Source: Chitinivibrionales bacterium
GTDB taxonomy: Bacteria > Fibrobacterota > Chitinivibrionia > Chitinivibrionales > WJKA01
Assembly: GCA_038247415.1 (NCBI GenBank)
Contig: JBBRUX010000004.1
Coordinates: 1 to 64,000 of the forward strand
DNA: 64,000 nt
Direction: 5' to 3'
The notes under the pieces are model-generated. The model saw nothing but the letters and a program-made list of their open reading frames with translations. It was not told the origin of the DNA and ran no database searches. The position numbers and the translations under genes were made by a program. Below, piece after piece: positions 1-64,000 of this stretch (positions are counted from its first letter, which is position 1; each line of letters opens with the position of its first letter).

Positions 1-540
1 GGTACCTTCACAGGTGCTACCAGCAGTAGAATCATCCCATGCACTTACGCTAACGCCACCTGCAGAAACCGACGAACCTAATCGTGCGCCCATTGAGCTT
101 GTGTAGGCGCCCATAATCTGGCTCCACAATTCGCCAATAGCATCGTTATGCTCTTCGCTATATTCTGCGCTACCATCTCCCATCATCATGAGATCTGAAA
201 AAAGTGCAACATCTTTTTTGCGCATTATTGCACGTAAATTACCGCTGAGTCCTCCGCTTAACGGAATAGTAATACACAGCGATTCTTCTCCCATTTTTTC
301 GTTAACTGCCGATTGATCTGCCTTAGCACACGTATCTATAGCAAACTCGATACTTTTACTCATGACAGTTAATAATACGGCTTTGGCTTGATCAAACAAC
401 ACCGCAAGAGCCATGGAAAGAGCATCGAAGTTTCTTCCCGCAGCTTGCGCTGAGCCCATATCCATGGGGAGGTCTACGCCACCAGGTGAGTTCTGATTAA
501 GAAGCTCATTTATTTGATCTTGTGTTAATAGGTCACTCAT
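1..540 (-). CDS. fliY: Flagellar motor switch protein FliY/FliN, CheC-like N-terminal part; runs off the window edge
   Basis: Not in the ORF track. Manual translation from the ATG at 540 gives MSDLLTQDQINELLNQ...LFSDLMMMGDGS...DAIGELWSQIMG, which has the CheY-binding peptide and a CheC-like motif. It overlaps the fliM stop and stays open to position 1. Confidence 0.8.
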   Translation of the reverse strand, partial: MSDLLTQDQINELLNQNSPGGVDLPMDMGSAQAAGRNFDALSMALAVLFDQAKAVLLTVMSKSIEFAIDTCAKADQSAVNEKMGEESLCITIPLSGGLSGNLRAIMRKKDVALFSDLMMMGDGSAEYSEEHNDAIGELWSQIMGAYTSSMGARLGSSVSAGGVSVSAWDDSTAGSTCEGT

Positions 541-1558
541 CGCTTCCTGGTACCTCCTTCTCAAGAATCTTCGTAACTTTGACCGCTTTTTTCCGGCCAA
601 TGAGTCCGGGCTTACCCGCCATTTTTGTTTTGCCGCCGACCTTGATAACAAGGTCGCTCGTGCTTGACTTATCAAGACACAATACATCCCCGCGTTGCAA
701 TTGGATGTAGTCGCGTATCGTTAATTTTGTTTGCCCAATAATGACATTTAACGGCAACGAATGTTCAAGGAGCTCGTGCTCGATAATCTGCCGTGTCTCG
801 AGGGTGCTGGTTGACTGAGAGCTCATCCACGATTCGCCAGAGAGCTTATTGATAACGCTTTCTAATGCCATATACGGAAAACACAAACTCATAAGGCCCG
901 AAGCATTCTGCATGCGAACCTCAAGCGAAATGAGAATTACGGTTTCACCCGGAGGCGCAATTTGAACGAATTGAGGATTTGTTTCGTAGGTTTCTACACG
1001 AGGAGAAAAAACGCCAAAATGCTCCCACACTTCTTTAAGATCATTAAGGCCACGTTCTACAATTCGTCGTATAACATTCTCTTCGATAAGCGTGAGTTCT
1101 CGATTTTGTTCGGAGGGGCGCCCTTGGCCACCAAAAAGCCTGTCGATAATAAAAAAGACCAGCGAAGGGTTAATTTCTATAATTGCATTGCCCTCGAGCG
1201 GCTCCATTTTAAAAACGTAAATACAACTTGGATTAGAAATCGACATGATAAATTCTGAATAAGTCAATTGGTCTACGCTCACAAGCTCAATTTCAACAAA
1301 GGTGCGTAAAAAGTTTGTCAGCGAAGTTGAAAATTGTCGCGCATATCCCTCATGAAGATTTTGAAGCGTGCGCATCTGATCTTTAGATACGCGATCGGGG
1401 CGGCGGAAGTCGTAGAGAGAAAGCGCTTTATCGGAATCGGCAACTGCTACAGGTTCCGGATTTGCACTTCGTTCAAAGGGCGCAGGCTCGGAATCCCCAC
1501 CCGATGAAACTGCGGCAAGCAAAGCATCTACTTCATCTTGTGATAATATGTCACTCAC
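533..1558 (-). CDS. fliM: Flagellar motor switch protein FliM
   Basis: MSDILSQDEVDALL, YDFRRPDRVSKDQ, ETNPQFVQI and a C-terminal SpoA domain. Confidence 0.97.
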   Translation of the reverse strand: MSDILSQDEVDALLAAVSSGGDSEPAPFERSANPEPVAVADSDKALSLYDFRRPDRVSKDQMRTLQNLHEGYARQFSTSLTNFLRTFVEIELVSVDQLTYSEFIMSISNPSCIYVFKMEPLEGNAIIEINPSLVFFIIDRLFGGQGRPSEQNRELTLIEENVIRRIVERGLNDLKEVWEHFGVFSPRVETYETNPQFVQIAPPGETVILISLEVRMQNASGLMSLCFPYMALESVINKLSGESWMSSQSTSTLETRQIIEHELLEHSLPLNVIIGQTKLTIRDYIQLQRGDVLCLDKSSTSDLVIKVGGKTKMAGKPGLIGRKKAVKVTKILEKEVPGSDE

Positions 1559-1570
1559 ACAAGCCGCCTC

Positions 1571-2275
1571 TTACTGAATGATGAACATGTCAATGTACAC
1601 GTTTGTAATTTCCAAATGCATATGTTTGGGTACTACACTGTTAAGCCGATGCATAAATTCTTTGCGAATTTTATCGCGGGCATCGGGTTCAGAAAGTTCA
1701 CTAAGGGTCATTTGGGAAACAACATCAATGAGAATATCTTTGGCTTTTGGCTCAAGAGGATCAAGTGGCCCTCCCCCTCCCCCATGGCCTCCACCCCCTC
1801 CAGATTTTTTTCCTGATACTTTGAATGCTGGTTTTACTGCAATTTTAAGTACCCTATCCCCATTTGTACCAGCGATATTGCACACTGCCTCAATTGGTTT
1901 TTTGGGGAATTCTTCCTCGCCGGATTCGTGACTGCCCTTTTTTTCCGATTCCTTTTTACCCTCTTTCTCTGCCCCATCGTGAGTTGCGGATTCGGATGCT
2001 TTTTCTTCTCCACCTTGTTCAATTTCTTTTCCACCCTCACCAGATTCTTCAGATTTTACTGAATCAGCTGTTGTAGCCTGATCAGGCGCTTGTTTAGGCG
2101 GTTTCATTGATGCAGCCATGATGATGACAACCAGTAAATTGACAACAACAATTCCCCCAATAATCGCGAGAAAAAGGATATTGGGAGGCAGCGGGCCACC
2201 GTTAGCTTTAGCGGCGCCAGATGGAGCTTTGTCGTCTGTTTTTTTTGCTTTGTCTTTGTCTTTTTCTTCGGCCAT
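1571..2275 (-). CDS. fliL: Flagellar basal body-associated protein FliL
   Basis: One N-terminal TM helix, a charged linker, and a C-terminal FliL domain (CNIAG...ITNVYIDMFIIQ); lies immediately upstream of fliM. Confidence 0.85.
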   Translation of the reverse strand: MAEEKDKDKAKKTDDKAPSGAAKANGGPLPPNILFLAIIGGIVVVNLLVVIIMAASMKPPKQAPDQATTADSVKSEESGEGGKEIEQGGEEKASESATHDGAEKEGKKESEKKGSHESGEEEFPKKPIEAVCNIAGTNGDRVLKIAVKPAFKVSGKKSGGGGGHGGGGGPLDPLEPKAKDILIDVVSQMTLSELSEPDARDKIRKEFMHRLNSVVPKHMHLEITNVYIDMFIIQ

Positions 2276-2303
2276 ACTATCCTCCGCAATGTCCAGAAAG
2301 AAT

Positions 2304-2540
2304 CTAGTCCGCCTTCAACGAATCTGTCAAGGGCGGAACCGAATTGATTATAGTTACTGTTTGATTGCACATCTGTTTGAAATGAATAACTTTTTGTACA
2401 ATCTCCTCGAGAGAATTTCGCACCATAATTTTTTTCCCCGTTGTTAATAAAACTACGGTGTCGGGCGTAGATTCAAGCGATTCGATATATTCCGCATTCA
2501 AAACAAACTCTGCATTATTGAGTCGTCTCAGCGTTATCAT
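2304..2540 (-). CDS. flbD: Flagellar protein FlbD (SwrD family)
   Basis: MITLRRLNNAEFVLNAEYIESLESTPDTVVLLTTGKK matches the FlbD signature; start placed at the ATG at 2540. Confidence 0.93.
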   Translation of the reverse strand: MITLRRLNNAEFVLNAEYIESLESTPDTVVLLTTGKKIMVRNSLEEIVQKVIHFKQMCNQTVTIINSVPPLTDSLKAD

Positions 2541-2586
2541 GCCATTCCCTATCATAGGCTTAGATGGATGATTCAGATTACAATCA

Positions 2587-2616
2587 ATTTTACCAACCTT
2601 GCCTAATTAGAGTCAA
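2587..2616 (-). promoter_or_regulatory. Possible internal sigma70-type promoter for flbD-fliL-fliM-fliY
   Basis: Minus strand reads TTGACT-N18-TAAAAT in the flgE-flbD gap, next to the palindrome TAATCGACT-N7-AGTCGATTA (2622-2646). Confidence 0.4.
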
Positions 2617-2681
2617 CAAGATAATCGACTGATTTTAAGTCGATTACAGAAACTAAGGCCCTAGCCGCCGGGCCCAATTAT

Positions 2682-4808
2682 TTACCTGATTAGCTGAACC
2701 AGTTCCTGAAGCATCTGGTCACTGGTTGTTATAACACGAGCATTCGCCTGATATCCACGTTGGGTGGTGATCATATTGGTAAATTCGGTTGCTAATTCTA
2801 CATTTGACATTTCGAGCGCACCGGGTTTTACCTTAGTTGTTGTGCCAACTCCAGCGCGTAACAATACTGCTTCACCCGAATTATTGGATTGAGCAAACAT
2901 GCTATCACCCCGCTTCATAAGACCTGCTGCATTATTAAATTCTGCAAGATAAATGCGTGCGATAGATTTGCTAATACCATTTGAATAAATTCCCTGAACT
3001 TCACCGTATTCATCGATAGAGATCTCTTCGAGTTTTCCCATTGGATAACCATCTTGATAACGAGCTGCGGTCGTTGATGGCGAACGGAACTGCGTAATTC
3101 CTTCGAAAGACCCTGGTGATCCCCCATCTAAGCGAACCGAAACTTCGTTTGACCCGTTCATAGGATCAAATCGTAGCGACGTAGAATTATCATCGAATGT
3201 AAACGATGATGGCGATCCATCTTGGCCAAAGGTTATCCGCCCTGTGCTTCCACCAAGGATCTGTTCTCCACCTTCCATAGCAATATCCCACAACCAGACT
3301 CCGGGTTGACCAGAGTGCGTAAAGGTAGTAGTCATGACATGAGCATCACCCGACTGATCGTATACCGTAATTGACGTTGAGTGCTGTGCAGTGTCACGTG
3401 CCTGCTGAATAGCAGTGCTAACCACGTTCGAATTAAATCGTGTTGGTGAAGGTGACGTTGTATTGCTATCATTTGCCGTGATTGAAATATTATTGAGCGA
3501 AAATGCCTTCTCTTGTTGTCCACGAATTGCAATTGACCCATCGGGAATTCTATCATCAGGCGTATCGGCTTGATTCATAGAAACCGAGGGATTATTGCGA
3601 ACCGTACCGTCGGTAGGAGGAAGGTTAAAGGTCGACTGAATTGCATCCAGAAGATCCTGCATGGTAGTAACTGTATTTACACCAGGCAGGGTACTATACA
3701 CCCGCGATTGCGTTGTTATCGGGCGACCACCCACTTCCCCATTCACACTAACCACATCACCATTTTCTAGCCCAAGCGTATTACCGCTCTGATCATATAC
3801 ATTTGCAAGGTTATCGGTTGCAGTTGCAGGTGAGCGTAATTCACCAGAATTAGCTCCAAGCGCATTAGTGGTAGGAATACTCGATCCCCACGAGAACGCA
3901 TTACTTACATATGAATTGGATCCAGGACGATTACTTGACACCTGCAAGCCATTTACCGAAGATCCCGTTGCAGTATTGACATTAATGCTTCCGGTAACAG
4001 GATCAAAGGTAACGGTATTATTTGGATTTCCACCTACGGGATCCTGCACCACACCGCGAACTGCTGCAATGATATCATCAAGCGTTGTGGTATCGGTAAC
4101 TGTCAATCGTGTGGGCGTGGCATTTTGAGCTTGCACGGTAATAACATCCCCTGCACGAATACCAAGACTATTGCCAGCCGAATCAAAGAGGGCTGTTGCG
4201 GTATCCGTAGGCGCATTGGCAACTGCGATAAACCGGTTGGTATGCGCAACAGTACCAAGACCTTCCGAATCGGAATCGAGGTTACAGCCATACCGAACTT
4301 CTGTAGTAGTTTTTGCGGGAGCTTTTTCTCCATACGGAACTCGTAGATCACCTATCCGCGTTCCCGCAGGATACGTTCCATCACTGGCTGCCATCATGCC
4401 TTGCAATACAAAACCATTGGTAGGAGAAACAAGCTTGCCATTGCTGTCCATTTGTAAAGCACCATTACGGCTATAATTATTTCCGGTGCCGTTAGAAAAG
4501 GCAAAATAAGCATTACCTTCGAGCGCAAGATCGGTAATTTTTCCGGTTGCTTGCATATTGCCCTGGGTTTGCATTGTATCGATGGAACCTACTGCAACGC
4601 CAAGTCCTATTTGCAAAGGGTTTGTTCCACCGGCATTCCCTGGAGGACGCGAAGACCCACGAAGTAATTGAGCCATGGATTCTTTAAACATGACCCGGCC
4701 AGCTTTAAAGCCCGTAGTGTTAACATTGGCAATGTTATTGCCCGCGACATCCATTCCAACCTGATGCACGCGCAATCCGCTAATGCCGTCATAGAGTGAC
4801 CGTACCAT
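2682..4808 (-). CDS. flgE: Flagellar hook protein FlgE, enlarged (~708 aa)
   Basis: MVRSLYDGISGL...GNNIANVNTTGFK, DLALEGNAYF and C-terminal LEMSNVELATEFTNMITTQRGYQANARVI. A GAGGA RBS precedes the ATG at 4808. Confidence 0.96.
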   Translation of the reverse strand: MVRSLYDGISGLRVHQVGMDVAGNNIANVNTTGFKAGRVMFKESMAQLLRGSSRPPGNAGGTNPLQIGLGVAVGSIDTMQTQGNMQATGKITDLALEGNAYFAFSNGTGNNYSRNGALQMDSNGKLVSPTNGFVLQGMMAASDGTYPAGTRIGDLRVPYGEKAPAKTTTEVRYGCNLDSDSEGLGTVAHTNRFIAVANAPTDTATALFDSAGNSLGIRAGDVITVQAQNATPTRLTVTDTTTLDDIIAAVRGVVQDPVGGNPNNTVTFDPVTGSINVNTATGSSVNGLQVSSNRPGSNSYVSNAFSWGSSIPTTNALGANSGELRSPATATDNLANVYDQSGNTLGLENGDVVSVNGEVGGRPITTQSRVYSTLPGVNTVTTMQDLLDAIQSTFNLPPTDGTVRNNPSVSMNQADTPDDRIPDGSIAIRGQQEKAFSLNNISITANDSNTTSPSPTRFNSNVVSTAIQQARDTAQHSTSITVYDQSGDAHVMTTTFTHSGQPGVWLWDIAMEGGEQILGGSTGRITFGQDGSPSSFTFDDNSTSLRFDPMNGSNEVSVRLDGGSPGSFEGITQFRSPSTTAARYQDGYPMGKLEEISIDEYGEVQGIYSNGISKSIARIYLAEFNNAAGLMKRGDSMFAQSNNSGEAVLLRAGVGTTTKVKPGALEMSNVELATEFTNMITTQRGYQANARVITTSDQMLQELVQLIR

Positions 4809-4937
4809 GGAATCCTCCTCTGTTGCAGTTAGAGATGCTGAATCGATACTTCGAAACAGCATCTGAGTTTGCCAAGTTGTAAAACAGCGGTTCCATCCAT
4901 GAACCTACACGCTATCCATAGTAAACGTTATGTAACC

Positions 4938-6170
4938 TTACGTCGTCGCAATCTCAACAATTTTTGATACCGGAATCAGCTGAGTACCAACACGAACCTG
5001 GGTACTCCCAGAAATCGTAGTAACCCCTTTTACAACCCCTTCGGTATACGAGTAGGCGCCAAAACTTTGGGCATTAGAATCGAGCTGGATCGAATAGCTG
5101 CCTGCGGGAGAAAAATCGACCCCATTGTGCACCCGACCATCCCACGAAAGAGACCCCCTGCCCTGATCATCTATAGCAACAGGCAATTGCGCTACAACAT
5201 TTCCTTTTGAATCTATGATACTTGCGCTTGCGCGTGTCAATCCATTTAAGTCGATATCGAAATGAGCAACTTCATTTTCCTTGGCTCCATACGAGAATGT
5301 CTCATTGCGTGTGCGTACTGTTTTTCCCAATAATGCCACCGATGAAGCAGCCGAAGATGAATCGCCACCATTTGATGCTGTTCCCGCAACTCCCGCTACG
5401 TCCATAATATTAGTGGCCGGAATTTCTTTTCCCCCAACCTTAACTAAGGCAGAATCCCCGCTGAACCTAATCCCGCTTACAACATCCTGTACAAAAGCAT
5501 AGAGCATTGTTGACTTAGGATCATCAGGAAATCCTATCGAATACACACCCGTTTTAGCAGATTCGCCACTATCAGTAGATCCATCCCAAACAACAACTGA
5601 ATTATTTTCGGCATCTTTATTACCAGCATCCAGCGTTTTAATAACCTTACCTTCACTATCAAGAATTGAAACAGGCGCACTGCTTCGATCTCCCAAATGC
5701 ACTTGAATCGTTGCATTTTTATCGACCGTTGGATAATAATTAATAGACGTCTGCTTTAAACGAACCTCTTTGCCTATGAGCCCAACGGATGTCGCATTTG
5801 TCATAGCTAGGGCACTGGATCTTTGTGCATCTACGGTACCCTTAAAAGAATCTTGTAATCCGGTTAGCGCAGTCTGAATGTTATTGCTACTTTCGATCGA
5901 CTGCAATTGCGCCATTTGCGTAAGCATTGCAGCATTATCCATAGGCGAAAGCGGATCTTGATTTTGAAGCTGGGTTATTAAAAGTCTTAGGAAATCATCC
6001 TTTTTAACCCCATTGGGGCCTTTAGAAAAAAGCCCAGATTTCTGATCGCCTTCTACTACTGATGATGAAGCATCTACGCCGCCATCCTTAATAGATGCTG
6101 ATACTTTGTATGCCTCTGGGGTTGACCCCATAAGATTAGTAAGAGAGCTGCTTATTAGTGATGTTGCCAT
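4938..6170 (-). CDS. flgD: Flagellar hook capping protein FlgD with a duplicated C-terminal module
   Basis: DDFLRLLITQLQNQDPLSPMDN signature plus two WDG...G.Y Ig-like motifs. Confidence 0.93.
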   Translation of the reverse strand: MATSLISSSLTNLMGSTPEAYKVSASIKDGGVDASSSVVEGDQKSGLFSKGPNGVKKDDFLRLLITQLQNQDPLSPMDNAAMLTQMAQLQSIESSNNIQTALTGLQDSFKGTVDAQRSSALAMTNATSVGLIGKEVRLKQTSINYYPTVDKNATIQVHLGDRSSAPVSILDSEGKVIKTLDAGNKDAENNSVVVWDGSTDSGESAKTGVYSIGFPDDPKSTMLYAFVQDVVSGIRFSGDSALVKVGGKEIPATNIMDVAGVAGTASNGGDSSSAASSVALLGKTVRTRNETFSYGAKENEVAHFDIDLNGLTRASASIIDSKGNVVAQLPVAIDDQGRGSLSWDGRVHNGVDFSPAGSYSIQLDSNAQSFGAYSYTEGVVKGVTTISGSTQVRVGTQLIPVSKIVEIATT

Positions 6171-6188
6171 ACTTTTTCCTTATGTTGA

Positions 6189-7811
6189 CTATGCAAAAAA
6201 TTCTACAGAATTTGATCCATAACGTCGACCTGTTTCAACGCTCGAAATTAACGTTGATGAATCTATCAAACTCGATTCGCCGTCTTTAAGCGATTCTGCG
6301 TTGTTATGATCTCGATGCATTTGAGCCCATTCATCGGCTGCATCTTGATTGGCGCCATGCTGTCCGACACTCACATCGAGTGTTGCGGTTTGCAAATTAT
6401 GCTGTGCAAGGGCGTCTTTAAGTATTTGGGCATTATTCTCTATAATTTGTTTGACCTGTTGATTCTCTACATGCATGCGTGCAGTAACAATGTCTCCATG
6501 AATTTGTATTTTTATTTGCACTTCACCCATTGCTTCGGGTTTGAGCGTTAGTCGCATTTCATGCACGCCGGTGCGCAGCGCACCCTGCATTTTATCAACG
6601 ATTTGAGTAACAATCACGCCTTCGTTTGGTATAGGAATATGCATAACAGGCTTTGATACTGCAAAAGTCATTTTGGTTTCTACTTGACGCTCTACCATAG
6701 TAACCAAAACAGGATCGGTTTTAATTTCCCCTGGATTCTGAGCAGTTTTTATAGCCGTTTTAGTGTCGAGTTCTCCCGCACTCAAAATGAGTGATGTCGA
6801 ATCTTTGGCTTCCCCGTTTTGTTCTTGAGTACCTTTAATTGCATGGACCATTTTGAGCAGCTTTACAGATTCGGTATCTGATAGGAGAGCTACTGCTGAG
6901 TCAAGTTTTTGGCTATCGGTAGTGGGGCTAACAATTTCTGAAGCTGCATTTTTAATGAGTGCGGCCTTTTGACGAAACACCGCAAGAAGTTCTTTAACCG
7001 TCTCTTTTGTTGCAGTCTCTTCGGCATTGGTACTTGTTTTCATAAGCACCTTAATATCAACACTGGACATTTCTTTGCTCGCCGGATTTTGCGCAAAGGG
7101 AAGGTTTGTTGCAAGCACAGAAGCATCTGCTTCTTCTGAGGTAAGATTCTTGGAGATCCCCACCATTTGTAATGCAACTTCAATTTTAAAAGTTGCCACT
7201 CTCACGGTTTGTTGAGCAGCAATAATTTGTGTTCCTTGTAAAGACGCATCTTTAAGGTCTACCGGGGTATTTGTTTGTGCTGCCTGCGCTAACGCATGCA
7301 TAATATTTTTAAGCGTAGTCAGTATTTCTGAAAATTGCTTGACTACATCTGCATTTTCTGGGTCAAGCTGCATTCCCTCTATTCCTGCTGGTAATTGCAT
7401 GCCAAGCGTTTGAGAAATGGCTGTAAGGGCATCCTGAATCATTAGAGTTGCTTCATCAGAATGTGCTTTCGAAAGCATATCGAGCCCATCACGCAGTGTA
7501 TGCTCATCGGGCTTTTGCGGCAAAGGACTATCATGTGCTTCGATCGAATCGTTTTCCTTGACAGGAGCTGCAGTTACTTTTGTATTGTTCACATGAGTTG
7601 TCTGATTGCTTGCACATTTATTGGTTCGCGCTACTTCTTGATACAAATCTTTAAAAGCTACTTTTTGAATTATGCGCAAACTGCCCTGTGGCCGTGGTGT
7701 TCCTTGTTGAGATACTGAATGAGTAATGTCGACCACTTTTTGCGAAAGTCGAACACTTTTAAGCGGTGCAAAAAGGCTTTTAATAGAGGTTGGACATTGT
7801 GGTGTAATCAT
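6189..7811 (-). CDS. fliK: Flagellar hook-length control protein FliK
   Basis: Low-complexity N-terminus and C-terminal EMRLTLKPEAMGEVQIKI...LKDALAQHNL; upstream of flgD. Confidence 0.9.
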   Translation of the reverse strand: MITPQCPTSIKSLFAPLKSVRLSQKVVDITHSVSQQGTPRPQGSLRIIQKVAFKDLYQEVARTNKCASNQTTHVNNTKVTAAPVKENDSIEAHDSPLPQKPDEHTLRDGLDMLSKAHSDEATLMIQDALTAISQTLGMQLPAGIEGMQLDPENADVVKQFSEILTTLKNIMHALAQAAQTNTPVDLKDASLQGTQIIAAQQTVRVATFKIEVALQMVGISKNLTSEEADASVLATNLPFAQNPASKEMSSVDIKVLMKTSTNAEETATKETVKELLAVFRQKAALIKNAASEIVSPTTDSQKLDSAVALLSDTESVKLLKMVHAIKGTQEQNGEAKDSTSLILSAGELDTKTAIKTAQNPGEIKTDPVLVTMVERQVETKMTFAVSKPVMHIPIPNEGVIVTQIVDKMQGALRTGVHEMRLTLKPEAMGEVQIKIQIHGDIVTARMHVENQQVKQIIENNAQILKDALAQHNLQTATLDVSVGQHGANQDAADEWAQMHRDHNNAESLKDGESSLIDSSTLISSVETGRRYGSNSVEFFA

Positions 7812-7834
7812 ACGTAATCCTTTGAATGCAACCT

Positions 7835-8419
7835 TTACCGAGATGACAATTTACCCATTTGAGTACTTACTGCTGCTGCTTTTTCTTTAGACAATGCTCC
7901 CAAAATCTTTGCCTTTTGTCTATCATCAGAAATATTCATGAGTATCTTGGTCAAAAGCTTATCATCAAGGGTTTCAAGAATCTGGGCAGCTTCTGCTGCT
8001 CGCATTGTTCCATATACTTTGGCCAATTGTTTAATTTTTTTGTCTTCAAGCGCTTTGTTCGTATCCACCGTTACTTCGATCTCTTTTTTCTTGAGAGCAA
8101 GCTCCTGTCCCGACTTGTCCATTTCGTCTTTGAGCAATGCTATTCTTTGTTCTTCTTGAGCCAAATGTTTGCGCTCTTCTTGTAATTCTGCTTGCTGCTG
8201 CTGCAACGCTCTAAAGGTTGAACTTTGTGACATAACAAGGGAATCTTTTTGCTGCTTCTGTTTTAACAAACCAAATACTGCTTGCTCGCGCGCCGCAGAA
8301 TTTTCTGGTACATTATAAACAACCTTCAAATTGCCTTTCATGATAAGCATCGAGACATACATTACCGGAAAGGTAACTAATGCAACAATCGCAAGAATAA
8401 TAATGTGGCTCATTTTCAT
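7835..8419 (-). CDS. MotE/FlbB-like flagellar protein (TM helix, coiled coil, MgtE_N-like domain)
   Basis: N-terminal TM, a coiled coil, and LAKVYGTMRAAEAAQILETL...AKILGAL; sits upstream of fliK. Confidence 0.75.
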   Translation of the reverse strand: MKMSHIIILAIVALVTFPVMYVSMLIMKGNLKVVYNVPENSAAREQAVFGLLKQKQQKDSLVMSQSSTFRALQQQQAELQEERKHLAQEEQRIALLKDEMDKSGQELALKKKEIEVTVDTNKALEDKKIKQLAKVYGTMRAAEAAQILETLDDKLLTKILMNISDDRQKAKILGALSKEKAAAVSTQMGKLSSR

Positions 8420-8451
8420 ACAATTCCTCACCTTTCACACCAGATTGAAAT

Positions 8452-8467
8452 AGCAATGCCTATGCCA
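8452..8467 (-). promoter_or_regulatory. Sigma54 (RpoN) -24/-12 promoter of the flagellar hook operon
   Basis: Minus strand reads TGGCATAGGCATTGCT, matching TGGCAC-N5-TTGCW with exact GG-N10-GC spacing, ~30 nt upstream of the first gene. Confidence 0.8.
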
Positions 8468-8756
8468 GTAAATTATGTAAGATATGATACCGTTATATTT
8501 GCTTAAAATACAAGGGATTAAGAGTTTTTTAAGAACGTCACTGTCCTGTAATTGTTCGCTCTTATGCACGGCAGTAAATACCTAAGCTGGAAGAAAATTC
8601 CGTTGAAAACACTTTGATAATGGGTCAGTAATATGAGCGATGCACAGGAAGAACAAACTAAAAAGCGCAACGAACTACAAAAAACGAGCACCACGTTGTG
8701 ATACTTTGAGTTTTTAAAGTGGGAAATTTAGAAGAATATAAAAAAGGTTCTAAGGG

Positions 8757-10730
8757 CTATTTTTCTGCACCAATACGAGAGACTATTTCTGCGAGTGCTT
8801 TAAAAGAAAATGGTTTGAGAAGATGACCTCGAGCCCCGCGCTTTGTGAGGTCCTCTAGGCTTGCATGACCTGAGAAGCCTGTTAAAAGCACTACTTTTAA
8901 ATGCGGATTAATGGCAAGTAATTGACAAAAGCATTCGGATCCACTCATGGTAGGCATAATCATATCAAGTAACACAAGGTCAAATTCCAGAGGAGTAGCA
9001 TTTACCATTTTCAGCGCGTGGGCCGGATCATTTGCTACAATAGGAGAATGTCCAAGATGCCGAAGCATTTCGGCTACCGTTTCTTGAATTGTTGGCTCAT
9101 CATCAATAACAAGAATCTTATAGGACTCTTTCGCCTGCGCAACACTTGTAGCAGCCTCTGTCAATACTTTACTATCGGAAGCTTTAAGATACAGATGAAA
9201 GGCAGTACCCTTGCCTTGCTCACTCTCAAGCTTTAGAGACCCTTCGTGGTTTTGAATGGTTCCATACACGCTCGACAGCCCAAGGCCTGTACCTTTTCCT
9301 GGATCTTTAGTAGTAAAGAAAGGCTCAAAAATACGTTGCTGATGTTCTTTAGGAATACCAGTTCCCGAATCCTTAACCGAAATTACCACATAGGTTCCGG
9401 TCTTAATGGGGAGAAGAAATCCGCTCAAATTAGAATCGGAAACAATTTCGAGTCTGGTTGACAATACAATACTGCCACCGTTGGGCATTGCATCTGCAGC
9501 ATTAAGGGCCAGATTCAGTAATGCATTTTGTAAAAGGGATCTATCTCCCAAACAAATCATTTCATCGGTAATGCTATTGAGAGAAATGGTAACTCTTTTA
9601 TCAATAGTATGGCATAACATACTGTGCGTAGAACGCATAAAATTCGAAACGTCGATTGGTACCGTTTCATTACGACCTTTACGGGCAAATGCCAAAAGCT
9701 GAGAAACAACCGTAGAAGCCTTTCCGCAAATATCAAGCATTTGATCTGAATAATGCCGTATTTCGGTATCTTTATGAGCATGTTTCATTTTAAGCAGGGA
9801 TGCAAAACCAGTAATTCCCGAAAGCATATTATTAAAATCGTGTGCAACACCTCCGGCGAGGGTGCCAAGCGTCTGCATACGCTCTGCATGATGCAATTCC
9901 TTTTGAAGCTCTTGCTGCTTTTGCATAGCCGCATTTCTCTCGCGCACATTTTCATCATAATCATTTTTAACAACCAGTAAAGCATCGTAGAGGGGCCTTA
10001 AAATCCCTGAAGCTGCAAATTGCTTTTCGAATGTAGGAAACCCGGTTTGCTGCCAATTTATAGATGCCATAAAGTCAATGAGATCGCGTACCTGCGGCTC
10101 AATTTTTGTAGATCCATCGAGCATGGATGTTTTCAAAGCCTTTTTTTTGTTTCCAATGTGCAATGGTTGTGTTTCATCAAAAACATCATTCAAATAATGC
10201 TGCGCCAGACGTAGTGCCGAATCATATTCTGCAACAATGTCTATCGCGAATGGCACCCGCACAAAAATTTTTCCAACCCGGATCATTGCTGCAAAAAGAA
10301 TTGACACATTATAAAAAACAATACCAAGAAGGCGTTTGTTATTTTTTTGATGTGCAAGATAATTATTACGCGCTTCCCTAGATGTCCCTAAATGATGGGC
10401 ATAATCTTCGAGAAAAACAAATCCTGAGGATTTGGGAAGAAAAGCGCTAGAAATCTCGTCGAGCTTAGCAAGGTATAACTTTGAGATTGCCAGGGTTGTG
10501 AATCCGCGTATTGTAGCAGAGATAATATTAGTACCAATGATAACAAACTCGGCATGATAGGGAGATTCCCCGCCAACATCTACCGTCCACAAAGGATCCG
10601 TGCGTATTGGCCACCCTGTTACCGGACACAAAGGCGTTGTTGCAACAGAACGTTTTTGCGACGACTGACCAAAAACCCTTAACCGACGAGTGTCTTTCAT
10701 TACGGTAGTATTTGAGGTACCCATCACCAT
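8757..10730 (-). CDS. Cytoplasmic hybrid histidine kinase (uncharacterised N-terminal domain, HisKA, HATPase, REC)
   Basis: LAGGVAHDFNNML H-box, NLALNAADAM N-box, [18 protein letters not shown], and a REC domain (IDDE...LLDMIMP...KP). Confidence 0.92.
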   Translation of the reverse strand: MVMGTSNTTVMKDTRRLRVFGQSSQKRSVATTPLCPVTGWPIRTDPLWTVDVGGESPYHAEFVIIGTNIISATIRGFTTLAISKLYLAKLDEISSAFLPKSSGFVFLEDYAHHLGTSREARNNYLAHQKNNKRLLGIVFYNVSILFAAMIRVGKIFVRVPFAIDIVAEYDSALRLAQHYLNDVFDETQPLHIGNKKKALKTSMLDGSTKIEPQVRDLIDFMASINWQQTGFPTFEKQFAASGILRPLYDALLVVKNDYDENVRERNAAMQKQQELQKELHHAERMQTLGTLAGGVAHDFNNMLSGITGFASLLKMKHAHKDTEIRHYSDQMLDICGKASTVVSQLLAFARKGRNETVPIDVSNFMRSTHSMLCHTIDKRVTISLNSITDEMICLGDRSLLQNALLNLALNAADAMPNGGSIVLSTRLEIVSDSNLSGFLLPIKTGTYVVISVKDSGTGIPKEHQQRIFEPFFTTKDPGKGTGLGLSSVYGTIQNHEGSLKLESEQGKGTAFHLYLKASDSKVLTEAATSVAQAKESYKILVIDDEPTIQETVAEMLRHLGHSPIVANDPAHALKMVNATPLEFDLVLLDMIMPTMSGSECFCQLLAINPHLKVVLLTGFSGHASLEDLTKRGARGHLLKPFSFKALAEIVSRIGAEK

Positions 10731-11052
10731 TGCGATGCCTTTTAGTAAATAAGAACCTTGAGTAATACCTTTTATGAGCGTAGTATCGACAACTCACATT
10801 GTACCATAATGGAACAGAGAGTCAAGGGTAAGAATCATTATTGATTTAATAACCACGCATGGATCCAAAAGCTTTGACATTCAGCAAATCATAACTGGCC
10901 AATCCTTTGTTAACCCTTTGATCTTAAAAAAGATATGCCCACCAAGCAAATGTGCTTAAGCGATTAAAGCAAAAAAACGTTTCGGTCATTTTTCTTCAAG
11001 ATTGCAATACACGACATCTCACAAGCGAAATCTATATAAATGAATACGCATT

Positions 11053-11586
11053 ATGTCTCATATTTTTAAGCATCATCAACCTTTTTTGACTATATTGAAT
11101 AGTATGCAAAACAAACAAATACCATCTATCGCAACCGACGATTTTCTCAATCGGCATTTTAACAGCGTGTGCAGCGTGTATACTGTATGCAATGAACACG
11201 CGCTTTCTAAGGAAGATGCTCGTCTCTATTCGTATATACATATCAAGGCTCTCGAGCGCCAGAATGAATTCACCGAAACACCAAACGATGAATCTATTGA
11301 AATCGACGCGCTTAAAGCTATGCTCGGAGTTGACGGATGGCGCGATAGCCGCTCGATACGGCCTCAAAACAAAGCAGCCAAGGGTGTGATCGATGCGTTT
11401 ATCAGCGTATCCGATGAGATGAAGCACACCGATCTGCAACTTCGCGAAGAGCACGGTTTAGAATTTCGGCTCCACTCAGAGCTTTACAACCGACTTCGAT
11501 TTCATACCGATTCTGATTTCCGATCTGAAAAGCTGAATTTTTACCGCTCGAAAATTCTTACTGCTCTAAACTCGCTTCAAGGCTAA
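11053..11586 (+). CDS. Hypothetical protein
   Basis: 177-aa ATG-started ORF with protein-like composition and no recognised motif. Confidence 0.6.
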   Translation: MSHIFKHHQPFLTILNSMQNKQIPSIATDDFLNRHFNSVCSVYTVCNEHALSKEDARLYSYIHIKALERQNEFTETPNDESIEIDALKAMLGVDGWRDSRSIRPQNKAAKGVIDAFISVSDEMKHTDLQLREEHGLEFRLHSELYNRLRFHTDSDFRSEKLNFYRSKILTALNSLQG

Positions 11587-11642
11587 TACAGAGCACACCC
11601 ACAGCCCTAAATCCTTCAAAGAGCTCATAGCAGCATTGCGCT

Positions 11643-11738
11643 ATTGTTGTATTCCAACAATTAAATACCATTAAATAATAATTATTTATTGAATATCAAT
11701 AAATATTACTTGAATTTCATAAAATTTTGTGGTATATT
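11643..11738 (+). promoter_or_regulatory. Two related operator palindromes and a sigma70 promoter upstream of the DUF2975/XRE operon
   Basis: ATTGTTG-N5-CAACAAT (11643-11661), TATTTATTG-N5-CAATAAATA (11683-11705) and TTGAAT-N17-TATATT (11710-11738). Confidence 0.65.
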
Positions 11739-11894
11739 TTATTAAGAAGCCAGGTACGTTACCGTGCGCACACACGATATCAGGCTCAAAAAAATCTGAT
11801 TAGTATGACATGCTGTTAGTATGTTCGATAAAAAAAGACTAGGCCTTTTCTAAAGCTGGCATACAATACCACTTAAAAGTTTGGAGGCATTCAA

Positions 11895-12503
11895 ATGAAA
11901 TACTTTGGCAAAAAATCTCTCTCGTCTTTCCTGAATCGGTTTATGAATGTATCGTGGTTTGTGGTGCTTATTGGGGCAATTATCGGAACGGTAATTGGCG
12001 CATTGTTCATAACTGCCCTCACCTTAGGGAAAGATCTCGTTTCCGAAAACCCACAAAGCACATCGAGCCCAAGTACCCAGATTTTGCAATCATGCGTAAA
12101 GAAGATGGAACCGCACAAAAAAGAGAGGCTCGAAGCAGGCCTACGATATGTGTTCGAAAAGTGCAGAGGAGAAATAAAGGGGAAAGAAAGAAAAGACTTC
12201 GAAACTTTTGTCAATTTGCCATTTTTTGTTAAAATGCTGCTATTTCCTTACTTCTGGGCGGTTGTTGTTTTGTTGCTTCTCATTATCAAGAAGTCCCGCG
12301 TTCTCTTTTCCAACTTTGAGAAGGACATAGTATTTAATCGAAACAATGTGCAGCTTCTTTCTACTATCAGCAAAATTAGTATCGCCATTTCGATTTTAAC
12401 CTTTAGTATCAGTTCACTTTGCACGAGCGTTTTTTTGCTGATGATTTGTGAACTTGTAAAGAACGGTACTGCCCTGCAAGAAGAACACGATCTTACGGTT
12501 TAA
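11895..12503 (+). CDS. DUF2975-like membrane protein
   Basis: Several TM helices, F...N...L motif, C-terminus GTALQEEHDLTV, and a following YozG-like HTH gene, which is the usual pairing. Confidence 0.8.
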   Translation: MKYFGKKSLSSFLNRFMNVSWFVVLIGAIIGTVIGALFITALTLGKDLVSENPQSTSSPSTQILQSCVKKMEPHKKERLEAGLRYVFEKCRGEIKGKERKDFETFVNLPFFVKMLLFPYFWAVVVLLLLIIKKSRVLFSNFEKDIVFNRNNVQLLSTISKISIAISILTFSISSLCTSVFLLMICELVKNGTALQEEHDLTV

Positions 12504-12517
12504 TAAGGAATGTATAT

Positions 12518-12754
12518 ATGAGCATCATTTTTAGACTCGACAGGGTCATGGCAGATAGAAAAATATCTCTGGGTGAATTGGCAAAGCGGATCGATCTGAC
12601 CGATTCCAATTTGTCTATTTTAAAAACCGGAAAAGCAAAAGCGATTCGCATTTCTACCTTAGAATCACTGTGCAGAGAATTGCAGTGTCAACCAGGGGAT
12701 ATGCTAGAATTTGTGCGTGATGAGAACACAGTCTCAAATCGAGTATATTCCTAA
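12518..12754 (+). CDS. XRE/Cro (YozG-like, HTH_26) transcriptional regulator
   Basis: RLDRVMADRKISLGELA...NLSILKTGKAKAIRISTLESLCRELQCQPGD. Confidence 0.93.
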   Translation: MSIIFRLDRVMADRKISLGELAKRIDLTDSNLSILKTGKAKAIRISTLESLCRELQCQPGDMLEFVRDENTVSNRVYS

Positions 12755-12833
12755 AGCATAGACTTTTGCTAGTTTGTATAATTTTTAAAGTAACTCTCTA
12801 GTCTGGTTTCATCTTATAACAAAAGGGGAAATT

Positions 12834-13016
12834 ATGAAGGATACAGCCACGTGTGCAGCTCCGTCGGGAGCTGTTTACGGTCTCGGATTTATCGGTGCGG
12901 CAATTTACTTCATTTCACATGCCACGGGCTTCTGGATGGGAGTGCTTGGTATTCTTAAAGCAATGGTGTGGCCAGCGATTTTAGTATTTGAGGCTTTAAA
13001 GAAATTGGCTCTGTAA
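12834..13016 (+). CDS. Small two-TM membrane protein
   Basis: GAVYGLGFIGAAIYFISHATGFWMGVLGILKAMVWPA, with an AGGGG RBS upstream. Confidence 0.75.
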   Translation: MKDTATCAAPSGAVYGLGFIGAAIYFISHATGFWMGVLGILKAMVWPAILVFEALKKLAL

Positions 13017-13152
13017 AGCCTGCGACGATCCGTATCCAAGACATTCAACACACCTTGATTTAAATGCATTATATCATCTATTTTTTAAAATGGTTTTGTT
13101 ATTCAAAGTGCCAGGCGCTTGTACTTCACCCCTTATCAAAAGGATTTTTACC

Positions 13153-13788
13153 ATGCCCCTTAGCCAAAAAGAACTCGAAGGGCTTAAAAAGAATTCTATC
13201 GATGGGAAAAAATGGGTCACAGAACATACCAATACATGGAAGCTAGAAAACCCGGATTTTGAAATGGGAAAAGGCACCTATGGCTGGCCAATGGTCGCTT
13301 TTAGAGATCTTGTTCCATCGCTGAACCGCAGGGCGACGCTTAAAATTGGGGCGTATTGTTCCATCTCCGACTCTGCCCGGATTCTTTTAGGCGGTATGCA
13401 TCGAGCCGATTGGGCATCCACGTGGCCATTTAATGTTTTGCGTGAAGAATTTGTTGAGATTGAAGGCAATCCAATTTCTAAAGGCGATGTAATTATTGGC
13501 AATGATGTATGGATCGGTTTTGGCGTAACGATTCTCTCGGGAGTTACTATTGGCGATGGTGCCGTTGTGGGATCTTGCGCAGTGGTAACCAAAGATGTTC
13601 CGCCCTATGGTATTGTTGCCGGAAATCCTGCCAAGCTCATTCGCAAACGATTTGACGAAGAGACTATCGAACGCTTTCTCAAACTTGCCTGGTGGAATTG
13701 GTCAGACGAAAAAATAAACCGATTTGTTCCTCTCATGTGTAACACAGACATCAAGGTATTTCTTGATGCCACAGAAAAGGATGCATAA
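13153..13788 (+). CDS. CatB/Vat-family (XAT) hexapeptide O-acetyltransferase
   Basis: LKIGAYCSI, GGMHRADWASTWPF, KGDVIIGNDVWIG, VTKDVPPYGIVAGNPAKLIRKRF and WWNWS; start moved to the ATG at 13153. Confidence 0.9.
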   Translation: MPLSQKELEGLKKNSIDGKKWVTEHTNTWKLENPDFEMGKGTYGWPMVAFRDLVPSLNRRATLKIGAYCSISDSARILLGGMHRADWASTWPFNVLREEFVEIEGNPISKGDVIIGNDVWIGFGVTILSGVTIGDGAVVGSCAVVTKDVPPYGIVAGNPAKLIRKRFDEETIERFLKLAWWNWSDEKINRFVPLMCNTDIKVFLDATEKDA

Positions 13789-14519
13789 TGTCAACAGAAG
13801 CAATTATAACTGGCGTGGGGACTCTCAAACGCATAACAGCGCCTTTTCATGAAGCGATGCAGACGTTTAATACAGCGGGAATAACAGATATTGTCTCTTT
13901 TAAAAATCTTGCTAATGCGCGTATACAAGCTGGCAAATTCAGCTTGCTTTTTAAGGCTGATTCCTTTACCCGGGAAGCCGTAATTTATGCTGGCGACAAT
14001 ACCACCTATTTTGTCAGGACATCTCCATTTCTCGATGCAAAACTTGCACAGAGTGTTGCGCATGTAAATCGCTATCTCGAGGATCTCAATGATCATGGCG
14101 ATCCGATTCATCATGGCGGTGCTGGTGAAATTTTCTTTGGCGAGCATCTCGATATGTCAATATTTAATACTATTGTTAGCCAAGCGCATGAAGATGAAAG
14201 CAAACCTGTCTCTGAACGCAAAGTATTTATGCATACAGGGACAGAAGTTTTTACTATTCCAACCATAAAATTTTCGCAGTACGATCTTACGCTATGGCTT
14301 TACGGAAAAGAAACCGCTCAAGCGTATGGCGAATTTTTGCATGCGCAACGAAAATTCACTGCAATGGTGTGGCTTGTAGATTGGCTCGATCCCAATCCTT
14401 CGCGCAAACCATTTATTCGTCAACTTGTTATGAATGGTAGCAATGGCGATATCAATGGCGGACGCCGTTTTGGATGGGATGACGGACACATGGGCGGCAC
14501 ATGGGGTATTGTTCCATGA
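13788..14519 (+). CDS. Hypothetical protein, translationally coupled on both sides
   Basis: 243-aa ORF with a TAATG overlap upstream and an ATGA overlap downstream. Confidence 0.75.
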   Translation: MSTEAIITGVGTLKRITAPFHEAMQTFNTAGITDIVSFKNLANARIQAGKFSLLFKADSFTREAVIYAGDNTTYFVRTSPFLDAKLAQSVAHVNRYLEDLNDHGDPIHHGGAGEIFFGEHLDMSIFNTIVSQAHEDESKPVSERKVFMHTGTEVFTIPTIKFSQYDLTLWLYGKETAQAYGEFLHAQRKFTAMVWLVDWLDPNPSRKPFIRQLVMNGSNGDINGGRRFGWDDGHMGGTWGIVP

Positions 14520-15217
14520 GGACAATTCTTATAACAGGTGCCAATCGTGGTTTAGGATTGGCGCTCACAACCATTCTCCTTTACCGTGGCGAAACCATTA
14601 TAGCAGCATGCAGATCCCCGCAATCTGCAGATGGCTTGCTTGATCTGGCAAAGCACTATCCTGATACGCTGCAAACCCTAGCTCTTGACGTAACTGAAAC
14701 TGCAAGCATTCATTCTGCCGCAAGCGTGCTTGCATCTAAAAGTATGTATCCCGATATTTTGATCAATAATGCTGCGATACTCATTGGTGATAATGCACTC
14801 ACTATGACACAAGAAACTATGCTAGCAAGCTACAAAACCAATACCATTGGCCCGGTACTTGTTATGCAACAGCTTCTCCCCTTGCTTCTAAAAAGCAAGC
14901 ATCCAGCTATTGTCAACATTTCATCGGAAGCGGGGTCACTTTCACGCTACGAAAATAGTGCCTCTATCTGTAGCTATGCCTGCACTAAATCGGCACTCAA
15001 TATGGCAATCCGCTGCATGGCAAAAGAATTAAAATCTCACTCGATTCCTGTAGTTGCAGTTCACCCTGGTTGGGTACAAACCGATATGGGTGGCAAAGGC
15101 GCAGACCTCACGCCAGAAACATCGGCCCATGCTATTATTGACAATATAGTTGACAAAATTAGCATGGCTATGAGTGGTGAGTTTTTCTTGTTCGACGGGA
15201 CAGCTTGCCCCTGGTAG
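14516..15217 (+). CDS. Short-chain dehydrogenase/reductase (C-factor-like SDR)
   Basis: TGANRGLG, NNAA, NISS, catalytic YxxxK (YACTK) and HPGWVQTDMGG. Confidence 0.93.
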   Translation: MRTILITGANRGLGLALTTILLYRGETIIAACRSPQSADGLLDLAKHYPDTLQTLALDVTETASIHSAASVLASKSMYPDILINNAAILIGDNALTMTQETMLASYKTNTIGPVLVMQQLLPLLLKSKHPAIVNISSEAGSLSRYENSASICSYACTKSALNMAIRCMAKELKSHSIPVVAVHPGWVQTDMGGKGADLTPETSAHAIIDNIVDKISMAMSGEFFLFDGTACPW

Positions 15218-15244
15218 CTTCTGCTTCTTGCAAAAAAATCAAAG

Positions 15245-15305
15245 GCTTACTCTCCTTCACGATAAAGAACGGGCTGTGCTCTGTTCGTGGTGTTGGAGAG
15301 TAAGC
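15245..15305. terminator. Long hairpin between convergent genes, probable terminator
   Basis: GCTTACTCTCC...GGAGAGTAAGC 11-bp stem with further internal pairing; a T-tract follows on the minus strand. Confidence 0.6.
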
Positions 15306-15329
15306 ATCCTACTAACAAACGAATCCTAA

Positions 15330-16499
15330 CTACTTCGTCATCTCAACCATTGACGACGAGACAGTTAATCCGCTTTTTTCTATGCGAACAGATGGTTGCA
15401 AGAGCAAATTTCTATGCATGCCCTTACCTACCGAAGGTACAGCGCGCCCATTTACAGAAAAAACTGCGCTTTTAGTAAATGATTGCGGTACTGCAATGCC
15501 ATGCGAAACTGAAGGAAGAATCCCCGTAGCTTGTTTTAAGATAATTGCATTAGTATTAGTCCCAGCAGCAGGCGCAAATGTTGTATCAAAAGTCTGATAC
15601 CCTGCCAATGAAACTCTAATCGTAACACTCAGCCCTGTTACGTACGCAATCTTCTTTGTCACCGAATAGCGACCTTTCTGATTACCATTTGCAGTGGTTG
15701 TATCAAGGCCTGTGAAAAGTATTGATGTGCCAGCCTTCAGCTCCACAGACACCGCTGCACCACCCACTGTTTGAGGTTGACTATTTGACACTACACCATT
15801 AAATGTAAATGTTAAGGAATCCCCGGCTTTAATCGCAATGAGTTTAATTGTCCCTATCTTAATGGAATCTCTCTGCATCTGAGCAAAGGCAGTTCCCGCA
15901 GTATAACCTGTTTTTGTTGCTGAAGCAGAAGCACCAAGAGTTGCTGTGCCCCAAGGCTCAGAAAGTACAAGTTGGCCCGCTGCATTCGTTATTCCTGTTG
16001 CGGTTAGGATAGTAGTTCCTCCGCCACCGCCAAGCGAAGTTACTGTTACAGTTGCACCAGCCAGAGGAGCATTTCTATTTGACGAATCAAGAACCAGTGC
16101 AGTAATGGTGATATGGGTTGTATCTGTTGGGATTACCGCTATTGGCCGCACTTTTAAATTGGCCGTTACAACATCAGCAACGCCATCTTTTGGTTTTTCA
16201 ATAGTAAATGTTTGTCCCATAAAATTATTCTGGTATCCTGTTGCCGAGACAGAAACACGGATACTACCGCTTGTATCATTTGCAAGGACAATAGAATAGC
16301 TGCCATCCTTTACAGTTGTGTCTAGGTGACTGGATCCCATTCCGATTCCTGTTCCACTGCGAACGGCAACAATTGCGCCCGCAATCGGCTTTGATGTAAC
16401 ACTATCAGTCACAATCCCTGAAATAGTAACTTGATCTGCCGAAACGCCAATCAGCGCTCCTGCTGCTGCAACCAGCACAAAGCTGAGTAAAAATCGCAT
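15330..16499 (-). CDS. Secreted protein with three carboxypeptidase-regulatory/Ig-like beta domains and a CTD-like tail
   Basis: Signal peptide, ISGIVTDSVTSKPIAGAIV...SATGY repeated in three variants, and tail TGILPSV...VFSVNGRAV. Confidence 0.8.
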   Translation of the reverse strand: MRFLLSFVLVAAAGALIGVSADQVTISGIVTDSVTSKPIAGAIVAVRSGTGIGMGSSHLDTTVKDGSYSIVLANDTSGSIRVSVSATGYQNNFMGQTFTIEKPKDGVADVVTANLKVRPIAVIPTDTTHITITALVLDSSNRNAPLAGATVTVTSLGGGGGTTILTATGITNAAGQLVLSEPWGTATLGASASATKTGYTAGTAFAQMQRDSIKIGTIKLIAIKAGDSLTFTFNGVVSNSQPQTVGGAAVSVELKAGTSILFTGLDTTTANGNQKGRYSVTKKIAYVTGLSVTIRVSLAGYQTFDTTFAPAAGTNTNAIILKQATGILPSVSHGIAVPQSFTKSAVFSVNGRAVPSVGKGMHRNLLLQPSVRIEKSGLTVSSSMVEMTK

Positions 16500-16665
16500 A
16501 AACCCTCCCCTAAAAAGTTAAAATGTATGAAGCAACCATGAGATTTCTGGACTCCCAGCAAACGAATTATAGCCTTGTACTTAATTTACTTGAGTATTGA
16601 AAATGGGGCAACGCAGGGAGGTGAATCACTGTTCACTATAAGGAACAAAACAAGGCCTGGGCAGT

Positions 16666-17910
16666 TTAGCCCAGCAATTGACGCAGGTCTTCGTAGGTAT
16701 GCTCGGTTGAAATAAATGATGTTTCGAACATAGACGGCGGGGTATACATACCCTTATTGACATATTCCAAAAAGCGTTTTTTAAAGAGTGCAAAATCCTG
16801 CTTTTTCGCGTCCGAAAAGTTGTTCACTGCCTGGGACGTATTAAAAATCGTGAACATCGATCCCAGAGAAGTAATGGTTAAAGGGGATGATTTTCTCCAC
16901 GCGTCTGCAAACTGCGTAACTCTGGATTCAAGGTCTTTATATATATGAGAATGCGTTGCAAGATAGCGGAGCGTAGAAAGCCCTGCGGTCATTGCTATCG
17001 GATTTCCAGAAAGGGTTCCAGCCTGGTATACTGGCCCAAGCGGTGCTAATTGACACATAATATCGCTGCGCCCCCCCACTGCACCAACAGGAAAACCACC
17101 TCCAATAATTTTTCCTAAACACGTAAGATCAGGATAAACCCCAAAATACTCCTGTGCTCCACCAAGACCCAGCCGAAATCCTGTAATAACTTCATCAAAA
17201 ATAAGGATAATACCATAGTATTGCGTAAGCTCTCGTATTCGTGCAAGATACCCCTCGTGGGGTACTACAAGACCCATGTTAGCCGGAACAGGTTCCATAA
17301 TGACTGCAGCAACCTGATCCGCAGACTGCGCAATCAAGCTCTCAAAGGCCCCTATATCATTATAGGGTAGAGATAAGGTATCCGCTGTGACACATTCAGA
17401 AACGCCCTGCGAACTTGACAATGGCAAATCGGCAACACCAGAACCCGCTTCTGCAAGCATAGCATCGGAGTGACCATGATAGCACCCATCAAACTTTATT
17501 ATTTTTTGTCGGCGCGTAAATCCCCGTGCAAGTCGCAGTGCGGTCATCACCGCTTCGGTTCCAGAGCTGACAAACCGTACTTTTTCAATTGAAGGAACAA
17601 GGTCGCATACAAGCGTTGCCATCTGAGTTTCGAGGATGGTTGGTGCTCCAAAACTTGTTCCTTTTAGAAGTGCTGCAGATACCGCGTTAATAATTTCAGG
17701 ATGCGCATGCCCCGTTATCAGTGCCCCCCACGAGAGACAAAAATCTAAATATGATTGCCCTTGAGTATCAACTATGCGAGATCCTTGTCCACGATCGATA
17801 AAAATCGGATCGATACCCAAACCTTTAAACGCCCGAACGGGTGAGTTTACACCACCTGGAATTACCTTGTTTGCCTGTGTAAAAAGAGAATCTGATTCCA
17901 TAAGCCTCAT
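16666..17910 (-). CDS. hemL: Glutamate-1-semialdehyde 2,1-aminomutase
   Basis: IPGGVNSPVRAF, SSGTEA, GCYHGH, DEVITGFR, GKIIGGG (PLP Lys) and YQAGTLSGNP. Confidence 0.97.
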   Translation of the reverse strand: MRLMESDSLFTQANKVIPGGVNSPVRAFKGLGIDPIFIDRGQGSRIVDTQGQSYLDFCLSWGALITGHAHPEIINAVSAALLKGTSFGAPTILETQMATLVCDLVPSIEKVRFVSSGTEAVMTALRLARGFTRRQKIIKFDGCYHGHSDAMLAEAGSGVADLPLSSSQGVSECVTADTLSLPYNDIGAFESLIAQSADQVAAVIMEPVPANMGLVVPHEGYLARIRELTQYYGIILIFDEVITGFRLGLGGAQEYFGVYPDLTCLGKIIGGGFPVGAVGGRSDIMCQLAPLGPVYQAGTLSGNPIAMTAGLSTLRYLATHSHIYKDLESRVTQFADAWRKSSPLTITSLGSMFTIFNTSQAVNNFSDAKKQDFALFKKRFLEYVNKGMYTPPSMFETSFISTEHTYEDLRQLLG

Positions 17911-18148
17911 TTCTTGAGCAAAACTATGTCACCGTTAATACCTAGTAATTTCTGCATTAGTGAAAATACACAATGATTCTACAGAGGCCATAACTTAAAT
18001 AAACGATATTCCTCATGCAACAACGCTTGCCCCGCTTTAAAGGCAATGGTACAATAAGACAGTTTCGTACTGTTGCGAAACAGGGCGCACAAGCTTATCT
18101 ATCATTTTCAGTGCTCTGTTTCCTTACCACCTACTTGGAACTTCAACC

Positions 18149-20710
18149 ATGTCCTTGCGCGTCAAAACAATTCTTACCGTTATAATTGTGGCAATCATCT
18201 CCACCGGTGCGCTTCTAATATCTTCACAAATGATAATTGAAAAAAGCTTTATTCTGCTAGAAGACGAAACAGCACAACAAACAATGAAACTTGCCTTTAC
18301 CCATATTGATGAAATTCGATTACGCTTGGTTTCGATTAACAAAGACTGGGCCACCTGGGACGATTCATACAATTTTTTGAAACATCCTACAACTAAATTT
18401 ATCGAACAGAACCTGCAGCCATCGGCCCTTGTTACTATTCAGGTTAACTTTTTAATATTTTGCGATACTGCCGGCACGATACAGTTTTTCCGTTTTGTAG
18501 ACCTCGCCACCCAAGATACTGCACCATTTCCACAATCGCTTCGGTCACTTATTGACAAAAGCAAGTTTCTTTCATACAGAAAAACGCAAGCAAGCGGAAT
18601 TTTAGCAACAGAGTCGGTGTGCGCAATGATATCAACTTGCCCTGTGCTTAAAAGCAATCAAACCGGCCCCGCAGCGGGAGTGCTTATTGCGGGACTAATT
18701 CTTGACACATCTATATCGAACCAAGTTTCACTTGCAACAAACTTGCCCGTGACCATTAATAGTATTAATCAACAACGAAGGAGCGCCAAAAGCGATAGTT
18801 GCACCATACGCGCTAAACATCGCAACACGTTAGAAATCTCGGGTATTATTCATTCTCTTGCAGGTACAAAAGCTATCCAACTAATAATTAAAAGCCCCCG
18901 AGATATAGTTGCGCGTGGCAGGATGGCACTTTCGAGCACTTTTTATCTATTACTCATCGTATCTATCATTTTTGTGATACTTATTATTGTAATTCTCGAA
19001 AAAAACGTTTTACGCACACTGCAAACCATGAGTGGGAGACTGCGGGATTTGACACAGCGGTCAGATGCTTCACTGAGACTCCCACACATTGGCAAAAACG
19101 AATTTGGTAAATTGACATCAAATATTAATGGATTGCTCGAATCACTTCAGAATTCGAACATTCTGCTCTTGCACAGTCAATCGCAATATCGCGATCTTTT
19201 TAATGAAATGACAACGGGTTTTGCGCTTTTTCAGAGTATCCATACTGTGCAAACAAAAACATCCGACCTTATTTTTATAGAAGTTAATCCTGCATTCGAA
19301 CGCATAACAAATCTCAATAATGTTGAAATTAAAGGCACATCGCTGAGAGAAACACTACCAAACCTCGAACCCCGGTGGCACGAAAAAATCTCACATACTG
19401 CCTTTCACGAAACATCCTCTCAATTTGAAGGTTACATTGCTGCTCTTGACAAGCACTTCGAAATACGCATTTTTAGCCCGTCGAAAGGTATTGCAGCGCT
19501 CCTTTTTTCGGATATTTCTGCACGAAAAAATGCAGAACTCGAAAAAGAACGTATCCAAATTCAATTTCTTCATGCTCAAAAGATGGAGGCGGTTGGAACC
19601 ATGGCAGGGGGAATTGCTCATGATTTTAATAATCTTCTCTGCGCTATTCAAGGCTATGCAGATTTACTACTGCGCGAAGACCAGATCTCTCCCTTTATGA
19701 AAAAAGGGCTCACAACCATAAATGACGCATCCACTAAAGGAGCAAAACTTGTCAAACAGCTGCTCACTTTTGGGCGCAAAGCTGCAACAAATCCTGAGCT
19801 TTTAAATCTCAATGCCATTATTCAACAAATTATTGAACTCTTTGAGCGATCTATACCTGCCTCCATATCTATCAATCTTATTCTTGACAATACACTTAAT
19901 ACAATAAGGGCAGATGCAAGCCAGATTGAGCAAATTTTTATGAATCTGGCGCTTAATTCACGCGATGCGATGCCAGACGGAGGAACACTTACTATTACCA
20001 CATCAAATTGCATTCTCGGCACTTCGTTTGTTAGTACCCATCCAGGTGCGCGGGGTGGCGCATATGTTGTAATATCCGTTTCCGATACCGGCGGTGGAAT
20101 TACCGCAGAGGCAATACGCCATATTTTCGAGCCGTTCTTTACAACAAAGCAAACAGGAAAAGGGACTGGACTTGGCCTGTCAACTGCTTACGGCATTGTA
20201 AAAAATCATAATGGCTACATAGATTGCCAAAGCACGCAACAAACGGGAACAACATTCACCGTCTATTTACCATCGCTGCCAGAGGAGCCAAATCCAGGTG
20301 CACACGGGATTATGCCTAAACTAGCAACAGTTGAACACGACACCATTCTTATTATTGATGATGAAAAAATTGTGCGTGAAAACACGTCGTCTCTCCTTGT
20401 TAAGCATGGCTATAAGGTGCTTACCGTAGATGATGGAACAAGCGGAGTAGCGGCTTACCGGGCTAATCCGCAATCGATTAGTCTTGTAATTCTGGATATG
20501 ATCATGCCCACCATGGGTGGACGTGAGTGTGCAGAACAATTGATATCGATTAATCCGGATGTTAAAATTATTATTGCAAGCGGATATGCTCAGAGTTTGG
20601 AACTGCAAAAAATTCTCAAGAGCAAAAACAGGGCTTTTATCGGGAAGCCCTATACTACACTGCATTTTTTGCAAGCTGTGAGCGCCATGCTTCAATCGGA
20701 GGCCATATAA
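18149..20710 (+). CDS. Membrane hybrid histidine kinase (CHASE4, HAMP, PAS, HisKA, HATPase, REC)
   Basis: Two TMs, CHASE4 motif DWATWDDSYNF, NEFGKL HAMP, EVNPAFERIT PAS, AHDFNNLL and a REC domain. Confidence 0.93.
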   Translation: MSLRVKTILTVIIVAIISTGALLISSQMIIEKSFILLEDETAQQTMKLAFTHIDEIRLRLVSINKDWATWDDSYNFLKHPTTKFIEQNLQPSALVTIQVNFLIFCDTAGTIQFFRFVDLATQDTAPFPQSLRSLIDKSKFLSYRKTQASGILATESVCAMISTCPVLKSNQTGPAAGVLIAGLILDTSISNQVSLATNLPVTINSINQQRRSAKSDSCTIRAKHRNTLEISGIIHSLAGTKAIQLIIKSPRDIVARGRMALSSTFYLLLIVSIIFVILIIVILEKNVLRTLQTMSGRLRDLTQRSDASLRLPHIGKNEFGKLTSNINGLLESLQNSNILLLHSQSQYRDLFNEMTTGFALFQSIHTVQTKTSDLIFIEVNPAFERITNLNNVEIKGTSLRETLPNLEPRWHEKISHTAFHETSSQFEGYIAALDKHFEIRIFSPSKGIAALLFSDISARKNAELEKERIQIQFLHAQKMEAVGTMAGGIAHDFNNLLCAIQGYADLLLREDQISPFMKKGLTTINDASTKGAKLVKQLLTFGRKAATNPELLNLNAIIQQIIELFERSIPASISINLILDNTLNTIRADASQIEQIFMNLALNSRDAMPDGGTLTITTSNCILGTSFVSTHPGARGGAYVVISVSDTGGGITAEAIRHIFEPFFTTKQTGKGTGLGLSTAYGIVKNHNGYIDCQSTQQTGTTFTVYLPSLPEEPNPGAHGIMPKLATVEHDTILIIDDEKIVRENTSSLLVKHGYKVLTVDDGTSGVAAYRANPQSISLVILDMIMPTMGGRECAEQLISINPDVKIIIASGYAQSLELQKILKSKNRAFIGKPYTTLHFLQAVSAMLQSEAI

Positions 20711-20711
20711 T

Positions 20712-21635
20712 ATGTCAATCAATACAGCACGAATACTGATTGTTGATGATGAACCCGAAGTCCTCGATATGATTGCCACATTTCTCGAATTTAAGAAAGG
20801 TTACACGGTATTTACTGCAACAAATGGCGCAATGGCTTTAGAATTTCTCGAAAAGCAAGACGTTGACCTTGTGATATCTGATATCAATATGCCAGTCATG
20901 AAAGGATTCACGCTTCTTTCCAAGATAAAGGCAAAATATCCTTCAATACGCCGCATTCTCATGACTGCCTATAATGTTGAAGAATATTTTGAGCTTGCTC
21001 TTAACTATGATGTTGGAACGATATTCCTTAAATCGATACCCTTTCCTTTCGAGGAATTATCTCATTCTATTACCTCGATTCTCAGCGCTGACTTTTTTGG
21101 GGCAGAACGCTTTTTTGTCAATCCACAGAGCGCAGAATTTTTTATCCACACTGCCGAACAAATAGATCCAACTATAAATCTTCTTATTAAATCAATTCCA
21201 TTTGGAACGCTCAATGCGCGACTGATTCTTGTCCTTAATGAGTTAGTTGCAAATGCAATCTTTTATGGTGCACTGGATAATGATCCAACTCAAAAGATGG
21301 ATTGGCAATTCGACTTTGTCCTCCCAACAGAAAAAGCAATTCGATTACAACTCTTGTGGGACGAAACATCCTATGCTATAACAATTACCGATAGGGGCGG
21401 GAAACTTACCAAGCGGGATGTGTTATACTGGCTTTCCCGTCAGACAATACGCGATGATAAAGGAAACCCTATAGGAATTGGCGAGACCCATGGAAGAGGG
21501 CTCTTCCTTGCCAGGAGGTTCATTGACAGACTCATTATCAATATTCATCCACAACAAAAAACCGAAATAATCATCCTCATGAAACAGGGCACAAGCCCAC
21601 AAGACAATAAGCCCCTTTTTATAAACGAGCTCTAG
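20712..21635 (+). CDS. Response regulator with a C-terminal anti-sigma-like HATPase_c domain
   Basis: REC (VDDE, SDINMP) followed by NELVANAIFYG, ITDRGG and HGRGLFL; no HisKA domain. Confidence 0.85.
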   Translation: MSINTARILIVDDEPEVLDMIATFLEFKKGYTVFTATNGAMALEFLEKQDVDLVISDINMPVMKGFTLLSKIKAKYPSIRRILMTAYNVEEYFELALNYDVGTIFLKSIPFPFEELSHSITSILSADFFGAERFFVNPQSAEFFIHTAEQIDPTINLLIKSIPFGTLNARLILVLNELVANAIFYGALDNDPTQKMDWQFDFVLPTEKAIRLQLLWDETSYAITITDRGGKLTKRDVLYWLSRQTIRDDKGNPIGIGETHGRGLFLARRFIDRLIINIHPQQKTEIIILMKQGTSPQDNKPLFINEL

Positions 21636-21636
21636 G

Positions 21637-22599
21637 TCAAATCTTTACGCTTGCCAAACGATGAAGTATCCATGGGGTAAAATATGAAACTATTTTATTT
21701 GCTCCCGCTCTTTTTATACCCAAAAGGGTTTCTTCGATGACCGATTCTGCAAGCACCCCCGTCGAGACAGCCCACGTTAGCATAGCATACTCTCCAGACA
21801 CATTATACCCAATCACAGGAACCCTAACCCGTTGGGAGGCAATACTGATAATGTCGAGATATGCAAGCGCTGGCTTGACTATAACAGACGTTGCTCCTTG
21901 CGCAATATCAGCTTCTATTTCAGCCAGAGCTTCTATGCCATTAGCAGGATCCATCTGGTATGTTTTTCGATCCCCTGTTTGCGGTGCACAATCGGCGGCA
22001 TCCCGAAATGGGCCATAGTACGCCGAGGCAAATTTAGCAGCATACGACATAATAGGAATATGTGAATATCCAGAAGCATGAAGTGCATTTTTAATATACA
22101 ATACTCTGCCATCCATCATGTCGGACGGAGCAACAACATCTGCACCCGCCAAAGCATGACTCACGGCAATTTTTGCAAGCACTTCACAGGTTGCATCATT
22201 TTCTCCAACATGACAATGTCCATCGAGTGAATAGGAACACAGACACACATCGGTAATAACTATGAGCGTTGGAAAAGCGGCTTTAATGTGCGGGAGAGCC
22301 TGTGCAATAATACTCGAATTACTCCACGCTTGTTCGATTCCTTTTGAATGCGGAATCCCAAAAAGCAACACCGACATAAGACCTTTACTAACTAGATCTT
22401 TCAATTCAGGCAGCACTATATCTATGGATACCCTACATACACCCGGCATACTAGGTATAGCTACCTTTTGACCCTGCCCCTCAATCAAGAACACTGGCCA
22501 AATAAAATCAGATGCTGTAAGTACCGTTTCTCGGTGCTTGCTCCGGGTTGCTTCATCAACTCGCCGGTCTCGAAACCGGGCAAATAACTCATGCATCAT
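21637..22599 (-). CDS. hemB: Porphobilinogen synthase (ALA dehydratase), Zn type
   Basis: DVCLCSYSLDGHC, APSDMMDGRV, YAAKFASAYYGPFRDA, VKPALAYLD and YNVSGEY. Confidence 0.97.
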   Translation of the reverse strand: MMHELFARFRDRRVDEATRSKHRETVLTASDFIWPVFLIEGQGQKVAIPSMPGVCRVSIDIVLPELKDLVSKGLMSVLLFGIPHSKGIEQAWSNSSIIAQALPHIKAAFPTLIVITDVCLCSYSLDGHCHVGENDATCEVLAKIAVSHALAGADVVAPSDMMDGRVLYIKNALHASGYSHIPIMSYAAKFASAYYGPFRDAADCAPQTGDRKTYQMDPANGIEALAEIEADIAQGATSVIVKPALAYLDIISIASQRVRVPVIGYNVSGEYAMLTWAVSTGVLAESVIEETLLGIKRAGANKIVSYFTPWILHRLASVKI

Positions 22600-24565
22600 G
22601 CGCTCCTAAAGATATGTCATCCCCTACAGAAACGTGCCTATATGTTGACGCGTAGATAATTCTATTTGGATTCACCGTATGTTCAAGAAGTCGAGCATGC
22701 GTTGCTGGACCCATCGCATACACAAGCAGATGTGATGCCACGGATCCTTGCCAATTAATAAACGAATCCACGGTAGAAGGGGATGAAAAAAAGACAGATG
22801 AAAAACTAGTCATTTCGATTTTAGTTGGGCACTGAAGCTTTGTTGCATAAGCTCGTACCGTTACCACATTTTTTAATGTACTAATGCAATTATCCGATTT
22901 ATTTGAGCAAGGATACGCAACAGCCCATTCTGGATGCGATAGAATAAGTTCTGCACAGGATTGCGATGTGGGCTCTTGGGCACAATAGTCTGCAGTGTAC
23001 CCGTGTTCTGCAAGGGACGTGCCTGTTTGCGATCCAATAACAACAATCTTTTTTCCTGCACATGAATAGCGACTACAAAAATATCTGATAGCTTCTTTAC
23101 TCGTGAATAAAAGGGTAGTGCAATCCGAAAAATCAGAAACATTACACGGAAGCGAATGTGTTGCTATAAGAGGAATATGAATAATTTTTGCAAAAACTGT
23201 GCATGCAGTAGGATCTAATCCTGTATACAGGAGTCGGTCCATTGTCTGATAATGCTTTCCTACGTTACCCGCAATAATAAGTGCTGGTGAAGCAATGGAA
23301 CATTTGTCCAGTGCCCCTACCGTTGTTGACACATGACGTTCCTCTGGCAAACCTCCAGATTCAACAATAATAACGGGTTCAACAGGGGCATGCCCTTCCC
23401 CCATTAAATGCTCTTTAACAGAAGCGAGTTTGGTAGCACCCATATAATACACACAGGTATCGGTTCCAAGATGTGGAATAGTAGTGGTTGTACTATAATG
23501 AGCCGAGACAATCCCAAGGGATGCAGATATATTTCGTTGCGTTAAGGGAATTGCGGCCGAAGCAGCGCAGGTTTGAAAAGCCGATATCCCAGGAACTACT
23601 TCAACAACACAGTGGCGCATTCGCAAATAATCGAGTTCTTCGCCACCTCTGGAAAATAACAGAGGGTCTCCTCCTTTAAGCCGTACCGTTTTTTTACCGT
23701 TAAGTACTTCACGATACATCATTTCAGATATGCTATCTTGCACAGTAGAAGCTTTATCTTTTCGTTTACCTACATACACTTTGGAAGCAGCGTATCGATC
23801 TAAAAGGTCTTGTGTTAGTAAATCATCATAGAAAATGACATCTGCGTGAGCAAGGACACGATCTGCCTTAATAGTGAGCATTTCATAGGTACCGCACCCG
23901 CCCCCAACAAGCCATGCCATCCCGTAGTGAACTCGTGTATCGAGTGAGGAAAATAGCGCTTTTAGATCTGGTCTATCTGCTTTTGCCAAAATAGCAAGCA
24001 TACCTTGAAGTGGATGCGCAGCATACGGGAGAACCTCCGTAATCCGGGTCGCAAGCCCCAAACGTTTAAGGGCACATGTAGCAACCACAATTGCATCAAA
24101 ATCACCTCTGTCAACTTGAGCGAGCCTATCCTCTATGGTTCCCCGAATGCTTTTAAACGTAAGATCTGAACGAACTGCCGCAATTTCTGCCATGCGCGTT
24201 TTCGAACTTGTTCCAACACACGCTTTGGTAGGGAGCTCTGAAAGTTTTAATCCTTTAGGCGACACAAGAGAATCGGTAGCATCCAATGCCGTAGTGAGCG
24301 CAACAAGTGCTAAACCATCGTGCAGCGGAAAGGGAAGATCTTTTGCACTATGTATGGCGATATCTGCTCTATCTTCTAGCACAGCGGTATCGAGCGTATC
24401 AGTAAAGAAATCTGGTTTTTGTTCTTCGAGTAACGAAAGATCCTTATTAAGGTCGCCAAAAGAAGAGAGCGGAAGAATCTCGTACGCACTAGTACCAAGC
24501 TGAGTAATCACCTCTTGTACTTGCACCAGAGCAAGCGGTGAATTACGCGTGGCAATGCGTAGCAT
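22589..24565 (-). CDS. hemC: Fusion of a truncated hydroxymethylbilane synthase (HemC domains 1-2), uroporphyrinogen-III methyltransferase (CobA) and uroporphyrinogen-III synthase (HemD)
   Basis: IATRNSPLALVQ, HSAKD, GTSS and IRG (HemC); VRLKGGDP, RGGEE and VPGIS (CobA); LFTSKEAI, FSSPSTV and MGPAT (HemD). Confidence 0.9.
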   Translation of the reverse strand: MLRIATRNSPLALVQVQEVITQLGTSAYEILPLSSFGDLNKDLSLLEEQKPDFFTDTLDTAVLEDRADIAIHSAKDLPFPLHDGLALVALTTALDATDSLVSPKGLKLSELPTKACVGTSSKTRMAEIAAVRSDLTFKSIRGTIEDRLAQVDRGDFDAIVVATCALKRLGLATRITEVLPYAAHPLQGMLAILAKADRPDLKALFSSLDTRVHYGMAWLVGGGCGTYEMLTIKADRVLAHADVIFYDDLLTQDLLDRYAASKVYVGKRKDKASTVQDSISEMMYREVLNGKKTVRLKGGDPLLFSRGGEELDYLRMRHCVVEVVPGISAFQTCAASAAIPLTQRNISASLGIVSAHYSTTTTIPHLGTDTCVYYMGATKLASVKEHLMGEGHAPVEPVIIVESGGLPEERHVSTTVGALDKCSIASPALIIAGNVGKHYQTMDRLLYTGLDPTACTVFAKIIHIPLIATHSLPCNVSDFSDCTTLLFTSKEAIRYFCSRYSCAGKKIVVIGSQTGTSLAEHGYTADYCAQEPTSQSCAELILSHPEWAVAYPCSNKSDNCISTLKNVVTVRAYATKLQCPTKIEMTSFSSVFFSSPSTVDSFINWQGSVASHLLVYAMGPATHARLLEHTVNPNRIIYASTYRHVSVGDDISLGAHDA

Positions 24566-25463
24566 ACCTATTTCCCCGTATCATTGAAGCGCGATACGCA
24601 TTTATTTCTTCATCAATAAGTTCTTCTGCTCGTAACACCTCAAAACATCTGCATGCGAGATTCTGATTCATGCACTTTTCTACCTCATCGAGATCGTATA
24701 CATAATGAGGATACTCGGAAGCATTTTGAGTGTTGATGGTGCGGGGTACCGAAAGATCGATGCCGATACACCTCTGGACAGGGAAATCCCCCAGTGTAAA
24801 TAGAGCGGTTTCGAGCTTGAGCGCAGATACCACAACCTTTGACATTGCAAGAAATGAAAAAACATGCTCAAAGTCAACCACTGTGCACCCTGTAGTGTGT
24901 GCGATTTCATGGGCCTTAGATTCGGTTCGATTTGCAATAAAAACCGAGGTGTATCCACGTTTTTGTAAACCATCGCAAACATTACGCGTAATTGTATTCG
25001 CACCAAGAACAAGAATGATAGAATCCAAGGAAATAGCTTCTTTGCATGTTATAATATTGAGCGTTGCCGATGCATGGCTTACAGCCCCACGAGCAATTGC
25101 AGTTTGTGTCCGCACTCTTTTGCCAACACGTATTGCGTGCAGAAAAAGTTTATGCATTCCCCTATCAAGTTTACCCATTTCGCAAGCTTGTAAATATGCT
25201 CGTTTAATTTGACCAAGGATATGCCCTTCGCCAACCATTGCCGATTCGAGCCCCGCTGCTACCCGAAACAAATGAAGTACCGTTTCGCTTGTGGCAATTC
25301 CAACGCCCGTATAAAGTTCCACTCGATTGCATGTTTGAACATACACACTTCCTGGTGTGCGCAGGGGCAAAAGCTGCTGGATGCGCTCCTCCCGCATTGC
25401 CACAGAAACCGAAATGTCACTACCGAGAAAGGAGATCATTTTGTATAAATTCTGAAATAGCAT
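24543..25463 (-). CDS. hemA: Glutamyl-tRNA reductase, short form
   Basis: TCNRVELY, HLFRVAAGLESAMVGEGHILGQIK, IANRT and IDLSVPR. Confidence 0.92.
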   Translation of the reverse strand: MLFQNLYKMISFLGSDISVSVAMREERIQQLLPLRTPGSVYVQTCNRVELYTGVGIATSETVLHLFRVAAGLESAMVGEGHILGQIKRAYLQACEMGKLDRGMHKLFLHAIRVGKRVRTQTAIARGAVSHASATLNIITCKEAISLDSIILVLGANTITRNVCDGLQKRGYTSVFIANRTESKAHEIAHTTGCTVVDFEHVFSFLAMSKVVVSALKLETALFTLGDFPVQRCIGIDLSVPRTINTQNASEYPHYVYDLDEVEKCMNQNLACRCFEVLRAEELIDEEINAYRASMIRGNRYATHCHA

Positions 25464-25878
25464 TACGCCAGTGAACCGATTGCGATGGTTTGCATCCGTT
25501 TGACGTAACGGCTACTGCCATATCACCATGCAAAGAAAGAGCAGGAGAAATAAAATCACACGCTGCCGGATCATCTGCTACATTGACCAATGCACCTGCT
25601 GCACGCGCATCCTCACCAATGTGCCTGTTAAGTTCGCGGTCGTTGGTACACGCATACACCAAACGGGCTCCAACGAGAAACGTTGTAGTGTAGCTGCACT
25701 CATGCCACCTAACAGGCAATTCTTTAATGGGCGAACAAACCTGCGTTGCAAATACTTCTATCTCATTAGCAAACGTAACAAGATTGGTAAGTTTTTGCAA
25801 TGCAACAGCTCCCCCGCCTATAAATACAATCTTGCATCCCCTTACATTTATTGCAATTGGAAGAAACGATTGGTTCAT
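25420..25878 (-). CDS. sirC: Precorrin-2 dehydrogenase/sirohydrochlorin ferrochelatase (SirC/Met8/CysG N-terminal type)
   Basis: FLPIAINV...IGGGAVALQK and VNVADDPAACDFISPA; the ATG at 25878 overlaps the stop of the upstream reductase. Confidence 0.88.
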   Translation of the reverse strand: MNQSFLPIAINVRGCKIVFIGGGAVALQKLTNLVTFANEIEVFATQVCSPIKELPVRWHECSYTTTFLVGARLVYACTNDRELNRHIGEDARAAGALVNVADDPAACDFISPALSLHGDMAVAVTSNGCKPSQSVHWRNAISEFIQNDLLSR

Positions 25879-28800
25879 GAGCGCCCCGCTCCAGAAAACA
25901 TCGTTGAAAGCGAAACTTTTTTCATGGTTATGGCATTGGTAGGACATACCCGCAAACATTTACCACATCGTATACACTGATCACTATTAATCTTGATATA
26001 GGTACCAGCTTCATCCGTTAAAGCTTCGTGCGCACTCACGATATATCCGTCGGCGTCTTTAGAAACTGCCGAAACGCGAGATATACATTTACGAGGAGCA
26101 GCATCAATGCACCAATTGCAATGAATGCATAAGTCCTGATCTATTTCAAATGAATAATGACAAAAATAGCAGCGCGATGCATTATCCACAGACTCTTTAT
26201 CAGTAAACCCAAGATCAACCTCGGTAGTGGGAAGCTCTGCTCGTATTTCAAGAGGAGAAACAGCCATGGATTGTTGTCCGAGCACATCATGATCACGCAC
26301 ACGGCCTGTATTACTATCGGGCATGGCTTCTACCGAAACAACAGCATGCATAGCCATAGTCCCCATAAGCGATTCGTCGACTCGGTACGCGCATACTTTA
26401 CCTTGTGCAACTGCTCTAATAACGTTGCCCGACCCGTACATAAAATCGCCGGTAACAAAAATTTTAGGATCTGAGGTTCTAAAAGAAGCAGTAGCCACGC
26501 ATTCTGGTGGCAAAATCGGCTCTTGAGTTTGACCAATAGCCACAATGCAATAATCAGCCTTAATAACAAATTCACTACCTGCAATTTCTTGCAGTTTCCC
26601 TTTGGTGCCAAGAGGGCCACTCGTTAGTACCGACCTCCGAAATTCTACACCAGTCAATTTTCCATTCGTAATTAGTGGGGCAACCGGAGCTGCAAAACTA
26701 TGAATATTTATATTTTCCTTTGTCATTTCTTCAAATTCTTCGGAGGTTGCAGACATATGCGCTTCACCGCGCCTATACACAATAGTAATATGCCCCTTTT
26801 CCCCCATAATTCGCCGTGCTGCACGCGCACACGATCGTGCACAATCAACTGCAGTAAAGCCACCCCCTATAATTACAACATCTCCTTGAAGAGAAGTTAT
26901 TTCTTGTGTGTTATACCCTCTCATGAAAGCTAACCCATTAATAACAATATCGGCAGAAATCCCCTTAAAATCAAGTTCCACAGGTATAGCAGTCCCCGTG
27001 GCAACAATTATTGAATCGTGTTCTTTTTTGAGTTCGAGAAGTCGCGTTTGCGTAATATTTTCTTTGGTAAGAAGCTTAATGCCATGACGGATAATAAAAT
27101 CTGTCTCGCGCGCAACAATCTCACGGGGTAAACGAAAATCGGGGATGCCATACCACATCATCCCACCAGCAACTTCTTCGCGTTCATACAGTGTTACTGA
27201 GTGTCCCAAACGAAAAAGCTCGCGTGCAGAAGCGAGGCCCGCTGGCCCTGCACCAATAATTCCAATCGACTTACCCGTAGCAGCGCGAAAAGGTTTGTAG
27301 AGCGGTGGTTTAGGCGCCCGGTCCGCAGCAGAGCGTTTGAGATGACAAATAGAAACAGGCCCCAAAATATTGGTCCATTGATGACGGCACTTGTTTTCGC
27401 ACGGACGGGTGCATACCCTGCCAAGAACACCAGGGAACACATTGCATTCGAGATTGATAGCATGCGCAGAAACAAAATCGCCCTGCATGATTTTTTCGAT
27501 GTATCCTGGGATATCTGTTTTTGCCGGACAGCCCTCTTGACAAGGGATATCACGCGCTATCGATTTTTTTTTTACTGCATCCAAAAGCGATGGTACCACA
27601 GGCTGAGGATATTCAGACAAGGCTTGTGCCTGGGCATATGTTCCTACATGTTTAATTGCAGCCTTAAACGGATCCAGTCCACAGCGAGCAACTGTTGCAA
27701 CGAGAGTTTCCTTGGGTAATCTTTGCGAAACAAACAGATCCAGTAGAATCCTTGTAATCGAAATACAGTCGGCCACGGTATAGGTTCCAAGTTCTCTACC
27801 AAAAGACCATTGCGTCCCACCAAGGGTAATCAAATAACCTTCCACCGAACCATTTTCTAGTCGTATGCGAGCTCCCCGAAAACCGATATCGGCAATGCGA
27901 TAGGGCGAACAAGAATTAGGACACCCGGTAATATTAATAATTGCGTAATCTCTAACAGAAGCATAGGCAGCATCGTGAACAACAGGCCCTAAAAGATCGA
28001 AAAAGGTGCGTGTAGAAGCAACCGCCTTCGGACAATACGTAGTACCCACGCATGCAACCATATCGGTTAAGCCATAGGCCCCATCTGTTGCCAATCCAAG
28101 ACTAGAAACCGCATTACGCGCTTGCGTTACGTTACCAGGAAGGATTCCGTGCACCTCTAAATTCTGGCGATTTGTTGTATATAATGTATGATCTGCATAC
28201 CTGTCTGCAATATCTGCAAGGCCTCCCAATTGTTCTGAGGTAAGCTCTCCCTTGGGAATCAACACCTTGAGAATAGTCTCATTAAGTGTTTGCGTATGAG
28301 AATCAACTAATGGTCGAATATCAATGGAAGTGAGCGGAGCTTGAGCGGGATCAAAATTAATTTCACCTGTATCAACGTGTTCAAGGGTTAGGTTTTTAAG
28401 AACACCTTCACGACACACATCGATGCCTAAACGGTCAACCACAAATTTAAGACGAGAATGGGCACGACTATATCGATCTCCGGTATCACGAAACAAAAGT
28501 GCTATAGCTCGAACAACGGCAATAGCTTTTTCTGCAGGAACAAAGGTAAAAAGACTCGAGGCAACAAATGCCTTCCAGCCCATACCACCCCCAATGAATA
28601 CCTTAAACCCTGGCACAATTTTACCATTAACGGTTTTAGACGTTGCAACCATGCCCACACAATTCATACCAGGTTGCGCACAAGAAATATCGCATCCCGA
28701 CCATACCACCTTAAATTTACGCGGGAGATTATCAAGATCGCGACTATTAGTCAAGAGTTTCATAGCCTCACGTGCATAGGGTCTAACATCAAAGGATTTA

Positions 28801-29222
28801 TGCGGACAATCTTCTGCAAGCGGGCATGCAGTCATTGTTCTGGTTACATCACCGCATCCATGGAAAGAAGAGAGATTCGCGGTGCGTACTTCCCGCAAGA
28901 CAATGGGAAGGCTTGTAAGCGTAAGTCGATGATATTGAAGAGCTTGACGTGTAGTTACCGAGACGACATTATGAGCATAATGCCGAGAAATAGAGGCACA
29001 TGCCCTCGCCTGGTCTGCCGTAAAGACGCCACCAGGAAGCACGACGCGCATCATGTAATCGCCGGTTTGACGCGATCCATAAATGCCATACCATTTTGCA
29101 ATGAGGCCTTCTTCTTTACTCATCGAATTCTTTTTAGCAATTTCATCAAAGTCAAGCGTAAGGCCGGCATCTTTAATTTCTTCTTCTTCACTCCTTTTAC
29201 GAAACGTCACCTGGCGTTGCAT
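25875..29222 (-). CDS. Siroheme sulfite (or nitrite) reductase fused to a GltD/DsrL-like FAD-NAD(P)H oxidoreductase and a 2x[4Fe-4S] ferredoxin
   Basis: aa 1-525: TTRQ, LPRKFK, CVGTTYC...GCPNSC. From aa ~560: PCQEGCP...[30 protein letters not shown]-terminus: [24 protein letters not shown]. Confidence 0.9.
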
Positions 29223-29236
29223 ACTTCTCCACGAGG

Positions 29237-31027
29237 TTAAATTGAAAAATCGGGTATTATTTCTTTATGTTTAAGCACTTCATAAATTTGATTTACTGCA
29301 TCTAAAACAGAAACGTTTGCGTTTAAGGCAACATGCGATACTAATGACGCTGCATCAAAATCGCCCGCCGTAACCACAAGGATCTCATGGGGTTGATTAA
29401 GTCGCTCAAGTAAAGCAATATCCCCACCATCGAGATGAGCTCGTGCCGTTATAAAAATATGGCCACTTCCCGTGAGAACGCGAGCCAGCTCTCCAAGAGA
29501 AATAAGATCTTCATCTTTATTGCTCTCTGAATTATTCGAGCCTGCCGACAATCCTTTTTCAAAGAATGAATATCCCAAATAATAGGCTAAATATTTATTG
29601 GCAAAAAGATTAGCTTCCAAAGCATGCCCTATATTTCGGCACAGTTGGGCATTACTGCCCGTAAGGAGAATAAATTTTGCCTGATGTCCAAACCGCTCGT
29701 AACGATCCGCAACACCAACTCCCCCACCTTCCCAAACAACTTCTCGACGTTTTACATGCTCATCGAGGACTGAATGATCGTTTTTTAATGATTCAAGCAC
29801 AATACCGCATCCTGCAATTTCATAATTGGCCACAATAACAAACCGCCCGGTTGAGGGGTTTGAAAGAGCGGTATCAAAAGCAACAGGCTTAATCGTTTCA
29901 AAAATACACTCTGCAACATCATGCCGATCAAGCTGCTGCTTACTTCCTGTATCGCTTGTACCAGTTGCATCGATCATAGTTCTAATTTCAACAAGTTCAA
30001 CAGCCACGCGCGTGGCTCCTATTTTCAGTTTATACCGACGATCCTTTACCAAAGGAATATGCATCATCCAAAAAACCATACCGCGAAATCGTTGCGATAC
30101 CATAGGTGGAACCTGATCTGCCCGACATAAAAGCTCACCTGGCTTGATATACAATTCTTCGGTAAGCGTAACGCCAAACGCATTTCCGGCAACAGCCGAG
30201 GTTAAACAAGGACGATTAAACGCTTCTATCGATTTTATGGATGCAGATTTACGACTCGGATAAAATACCACCTTATCCCCTACCGACACCGTTCCCGATT
30301 CGATGGTACCTGCAACAATTCTTCGCTCGTCATCCATTTCTGTAAATTTATAAATATCCTGAACAGGAAAACGAAGAGTCTCTTTTGACCGAGATGGTGG
30401 AATAACAAGCTCATCTAGGTATTCTAAAACTGTTTTACCCGTATGCCACGATGCTCGCTCTGCAATATTCTCCCCATCGCGGGCGCATATCGGAATAAAA
30501 TCGATAGGCTTAACCTGCAAAGGCGCTAAAAATGCTGTATACTCTTTTTTGATGCGCTCAAAAACAGCCATATCATACCCGACAAGATCCATTTTATTGA
30601 CAAGAACGATTACCTGTTTGAGTCCAAGCATCGAAAGCAAAAAACCATGCCTGCGAGAATTTTCGCGAACACCTTCATGAGCATCTATCACAAGTAAAGC
30701 AGCATCGGAGCGGGATGCCCCCGTAACCATATTCTTTAAAAATTCAATATGGCCAGGAGCATCAATAAGGATATAATCCCTCTTTGCCGTTTTGAAAAAA
30801 CAACGCGCGATATCAATCGTTATACCTTGCGACTGCTCGTCTTTTAAAGCATCTAGCAAAAAGGCATACTCAAAAGGACGGGCATTGCGCGCGCACGTTG
30901 CCTTGACTTGTTCAAGCTTGCCCTCGGGAAGGGAACCGGTATCGGCCAAAAGCCTGCCAATAACGGTGCTTTTGCCGTGATCCACATGGCCTGCGATAAC
31001 AATATTCATCTGCTCGCGATTACTCAT
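29237..31027 (-). CDS. cysN: Sulfate adenylyltransferase subunit 1 (CysN) with a degenerate APS-kinase-like C-terminal domain
   Basis: [27 protein letters not shown] and RFPVQDIY; the C-terminal CysC-like region has no P-loop. Confidence 0.93.
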
Positions 31028-31039
31028 AAAATTCCTTAC

Positions 31040-31807
31040 TTAAAAAGAAAGACCTGTCAAAAGGCGGAACCGATACGGATCAGATGCAGGGGTTCCACCA
31101 AATTGAAAGCCTGCGGTAAACCACATGTTCCCAGAAATACCCGATACAGTGGGGCCTATATAATCTTTGGCCACAGCTTCTACACCACCGTTTTCGGTAT
31201 CAAACTCAGTGGTATTATTAATTTCCAATCCTACACTAAAAACCGGAACGATTGCAAATGACAACCCAATGTCAAGTCCTACTTCATGTTTTACACCAGG
31301 CGCAAATACTATTTCATACACAGGATCAACTGAAATATCAAACCGTGAACCGATAGACTTCGACAAAACAGCCTTAACCTCAAATGCATTAGGATTAGTT
31401 GATACCATTGGTCGGGCATACTCCAGATACAAAAGCGGATTTATAAACCACGATGTACCATCCCCAAATCGATAACGATAACGGAATTGAACTTCATCCC
31501 ACACAAGCGGACTATTTTCTACTTGCGAAAATATCTGATACACTGCTATGTCGGAATGTGAAGTGAGCCCATGTTCCAATTCTATTTTATATTCCCATGA
31601 ATCAAGCCCATCAGAAATGGTGGCGGTGTAGTAAAATTCAAGTTCACTCTGCTCAGGAGATAATGTTCCATATTGATACGTCCAGGCAAAATTGCGCCAA
31701 TCTGCAGAAACCCCAAAAAAAAGGCCAGCAAACATAATTGATGCACCAACATTTGCTGCCAAACCCTTACCGAATGCGAAACGAGATACTAATTTTCTAT
31801 TTTTCAT
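31040..31807 (-). CDS. Predicted outer-membrane beta-barrel protein (putative porin, possibly DUF6662-like)
   Basis: Signal peptide, amphipathic strands (WEYKIELEHGL, FRYRYRF, PLLYLEY) and C-terminal FRLLTGLSF ending in Phe. Confidence 0.7.
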   Translation of the reverse strand: MKNRKLVSRFAFGKGLAANVGASIMFAGLFFGVSADWRNFAWTYQYGTLSPEQSELEFYYTATISDGLDSWEYKIELEHGLTSHSDIAVYQIFSQVENSPLVWDEVQFRYRYRFGDGTSWFINPLLYLEYARPMVSTNPNAFEVKAVLSKSIGSRFDISVDPVYEIVFAPGVKHEVGLDIGLSFAIVPVFSVGLEINNTTEFDTENGGVEAVAKDYIGPTVSGISGNMWFTAGFQFGGTPASDPYRFRLLTGLSF

Positions 31808-31832
31808 TTACCAACTCCTTTGTGTAAGAAAC

Positions 31833-32714
31833 CTACATGTACCCTTCTTTGCGGAGCGTTTCTAGGCCTCCGCCATCTTCTTTGTCTTGGGCTCTACCAG
31901 ATCGCTCTGCGATGTTGGCAAGTTTACCCGATTTGAGTTCCTCAATAATATCAGCGGGATTTTTCGCTACCGATTCGATTGGGTTTGTACACGGCCAGCA
32001 GCCAAGAGACCGGTAGCGCTTCCCTTTGCCCTCATCATAATAGAGCGACACCATAGGGATTTTTTCTTGTTCTATATATTCCCAAATAGCAAGCTCTGTC
32101 CAATCGAGCAGCGGATGCACTCGAACGTGAGTTCCCGGTGCAAAATCTGTCTTGTAATAATTCCAGACTTCGGGAGGTTGATCCCCCACGTTCCATTCGT
32201 TTTGACGATCTCGCGGGGAAAAATAACGCTCCTTAGAACGACTCCCTTCTTCATCGGCACGGGCTCCAACGATAACGCCCGTATACGGTTCTTTATTCGT
32301 ATCAAGCACATATTTTTTGTGCGCATGATCCATACGATAGCGCGGCCAATCACCCGAAAGGGTATGCTTGAGAGCTTCACTTTTAAGAGCTTTACAGCAG
32401 CTGAGCCGATCGATATTTTTATCGGGGAATGTCTGCTTATCGGCGATTGCTTTGGCATTTTCTCCATATACCATATTTAGGTTCCACTCCAGAGCCAGAT
32501 CGTCTCGATAGGTAATCATTTTTGGAATTTTAAAATGAGTATCAATATGCACAAGAGGGAATGGCACATGCCCAAAAAAGGCTTTACGAGCCAACCAGAG
32601 CAATACAGTGCTATCTTTTCCGATAGACCAGAGCATGCAGAGACTTTTAAACTCCCGATACGCTTCTCTTAAAATAAATACGCTTTTTGCTTCCAATACC
32701 CCAAGTGATTCCAT
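31833..32714 (-). CDS. cysD: Sulfate adenylyltransferase subunit 2 (CysD)
   Basis: [39 protein letters not shown] and C-terminal LRKEGYM. Confidence 0.96.
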
Positions 32715-32723
32715 ACGATATCC

Positions 32724-33464
32724 TTACTGTATGCTATGAGTTTTGTTTGGTCTGTTATGCAAACCACATTCTTTATGTTCAGGCAATTCCCACCACCAAC
32801 GCCCGAGCCTAACATCATCCATTGGCCCACTTGCACGAGTGCACGGTTGGCAACCGATACTACGAAAACCTTTTTCATACAACTTAGACATTGGTAACAC
32901 ATGGTTTTTGGTATAGTCCATTGTTTGCGATTCTGTCCAATTACACAGAGGACTTATGCGATACACAGAATGAGCTTCATCCCATTCCACACAAGAAAGC
33001 CCGCTGCGTGTCTGCGACTGCTCTGCGCGTAGGCCTACAATCCAGGCATCGACGGTGCTTACTATTTTTTGTAAAGGTCGAGTTTTTCGAACAGCGCAGC
33101 AGGCCTTTCGAGCATCTATACTCCTATAAAAAGAATTGGGTCCTGGAGTCGACACAAGGTTTGCCACCTCTTTCGCATCAGGGACACACACTTCGTAAGC
33201 AATATTCCACAAATCAACCGATTGTTGCCATACGTCATAGGTTTCTTCAAAATGCCGACCGGTATCAAGCGTGAAAATGCGAGCCTTTGGATTTATGCCT
33301 ATAAGCATTTGCGTTAGAACCTGGTCTTCGGCGCTAAAGCTTGATGCAAGAGCGATCCTGCCTACTGTAAAGGTAGAAAGTGCCCACGCAACAACCGCTT
33401 CTGCAGTCAGGTTTACCGTCTGCCTCTGATACTCTTCCAAAAATGTTTGTGAGAATTCCGCCAC
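32724..33464 (-). CDS. cysH: APS reductase (FeS-type CysH)
   Basis: LDTGR, the CC pair (ACCAVRK), SIGCQPCT, GRWWWE and KECGLH. Confidence 0.93.
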   Translation of the reverse strand: MAEFSQTFLEEYQRQTVNLTAEAVVAWALSTFTVGRIALASSFSAEDQVLTQMLIGINPKARIFTLDTGRHFEETYDVWQQSVDLWNIAYEVCVPDAKEVANLVSTPGPNSFYRSIDARKACCAVRKTRPLQKIVSTVDAWIVGLRAEQSQTRSGLSCVEWDEAHSVYRISPLCNWTESQTMDYTKNHVLPMSKLYEKGFRSIGCQPCTRASGPMDDVRLGRWWWELPEHKECGLHNRPNKTHSIQ

Positions 33465-33490
33465 AATTAAATCCTTTTTATAAACAACTC

Positions 33491-33721
33491 TTAAATTTCA
33501 AAATCTATTTTTGATGGCTTTATCCGTCCAAAAGGAATTTTATTCCATGCCCGTTCATGAAAATAGTACAACGCCACTTTCGTAAACACTTCTACAAACC
33601 CAATGGAAAGAGCCATTTTAATTTGGCGACTAATAATATACGACACAATAATAGTATCCATGGTGCCGGTGGCTCTCCATGAAATGGCCTTAACAATACT
33701 GCGATATGGTTTTTCAATCAT
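33491..33721 (-). CDS. DUF2061 small membrane protein
   Basis: RSIVKAISWRATGTMDT...LYYFHERAW signature. Confidence 0.88.
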   Translation of the reverse strand: MIEKPYRSIVKAISWRATGTMDTIIVSYIISRQIKMALSIGFVEVFTKVALYYFHERAWNKIPFGRIKPSKIDFEI

Positions 33722-33767
33722 AGATTCCTGCTTTGTAAAAAATTTGTCGGAAACTCACGAGCCCTTC

Positions 33768-34349
33768 TTAATGCTGCTCTTCGAGGCATTCAAAAGAATG
33801 AGCATACGTCAATTGCGCCACCGGTTCACCACACCGTTTTAATACCTCATGCCCCGCATCCCAGCCACCTAAGTTAGATTCACTATTGATATGCCCCACA
33901 TACCCAACATCCACAAGATCAAGCCCCCAGACAGTTGCCAAAAATTGGGAATATTCCGGCGATGCAAACGGATCATTGCGACTAAAAATTATCGTACCTG
34001 AAATATCGAGTGAATATCGCGGCAACGGTTGAAACGAGTCGAGACTTCTCAGCATTTCGCATGAGTCAAGATCTGCAGGCGCCACCAAAATAATTTCTTT
34101 GCAAAACGTTCTAATTTTATCAAGTGCTTTAGCAACGAGTATGCATCCAAGGCTATGAGCAATAATACGAACCTTGCCATTCCCACTCTGGGCCAAAATC
34201 TGGTTTACAAGAACTTCTTCCCAATCAGAATACAAAGGCTTTGCCCACTCTTTTTGATTGATACGAATATATCCATACTTCTGCTCCCACATCGTTTGCC
34301 AATGAAAAGCATCCGACCCATTAATTCCTGGAACTATAAATGTTTTCAT
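33768..34349 (-). CDS. RBBP9/YdeN-family alpha/beta hydrolase
   Basis: IVPGINGS..HWQ, AHSLG, LVAPAD, SRNDPF and GHINSES.LG.W; a GAGGA RBS precedes the ATG at 34349. Confidence 0.9.
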   Translation of the reverse strand: MKTFIVPGINGSDAFHWQTMWEQKYGYIRINQKEWAKPLYSDWEEVLVNQILAQSGNGKVRIIAHSLGCILVAKALDKIRTFCKEIILVAPADLDSCEMLRSLDSFQPLPRYSLDISGTIIFSRNDPFASPEYSQFLATVWGLDLVDVGYVGHINSESNLGGWDAGHEVLKRCGEPVAQLTYAHSFECLEEQH

Positions 34350-34393
34350 ATCCTCTATCCTTTCCACAAAATTCTTACATTGCCGCTGTGAGA

Positions 34394-34660
34394 TCAAATT
34401 CCCGTGCCGTAATTAAAATGTTCATACAACGCACCCATCGCAACCAACTCATCCTTTCCTTCAACCAAAATATCAATCACTCGACCCGGTAGAGAAGAAA
34501 ACTCATAAAGATCAGAAACAGAATGCCCATCCGCATTAAAACTTTCCCCACGACTCATAACTATTTCAGATTTAAACTTTTTGCACGTATCTGCAAGCGA
34601 TTTTAGATTAAAAGCACTCTCAACCTGTTTCTTAGAGAGCTCAAAATGTGCAGAAATCAT
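34394..34660 (-). CDS. HPr-like protein lacking His15
   Basis: 88 aa; F29-x-S31-x-I33, ADGHSV (canonical xAKSI) and VEGKDE align with HPr, but position 15 is Ser. Confidence 0.7.
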   Translation of the reverse strand: MISAHFELSKKQVESAFNLKSLADTCKKFKSEIVMSRGESFNADGHSVSDLYEFSSLPGRVIDILVEGKDELVAMGALYEHFNYGTGI

Positions 34661-34716
34661 TGGGTTACCCTTACTATGCAGTAAAACTATGTTTATAAAC
34701 TTAATCAACAATTAAT

Positions 34717-34745
34717 AATATACAAAGATTTTTAGGAAGATGCAA
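34717..34745 (-). promoter_or_regulatory. Sigma70-type promoter of the cys/hem operon
   Basis: Minus strand reads TTGCAT-N17-TATATT, ~57 nt upstream of the HPr-like ATG. A short palindrome GTTTATAAAC (34691-34700) lies just downstream. Confidence 0.6.
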
Positions 34746-34822
34746 GAAAAAAATTTAATTTCGAGGGATCTGGAAGACTACTCAATAGATCTCTTGGAAA
34801 TTCAGAATCTAAACGCAGCGAT

Positions 34823-35012
34823 GTACACCGTCGGCCCTCCTTACAGGCGCGGACATTTACCCTTGGCGTCACCTTCCAGTCCTGCTTTGCGCCACAAGGA
34901 TTTTTGTACCGGCTGGCGAAGCGGGAGTGTAGGAGGAGCCGCATCGGAACATATCCCAAGGGGACTTCCTTTGGGCGCCCGAAGGGGTGAGGCCCGACGG
35001 CGATGCCGGTAC
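34823..35012. repeat. GC-rich nested inverted-repeat (REP/MITE-like or structured RNA) element
   Basis: GTACCGGC (34906-34913) pairs with GCCGGTAC (35005-35012). CCCAAGGGGACTTCCTTTGGG forms a hairpin. CCGTCGGCCCTCCTTACAGGCGC is imperfectly complementary to GCGCCCGAAGGGGTGAGGCCCGACGG. Confidence 0.5.
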
Positions 35013-35262
35013 GCCCAGATTTTTATGCTTTATTCTTATTTTGGAATTATTGACCCTTGGGGTGTAGACGGGAACAGAGAATTGGAACTCTGATTTGACA
35101 ATCATGGGAATCTTTAAATCCTGCAATCGTGTGCAGACAGTTGGGCGGGGGCTGTAGAATGTCCAGCAGGAACACGATGACTTTTAAATATACCTCGTAT
35201 TAAAAATGAAGATAGCGTAACGCGGCATCTAAAACGTCATGCCAATCTTTACAAAACAATTA

Positions 35263-35299
35263 GCCGCCATGCGGCCACAATGGCCAAAGTAATGGCGGC
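35263..35299 (-). terminator. Hairpin downstream of the GH42 gene
   Basis: GCCGCCAT...ATGGCGGC stem with an inner GGCCA/TGGCC pair, 14 nt past the stop codon. Confidence 0.5.
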
Positions 35300-35312
35300 A
35301 TGAAATAAATCA

Positions 35313-37379
35313 TTAAGAAGAAAAACAAAAAACTCGCGCATCATATTCTTTTAAGGTAATTTCTTTAGAAACCGAAATCCCCGTTTCCACATCTATCAAG
35401 CATGCATCGCTAAGGTTTAAAATATGGGGTTTATGGGTAAAATTTAAGATAAATATAAATTCTTGAGAACCCGATGTACGCGTTTGGACCGTTACGCCCT
35501 GGGGAAGGTCGACCTGAAATGCTTTGCGAGGGCATGTTGACAAAACAACACCCTTTATAAAATCGTTATAAAAGCGTTCATCATTATGCGATGCGACATA
35601 ATAAGCACTTCCTTTACCAAAAGAATTTCTGGTAACAGCCGGTTTTCCTGCGTAAAATTGCCCGTCATAGTGCGCAAGCACTTCTGCACCTTCTGCATGA
35701 ATAAGATCGCACAAAAGCGTTGCCTGATAACTTCCCGATAGACCCGAGGCTCCATTTTGACATGCCGCAACCGGAACAGATTCATCGTCATACAATGCAT
35801 CGAGCTCTTCTGCCCAAATGCCAAGGACTTTGCGCAAGGGTCCAGGGAATCCACCCAAAAAGCAGCGATCATTGGGATCGGCTATTCCCGAAAGATAGGT
35901 ACAAATAAAAGTGCCCCCCTTAGCAACAAATGTTTCGATATGTTCTGCCACCCCTGGATGAATCATATACAAAAGGGGAGCAACTACAATCTTGTATTTA
36001 GACATGTCATCTGTGGGCCTAATACAATCTACAGGAACCCCTTGCGACCACAACGGAAGATAATATTCCAGAACCCTTTGGAGATACTCTTTTTTGTCAT
36101 TTCTTGCACCATGAATATCTTCGACAATCCAGCGATTTTCCCAATCGTAAACAATTGCAACCTCTGCCGGCGAAGTTGAGCCAATAATCGAATCCAATTT
36201 AGAAAGCATCTCCCCCACTTTGGCAACTTCCTTGAATACACGAGTATTTTCGTGCCCACAATGATCAACCACTGCACCATGAAATTTTTCTGCTCCCCCT
36301 TGACACTTTCTCCATTGGAAATACTGTACAGTATCTGCACCGTGCGCTACCGCTTGCAAGGCTTCGAGTTTAAGAATCCCAGGTCTCTTTAATTTACACA
36401 CTGTCCACCAGTTGGTTGCACTAGGAGAACTCTCCATCAACATAAAAGGCTTGCCGTGCTTAAATGATCGCATCAAATCGTGAGAAAATGAAGTTTCGGC
36501 TCCAGCTTTCCACATTTCAGCACGATCATTATATAAAGGATAACTATCCCATGAAACAACATCTACCTGCTCGGCCATTTTCCACATGTCAAAATTAAGC
36601 CCAATTCCAGCAAAATTAGTGGTAACGGGTACAGAAGGGGTGATTGCTTTGAGCGGAGCCCTCTCAGCTTTAAAAAAATCAATTGACTGGTGTGTCACAA
36701 ATCGCTTCCAATCGAGATTGAGGCCATGCCGTACCGTTTCGCCAATCGGGGACGGACTTTCGATCTGGCTCCATTCTGTAAATCTACTTCCCCAAAAATC
36801 GCATGACCAGGCCATATTAAGATGGTCTAAATTGTTTTCATACTTGGCCATAAGCCACTCTATAAACTTTTTCTGACATAAAAGGCAATGACATTCTCCG
36901 CTATATTCATTGGAAATATGCCATACTAATAAAGCTGGATGATCTTTATACCTCTGTGCAAGCATCGTATTAATAATCGCAACTTTAGCGCGATATACAG
37001 GCGAGGTGTAGCAATGATTGTGGCGAAGTCCGTGCAAAATTCTGCGCCGGTCGGCTCCTACCCTGAGCACCTCTGGATATGCAGCGCTCATCCACGGGGG
37101 GCGAGCCCCACTGGGGGTAGCCAAAACAACATAGGCCTTATTTTGTGCTATTTTGTCGAAAATTGTATCGAGCCAGTCAAAATCAAATTTTCCTTCGTGT
37201 GGCTCAAGTGCAGACCAACTAAAAATCCCAATGGAAAAGGAATTGCAATTCGCACTTTTTGAAAGGCGTATGTCTTCATCCCAGATTTCTGGTGTAGCCC
37301 GCCACTGATCGGGATTGTAATCTGCTCCATGCAAAAAATGTGGGAATCGTGGATTAATAGGTGGATACTTTTGTTGCAT
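35313..37379 (-). CDS. Beta-galactosidase, glycoside hydrolase family 42
   Basis: GADYNPDQW, FSWSALEP, WHISNEY (acid/base Glu), PFMLMES (nucleophile Glu) and YFQWR...EKFHG. Confidence 0.96.
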   Translation of the reverse strand: MQQKYPPINPRFPHFLHGADYNPDQWRATPEIWDEDIRLSKSANCNSFSIGIFSWSALEPHEGKFDFDWLDTIFDKIAQNKAYVVLATPSGARPPWMSAAYPEVLRVGADRRRILHGLRHNHCYTSPVYRAKVAIINTMLAQRYKDHPALLVWHISNEYSGECHCLLCQKKFIEWLMAKYENNLDHLNMAWSCDFWGSRFTEWSQIESPSPIGETVRHGLNLDWKRFVTHQSIDFFKAERAPLKAITPSVPVTTNFAGIGLNFDMWKMAEQVDVVSWDSYPLYNDRAEMWKAGAETSFSHDLMRSFKHGKPFMLMESSPSATNWWTVCKLKRPGILKLEALQAVAHGADTVQYFQWRKCQGGAEKFHGAVVDHCGHENTRVFKEVAKVGEMLSKLDSIIGSTSPAEVAIVYDWENRWIVEDIHGARNDKKEYLQRVLEYYLPLWSQGVPVDCIRPTDDMSKYKIVVAPLLYMIHPGVAEHIETFVAKGGTFICTYLSGIADPNDRCFLGGFPGPLRKVLGIWAEELDALYDDESVPVAACQNGASGLSGSYQATLLCDLIHAEGAEVLAHYDGQFYAGKPAVTRNSFGKGSAYYVASHNDERFYNDFIKGVVLSTCPRKAFQVDLPQGVTVQTRTSGSQEFIFILNFTHKPHILNLSDACLIDVETGISVSKEITLKEYDARVFCFSS

Positions 37380-37458
37380 ACATTCCTCGCATTAGATTTT
37401 TTGATCGGAAAAATTTATAAATTATATTTCGTAAGAAGTCGCTTGATATAATATAATC

Positions 37459-37522
37459 AGGATATTTGCGCAAAACCATAGACAATCTAATGAATAATGT
37501 GGATAATCTTATCACACATGGG
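37459..37522. promoter_or_regulatory. Possible AraC-type tandem direct-repeat operator between the divergent GH42 and araC genes
   Basis: GATATTTG, GACAATCT and GATAATCT begin at 37461, 37481 and 37502 (20-21 bp period). Confidence 0.35.
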
Positions 37523-37560
37523 CTTCTACCAATCTTTAGAGTATAGGGGTAGCTAAATGT

Positions 37561-38442
37561 ATGAATCCTGGAACTGTAACAAATTTTTTTGGCCGCCTGG
37601 ATAAGAAATTTTTTTCCGATTTGGTAACCTGTTCTGCAGGGCTTTATTCTAAAGTTTTGGGACACACCGTTGTACGAAAGCTTGTTACAGAATATCAGGT
37701 TGCTTATTGCCGTGGCGGATCCGGATTTATCACCTGTGGTGCGATAACAAAAAAAGTAGGCCCTGGAGACATATTCATAAATATTCCTAATCATGCGCAT
37801 TCGTATTGGGCCGACAATGATAATCCATGGACGCTTTCGTGGGTTCACTTTACTGGAAGTTCCGCGCAGCGCTATTTTACACTCATGAATTGTAAACCGG
37901 AAGAGCCTGCATTTACGGTTGGTTTGCAGCCACAACTCAGAAGCTTATTTGATCAATTACTGTATGAAATAGCATTTACGGAACTTCATCACCAAATCAA
38001 AGCTCTCGCAACGCTGCATCAGATCTTGGCAGAGATTATTTCTTTGCGAACCGTTCAAAAAGAAATGGTGCGTAACCGTTTACAACCCGTGCCGATCATA
38101 AACATTCAGGCAATAGACACCTTTATCAACAAAAACTTTGAAACAGCATCCCTAAAAAACTTGGCAGCCCTCTGCAACAAATCCGTGCCCCATTTTATGC
38201 GGCTTTTTAAACAACGAACGGGATACTCCCCAAATCAATATATCACACTGCATAAAATCACTCACGCGAGTATCTTGCTCGCAAGTCAACCAGAAATGAG
38301 TATAAAGAATATTGCACACAGCATTGGATGCGAAGATCAGCAGTATTTCTCCCGAATGTTTACAAAAGCGACTGGCCAATCTCCGCGTGCGTACCGAAAA
38401 GTTACCACGTGGGAAACACGTCCAATCCCGTTTAAGGATTAG
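37561..38442 (+). CDS. AraC-family transcriptional regulator
   Basis: Cupin domain (HSYWADNDNPWTLSWVHFTG) and double HTH (RLFKQRTGYSP...YFSRMFTKATGQSPRAYRK). Confidence 0.95.
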   Translation: MNPGTVTNFFGRLDKKFFSDLVTCSAGLYSKVLGHTVVRKLVTEYQVAYCRGGSGFITCGAITKKVGPGDIFINIPNHAHSYWADNDNPWTLSWVHFTGSSAQRYFTLMNCKPEEPAFTVGLQPQLRSLFDQLLYEIAFTELHHQIKALATLHQILAEIISLRTVQKEMVRNRLQPVPIINIQAIDTFINKNFETASLKNLAALCNKSVPHFMRLFKQRTGYSPNQYITLHKITHASILLASQPEMSIKNIAHSIGCEDQQYFSRMFTKATGQSPRAYRKVTTWETRPIPFKD

Positions 38443-39418
38443 ACAATGTTTTTCTTTGGAATCCTGGGAGGGTAAGTGAATGTTGCAATCCTCCTTGCAA
38501 AGCAATTTCCTGATATTGCCCTTCGGCTCCACCTGCACGATGTGCTACTTCAGCTGCAATAAAGATACCGTTTGCAAATGCCCACGTTGCCCCTAAGGAA
38601 GTTTTAAACTCATTATCCTTAAAAAAAGCGCTCGATCGTCCTTCGGTACGCGCTGCGAGGGTCAGATTATCGTTATGGAGATAGGCTGCGGCAATTGTGT
38701 ATCCAGATGGGTATTCTTGGTCATGACCGCCTGATGCAAGTTTTGCATGGGCTTCAACATCAACAGTGATCTTGCTCAATACAAGACTTGTCCCTAAATC
38801 GGCATCGACATTTGCTTCATTAATAAAAACAGACAATCGCGTGAACGAAACATCAGAATGTAAAAAATCACAAAATAAGACACCGCCGATATCATCAGAT
38901 TCCTCTATCCCAACCACAGAATCGGCATCTGCATGGACAATAGCCAAAGCAGCTCCACCTTTAATTTTTCTTTTGGTGGTGATAATGCACACCGACGGAA
39001 GAGTCTGACCTACGTCGTCGGCAATGAGTGGACTAGAAATCAAATGCGTTGACAAAACACCATGAGGAATACTTTGCAATCCAAAGATTAATTCCAAAGG
39101 CTTTGTATCCGACTTATAATCGGCAAGGGCTTGATCGATCCAGATATCATGCATATCATTTTCTGCAGCTAAAAGAACCGAGGCTACCAAATTTTTTGAT
39201 ACGCCAATCGAGGCGCCTAAATTTACCATACCAATCGACAATTGGGGGTGAGACATCCGATCGGATTGTCCATAGGCATCAAGGGTAAATGCCCCTCCAA
39301 TTTCAAGCTCTTTTTTTTCTTCGGAAACTGTGTATGCGGCTGGAGAATCTGCGGCCTGTGTAAACCCAACGTGAAGAGCTAGCGCACTCATAATAGTCAA
39401 CGAAAGAATCTGATTCAT
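38432..39418 (-). CDS. Outer-membrane porin-like protein (LbtU-like)
   Basis: Signal peptide, beta-strand pattern, and IWIDQA...GLQSIPHG...HLISSPL resembling LbtU-type porins. Confidence 0.6.
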   Translation of the reverse strand: MNQILSLTIMSALALHVGFTQAADSPAAYTVSEEKKELEIGGAFTLDAYGQSDRMSHPQLSIGMVNLGASIGVSKNLVASVLLAAENDMHDIWIDQALADYKSDTKPLELIFGLQSIPHGVLSTHLISSPLIADDVGQTLPSVCIITTKRKIKGGAALAIVHADADSVVGIEESDDIGGVLFCDFLHSDVSFTRLSVFINEANVDADLGTSLVLSKITVDVEAHAKLASGGHDQEYPSGYTIAAAYLHNDNLTLAARTEGRSSAFFKDNEFKTSLGATWAFANGIFIAAEVAHRAGGAEGQYQEIALQGGLQHSLTLPGFQRKTLSNP

Positions 39419-39560
39419 ACGAACTTCCCCTTTAAAAAGTATTGCACAATAAACCGTGCAACCACAATGAGTACTATCTTTGTTTTAAAATGATACTATC
39501 GGCACCAGTATCATGACAAGAGTATTTATAGAGGTGGGGGGGGGTTCTCGAGCGAGCCAC

Positions 39561-41768
39561 TTACGAGGGTATTAAAGGAGATGCGCTACTCCGAGAAGAA
39601 AGAGCGAGCGCAACCGCTTTGCCAAGCGACTGGGGAGTGAAAGGTTTTTGCAAGACCGGACCAACAAACTCGGGAGCATTATCGCGAGAATCAAGATTAC
39701 CTATTTTCCCCGCAAAGCCAGAAATAAAGAGAATTTTTTGAGCTGGATCACGTGCTTTTATCCGCAATGCACACTGATCACCTGTCATACCAGGCATGAT
39801 TACATCGAGAATGACCAGATCGAAAGGCATACAAGCTTGTTGTAAACGTTCTAAACATTCTGCCCCAGAAGCACAGGCGACTACGGTATAACCGCAATCC
39901 ATAAGCATCCACGATATTGCTTCTCGTAAAGAAGCTTCATCGTCTACAAGCAGTATATGCCCACTTCCCTGCTCAAACGGATCAACACCAAGAGAAGGCT
40001 CCGCAAGATTAATTTCCGAACACGGAAGATAGACATGAAAAGTCGTTCCGGTTCCTACAACAGAATCTACCTTTATATAGCCATCATGCATACGAGAAAT
40101 ACCGTATACACTCGCAAGCCCAAGACCGGTTCCCTTTCCTGGATCTTTGGTTGTAAAGAAAGGCTCAAAAATTCTTTCCTTTATTTCTTCACTCATGCCA
40201 GTTCCCGTATCGGCAATACTAACGACCAGATACTCTCCGGGCGGCGAAACTTCACCATCGGGATGAATAAACCCCTGCGAAGATTTTTCGATATGTGTTG
40301 CAAATGTTACTGTTCCACCCGCTGGCATTGCATCACGCGCATTAAGCGCAATATTCAGAAGCATATTTTCCAGCTGCGTTAAATCTCCTTTAACCGTTGG
40401 GGTAGCTGCTTCAAGTTTTGATTCAAAAACAATTCTTTTGTCAACCGTATGGTGTAAGAGAGACATTGTTTCGGTGATAAGATCGTGAAGATCAACAACA
40501 CTCATCTCTACAGGTGTTTTTCGAGCAAAAGTAAGGAGCTTTTTGGTGAGACCGCTTGCTCGCATAGCTAAATCGTATATACCTTTAGCAAACCCATACA
40601 ATTTCTGATCGCCTTCAGATAATTTACGCATAAGAAGCGAGGAGTACCCTCCAATGCCGGCCATAATATTGTTAAAATCGTGAGCGATTCCACCCGAGAG
40701 CTGCCCTAGCGACTCAAGACGGGAGGCATGAGATCGTCCTACCTGTTCTTCTAGAATTCGGCTCTTTTTTTCTTCATCGCGCAATTTCGTTACATCGTGG
40801 AGAATTATGAGCATCCCGATCGTACGACCATGATCGATTAGCTCCGATTGCGAAACCAGGCACACGCATATGCGATCACCGCTTATAAACGAAAATTCAC
40901 GAGAGCTCAGATTTTCTTTAGAGGAATACCCTTGAAACATTTCGAGAGGATTTTTTTTCCCCAGCATATCTTTAATATTAAAAAACTGTGCCGCTTGCTG
41001 ATTTATTTCTCGAACAAGCCCGTGCCCATCGAGTATGATAACACCTTCTTGCACTTGCGAGAAAATATCCAGAGCTGCAGCACGAATATTTACCGATAAA
41101 AAATCGTGCTTAACAATAGAGAAAAAGATAAAACCCGATAAAATTATTACAAATAAGGAACCAAAATACGGTATCGTATCAACATGCAGAATACCCGTTT
41201 TAACAACGCTCTCTATCATTACAAGTACATACATACTTAACAAGCCCACAAACAGATGCTTGAGCTGTATCCGCAATTCTGGATCGTTTGTTTTTTTGAT
41301 TGCGCGGAGTATGAGATAAAAACAATAAACAGCAGGAACCACATTACACAAAAACACTGCTGGATAATACCAAATGTCAAAAACATCAATGACACCCCAA
41401 AAGGTTTTATAATGGCTCTGCACAAACCCATTTGTTGCAAGACCCCACGTAACCCAGAATACCGAAATACCGACCATACTCCAAAATGCGCGCCCCCTTT
41501 TTCTCCCAAGAAGCGCATACAGAAAATTAAGGATATACAGAACGATAGGAAGCCAAAATATGACCTCTATATACAGAATAAAAGATACGACATTTTCATT
41601 CGTTTCATTCCATTCTATAAAATGACAAAAAGCCCACAATGATGCTACAATGGCAAAGAGAGAAAAAGACCTGTTAATTTTGCTATGAGGATTAAGTGTA
41701 AACACCACAGCAGCTAATATAACATTGACAAAAAACGAAGTAAGTGGAATAAACGAGTAATAATTCAT
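39561..41768 (-). CDS. 7TM hybrid histidine kinase (HisKA_7TM, PAS, HisKA, HATPase, REC)
   Basis: Seven hydrophobic segments, [26 protein letters not shown] and a REC domain. Confidence 0.92.
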
Positions 41769-41845
41769 CGACTTTTTTCCTAGTTTCAATCGCTAAAAAA
41801 AATCTCCCCAACATACACCAGAAAAGCTATTACATGCAGCAAACG

Positions 41846-42412
41846 CTAAGCAAAAAGGGTATGCTCCAAAAGAATTTTGATTCCAATTCCAATGAGAACC
41901 AATCCCCCAAATATTTCTATCTTGCTTCCAAAAAAATTACCTACCTTCACGCCTATGTACACTCCTAAAAGAGAAATTACAAAGGTAATAAGTCCAATAA
42001 TTACAGCTGGTTGTACTATGTCAATATTGAGAAACGAGAGCGTTATACCAACAGCGGCAGCATCAATACTCGTAGCAAATGCTAAAGTAATGAGCATATA
42101 AATATTTTGTTCCTTTTTAGGCTTCGCCTCATTAACATCCCCCCATATCGCCTCATAAACCATTTTGCCACCCACACCAGTAAGCAACGCAAACGCAACC
42201 CAGTGGTCAAATCCTTGCATAAATCCTGCAGCCGCAAGCCCCAAGCTCCACCCAACAATAGGCATAACAGCCTGAAAAACGCCAAAAAAACCGGCCATTC
42301 GCAAAGCATGGCGAACCTGCATTTTCTTCATGGTGGTTCCGGTGCTCAGCGATACTGCAAATGCATCCATGGCCAACGCCACAGCAATAAGACAAACCGT
42401 TAACAGAGACAT
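41846..42412 (-). CDS. mntP: Manganese efflux pump MntP
   Basis: ALAMDAFAVS, FQAVMP, DHWVAF, ATSIDA and EIFGGLVLIGIGIKIL. Confidence 0.95.
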   Translation of the reverse strand: MSLLTVCLIAVALAMDAFAVSLSTGTTMKKMQVRHALRMAGFFGVFQAVMPIVGWSLGLAAAGFMQGFDHWVAFALLTGVGGKMVYEAIWGDVNEAKPKKEQNIYMLITLAFATSIDAAAVGITLSFLNIDIVQPAVIIGLITFVISLLGVYIGVKVGNFFGSKIEIFGGLVLIGIGIKILLEHTLFA

Positions 42413-42563
42413 ATATCCTCGATTTCTATAGTTTCTTCACATACCCCCATCTTGAATTGCAATAAAATAGCTCCTGGAATGGGATAGGTTGGATTAGAAA
42501 AAATAGTTTTAAAACGCGAGAGTGGACACCCGTAGGCTACGAGAAAACGAGACAAACATGTGC

Positions 42564-44834
42564 CTACACAACTTTTATTTGAGCATTTACCATGCGTATA
42601 ATTTTTGGACCCACAATTTCTTCGCGCACTGGGAAAAAACGGTCACCGATTTTTAAAAGCGTTCCCGGCATTGCGCTATGCTCAATCCGAATAAAGGGCT
42701 GTTTTGCTCCATAGAGTTTTTTAGAGAGCTCCTTTTTATGTGCTTCGAGCTCCTTAATCTGATTTTCACATTGTGCAAAGGCAGTTTTTAATTTAGTATA
42801 CAAAAACTCCTCCTTAGGAGGAAGCGTTCGGCGAATGGCAATAATTTGATCCATTTTTTTGAGTGGCTCAAGAAATTTGGCCTTATTCATTTGAGTTTCT
42901 TCGATAGTTTTTTGAGCATCTGCAATTTCCTCGGCTATCGTAAAATCTAAACCTACCTCAAGGCTAGTCTTGATCTGTGAAGCATTTCCAACGCTAAAAA
43001 CCGTGATCGAATCCCTGGCCACCAAGAGTCCTCCGGCAACAGAAAGGGGTTTGCCATACACCGCAATAAATTGCCGTGCGTAAATTGTGGCATTAAGCGA
43101 TTCTTTGGCTATAACAACACCTTTGCGAGATTTCACGCTCTGATTTTTAAGGAATCCGATATTAACATCACCATTTGCTTCGATGATACCTTTTCCATTT
43201 CCCAAAAAACCTTGTTTACACAGTACGTTTCCTGTTACCTTTATCTGAGAATCCTCAACCGTTCCAAAAACTTCAAGATCCCCACCGCACGTTACATCAA
43301 ATCCCGACTTTATATCTTTGTCAACAATTACCGATTTTGCATAGTTAATATTACCGGTAGAAAAATCGACATCGCCATGTACGGCAAAACCCTCACAAAT
43401 CTCAACCAGAGAACCATTAAATACCACATTCCCAGCCGTCTCTGCAAGCAGAATAGACGCATTCTCAGGATCTAAAATAGTATTGACGCCCATCGGCAAA
43501 TTTGCGGCAATTCCATCTTTTCCGAGTAATGTTTTGCCCATCACAGAGGTTCAATTAATACCTTTTGTTGGCGGGATAAGCTGCGCAAGCTTTGAACCTT
43601 TTGTCATGGATCTTACGATGTCAACATTTTTAAAATCTACACTTCCATCAGAATTCTGCTTAGGTGCAAGCGAAGTGGTTGTATTAAAAAGGTACTCTAT
43701 TATTCCATCAATGCCCTGAGTAGCCGGTTCACCTGCTGCAATAAGAACGGGCTCGCCCGGACACTTTTTACTGTCTAGCAATTTAACAAGCCCGTCAACA
43801 GCCTCTTGCTTGACTCCAAAGGTAATACCACATTTAATGATTCGTTGCTTCACTTCATAGGCATCGGGTAGTTTTCCACCAGGACCAGGTTTATGAATCA
43901 CCACCGCAGCTTTCATCTTTTGGGGATCCATAATAATATCCATGGTTCCATCAAATGAAATCGGGAAAACACCAATTTTCCTATTGAAACTCCACACTAT
44001 CCCATCAACCAGGGCAACAATTTCATTCCCCGATTTAGACAGCGATACCGTTTTGTCAAACTCATATGCCACCGGGGTAAGCGTGGTAGAAACCAGAGGC
44101 CCCCCCTTGACAGTTGTTCCAGGGATTGATGCTACCGCTATGCCACGCTGGGCGATAACTTCACCTATTGTAGCACTCCCGAGTGTACCCCCATCTCCAT
44201 CAAGTTCCCAAAAATTTCGGCATTTGATAGCCCTATCATAATAATCACGATTGTCAACACACTGCTTAAGTACTTCCCATTCACCTTCTTGCCCGCTCGT
44301 CGGCTGCATTCCTACCGCTATTTCTGAAACGGCACATGATTTTTTTTCTTTATTCCACTGTTTAACAAATAATGCAACTTTAGATTCATTGATGCCAAAT
44401 ATTACTCCTGCTTCCACAAGTGCATCGAGTACTTCATCGGCCGTAAGAGATGCGGTGCCTTTTGATACATCACATCCGCACGACGCGATCATTGCATCAT
44501 CTGAGATTGTTATAATAAGCGGTGTTGGCACAGCCTTTGGAGAAAAAGAAACGGGCTGTTCTATTGGAGACGCATGCACAATATTCGGTGAAGCGGCTTT
44601 GTTAAAATCCTGATTGGTAGCTGATTTTAACGATTCGGATTGCAAGGGCATTGGATCCACAGCAATGTGATTGGGATCGAGCACCTGAAGAATGGTAATT
44701 GCTCGCTTCGCAATAATTTCAATGAGATGCTTATCCAATTCTTTGCTAGAATTTACCAAAACCATCCCGTTGTTCATGAGGATATCTTCAATAAGCACCA
44801 TTCCGGGTCTAGCATCTTCAATTTTAATCTGCAT
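42564..44834 (-). pseudogene. FapA (DUF342) flagellar assembly protein interrupted by one in-frame TGA at 43551-43553
   Basis: The two track ORFs share a frame: ...IPPTKGIN*TSVMGKTLLGKDG. FapA motifs lie on both sides (GSVDFKN; GDVDFSTGNINY). The joined product would be 756 aa. Confidence 0.8.
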
Positions 44835-45075
44835 GAGCTACATCCTGAGTCACAAGCAATTTTGATTGAAATCATTCCCTTACAAATTGAGCATAAAACC
44901 TATTTTCCAGATCATTTCTTATCAAATAAACCTGGCAAACGAGCAAGCTCTTGGATTTTTTAATTCTACAGCCCGTGCATGACCATTGCAAGAGCATCGT
45001 TTTGGCCGCACCTAAACGTATATTATTGGGTACTTTTTGAATCGTTTTTATCATCACTAACCGACAACTATTTTC

Positions 45076-47271
45076 ATGACACCACTCGTTGCAAGTGTTG
45101 GTTTTCCAATTGCCATCTCAGGAATCTACGATTATTCGATCGGCACCGAATTTCGTAACGCTATTACTATTGGCACCCCTGTTATGGTTACAGTACGCTC
45201 GCAAACACTGTGGGGCATAGTTCTGGAACTCAAAGAATCTTCTATTCATCCGGTTCTCAAACCTATTCTTGACATTAAAGAAGAGCGATGGGCTGATGCG
45301 AGTAAATCCCTTATAGAACTTTACAAATGGATTGCATCATATTACGCATGCGACCTGGGGAAAGTGTTTAAGCCTTTCGTACGCAAAACACTCATAGCAG
45401 CAAAAGCTAAAACCGAACACCTGTATTCGCTGCAAGAGTCATCTACTGCCCTCACAAAAAAGCAACAAGAATCTCTTGATATACTTAAGACACTTGCCAT
45501 GTTACCTGCTACATCAAAAGCCATTTGTAGTGCTACTACTATCAGCACTTCTATGATCCAGAAATTGTGTCAAATTGGTGTCCTGTCAATGACTAGCTCG
45601 GAGGTTACCCGAGAACCCTCTGAATTAGCCCCAGATGCTCAAGATACTTTGGGGTATACCCTCAATGACGAACAACAATCTGCTGTTGATACTATGGCTG
45701 CGCATTTGGAAACCCCGTCTAAGCCATTTCTTGTGCACGGCATAACGGGTAGCGGAAAAACGCTCGTATATATCGAGCTCACTCGTCTGGCATTAGCCAT
45801 GGGCAAGGGTGTAATTATTCTTGTACCGGAAATTTCGCTCACACCACAAACAATTCAACGATTTAGAGGTGCCCTCGTTGACGACATTGCGGTTCTTCAT
45901 TCCCGCATGTCGGATGGCGAACGACGGGATGCACTCTCCGATTTGGCTTCTGGCAAAAAGAGACTACTTATTGGAGCCCGATCTGCAATTCTTGCGCCTG
46001 TGGTAAACCTAGGGCTTATTATTGTTGACGAAGAGCATGATGGATCCTACAAACAAGGAGAAACCGATCCTCATTATCATGCGCGGGATGTTGCTGTTAT
46101 GCGCGGTAAATACCAGCACGCGCTGGTTGTTCTTGGCAGCGCAACCCCATCGCTTGAAAGCTATACTAATGCAACAACCGGGAAATACACCTGTATCACG
46201 CTGTCGAAACGATTTGGTGCAGCCCGATTGCCTTCTGTTACCGTTATCGACATGACCGCCGAACATCGCGAAAACAACTGGACATTTTTATCCCGCATCC
46301 TGAAAAATCGTATTACCGCAGCCCTAGAAAACAAACGGCAGATTGTATTATTGCTTAATAGAAGAGGGTTTTCTATTTCTCTTGTTTGCAAAGAATGTGC
46401 ATTTACACAAGCGTGCCCTCACTGTTCGGTAAAACTTGTATACCACCGCGATGGCACATCGCTACGATGCCATCAATGCGGATACCAAGAAACAGCACCT
46501 CAACGATGCCCTAAATGCAAAGGCGAACAATTCCAGTATCGGGGAACCGGCATTCAAAAAGCAGAGGAAATGCTTGCCGAGACCTTTCCTACCGCCCGTA
46601 TCCTTCGCATGGATCAAGATACCACGCGTCGTAAAGGCGCGCATGTATCGCTTATCGATTCGTTTGCAGAAAGAAAATTTGATATACTTCTTGGAACCCA
46701 GATGGTTGCCAAAGGACTTAATTTTCCCGGGGTTGCACTGGTTGGCGTTTTATCGGCAGATATCGGTTTGCATTTGCCCGATTTTAGGGCTGCAGAAAAA
46801 ACATTTCAGCTTCTCTCACAAGTATCCGGCCGGGCAGGCCGCGCCGACGACCTAGGAGAAGTTATTATTCAGACCTATTGCCCAACAGACCCAGCGGTTT
46901 TGTGTGCTGCATCACATGACTTTTTCGGATTTTACAATCAGGAAATCGAACAGAGAAAAGCGCTTGACTATCCGCCATTCTCTCGGCTTGTCAGAATTAT
47001 TGTGAGTGGTACCGATCGAGACAAAACACAGGGGGCAATAATCGCCATGGCAAAGCTTCTGGTGCCTTTAACCCAAGATGCCTTCATGGTTCTGGGGCCT
47101 AGCGCAGCCCAGCTCGAAAAGCTCAACAATGAATTCCGATTTTCGATTCTTATCAAATCGATGCAACCATCGCTTCTGCGCGCAGCGCTTATTAAACTAC
47201 TCCCTTTTAGTGCATCGTTAAAACGGCCACTTAAGGCCGTTATCGATGTCGATCCCGTCTCGATGCTTTAA
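45076..47271 (+). CDS. priA: Primosomal protein N' (replication restart helicase)
   Basis: GITGSGKT, LVPEISLTPQ, DEEHD, GSATPS, Zn-finger Cys pairs, GTQMVAKG and QVSGRAGR. Confidence 0.97.
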   Translation: MTPLVASVGFPIAISGIYDYSIGTEFRNAITIGTPVMVTVRSQTLWGIVLELKESSIHPVLKPILDIKEERWADASKSLIELYKWIASYYACDLGKVFKPFVRKTLIAAKAKTEHLYSLQESSTALTKKQQESLDILKTLAMLPATSKAICSATTISTSMIQKLCQIGVLSMTSSEVTREPSELAPDAQDTLGYTLNDEQQSAVDTMAAHLETPSKPFLVHGITGSGKTLVYIELTRLALAMGKGVIILVPEISLTPQTIQRFRGALVDDIAVLHSRMSDGERRDALSDLASGKKRLLIGARSAILAPVVNLGLIIVDEEHDGSYKQGETDPHYHARDVAVMRGKYQHALVVLGSATPSLESYTNATTGKYTCITLSKRFGAARLPSVTVIDMTAEHRENNWTFLSRILKNRITAALENKRQIVLLLNRRGFSISLVCKECAFTQACPHCSVKLVYHRDGTSLRCHQCGYQETAPQRCPKCKGEQFQYRGTGIQKAEEMLAETFPTARILRMDQDTTRRKGAHVSLIDSFAERKFDILLGTQMVAKGLNFPGVALVGVLSADIGLHLPDFRAAEKTFQLLSQVSGRAGRADDLGEVIIQTYCPTDPAVLCAASHDFFGFYNQEIEQRKALDYPPFSRLVRIIVSGTDRDKTQGAIIAMAKLLVPLTQDAFMVLGPSAAQLEKLNNEFRFSILIKSMQPSLLRAALIKLLPFSASLKRPLKAVIDVDPVSML

Positions 47272-47274
47272 TTC

Positions 47275-48315
47275 CTATGTTCGTAAATAATGCACTTCCG
47301 AACAATCGCGCAATTTCAATGCACTTGCTTCGGGTGTAATATCTCGCTGGGGCTGCGCAAGCAATTCATACCCAACCATAAATTTTCTAACGGTTGCCGA
47401 ACGAAGCAGCGGAGGAAGAAAATGAACATGAAAATGCCAATGAGAGTTATCTTCAGTAGTTGTTGGTTTTTGATGAATTCCCATTGAATACGGGAAACTA
47501 GTTTTAAAGAGATTGTCAAACCGGATTGCCATGCGCCGCATTGCATCGGCAAGATCATCGCTTTGCTGTGGCGAAAGTGCTGCAATATCAGACAGGTGTA
47601 CTTTAGGGAGAATCATAGTTTCGTAGGGCCACACAGCCCAAAAGGGAACTAGTGCAACAAAGGTATCATTTTCAAAAACGATGCGTTCTTTTTTAGCAAT
47701 TTCTGCATGAACATAATCGCAGAGAAGACAGCATTGTTTTTTTGCTTTATAGTGTTTCTGACAGTTATCTTCGAGTGAAACTAAATGCGGAATGGTTTGC
47801 GTTGCCCAAATCTGGCCATGCGGATGCGGATTGCTGCACCCCATGATATCACCACGATTTTCGAATATCTGCACATAATTTACATAATCGATAGCACCAA
47901 CTTCTTTGTATTGCTCTACCCAAATATCAACAACCGATCGCACCTGAGCTTTATCCATGAGAGCAAGAGTTAAATCATGTCGTGGCGAAAAGCAGATGAC
48001 CTTGCACAGCCCTCGTTCGGCATGCGCAATAAAAAGATCCCCATCGATATCATCCCCAGCAGGTGTTTGTGGCAACAGCGCAGCAAAGTCATTTTCAAAG
48101 ACAAAGGTCGATTCGTAAGCAGGGTTATGCGCTCCTTCAGCTCGCTTGTTTCCCGGGCACAAGTAGCAGGCCGGATCGTAGGTTGGTCGTGTGTCGCGCG
48201 CGCTCTCCTCAACCTTGCCTTGCCACGGACGTTTGGTGCGATGTGGTGAAACTAAAATCCACTCACCCGTGAGAGGGTTAAACCTGCGATGGGGATCTTC
48301 GGAAAAGTTGATCAT
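47275..48315 (-). CDS. galT: Galactose-1-phosphate uridylyltransferase
   Basis: [34 protein letters not shown] and VRKFMVGYE. Confidence 0.97.
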
Positions 48316-48418
48316 GATAAATCCTTTTTGAAGTGCTTGGAGTCGTAGAAAAAGAGAGCTTTAAAATACATTAAATTAAAAAAAATGAGAAAAGGATGCA
48401 GCTACTAACATTTCACAT

Positions 48419-48468
48419 AAATAAATGGGCTCAATGCATCATAAACTATGCAATGAACCCATTTATTT
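48419..48468 (-). terminator. Hairpin downstream of the FGE-domain gene
   Basis: AAATAAATGGG...CCCATTTATTT stem with extended imperfect inner pairing. Confidence 0.5.
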
Positions 48469-48502
48469 TAATTTTCAAAGGTGATTAATTAAAATTTGTA
48501 GG

Positions 48503-50380
48503 TTAATTGCTCTTGCAGCAACGCCCCCCACTCGATGGCTTTGCACCACCGCCGGTGCCTGGTGATACAGTTTGACATTTAGAAAGGGGGCCACCCATGA
48601 GAGAAGATCCGAGCGGGGCATCTACCCATTCAAAAACATTTCCGGTCATATCGTAAGCGCCTAATTTACCAGCACATTTTACCCGATTCCCGGATACTTC
48701 GATGGCACGGGAATTTCCATTGCAGCTTTCTTGGGTAAATACCCTACCGTATGGATACTCGAGATTTTCGAGGCCTCCGCATGCGGCAAGCCACTCATCG
48801 GAAGTGCATAACCTTTTGCCAATCGATTCACAATTCTTTTTGGCATCGTCGTACGAAATACCAGCAAGCGGCGCAACACCCTTCTGATTTGGCCATTCGT
48901 AGGTATCGATACATACTTTAAAAAACGGTTTTCCTGGTTTTGAAAGAGGAACATCCACAAGCTTCATCCCGGGAGAACAAAAAAGAGGTTTTCCATAGCG
49001 CTCGATTTCAGAAAAACCTGCATTTTCATCGTGAACAATTCGGCGAACAATTTGACTATACGGGACAGCTTTGACTGAAGCATCCATGAGCTTAATCAAA
49101 ACCGATTTGCCATCATCTCCTGTTATATCGCCAATAATAAGAATATCTTCTAAGGGCTTGCCATACTCATCGGATCGTGGGTTTGACACTATGAGTGTAT
49201 CATAGGGTCCATGAAGTACCGGTTTTGGCGCAGCGTGCGCCTTTGGAGGCAATGCTTTTGCTAAAGCGGAAATTGCATCTTTACTTATTGGGATCTTCGA
49301 TCCATCAATAGAGAGTGTAAGTACCCCGTTGGATATACCTTCAAGCGTTCCGCGAAGAAAAATACCGCTTGTCATGGATACTTCGATACGTAATCCAAAT
49401 GGAACATTTTGCGCAAGATTATCGAAAGTCAAAATTTCTGTTTCGCTGACACCCTCGCCCGATGAAGGTATAGCTTTGAATTTTTCAGGAACATCCAAGA
49501 GCTGCTGTTGCGAAATAAGATTGCGGGCAAAGGTATATGGTTTTTTATCTTCTGTTTCGAAAATGATTCCATTATCGGCAACCGATTCTACCGTACCAGT
49601 AAACACATCACCCGTTTTGAGCACAAGCCGATATTTTCCCCCAACAAAAAGACTCGATAAATCGATAGAAATGCCATCTAACGCTGGCTTTACATCGCTC
49701 TTGAGTACAGAAGGCTCGGCCGCTGTGTATGCCGAACCATTCTCATTCCACCACCCTTGCCAGGCATCACGATTATCCCCAAGTGTCTGTCCTGTAATTT
49801 TTGTAAGCGCGCATGCACCGCCATTAACCGTAATAATAATGTAAATATCCGCAGTGGCTTCGAGAATTTTCCCGCTGGCATTCATTCTCTTTTCGGTAAG
49901 TTTAACTTCTTGGCTTGACGTAATAAAATCTTCACACTTTTGCATAGTTGTATACTCAAGTAAAACCGAAGTGAGTAACACCTTATTCGTTTCGTTAAGA
50001 ACATAGGTCTGAACCCAATCGTCGAAACCGCCCATTCCTGGCGCAAAATGTGCAGCACGGATTACCGAAACATGCACAATGCGTGGAAATTTTGCAACAA
50101 GCGAAGCAACAGCCCCAGAAGCCTCAGCTTCCATAGTTCCAAGGTCTATAGCTGCACGTAAACCACTCATTGCGGCATCCCGATCGGTTGAAAAGGACAT
50201 GCTCCCATTATTAGGTTTTGCTGCAAAATAGGAGGTCGCCTCTGGCGTTCCATACACCGATGGGGCAGCGTTAACAAGAGCGATAAGCTCTCCAATTGAG
50301 CGTGTTTGCGCATAAGACTCGGTTGCTCCAAGCACGAGTAACATTCCCATTAATAGTATTGTTGCACCTCGGTTATTCAT
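48503..50380 (-). CDS. Secreted multidomain protein with a C-terminal FGE-sulfatase (SUMF1-like) domain
   Basis: Signal peptide; C-terminal CIDTYEWPN, GKRLCTSDEW, YPYG, YDMTGNVFEW and GRCC. Confidence 0.8.
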   Translation of the reverse strand: MNNRGATILLMGMLLVLGATESYAQTRSIGELIALVNAAPSVYGTPEATSYFAAKPNNGSMSFSTDRDAAMSGLRAAIDLGTMEAEASGAVASLVAKFPRIVHVSVIRAAHFAPGMGGFDDWVQTYVLNETNKVLLTSVLLEYTTMQKCEDFITSSQEVKLTEKRMNASGKILEATADIYIIITVNGGACALTKITGQTLGDNRDAWQGWWNENGSAYTAAEPSVLKSDVKPALDGISIDLSSLFVGGKYRLVLKTGDVFTGTVESVADNGIIFETEDKKPYTFARNLISQQQLLDVPEKFKAIPSSGEGVSETEILTFDNLAQNVPFGLRIEVSMTSGIFLRGTLEGISNGVLTLSIDGSKIPISKDAISALAKALPPKAHAAPKPVLHGPYDTLIVSNPRSDEYGKPLEDILIIGDITGDDGKSVLIKLMDASVKAVPYSQIVRRIVHDENAGFSEIERYGKPLFCSPGMKLVDVPLSKPGKPFFKVCIDTYEWPNQKGVAPLAGISYDDAKKNCESIGKRLCTSDEWLAACGGLENLEYPYGRVFTQESCNGNSRAIEVSGNRVKCAGKLGAYDMTGNVFEWVDAPLGSSLMGGPLSKCQTVSPGTGGGAKPSSGGRCCKSN

Positions 50381-50646
50381 CGATTTCCCCCTGTTAAATT
50401 TTCACTAAAGAGTACACCTAAGCGTTCAGATTGTATCAGATTACAAAATATTATATCGGGAAGCGAATATGTACAAGATTCTTTCTTCAACCGCTCTATT
50501 CCAGATTTTGTTCAACATTCATTACATGCTACACACAAAAAGAAGCATCTTAATGGGTAAAAAGCTTTCATGAATCTATTTTATTGCATCAATTGATATG
50601 GAAACGTAGGATTATAAACATCTCACACCTCCGAAAGGAAAATAGA

Positions 50647-51219
50647 ATGTCTAACAAAAATGTAATTCTCTTTGGGCCTCCGGGTGCCGGAAAAGGCACT
50701 CAAGCGGTGAAATTGCGCGACCTTCTTTCTGTGCCCCATGTTTCTACAGGCGATATGTTTCGCTACAATATCAAAAACAATACAGACCTCGGTAAGCTCG
50801 CAAAAAGCTACTCCGATGCTGGGAAGCTTGTTCCCGATGAAGTAACAATCGCCATGGTAAAAGATCGCCTCAAGCAACCTGACATGCAAGGGGGGTTTTT
50901 GCTTGATGGATTTCCCCGCAGCGTTGGGCAGGCAGAGGCACTCGATGTAATCCTTACGGAACTTAAGCTTAAAATTGGTCATGTTGTAAATATCGCTGTT
51001 TCCGATGATTCGATTCGAGAGCGCCTTGCCAAGCGTGCAACCATCGAAGGCCGCGCCGACGATGCAGATCCTAAAGTAATCCAGAATCGTTTGGATACCT
51101 ACAAAAATCAAAGCGAACCCTGCCTCACGTACTATCGCCCACAAAATATTGTTAGAGATATCGATGGTATGGGTACGATCGATGAAGTTTTTGCAAAAAT
51201 CAGCACTCTTTTTGCCTAA
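50647..51219 (+). CDS. adk: Adenylate kinase, short-LID type
   Basis: GPPGAGKGTQA, STGDMFR, LVPD, LDGFPR and GRADD; an AAGGA RBS precedes the ATG at 50647. Confidence 0.97.
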   Translation: MSNKNVILFGPPGAGKGTQAVKLRDLLSVPHVSTGDMFRYNIKNNTDLGKLAKSYSDAGKLVPDEVTIAMVKDRLKQPDMQGGFLLDGFPRSVGQAEALDVILTELKLKIGHVVNIAVSDDSIRERLAKRATIEGRADDADPKVIQNRLDTYKNQSEPCLTYYRPQNIVRDIDGMGTIDEVFAKISTLFA

Positions 51220-51228
51220 CAATCCTCT

Positions 51229-51264
51229 AACACTGCCAACAATCATAGCGTTGGCAGTGTTTTT
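51229..51264 (+). terminator. Rho-independent terminator of adk
   Basis: AACACTGCCAAC-N9-GTTGGCAGTGTT followed by a T-run. Confidence 0.8.
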
Positions 51265-51483
51265 CCTTGCTTTGCCCTCCACTAAGACGGTATTTTGCTT
51301 TTAGGAACATACGTTTCCGTTTTTTTGAATTCATCTATACTATAGTTATTAGTGACTGCCCTTTCCAAAGCGATTGATGAATACTAGCCATTATGCTATG
51401 ATTATAGAGAAGCATTCTATTTTTAGCTCTATACATTTCATCATCTTGCGTCTTTGGAGTTTCGATTTAACCAGGAGCATTCT

Positions 51484-54400
51484 ATGAAAACATCAACACC
51501 CGTTCGACATCTGTGGTTGGCCGTTCTGCTTACCGCCTTTGCATTTCCCTTGCTTGCTCAAGGGTACCTGTTGCCAGAAACGCTCTGGGTTAAGGTGAAT
51601 TTTTACGACTATCATGCAAATGGATCCAACCCAAACTTCGAACGATGCAATAGCGCAGCCACCGGCATGATTCAGGATACTTTGGATAAAGACCGCAAAC
51701 CAGTCTTCTTGGCTAACAAGGCATGCAATAACTACATCGACAAATGGTACAGGCCCAGCAAATTTACAAGCAGCAACGAGTTTGCATTTGACATGGTATC
51801 GGAATCCTGGAAATGGACAAATCTTATAGCGAGTACTATTGACAACAGAGGACTTGTAACCACCGGTTGGCAAAATGCTCCGCAAGATTCTATGACCAAC
51901 ATCAACTTTTACGACTCACTCCCTTTTATACTTCCTCGCACGCATCAAGATTCTGCAACCGGTACTTATGTTTTTAATCGCACCTCATCAAATCCCAAAC
52001 CAGCAGAAAAACAATTTTTCTGGCTCGATGGCAAAGGATTTGGAACTGAACCTGCAGGTTCAGGTCATAATTTTGCTTATACCATGGAATTACATCATGA
52101 GTTTACCTACAAGGGTGGTGAGTTTTTCAACTTCTCAGGCGATGATGATGTATGGGTATTTATCAATGGTAAACTTGCAATCGACCTTGGTGGTGTGCAC
52201 GGATCACAAAGCGCCTCATTGAACCTTGACAACGAAGCCGCAAAGTTTGGCCTTGTAAAAAATCGCAAATACATGTTCGATTTCTTTTATGCAGAACGAC
52301 ACACATCCCAGGCCAATTGCCTCATAACAACCAACATTCTAACACCTACAAAGCCTAATAATATTATCATTACAAACGATTCTACTCCGCCAGATCCCAA
52401 AAATCCTCCGCCCCGTAATGTGGATACATGCATTACAGCAGGCCAGTGCTTGCCGCTTTACGCATGGGTTGTGGACGACACCCTTGGGTTGCGACGCGAT
52501 TGGGGAACACTCGTGCAGTGGGAACTTGTTGACACTATGGGCAACCGTGACACCATTCGTCCAATCGGAAACTTTAATACATTTTGCCCTACAAAAGCAA
52601 ACGGAATTACCAAAATATACCTGACTTTTTCAGATCCCAAATTTCCCGATATTACCCTAACAGATTCTGTTCTGGTATGTGTTACCCCCGATGTTGCAAG
52701 CCATATGGTTATAGAAGGTACCAAAGATGGTTCGTTACATAACGACAATCCGCTCGATAGTATTACCATACCATCAACAAGCGCAACGGCATTGGTATAT
52801 GCAGTTATTCGTGACCGCTTTGGTAACTTTATAAATCAATCCAAAGCCACAACATGGCAAGTAATTAATGGTACCGATACCGTGAGCGTTGCGAATGGCA
52901 ATCAGACACTGGGGCAAGGGATACTTACAAAAAAAGGCCCCACCGGTACAGCCAAAGTTTCAGGCACAGCCAGCGCCTACGTTGGAGCGCTCTTTACAGA
53001 TACCATAAAAGTGCGCGTCGCACAAACACAATACGATTCTCTGAGAATTTCTGTTGGTCTAGGGGCACAACGATCCCGCATCGATAGCCTCGTTATTAAA
53101 ATGACACGTGATACAATCCTGTACGTAGAAGGTAAACGTAAAGATGGCCTTGGATGGGAACTCATAAGCGCATCGTGGTCGCTTAATGCTCTTACCGCAA
53201 CAACAACACCACCCGCATCGGCTACAACCTGGAACTTTAAGCCTGCAGCAATGGGTTTAGGAGCCATAATTGTAACCTCTGGTAGTATTACCTATTCGCT
53301 TAAAACACGTGTTCTTGCTGGTGGTGCAAATTCCCTTGCATTATACCCTAAAACTGGCACGCCGGGTGCAGCAAACGGCAACACTCCTTATGCAGGAATT
53401 CCGGTTTCGTATACGTATCCTGCTGGCACTCAAATTCCTTTATACGCCAAAATTTTCGATTTATATGCAACATGGCTCCTTGAATATGAAACAGATGGGA
53501 CCAAAGCCCCTTTATTTAGTTGGCAAGCACTCGATTCTGCTACGCATACACCAATCGATGCAAGCATAGGTTCCTTTTCAGCGACTCTAGGTAGTTCTAC
53601 TCTTTTTACTCCTACAAAATCTCTTAAAACTGTCGACATTATCGCTACCATGACAGAAGGCAATATTATTACCCGCGATACTATTCGGATTCGGATTAGA
53701 GCTGGGGTGGGTAATCACATTGTTATAGAAGCATCTCCCGATAGTTTATCGAGCCCCAACCGCGATAACCGAATTACCTCGGTTGAACTCCTGGCAACCG
53801 ACACCACCCGAAAAGTGTATGGTGTTGTCCGCGACGCATACGGTAATTATGTTGGCCCTGCCGATTCTGCGCTCTGGTTCTCCCGCGATACGTTAGTTGC
53901 CACGGCCCAAGTTGGTCCTTTAAGCTCCAAGGGAGAAGGTGTCGTACGACGTAAAGCCGATGCTTCAGCAACAACCTGGCTTGTGGTGACCAGCCGAACA
54001 TTTACCGATTCGGTTCCTATAATAGTAAGTGATATATCCTATACCGGACTACGCCTTGTTGTCAACAAGAATGGCTTACAAGATGTTGACACCGTAATTG
54101 TCAGAACCGATTTAGACACAACACTTTTAGCCCTTGGAAGAAGGTCTGATAATGGCTCGTGGGTAAATGTTGCGGTCACATGGAGTTCGAGCGGTCTAAC
54201 CCTTATACCAACTGCACCGGCGTTAGCAGATAGATATCTCTTTAGGCCAACCACAACGGGGTCGGGAAAAATACGTATTACTAAAGGGAACACCTCAGAT
54301 TCTGTGGTTGTAATTGTTAAAGATGGTTTACCTGCACGTGTTGCGCTCTATCCACGAGCTGGATCGCCATCGGGCACGAACACATCGTATCCTCCTGTAA

Positions 54401-57400
54401 CATCTCCAATCACCTTAGCTGCAGGCGATTCCATAATCCTCTTTGCAAAAATTTTCGACAAAAATAGTGTGTGGCTTGCCGCATACGAGCGTTCCAATGT
54501 TCCTATAACCTGGTCACTTGCGCAAGTTTCCGGGACTGGTAGCGGAACACTTAAAAGTACCACGGGAAATACCACGGTCTTTAGACCAATTTCATCTTCT
54601 ACCATAGTAGACGTAATCGCAACGTTCTCAGAAAACGGCATCACTTTGACTGCTGCGGTTCGCATACAGGTTGTTGCTGGCATTGCGCATCATTTGGTTA
54701 TTGAATCCTCGCCCAATGGATCGGTGAGCCCCCATGCCGACAATCCACTTGCTTCGGTGACAATTGGAAGTTTGGACACTTCAGCTATCATTTATGCTGT
54801 ACTGCGCGACAAATTTCAAAATTTCGTCAGCGCATCTCCAGCAACTACCTTTTCATCAACTAATGCTACAGCAGCAATTGTCAATAATGGCGTAGCCTCC
54901 TTAGGTGAAGGCATTATAGTTCGCAGGGCCCTTACTGGTACGACAATGATCATTGCCTCAAATATCAATAACCCAGCCCTTCGTGATACCGTCACCGTAA
55001 ACCTGAGCCAGGTTCTCTACGATTCGCTTCGTATTGCGGTCAACCAGAATGGAATTCGCCCGATTGATTTATTGAAGATACGAACCGACCAAGACACCGT
55101 ACTTTACGCAATTGGAAAACGTACTGACAATGGTTTATGGGATGCGGTAGTGGTACGCTGGAGTGCGGCTGGAATTACCACAATTCCAGGAATACCAACC
55201 AACCAGGTTAGTTCTTTTGCCTTTGCTCCTGCAGCACGTGGAAACGGAACTATAACAATAACAGCGGCTGGACGAAGTGGAACTTTTATTTCCAGCACCA
55301 TTCCTGTTCAAATGCTCACTGGTTTGCCTAAAGCGCTAGTGCTCTATCCGTTACCAGGCGCACCGAATGTATCGGGAAATTTTCCGTACCCTGCCAGTAC
55401 CATAACCGACACCATGACAGCTGGATTAACACGTCTGTTTGCTGCAAAAATTTTTGATCATAACACTATCTGGATAGACACTCTCGAAAAGTCAACAGCT
55501 CCAATAAGTTTTCGCATTATCGAGGTTACTGGAAATCCTCCTACAGGAATTCTCGCCCCAACCAGCGGAAGCTCATCAATCTTTTCGCCAACGCGAGCAT
55601 TTAATACAGTTCTGGTTGTAGCAACCTATGCAAGTCAGGGCATTACCCTTTCCGATAGTGTTCGCATTACCATATTTGCAAGCACTCCTACACATATGGT
55701 ACTTGAAGGAAGCTCCGATCCAACAAGAAGTCCGAATGCAGATAATCCTCTCTACGATGTTACGCTCACAAGCCGCGATACCGCAGCACTTGTTTACGCC
55801 ATACTGCGTGACAAATTCGGCAACTTTGCGGGTTATACACCCTCAGTCATATGGAGTTCTGTTGATACTAATGTCGCCAGAGCGTATCCTGGAGTTTCAG
55901 ATATTGGCGAAGGACGCATTGTCCGCAAAGCGATTACGGGCGAAACCATGGTGATTGCTCAAAATCGCGATAATCCTCTTATGATTGATACAGTAATAGT
56001 GCGCTTAGCAAGCATCACCTATGGTGGATTACGCATTGTTACCAATCAGGGAACTCTCAAGGATCTCGACACTCTCGTTTTGCGCATCGACCAAGATACT
56101 ACCCTTCTGGCTCTGGGTTTACGCTCAGATAACAATCAGTGGGATAATATACGAGTCACCTGGAGTATTTCGGGTGTCACGGCTTCGCCACATCCACCCG
56201 TTGGCGATAACAAGTGGAAATTAACCCCTGTCACGCTTGGTACTGGCACTCTTACAGCCCAAGCATCTGGTACAAGCGGAATACTTTCAGATATTATTGT
56301 TGTCATTTTTCAAAACGGAAGACCTAAAACACTATCGCTCTATCCCCATACCGGTACTCCCGATGTTAACAACAATACGCCCTATCCACCAGTAACTAGT
56401 ATCGATACCATTCGTGCTGGCGACATAGATACCCTTAATGCAAAGGTATTTGACAAAAACGGAACTTGGCTTTCTGCGTATGAACGGTCAACCGCTCCCA
56501 TTTCGTGGAGAATAGAGGAAGTTGCTGGAAGCGGTTCCACAGGAACACTTTCCACAGCTTCGGGAAATGTTTCGATATTTATGCCGACTCGTGCTTACAA
56601 TACGGTTTACGCAATTGGCGAATATCGTGAATTTGGAACAGTTATTGCCGATACCGTGAAATTCTTTATTATGCCAACCACACCTACCCATGTCGTACTC
56701 GAAGCTTCGAGCAATGTGATGGTAAGTCCTAACGCAGATAACCCTGCGGGAAGTATCACGCTTGGCACCAAAGATACGGTAGGATCGGTATATGCTGTGT
56801 ACCGTGATCGCTTTAATAACTTTGTTGAATATGTAAACCAGGCAACGTGGCGCATGAGTGATAGCACGTTTGTTTCGGTGGCACCTGGTATTACCGCTGT
56901 TGGTGAAGGCCGAATTACCCGAAAAAGCGCCGGTGGCGGCAACACCAGTGTTATTGTGCAAAGCCTGCTGTATCCCAACATGCTCGATACAGTAACGGTA
57001 CTTCTGGCAACGATCACCTACGACTCATTGCGAATTCTCGATTCCAAGGGAACTCCCATTTCAGTTCTTGACATGAGAACAGATCGGGATACGACCCTCT
57101 ATGTACAGGGCAAACGTTCCGATAATGGTAAATGGGAGCCAATTCCGGCAAGCTGGGAAACATCTGGGGGCTTATTGGTAAAACCTGCAGCACCGCGTGG
57201 TGTTGACGCTTGGAACTTTACTCCGTCGGATACGGGAAGCGGATTTATTAGAGTGACCTTAGGTAACGAAAAGATTACTATTCCAAAATCGATTGCAGTT
57301 CACTTTATTCAAGGTGTATCGGCTGGCCTTGCGCTATATCCACAGCCTGGCAAACCCAGTGCAACCAATAATGCTTACCCACCGTCTAATACTACGCTAG

Positions 57401-60126
57401 AGCTAACAGCCGGAACACCGATTACTCTTGTTCCGAAAATTTTTGATAGCAAAGGTATGTGGCTTGGCGATTCCACTGCATTATTTACTATTGTGGAACT
57501 AACCGGTTCTACTGCAAGCGGAACACTTTCATCGGCATCGGGAGCATTGGTTACGTTTACACCTCTCAAGGCATACCAAACGCTTTACATCATCGCTCGT
57601 CGTACGAGCGGAAGCATCGTGCTCTCGGATACGGTGTATTGCACAATTAACGCCGGGGCACAACATCATTTAACTATCGAAGCCGACCCCAACTGGCAAT
57701 CGCACCCCAACACCGACAATCGTACTGGTACTATTATTATTACCAATATCGATACGCTCGCAAAAGTGTATGCAATAGTTCGTGACTCGCTTGGGAACTT
57801 TGTAAAGTACTCAGATCCTACAACATGGACAGTTCTCGATACCTCGGTCATTAAAACAACAAAGGGGGTAGAAGCAATTGGCGAAGGAGTCATTCAAAAA
57901 ACGCATCCATCTCTCGACTCGATGCAAACCATTATTATTGCAACCGATCGGACAAATCCGTTGCTCTTAGACACGCTTACCGTGATCGTACTCAATATTC
58001 ACTTTAAGGAATTGCGTATTGTTAACAATCAGGGCACCGTATTACAGTCCCTTACAATGTCAACCAATAATGATACCACTCTGCATGTTGAAGGTTTGCG
58101 TTCTGATAATGACAAGTGGGTATCGGTACGCTCGTATTGGAGAATATCAACTAATTTGCCTGTGGCCCCACTACCACCGCAATTCGATAGTAAATACACC
58201 TTCTCCCCCACCCGTCCAGATTCCCTTAATGGTTATATTGTTGTTACGCTTGAAAATGATTCCACTATTCCTGATACCTTACCGGTCAGATTTACCATAG
58301 GTGCGCCGATAACCTTTGAAATTGAAATTCTTACTCCCGTGGCTGAGCGACTTGCTGGTGTTCCACTACAAACAGTAATACGCCTTAAAAATAAAGACGG
58401 CCTAGTTCCTGGAAGCTATTGTGGAGCTGTAACGTACTCTGATATTCTTGGTTCTGGCGGGCTGGATAGCGTTGGAACCATAACAGTAGATGGGGTCGTT
58501 TCTAAACTTGGGACATCCCCAGTTAACCAGTGTCTCTTAAACGGTACCGATACCGTTAGTATTACCTTATATTACGCGCCGCTTATCAAAACTCCCGATA
58601 GCTTGCATGCAATTTCGGCTTCGATAGGATCGCTTGTCACCACAACCGAAAAATTCCCCTTGCTTGCAGCTGATTTATCGTCGATACATATTGTCAAGGA
58701 CAATAGATCATCCAACCTTGCCGACACAACGCTACGTGCTCCATCCGAGAACCTCTTTATCTTTTCGGTTGGATATGATCGCTTTGGCAACCGTTTGGGG
58801 GATGTCGATGGAAACTGGGCCATTATCGAAGGCAATGGCGGTAATCTGCATCCACTTCAATTGCCTGATAAAACCAACAGACTGTACTACACAACATCGG
58901 GCGTGCTGTATGATGAGCATGGTTGCATAGTAGTAACATCATCGGAAAATGGAGCAATCAAGGATACGATATGCCTCATCATTATTCCTCCGCCAGCGCG
59001 ATTTGCCCAAGCAGTAACTCGCGATGCAAACGGAAATGGATATCTCGACCAAATTGCGCTAACATTTACAAAAGAAGTTACGATTTCATCGTACGATCTT
59101 TCACAAATTAGTATTGTGTCGGGATCAACACTCTTTGAAGTCGATAGTATCGTTGCCGTTAACGGGCCTCGTACACAACATTATATTCTCTATCTCAAAG
59201 AAAATAAAACAGCTCTCATGCAAACAGCATGGACACCTACAATTCTCATGCGCGATGTTCCTGATGCAGACTCCTTGATTGAGGATACGACGACCGATGG
59301 CGCAGGCCCTGTAATTGTGAGTGTGGTGCGAGAAATTACCGATTTGTCTGACCTGACAAAAGACATTATTACCATTACGCTTTCCGAACCCATAACAGGC
59401 GGAAACGGCAATGAATTCAAGATTACAAATGCACCGCAAGCAGTATTCAATGTTTGGAAACTTGACTCAGCGGGTGTTTATGTACCCATGGACGATATTC
59501 TTGATTCGATTCCGGGATTCCTTATTATACGTCAAAAAGATGTACTGAGGTTTGTTGTCGAAAATGGAAAAAACATCAGCTCGCTGTACTATTTCTCGCT
59601 CAAAGTCGATTCGACTGTACTGGCTGATAACAGTTCTCTTGTTGATGCAAAACTCAATCATCCAGAATTTGTTAACCGTAAAGTGCAAGTATTTGTTCAA
59701 CCGATTCGTGCTAAGGAGATGAAAATAGGTCCAAATCCTGCTGTTCCTAACATCAACGGCCCCCTATTCAGCGTCAAGTATGAACCTAATGCTAAAACGT
59801 GGGCATCAACTGTAGGGGGAACTGTCCTTTCGTTTCAACTCTTTATGAAACCCGGGCAAAAGGTCGACAACGTCAATGGCAATCTTCAGATATACGATCT
59901 TGGCGGTAATCTTGTAGTCTTTGCCGAAAAGCGCAATATGTTTGCCGATTTGCCCGAAGACTTTCTCGACGGTGGCGTACATGAGTATAATATTTATTGG
60001 GATGGTCTTAATGCACGTCGCATGAAAGTTGCCCCAGGAGTATATCATGCTGTACTCACTCTCGACTACATTGGTTCCTCGGTACTAGACAAAAAGATTA
60101 TCGGGTCGGTAGGAATTTCCCGGTAA
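51484..60126 (+). CDS. Giant secreted fibro-slime (PA14-like) domain protein with tandem Ig-like repeats and a FlgD-Ig/CTD-like C-terminus (~2880 aa)
   Basis: Signal peptide, HNFAYTMELH...SGDDDVWVFINGKLAIDLGGVH...FFYAERH, ~330-aa repeats, DANGNGYLD and IYDLGGNLV...WDGLN...VAPGVY. An AGGAG RBS precedes the ATG at 51484. Confidence 0.92.
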   Translation: MKTSTPVRHLWLAVLLTAFAFPLLAQGYLLPETLWVKVNFYDYHANGSNPNFERCNSAATGMIQDTLDKDRKPVFLANKACNNYIDKWYRPSKFTSSNEFAFDMVSESWKWTNLIASTIDNRGLVTTGWQNAPQDSMTNINFYDSLPFILPRTHQDSATGTYVFNRTSSNPKPAEKQFFWLDGKGFGTEPAGSGHNFAYTMELHHEFTYKGGEFFNFSGDDDVWVFINGKLAIDLGGVHGSQSASLNLDNEAAKFGLVKNRKYMFDFFYAERHTSQANCLITTNILTPTKPNNIIITNDSTPPDPKNPPPRNVDTCITAGQCLPLYAWVVDDTLGLRRDWGTLVQWELVDTMGNRDTIRPIGNFNTFCPTKANGITKIYLTFSDPKFPDITLTDSVLVCVTPDVASHMVIEGTKDGSLHNDNPLDSITIPSTSATALVYAVIRDRFGNFINQSKATTWQVINGTDTVSVANGNQTLGQGILTKKGPTGTAKVSGTASAYVGALFTDTIKVRVAQTQYDSLRISVGLGAQRSRIDSLVIKMTRDTILYVEGKRKDGLGWELISASWSLNALTATTTPPASATTWNFKPAAMGLGAIIVTSGSITYSLKTRVLAGGANSLALYPKTGTPGAANGNTPYAGIPVSYTYPAGTQIPLYAKIFDLYATWLLEYETDGTKAPLFSWQALDSATHTPIDASIGSFSATLGSSTLFTPTKSLKTVDIIATMTEGNIITRDTIRIRIRAGVGNHIVIEASPDSLSSPNRDNRITSVELLATDTTRKVYGVVRDAYGNYVGPADSALWFSRDTLVATAQVGPLSSKGEGVVRRKADASATTWLVVTSRTFTDSVPIIVSDISYTGLRLVVNKNGLQDVDTVIVRTDLDTTLLALGRRSDNGSWVNVAVTWSSSGLTLIPTAPALADRYLFRPTTTGSGKIRITKGNTSDSVVVIVKDGLPARVALYPRAGSPSGTNTSYPPVTSPITLAAGDSIILFAKIFDKNSVWLAAYERSNVPITWSLAQVSGTGSGTLKSTTGNTTVFRPISSSTIVDVIATFSENGITLTAAVRIQVVAGIAHHLVIESSPNGSVSPHADNPLASVTIGSLDTSAIIYAVLRDKFQNFVSASPATTFSSTNATAAIVNNGVASLGEGIIVRRALTGTTMIIASNINNPALRDTVTVNLSQVLYDSLRIAVNQNGIRPIDLLKIRTDQDTVLYAIGKRTDNGLWDAVVVRWSAAGITTIPGIPTNQVSSFAFAPAARGNGTITITAAGRSGTFISSTIPVQMLTGLPKALVLYPLPGAPNVSGNFPYPASTITDTMTAGLTRLFAAKIFDHNTIWIDTLEKSTAPISFRIIEVTGNPPTGILAPTSGSSSIFSPTRAFNTVLVVATYASQGITLSDSVRITIFASTPTHMVLEGSSDPTRSPNADNPLYDVTLTSRDTAALVYAILRDKFGNFAGYTPSVIWSSVDTNVARAYPGVSDIGEGRIVRKAITGETMVIAQNRDNPLMIDTVIVRLASITYGGLRIVTNQGTLKDLDTLVLRIDQDTTLLALGLRSDNNQWDNIRVTWSISGVTASPHPPVGDNKWKLTPVTLGTGTLTAQASGTSGILSDIIVVIFQNGRPKTLSLYPHTGTPDVNNNTPYPPVTSIDTIRAGDIDTLNAKVFDKNGTWLSAYERSTAPISWRIEEVAGSGSTGTLSTASGNVSIFMPTRAYNTVYAIGEYREFGTVIADTVKFFIMPTTPTHVVLEASSNVMVSPNADNPAGSITLGTKDTVGSVYAVYRDRFNNFVEYVNQATWRMSDSTFVSVAPGITAVGEGRITRKSAGGGNTSVIVQSLLYPNMLDTVTVLLATITYDSLRILDSKGTPISVLDMRTDRDTTLYVQGKRSDNGKWEPIPASWETSGGLLVKPAAPRGVDAWNFTPSDTGSGFIRVTLGNEKITIPKSIAVHFIQGVSAGLALYPQPGKPSATNNAYPPSNTTLELTAGTPITLVPKIFDSKGMWLGDSTALFTIVELTGSTASGTLSSASGALVTFTPLKAYQTLYIIARRTSGSIVLSDTVYCTINAGAQHHLTIEADPNWQSHPNTDNRTGTIIITNIDTLAKVYAIVRDSLGNFVKYSDPTTWTVLDTSVIKTTKGVEAIGEGVIQKTHPSLDSMQTIIIATDRTNPLLLDTLTVIVLNIHFKELRIVNNQGTVLQSLTMSTNNDTTLHVEGLRSDNDKWVSVRSYWRISTNLPVAPLPPQFDSKYTFSPTRPDSLNGYIVVTLENDSTIPDTLPVRFTIGAPITFEIEILTPVAERLAGVPLQTVIRLKNKDGLVPGSYCGAVTYSDILGSGGLDSVGTITVDGVVSKLGTSPVNQCLLNGTDTVSITLYYAPLIKTPDSLHAISASIGSLVTTTEKFPLLAADLSSIHIVKDNRSSNLADTTLRAPSENLFIFSVGYDRFGNRLGDVDGNWAIIEGNGGNLHPLQLPDKTNRLYYTTSGVLYDEHGCIVVTSSENGAIKDTICLIIIPPPARFAQAVTRDANGNGYLDQIALTFTKEVTISSYDLSQISIVSGSTLFEVDSIVAVNGPRTQHYILYLKENKTALMQTAWTPTILMRDVPDADSLIEDTTTDGAGPVIVSVVREITDLSDLTKDIITITLSEPITGGNGNEFKITNAPQAVFNVWKLDSAGVYVPMDDILDSIPGFLIIRQKDVLRFVVENGKNISSLYYFSLKVDSTVLADNSSLVDAKLNHPEFVNRKVQVFVQPIRAKEMKIGPNPAVPNINGPLFSVKYEPNAKTWASTVGGTVLSFQLFMKPGQKVDNVNGNLQIYDLGGNLVVFAEKRNMFADLPEDFLDGGVHEYNIYWDGLNARRMKVAPGVYHAVLTLDYIGSSVLDKKIIGSVGISR
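52702..58290 (+). repeat. Five complete and one partial ~1-kb coding repeats within the fibro-slime gene
   Basis: The Hx[VT][IL]E motif starts at 52702, 53716, 54691, 55693, 56689 and 57667 (spacings 975-1014 nt). Confidence 0.85.
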
Positions 60127-60148
60127 AAATGCTTCTTCTGCGTCTTGA

Positions 60149-60184
60149 AACACGAGCACCAGAGACCTCTCTGGTGCTCGTGTT
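60149..60184 (+). terminator. Long perfect hairpin after the fibro-slime gene
   Basis: AACACGAGCACCAGAGA-CC-TCTCTGGTGCTCGTGTT, a 17-bp perfect inverted repeat followed by T-rich sequence. Confidence 0.75.
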
Positions 60185-60254
60185 GTATTTTGTAGATAAT
60201 GAATTATAATTATGTAGAAACAAATACGCACCCAACCTTAGCATACGAGACGCA

Positions 60255-61016
60255 ATGAACTTCAAGGCTCCAGAAAACACCGTTTTCGGCTTAAATGCCG
60301 TCAAAGAACTACTGACCACGCGGCTCAAAGACATTGATAAACTTTATTTCGATGCAGATAGACAATCATCTGCCCTTTTTGAGCTCGTTAAAGAGTGTAG
60401 ATCGCTGCGATTATCGTATCAGATGGTGCCTACCCAAAAGCTTAACGACCTTACGAACCGATCCAATCACCAAGGGATTGTTGCCCTCGTCAACGAAAAG
60501 TCATTCGTCGAAATAGAAGATATTCATAAAATTATTGCAGAATCCGATCGATTACCGTTGCTTGTGATACCGGCATCGGTCGAGGATCCCCGTAATTTAG
60601 GGGCAATCATCCGCTCTTGTGTGGCTTTTGGAGTACACGCACTGCTGCTTGAACGCCGCAATACTGCACCGCTTGGGGGCGGCGTTGCCAAAACTTCTGC
60701 AGGGGCGGTTGAACATATTGCAATCGCCAAACCGCGCAATTTGGAGGGGATAGTTCGCGATTTTAAAACAGCGGGATATAGTATTGTTGGAGCCGATATA
60801 AAAGGCACCGCTACCCCGGCAACAACATCTTTTTGTCAACCAACTATTCTTATTTTGGGTGGCGAAGATGTAGGGATTCCACCTTATCTTAGTAAGCTCT
60901 GCGACAGCATAGTCTCAATACCCATGCTACCTGATGCTCAATCGTTGAATGTGTCGGTTGCGGCCGGCATACTTCTGTATGAGTGTATGAGACAACGAAC
61001 CATTCTGGCGCCCTAA
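60255..61016 (+). CDS. rlmB: TrmH/SpoU-family RNA methyltransferase (RlmB-like)
   Basis: NHQGIVA, EDPRNLGAIIRS, KTSAGA, GGEDVGI and SLNVSVAAGILLYE. Confidence 0.9.
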   Translation: MNFKAPENTVFGLNAVKELLTTRLKDIDKLYFDADRQSSALFELVKECRSLRLSYQMVPTQKLNDLTNRSNHQGIVALVNEKSFVEIEDIHKIIAESDRLPLLVIPASVEDPRNLGAIIRSCVAFGVHALLLERRNTAPLGGGVAKTSAGAVEHIAIAKPRNLEGIVRDFKTAGYSIVGADIKGTATPATTSFCQPTILILGGEDVGIPPYLSKLCDSIVSIPMLPDAQSLNVSVAAGILLYECMRQRTILAP

Positions 61017-62356
61017 ACTTTGGACTCTTGATCGGGAGTGCCAAAGAGAGAATCGAGGGATCGAGCAATATCATCACCCGACATCATCCCATTATCATCT
61101 GCTTGGGACAATTCTGCCTCTTTCTGAGGCACCCTTATTTTTGCAACAAGGGGCAACTCTTGTCGCGGAGATTCGGCTACCTTAGAGATTTTTGGTAACG
61201 CCGTGGCAACTGCCAAGTGGTCGGGAACAACATATGGTTTTTGCGCAGACTGTAAATTTTTGCCCTCAATATCCGCCTCAATTGAAGGGCCATGCCCAAG
61301 CATCGACCGGCTAATAGATACTGTATTTGACTGGGAAATCAAGTTTTCGAGATCTACAAATGCTTGCTGACCATGCGATTTGAGAAGAATTTCTGCAGCA
61401 TCTGCCTGCTTAAAAAACGGAACCTCGAAAGTAACCTCATCCGTTTCATCCGCACTAGAAGCGCGCCCAGAGTGTTGCTCTAGATCCCTATTCTGCTGCT
61501 GCAAAGGTCCGACAGGAAGTGCTTCGGTTTCTTTTAAACGAGTATTCTCTAAAGGCGCCGCAGATTTCACAGGCTCCGTGTTCATGGATGAAACCATGGT
61601 CAGTGATATTGACGAAATGGATGATCGAGGGGGAGGTACTTTTAGAGGTTTAGGTTCATCGATGATTGGCTCACTACCCACTTCTGCCTTAATAGCCACG
61701 ACCTCTTGACGTGGCAGGGGCGCGACATCAAAAAAAGCTTCATCGTTTGCTGTTTCTGAATTAGATGCTTCGAGATCAAACTCATCAACCTCTAAAGAAA
61801 CGGATTCTTCTGGCTCGCTAGTCCCTGGCTCTGCTTGCGAGAGATTATCCAATGAGTCATTCTCTTTGTGCAAAATTTCTTCTTGTAAACAAGCTTTCTG
61901 TAAGACAGGTGGAATACTGCTCGTAGATAGCACGACAGTATTTTTAGAAGTCTTTACTGCGATTTCGGGTTGTTGTACAGAAAGAGAAGCAGGCGCGTCG
62001 TGCTCGAGCCGGGTATGGTCACAAACCAGTAAACAGTACGCGATTGCTTTTTCGAAATAGCGAATCTGATAAGGAGTTAGATTGTCGGCTAGTAAGCCAA
62101 GCTCAATCTGCATGCGCTCGCATAGTTTTGCAAGCTCGATAGCCGGCCCGTTTGATGCCATGGTAGAAGCATTGCATGTAGCAATAAGCCCAAGCGCTTG
62201 ACCATCCAGAGAAATAAGATTCTGGAGAAGTTCGCTTATGCGGTTTTTCTTACGTTTGTCGGTATAAGAATACCCAAAAAAGAAAGCAACCCATAAAAGA
62301 GTTACCAATCCACCGCCAGCAAACACGCCCGTAACAAGAAATAATAATGGATTCAT
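61013..62356 (-). CDS. Hypothetical membrane-anchored protein with a long acidic low-complexity region
   Basis: N-terminal TM, a helical segment, an E/P/S-rich tail and C-terminal SGDDIARSLDSLFG. Confidence 0.7.
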   Translation of the reverse strand: MNPLLFLVTGVFAGGGLVTLLWVAFFFGYSYTDKRKKNRISELLQNLISLDGQALGLIATCNASTMASNGPAIELAKLCERMQIELGLLADNLTPYQIRYFEKAIAYCLLVCDHTRLEHDAPASLSVQQPEIAVKTSKNTVVLSTSSIPPVLQKACLQEEILHKENDSLDNLSQAEPGTSEPEESVSLEVDEFDLEASNSETANDEAFFDVAPLPRQEVVAIKAEVGSEPIIDEPKPLKVPPPRSSISSISLTMVSSMNTEPVKSAAPLENTRLKETEALPVGPLQQQNRDLEQHSGRASSADETDEVTFEVPFFKQADAAEILLKSHGQQAFVDLENLISQSNTVSISRSMLGHGPSIEADIEGKNLQSAQKPYVVPDHLAVATALPKISKVAESPRQELPLVAKIRVPQKEAELSQADDNGMMSGDDIARSLDSLFGTPDQESKV

Positions 62357-62410
62357 AAAAAATTCCTTACGCTTAAATTGATTTACATAAACGATGCAAC
62401 CGCATGATGT

Positions 62411-64000
62411 TTATTTTTTCTGCAAAGCAGCAGAATATAGTTTACTATATGACTCTGCAGCATTTTCCCATGAATTCTGATATTCGGAATTAAGTGCCCC
62501 TTTAACCATACTCATATAATCGTTATTATGTGCGCGTACCTGGGCGCATGTCATCAGTGCACTTTGTGTGGCCTGCACAATCGAACTAAACAAGGGGCTT
62601 TGCATTCGCGCAGAGGGAGCAAGCGAAAGCATTTCTCGCCAGGCACCACCGCTTGCTTCGAGAGGAAACTCCTCCCGGTACACTATGCCATTTGCAGCGT
62701 CTACGCTCTTACCATTATGAGTTGCAGTTTCGGACCCTATCGCAATTATCTGATCTCGTAACCCTCCAGCCGCGCGCGCGCACACCGGAGTTCCCGCGTT
62801 AAATGCTTCGGAAACTGATCCGTAAGGTTCGAAAAACGAAGGCATGAGCATAAAATGAGAGCCGCTTAAAATGGTCATGTATTCTCGTCGGGTTATTCGA
62901 AATGGCCAGATAACACAATCCCCAGAAAGCTCTTTGGTGCATTCTATAAAAAAGGCGCAGCGCTTATCGATACTCGGATCAAATCCTGAAGAGGGACAGA
63001 AAAAGAGCTGGACTGTTCCCCGTGGAATTGCTTTGAGAGCATGAAAAATTGTATCAAAACCTTTTTGCATAAGATCAAAACGTCCTGCCATAAAGAGCAG
63101 GGGCGCATGCAGTGTGTGTTCCGATAGCGAGCCGATACTGCGAGGATCTTTTTTATCTGCAATAAGTTTACGCGCTGTAATGAGTGCCGACTCCTTCGCA
63201 ACAGTCAATAGATCCCTATCAGCTACGAGTTCCTTGAAAATCGAATGCTTACCCGAAGAAAACGAACCATGCGGTATACCTACTATATCCCGATTCTGCA
63301 AAGCCTTTTGCAAATGGGGAATAAACACCGTTTGCTGGAGCGGATCGTGAAGTAATTCGTGAGCAAACGTTTTGCTTACCGTAGAGAGTGGCCCTGTAAA
63401 AAAGGGGAGCGATGCAGCTAGAACGGTATCTTGCGTGGGTGGCGTATCGAAATAAAAGGTTCGTTCTGCCAAAGGCAATCCACTATCAAAGGAATTATGC
63501 AACGTTAATACGCTTCCACATCTATGAAGCCTGCCTCGCTGGGCAGCTTGTTGAGCAAAAATTGCGGCAGGAGCCGTTTCCCAATCATGGCAATGAAAAA
63601 CTACCGGGTCTTGCTCCTGCATATCGACAAGACACTGCACTGCAGCTGCAGAAAATACTAACGCATCACGCAAAAGCAATGCTGGGTTACGATACGCATA
63701 AGGATTTTCCTTTGCCGTAAAGCAGCCATCACAGGCTACGTAAATCCATGGAAATGGAGACTCTTTATCGATAAAACTTGTATATCTCCCACAAAACGAT
63801 CCACTCTTAAAAGTACGCCCAACCGTTTGAACCGAAAATCTTCCACCCCTGTGTGCGCTTACCAGGGCGCTATGCGCGTGGTGAAAAGGAGTGAGTGCAA
63901 TCACCCGCTCTCCAAATGCGACCATTGCTCCTGGAAGAAATTGCGTTACAGTCCCAAGCCCACCTGCTGAGACTATAGGATTTTCAAAATAGAGATGCGC
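62411..64000 (-). CDS. glgA: Glycogen/starch synthase-like glycosyltransferase (GT5); 5' end lies outside the window
   Basis: The frame is open to 64000 (AHLYFENPIVSAGGLGTV...). Motifs include FHCHDWET, TLHN, TVS, GRFDLMQKGFD, MPSFFEPYG and GGLRD. Confidence 0.75.
   Translation of the reverse strand, partial: AHLYFENPIVSAGGLGTVTQFLPGAMVAFGERVIALTPFHHAHSALVSAHRGGRFSVQTVGRTFKSGSFCGRYTSFIDKESPFPWIYVACDGCFTAKENPYAYRNPALLLRDALVFSAAAVQCLVDMQEQDPVVFHCHDWETAPAAIFAQQAAQRGRLHRCGSVLTLHNSFDSGLPLAERTFYFDTPPTQDTVLAASLPFFTGPLSTVSKTFAHELLHDPLQQTVFIPHLQKALQNRDIVGIPHGSFSSGKHSIFKELVADRDLLTVAKESALITARKLIADKKDPRSIGSLSEHTLHAPLLFMAGRFDLMQKGFDTIFHALKAIPRGTVQLFFCPSSGFDPSIDKRCAFFIECTKELSGDCVIWPFRITRREYMTILSGSHFMLMPSFFEPYGSVSEAFNAGTPVCARAAGGLRDQIIAIGSETATHNGKSVDAANGIVYREEFPLEASGGAWREMLSLAPSARMQSPLFSSIVQATQSALMTCAQVRAHNNDYMSMVKGALNSEYQNSWENAAESYSKLYSAALQKK

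Follow-up and report, generated by a model that had tools for sequence, protein, structure and literature searches.

In many anaerobic and facultative sulfate assimilators CysJ is lacking, and automatic annotation gives their sulfite reductase no electron source; judged from record titles, these bacteria include Verrucomicrobiota, Planctomycetota, Myxococcota, Spirochaetota, Bacteroidota, Fibrobacterota and Desulfuromonadales. How such an enzyme may be supplied with electrons is the question raised by a locus in a 64,000-nucleotide stretch of a Chitinivibrionales genome (contig JBBRUX010000004.1, hereafter the window), where a siroheme reductase is joined in one gene to a flavoprotein and a ferredoxin.

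25875..29222, minus strand: fused gene (P0001) for siroheme reductase, GltD/NfnB-like flavoprotein and ferredoxin, 1115 aa (ORF, Pfam, AF2)

A single 1115-aa open reading frame with three modules had been described from the letters of the window alone, and this description holds: the minus-strand frame has zero internal stops, the plus-strand frame across the same coordinates has many, Pfam agrees on the modules and all motifs quoted are present in the translation. The gene starts 12 nt past the cysN stop; the start is credible because GGAG lies 7 nt before it and alignments with homologues begin at residue 1. The AF2 model of the 1115-aa fusion has a mean pLDDT of 86.5 and a pTM of 0.78.

The Siroheme Reductase Half and Its Probable Substrate

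27648..29222, minus strand: two-repeat NirA/SirA-type siroheme reductase module, aa 1-525 (Pfam, PDB sequence matches, Foldseek)
28680..28826, minus strand: second CX5C-X37-CX3C motif, in repeat 1, aa 133-181 (C133, C139, C177, C181; conservation)
28707..28718, minus strand: substrate-site K169-x-K171 ('PRKFK'), aa 169-172 (invariance, NiR alignment)
27909..28052, minus strand: siroheme-coupled [4Fe-4S] cluster motif of the second repeat (C391, C397, C434, C438; conservation, NiR alignment)

Pfam finds NIR_SIR (4.8e-40) and NIR_SIR_ferr (4.8e-28) in the fused protein, each in two stretches, and BLASTP self-alignment detects the internal repeat of this half (E 5e-8). Its best solved sequence relatives (aa 24-500) are plant nitrite reductases (NiR), with tobacco NiR 3b0h at 3.9e-50; in the PDB sequence search Mycobacterium tuberculosis NirA (1zj8) scores 4.3e-43, and the sulfite reductases (SiR) of E. 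coli and maize, at ~1e-20, are far behind both. The NCBIfam label on the region is 'NirA family', every specific NCBIfam match being under its cutoff. The best fold match in Foldseek is M. tuberculosis NirA (1zj8_A, TM(target) 0.82), a recognised sulfite reductase in spite of its name.

Conservation was assessed on an alignment of 36 fused homologues. The four second-repeat cysteines (CX5C-X36-CX3C) are invariant in all 36 and align with the cluster cysteines of plant NiR. The comparable motif of repeat 1 is likewise invariant in 36/36, was seen in the five split-form SiRs examined (5/5) and has all four cysteines in 78/142 cluster representatives, while plant NiR lacks them at the aligned positions. 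BLASTP self-alignment shifts the first cysteine pair, placing C133 opposite C397; the spacing of the two motifs, CX5C-X37-CX3C versus CX5C-X36-CX3C, suggests that this shift is an alignment artefact. The repeat-1 cysteines were considered as a point of electron entry and set aside, given that in the docking model described below the ferredoxin domain rests against cluster loops of repeat 2 and not against repeat 1. The motif also bears on the evolution of sulfite reductases from a duplicated ancestor.

The plant relatives and the NCBIfam label would suit assimilatory reduction of nitrite with NAD(P)H, whether as the sole activity or as the physiological one of an enzyme that acts on sulfite as well, and at one split locus (L022) a NirB-type gene lies ~2 kb upstream. 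Such a role is nevertheless unlikely, considering that K169 and K171 are invariant in the fused homologues where plant NiR has K-x-N ('prkwn', K-W-N), that asparagine occupies position 171 in 12/142 cluster representatives, among them the two NirB-type flavoprotein fusions that were examined, P0314 and P0332, and that informative neighbourhoods are all of sulfur or siroheme genes, never nitrate. The residue at aa 171 presumably separates SiR (K) from NiR (N), with which the PDB title 'N226K mutant' agrees, and the best fold match is the recognised sulfite reductase of M. tuberculosis. Judged by these residues, the anion site appears to fit the sulfite type (K-x-K) rather than the nitrite type (K-x-N). 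On the side of nitrite, Fsr, also a fused siroheme enzyme, prefers this anion in vitro (PMC10229431, in excerpt).

Operon, Host Genome and Probable Metabolic Role

32724..33464, minus strand: cysH, APS/PAPS reductase family (NF002537 227 bits, cutoff 154)
31833..32714, minus strand: cysD (NF003587 337 bits, cutoff 195)
31040..31807, minus strand: 255-aa ORF between cysD and cysN (no family match)
29237..31027, minus strand: cysN, large subunit of sulfate adenylyltransferase, extended at its C-terminus (TIGR02034 340 bits, cutoff 336)
25420..25878, minus strand: sirC-like precorrin-2 dehydrogenase, CysG N-terminal domain (NAD_binding_7 9e-26; TIGR01470 85 bits, cutoff 62)
21637..25463, minus strand: hemA, hemC-cobA(SUMT)-hemD fusion and hemB, genes for tetrapyrrole/siroheme precursors, downstream and co-directional (Pfam; TIGR01035 below cutoff)

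The operon is tightly packed and reads, on one strand, cysH-cysD-(255-aa ORF)-cysN-fusion-sirC-hemA-hemC/cobA/hemD-hemB, the ATG of sirC overlapping the stop of the fusion (ATGA). The 255-aa ORF has zero Pfam or NCBIfam matches and zero tblastn matches in 27 related loci, and no APS-kinase Pfam match was found in the CysN extension. Neither cysJ nor a ferredoxin gene occurs among the operon genes by Pfam, as had been read from the window, and the 96%-complete genome has no match to the CysJ-type FAD_binding_1 domain in a search that was positive in 3/14 control genomes, including E. coli. A PF01077 search of the same genome returned only the fused gene and asrC, dsrAB being absent; AsrC, the sole other NIR_SIR protein, is encoded within an asrABC operon that adjoins a formate/nitrite-family transporter gene.

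Elsewhere, cysH and/or cysDN neighbour the module in 8/27 loci and sirC/cobA in 3/27, and 17/27 gave no cys or siroheme match by tblastn. Of five loci given Pfam annotation, three have a cysK-like PALP gene directly upstream and one has cysH directly downstream; at the fused locus L003 none of the annotated neighbours is a sulfur gene. In two carrier genomes searched (G041, G042), dsrA gave no match above cutoff.

Sulfite could also be reduced for detoxification or energy metabolism, as by Fsr or Asr, instead of for cysteine synthesis: carriers appear to be mostly anaerobes, this genome has asrABC beside a formate/nitrite-family transporter gene, and fused enzymes of donor and SiR such as Fsr serve detoxification (excerpts of PMC10229431). 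This reading is improbable in view of the position of the fused gene between cysDN/cysH and siroheme genes, of the cysK or cysH that adjoins it in other phyla and of the separate asrABC, which already fills the dissimilatory or detoxifying role.

The Flavoprotein Half and Its Ferredoxin

27315..27551, minus strand: Fer4_20 iron-sulfur domain, aa 558-636 (Pfam 2e-16; C561, C565, C604, C608, C612)
26358..27275, minus strand: FAD domain with embedded NADPH domain, aa 650-955 (Pfam, conservation, PDB alignment)
26160..26225, minus strand: GltD-like Fe-S domain's displaced N-terminal segment, aa 1000-1021, ending R-C1018-x-x-C1021 (NfnB alignment, conservation)
25923..26147, minus strand: 2x[4Fe-4S] ferredoxin domain, aa 1026-1100 (Pfam Fer4/Fer4_7, conservation)

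The donor module of the fusion is of the GltD/NfnB kind; Pfam finds none of the flavodoxin, FAD_binding_1 and NAD_binding_1 domains of diflavin reductases in the fused protein. Pyr_redox_2 covers aa 653-941 (8.7e-24), and the flavin module matches 4ylf_B with an E-value of 1.2e-49. Invariant in the 36 fused homologues are G657/G659/G662 (GxGxxG), G786-G788 (GGGxxA) and Y816-R817-R818, a YRR motif that in NfnB holds the 2'-phosphate of NADP(H) (PMC7596348, in excerpt). ESM Atlas matches, all scored 0.85, fall in generic clusters of FAD/Fe-S oxidoreductases.

The Fer4_20 match spans profile positions 29-108 of 113, so that the first ~28 positions are missing. The linker of ~70 aa between the flavin and ferredoxin domains (956-1025) carries a segment that aligns to residues 21-42 of Thermotoga maritima NfnB, weakly when taken alone (E 1.7e+03) and with a matching cysteine pair. 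R1017-C1018-x-x-C1021 is invariant in the fused homologues and occurs in split forms too. The 'RCYFC' of the sequence-only reading is, by this alignment, the first stretch of the GltD-like iron-sulfur domain moved out of its usual place, as in StnC/NfnABC large subunits. Together with the five Fer4_20 cysteines, all invariant, C1018 and C1021 bring the candidate ligands of the two predicted clusters of this domain to seven cysteines. The glutamate ligand of the NfnB proximal cluster aligns to Lys629, with the nearly invariant C626/H627 close by, which makes the ligation of that cluster uncertain. All eight cysteines of the ferredoxin domain (C1032, C1035, C1038, C1046; C1083, C1086, C1089, C1093) are invariant.

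The closest solved relatives of the C-terminal half are large subunits of the electron-bifurcating StnABC/NfnABC and NfnB (excerpts of PMC7483475), and the module might accordingly be bifurcating or ferredoxin-coupled, reducing low-potential ferredoxin as well or needing reduced ferredoxin as a second donor. This, too, is improbable: NfnA/PyrK-, NuoE/F- and NuoG-like partners are neither fused nor present in the operon, the GltD-like module is a plain wire from NADPH to clusters in glutamate synthase and dihydropyrimidine dehydrogenase (excerpts of PMC8097209), and electron flow from NADPH to sulfite is downhill (E0' -116 mV; excerpts of PMC10229431).

The place where the ferredoxin may meet the reductase was addressed with a complex model of SiR aa 1-530 and aa 990-1115, which scored 0.64, the best of three controls reaching 0.00; the 0.64 mark is reached by 116/157 solved complexes and by 2/215 mismatched pairs. 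This score is the model's own confidence, and the custom alignment and riding ligands depart from the calibration setup. At least 75% of contacts agree between runs, and the pLDDT of the partner is at least 66. SiR residues 398-401, 434-436 and 450-460, which include loops of the second-repeat cluster motif, face ferredoxin residues 1032-1037 and 1091-1095, cluster loop on cluster loop. In this model, which passes its controls, the ferredoxin domain is predicted to seat on the catalytic cluster loops.

Fused and Split Forms

27558..27647, minus strand: tether between the two halves, aa 526-555 (low AF2 confidence, junction alignment)

The fusion is neither rare nor singular. Pairing of the two halves is widespread among bacteria, and in reference genomes two separate genes are the more frequent arrangement. 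Full-length fused homologues number at least 119 (119 of the 120 near-length homologues listed), and at least 120 stand-alone flavoprotein homologues of ~590 aa are equally similar. Among 23 reference-genome loci with both halves, 21 have adjacent genes, SiR followed by flavoprotein, and two are fused. Two genomes of the window's own family carry the split form, and the module is present in only 4/41 genomes of its order, its own genome counted. A FastTree phylogeny of the flavoprotein half requires at least seven changes between fused and split states. The tether has a pLDDT of 54 in block 541-550 and below 50 at 542-544; in the junction alignment it pairs with the N-terminal end of split flavoproteins, and in split forms the SiR gene stops and the flavoprotein gene starts within it.

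A stop or frameshift around aa 530-560 was looked for and none was found: contigs from three sequencing runs span the junction (aa 520-560, nt 27542-27662) without indels. Two of the three runs may have yielded this DNA, and the remaining one represents a different sample within their study; a fourth run, belonging to a different study, gives an exact match to 27635-27785. Runs X4-X7 contained only small fractions of the words sampled, and X4 matched in three short pieces; none of the listed runs carrying the locus is an RNA run. That two adjacent genes were joined by an assembly or sequencing artefact, as the separate, overlapping genes of same-family relatives might suggest, is highly improbable in the face of these runs, of the many fused homologues in unrelated assemblies and of a tether alignable to the N-terminus of split flavoproteins.

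Proposed Electron Path and Its Implications

The fused protein is probably a self-sufficient NADPH-dependent sulfite reductase for assimilation that needs no CysJ. A self-sufficient NAD(P)H:sulfite reductase had been proposed from the window, and it is favoured because of the operon, the neighbours elsewhere, the repeated fusion and fission, the K-x-K site, the YRR motif and the docking model. All of the in silico evidence gathered leans this way, and from it we infer the function, which cofactors are bound, that NADPH is the donor and sulfite the substrate, and in what order the relay runs. NADPH would reduce the FAD of the GltD/NfnB-like module, from which single electrons would pass by way of that module's pair of [4Fe-4S] clusters, the distal one completed by the displaced RCxxC segment after the flavin domain. 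They would then cross both clusters of the C-terminal ferredoxin domain, seated against the catalytic-cluster loops, and reach the siroheme-coupled [4Fe-4S] centre in the second SiR repeat, where sulfite would take up six electrons to give sulfide for cysteine synthesis.

In the literature searched no published description of the fusion or of the gene pair was found, in agreement with the earlier impression that the fusion had not been characterised; the fused enzyme is not described in PMC3448663, PMC8097209, PMC7596348, PMC10839748 or PMC13188885. If the proposal is true, one gene would be enough for NADPH-driven sulfite reduction, given siroheme, and reconstructions that label this step 'ferredoxin-dependent' or 'incomplete' would need revision. 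A wider proposal is put forward tentatively, as a possibility short of an expectation: a GltD/NfnB-type flavoprotein acting via an 8Fe ferredoxin, fused or adjacent, may constitute a third major NADPH route for assimilatory sulfite reduction, combined with a monomeric aSir of 'two-centre' type that retains a [4Fe-4S] cluster, and possibly a second, structural siroheme, in its N-terminal half.

Comparison With Known Systems

The architecture was first likened to DsrL. The domain order stands: DsrL is described as Fe-S, FAD with embedded NAD(P), linker and C-terminal 2x[4Fe-4S] ferredoxin, DsrL-2 also has YRR, and DsrL also serves a siroheme sulfite reductase. The linker of DsrL is ~100 aa versus ~70 aa in the fusion, its first two ligand positions are given as N-terminal instead of following the flavin domain, and DsrL is a separate protein of dissimilatory organisms with dsrAB, the presence of which in the source organism defines a DsrL gene (DsrL details from excerpts of PMC7596348). 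The comparison is no more than an analogy: this genome lacks dsrAB, and the closest solved relatives are StnC/NfnABC large subunits. The name DsrL appears neither among the at least 120 stand-alone flavoprotein homologues nor among the PDB matches listed.

These subunits (8oh5_C, 9bov_A, 9n5u_A) match aa 560-1094 with E-values of 2.9e-64 to 3.2e-61 and occupy Foldseek ranks 1-4. They share with the fusion the NADPH-binding GltD-like module, the RCxxC after the flavin domain and further cluster motifs. Beyond these motifs they extend into a NuoG/formate-dehydrogenase-like domain, and they bifurcate electrons together with NuoE/F-like subunits (excerpts of PMC7483475), whereas the module of the fusion terminates in an 8Fe ferredoxin and has a siroheme reductase attached. 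Dihydropyrimidine dehydrogenase (1.2e-27 to the flavoprotein half in the PDB sequence search) is likewise built as a single chain, in which a GltD-like NADPH/FAD module accompanies a catalytic module and a four-cluster wire is completed by an 8Fe ferredoxin at the C-terminus, but its catalytic module is FMN-containing and dihydroorotate-dehydrogenase-like and its wire crosses the homodimer (excerpts of PMC8097209).

Among siroheme enzymes, Fsr also has a donor module fused to a sulfite reductase via a [4Fe-4S] relay; there the donor is F420H2, the donor module is N-terminal and the single-half SiR dimerises (excerpts of PMC10229431). The match to Fsr 7np8_A is weak and confined to the SiR domain (7.9e-11), and Pfam finds no N-terminal FrhB-like F420H2-oxidase domain in the fused protein. 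M. tuberculosis NirA/SirA (1zj8) and plant NiR resemble aa 1-525 in fold and repeats (TM 0.82 to 1zj8_A) and in the canonical second-half cluster motif, but take electrons from free ferredoxin, and plant NiR has no cysteines at the repeat-1 motif positions and K-x-N in place of K-x-K. NirB is also a single chain of pyridine-nucleotide flavoprotein and siroheme domain; its flavoprotein (Pyr_redox_2, Rubredoxin_C and a BFD [2Fe-2S] domain) is N-terminal and it has one SiR half-pair. NirA-like fusions with a NirB-type flavoprotein exist (P0314, P0332) and carry the NiR-type asparagine at position 171.

CysJI of E. coli and Salmonella has the same predicted reaction and role, with NADPH, six electrons and a siroheme-[4Fe-4S] hemoprotein in cysteine synthesis. 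Electrons are donated there by CysJ, a diflavin (FMN/FAD) protein that forms its own subunit in an oligomer. The fusion, found in a genome without a CysJ-type domain, has a hemoprotein of the NirA/SirA type, related to CysI at only ~1e-20, and a GltD/NfnB-like FAD donor with four predicted [4Fe-4S] clusters in the same chain.

The fused gene, its operon and genome context

The 1115-aa product of the gene at 25875..29222 (minus strand) is probably an NADPH-dependent sulfite reductase of the assimilatory type, wired internally by iron-sulfur clusters. The sequence-only reading described an intact ORF of three modules, and this description holds: on the minus strand the frame is stop-free (the plus-strand frame is full of stops), and Pfam domains of all modules are present, including two NIR_SIR_ferr/NIR_SIR repeats (aa ~40-500), Fer4_20 (aa 558-636), Pyr_redox_2 (aa 653-941) and a dicluster ferredoxin (aa 1026-1100). 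The motifs quoted in that reading were all found in the translation and are invariant among 36 fused homologues. The C-terminal half scored 338 bits against the NCBIfam model PRK12771 'NAD(P)-binding protein' (aa 553-1101, cutoff 516) and the N-terminal half 228 bits against 'NirA family protein' (aa 9-524, cutoff 523); since both scores fall below cutoff, the protein belongs to no curated equivalog.

No stop or frameshift occurs at aa 530-560, and the junction (nt 27542-27662) is spanned without indel by contigs from three sequencing runs, two of which may be the source of the window DNA, the third being from a further sample of the same study. The stretch 27635-27785 also has an exact match in a run from a second study. 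The start codon lies 12 nt past the cysN stop and is preceded by GGAG 7 nt upstream. An AlphaFold2 model built on a 36-row alignment reached a mean pLDDT of 86.5 and a pTM of 0.78, the sole weak stretch being a tether at aa 541-550.

The surrounding genes are tightly packed on the minus strand in the order cysH-cysD-255-aa ORF-cysN-fusion-sirC-like-hemA-hemC-cobA-hemD-hemB, an operon for sulfate activation, sulfite reduction and siroheme supply. Members referred to below are:

33464-32724, minus strand: cysH
32714-31833, minus strand: cysD
31040-31807, minus strand: 255-aa ORF without family match, between cysD and cysN
31027-29237, minus strand: cysN
ATG overlapping the fusion stop (ATGA), minus strand: sirC-like precorrin-2 dehydrogenase
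22589-24565, minus strand: hemC-cobA-hemD fusion

CysH shows a CC...CxxC pattern, typical of APS reductases, so sulfite may be made straight from APS. CysN carries a C-terminal extension of ~170 aa and aligns to positions 22-538 of the 632-position bifunctional CysN/APS-kinase model; the extension has no APS_kinase Pfam match. The 255-aa ORF has neither a Pfam or NCBIfam match nor a counterpart in any of 27 related loci; with its hydrophobic N-terminus and final Phe it may, as a guess, be an outer-membrane protein. The last gene listed joins porphobilinogen deaminase (HemC), a CobA/SUMT-type TP_methylase (uroporphyrinogen methyltransferase) and uroporphyrinogen-III synthase (HemD) in a single chain, which would channel tetrapyrrole synthesis to precorrin-2 and siroheme within the reductase's own operon.

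The absence of cysJ, claimed earlier for the operon, extends to the whole genome (3.84 Mb, 96% complete) for the CysJ-type FAD_binding_1 domain: the search found no match there and did find matches in E. coli, B. subtilis and Synechococcus. Two further Fer4_20 proteins, GltD/NfnB-like paralogues, are encoded elsewhere in the genome. The only other NIR_SIR protein is AsrC, from an asrA-asrB-asrC operon on a separate contig (C8, locus L031, 3387-6991), with a formate/nitrite-family transporter gene and a hemerythrin-domain gene directly before it and a rubrerythrin gene downstream. This second siroheme enzyme suggests an anaerobic lifestyle.

Distribution, fusion and fission

Of 7995 candidates scored in a search for homologues of near-equal length, 1277 passed E <= 0.001. 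The case that homologues are never fused elsewhere did not arise: the 120 near-length matches listed are 1079-1243 aa long and 45-55% identical, and 119 of them span 96% or more of the query and have the Pfam domains of both halves, giving at least 119 full-length fused homologues. The remaining one, P0057, has 45% coverage in its best local alignment. Their source names are generic ('FAD-dependent oxidoreductase') or wrong ('formate dehydrogenase major subunit'); JGI uses 'sulfite reductase beta subunit-like hemoprotein/NADPH-dependent glutamate synthase beta subunit-like'. Three fused proteins of 1155-1243 aa (P0057, P0062, P0109) list PF13241, the NAD-binding domain of siroheme synthase, in their precomputed Pfam annotation; if true, the sirC function would also lie on the same chain.

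With the C-terminal half as lone query, 3547 proteins were found among 7999 candidates, and the 120 matches listed are mostly stand-alone proteins of ~590 aa that are equally similar (47-55% identical). A scan of species-representative genomes gave 27 loci, labeled as Opitutaceae and other Verrucomicrobiota, Bacteroidota, Polyangia/'Deltaproteobacteria', Desulfuromonadales, Spirochaetia, Fibrobacterota and Candidatus Haliotispira prima. Leaving aside three with a flavoprotein alone at a contig end (L004, L013, L018) and one in which the end of a flavoprotein precedes a distant NIR_SIR gene of 26% identity (L008), 21 of 23 loci have the split form, reductase then flavoprotein, adjacent and often overlapping; L001 (Fibrobacterota) and L003 (Desulfuromonadaceae) are fused. 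Of 41 genomes from the family and order of the window, 4 have the module, fused in the window's genome and in G008, and split in G001 and G002, both of the window's family.

A FastTree phylogeny of the flavoprotein half (81 rows) included 36 fused proteins, 39 stand-alone proteins (of 40 sampled, P0200 being dropped for length), four split genome loci and, as outgroup, the two paralogues from the own genome. It requires at least seven changes between fused and split states, where the 'split' state of database proteins is set by length alone, so that some of them, a few, may be pieces of fused genes. All rows of one 25-row clade are fused. The window's sequence sits on a long branch within a mostly split clade of 20 rows, its terminal branch measuring 0.9 changes per column versus a median of 0.2. 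The pairing of reductase and flavoprotein is thus conserved and has been fused many times, and the window's copy is unusually diverged within its own clade.

The electron donor half

Closest solved proteins to aa 560-1094 of the fusion

C. saccharolyticus Nfn-ABC large subunit (9bov_A): E 2.9e-64
Sporomusa StnC (8oh5_C): E 1.4e-62
T. sibiricus NfnABC large subunit (9n5u_A): E 3.2e-61
NfnB (4ylf_B): E 1.2e-49
GltD (7mfm_I, 2vdc_G, 6s6s_G): E about 1e-37
DPD (1gt8_A): E 1.2e-27

The Fer4_20 match begins at profile position 29, and the absent first segment sits past the flavin domain: residues 21-42 of T. maritima NfnB align to aa 1000-1021, ending in R-C1018-x-x-C1021, a stretch that is weak on its own. 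In the bifurcating large subunits 9bov_A and 8oh5_C the same segment occupies the same position. Together these alignments place 'RCYFC' in the GltD-like Fe-S domain, as a part that has been circularly displaced. The earlier description, RCYFC followed by a dicluster ferredoxin, was right in that both are present and is amended as to the domain to which RCYFC belongs. The segment is invariant in the 36 fused homologues and occurs in split forms too; its two Cys correspond to C39 and C42 of the distal cluster in the numbering of the DsrL paper (PMC7596348). RCYFC would link the distal cluster of the GltD-like module to the ferredoxin domain, which starts 11 residues further on. The Glu ligand of NfnB aligns to the invariant K629, with C626 and H627, both nearly invariant, as candidates to take its place. 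Y816-R817-R818 is invariant in the same set; YRR is described in the DsrL paper as a mark of NADP(H) preference in NfnB and DsrL-2 (PMC7596348).

Docking of the two halves

A modelled complex that pairs aa 1-530 of the reductase with aa 990-1115, four 4Fe-4S clusters riding along, scored 0.64 (three runs, 0.63-0.65), versus 0.00 for the best of three controls. Among solved complexes 116 of 157 reach this mark, and among mismatched pairs 2 of 215; these counts are rough because our alignment and ligands differ from those of the calibration. Contact agreement between runs is at least 75%, with partner pLDDT of at least 66. Confident contacts join the Cys loops of one ferredoxin cluster (residues 1032-1037 and 1091-1095) to reductase residues 398-401, 434-436 and 450-460, on loops bearing C397, C434 and C438. 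Reproduction of a remembered structure seems unlikely, since solved reductase-ferredoxin complexes contain the plant [2Fe-2S] ferredoxin, of another fold. The docking model supports the proposed wire, in which electrons would pass from NADPH through FAD, two GltD-type clusters and two ferredoxin clusters to the siroheme-coupled cluster.

A second cluster motif in repeat 1

Repeat 1 carries C133-X5-C139-X37-C177-X3-C181 (window 28680-28826), the canonical CX5CXnCX3C spacing, and repeat 2 has the same type of motif (C391...C438, n = 36). Both are present in all 36 fused homologues, and the repeat-1 motif in all five split-form reductases examined; in the alignment, plant NiR has no Cys at the repeat-1 positions. 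A wider search gave 4686 matches at E <= 0.001; both motif regions are covered by 142 of the best 150 cluster representatives (clusters at 50% identity), with four repeat-1 Cys in 78, three in 30, two in 13 and one or none in 21, and a complete repeat-2 motif in 140. Published accounts state that aSirs have lost the repeat-1 cluster site, and a literature search with the motif string and 'sulfite reductase' returned no title or abstract start on a second motif in aSirs. As the pseudo-symmetric site has no K-x-K pair and the aligned residues are not basic, repeat 1 is unlikely to form a second catalytic site. It could possibly bind a sixth [4Fe-4S] cluster, or have a structural siroheme centre like that of DsrA. 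C123, also invariant in the 36 homologues, may correspond to the Cys in the Tyr-Cys cross-link of M. tuberculosis NirA.

Sulfite or nitrite

By sequence, the nearest solved relatives of the N-terminal half are plant nitrite reductases (3.9e-50), followed by M. tuberculosis NirA (4.3e-43), with E. coli and maize SiR far behind (~1e-20); the best fold match is M. tuberculosis NirA (TM 0.82). Three lines of sequence evidence favour sulfite as the substrate. First, the window operon joins sulfate activation to siroheme supply. Second, sulfur genes are found beside the module elsewhere: tblastn with the window's genes detected cysH and/or cysDN in 8 and sirC/cobA in 3 of the 27 loci. Of five loci annotated with Pfam, three (L019, L010, L022) have a cysK-like PALP gene immediately upstream, and the two from Verrucomicrobiota (L019, L010) also have metK-ahcY further upstream; in L009 the gene directly downstream is cysH, and the Pfam annotation of L003 revealed no sulfur-related neighbour. 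Third, the anion site reads P-R-K-F-K, with K169 and K171 invariant in the 36 fused homologues; tobacco NiR has K-W-N at the position aligned to K169-x-K171, and PDB entries titled 'N226K mutant' mark the residue aligned to K171. SiRs generally carry Lys at this residue (K215/K217 in E. coli).

Position 171 is K in 130 and N in 12 of the 142 cluster representatives covering the region. Among NirA-like relatives, some bear sulfur-carrier domains (TusA in P0251, P0258 and P0265; rhodanese in P0273), and in P0314 and P0332 the partner is a NirB-type flavoprotein that has [2Fe-2S] domains. At position 171, K is found in the forms examined that are fused to TusA or rhodanese, and the nitrite-type N in both NirB-type fusions examined.

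Comparison with known systems

The fusion is widespread, visible in databases and undescribed in the literature searched; as proposed in the sequence-only reading it is real, and it is not singular. Neither the fusion nor the two-gene pair was described in the full-text literature searched, although subscription journals or supplements could still contain a description. A review from 2021 on GltD-like modules names only glutamate synthase, DPD, Nfn/SudA and AegA/YgfT (PMC8097209).

The architecture had been attributed to DsrL, and the likeness to DsrL-DsrAB stands as a partnership of an NfnB-like, ferredoxin-tailed flavoprotein with a siroheme sulfite reductase. Identity of the donor with DsrL was rejected by the first criterion of the DsrL paper itself; the own genome is without dsrAB. 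The fusion is built on the same logic as Fsr, and as DPD, in which the wire runs across a dimer (PMC8097209). The job predicted for it is the same as that of CysJI, with a donor unrelated to that of CysJI.
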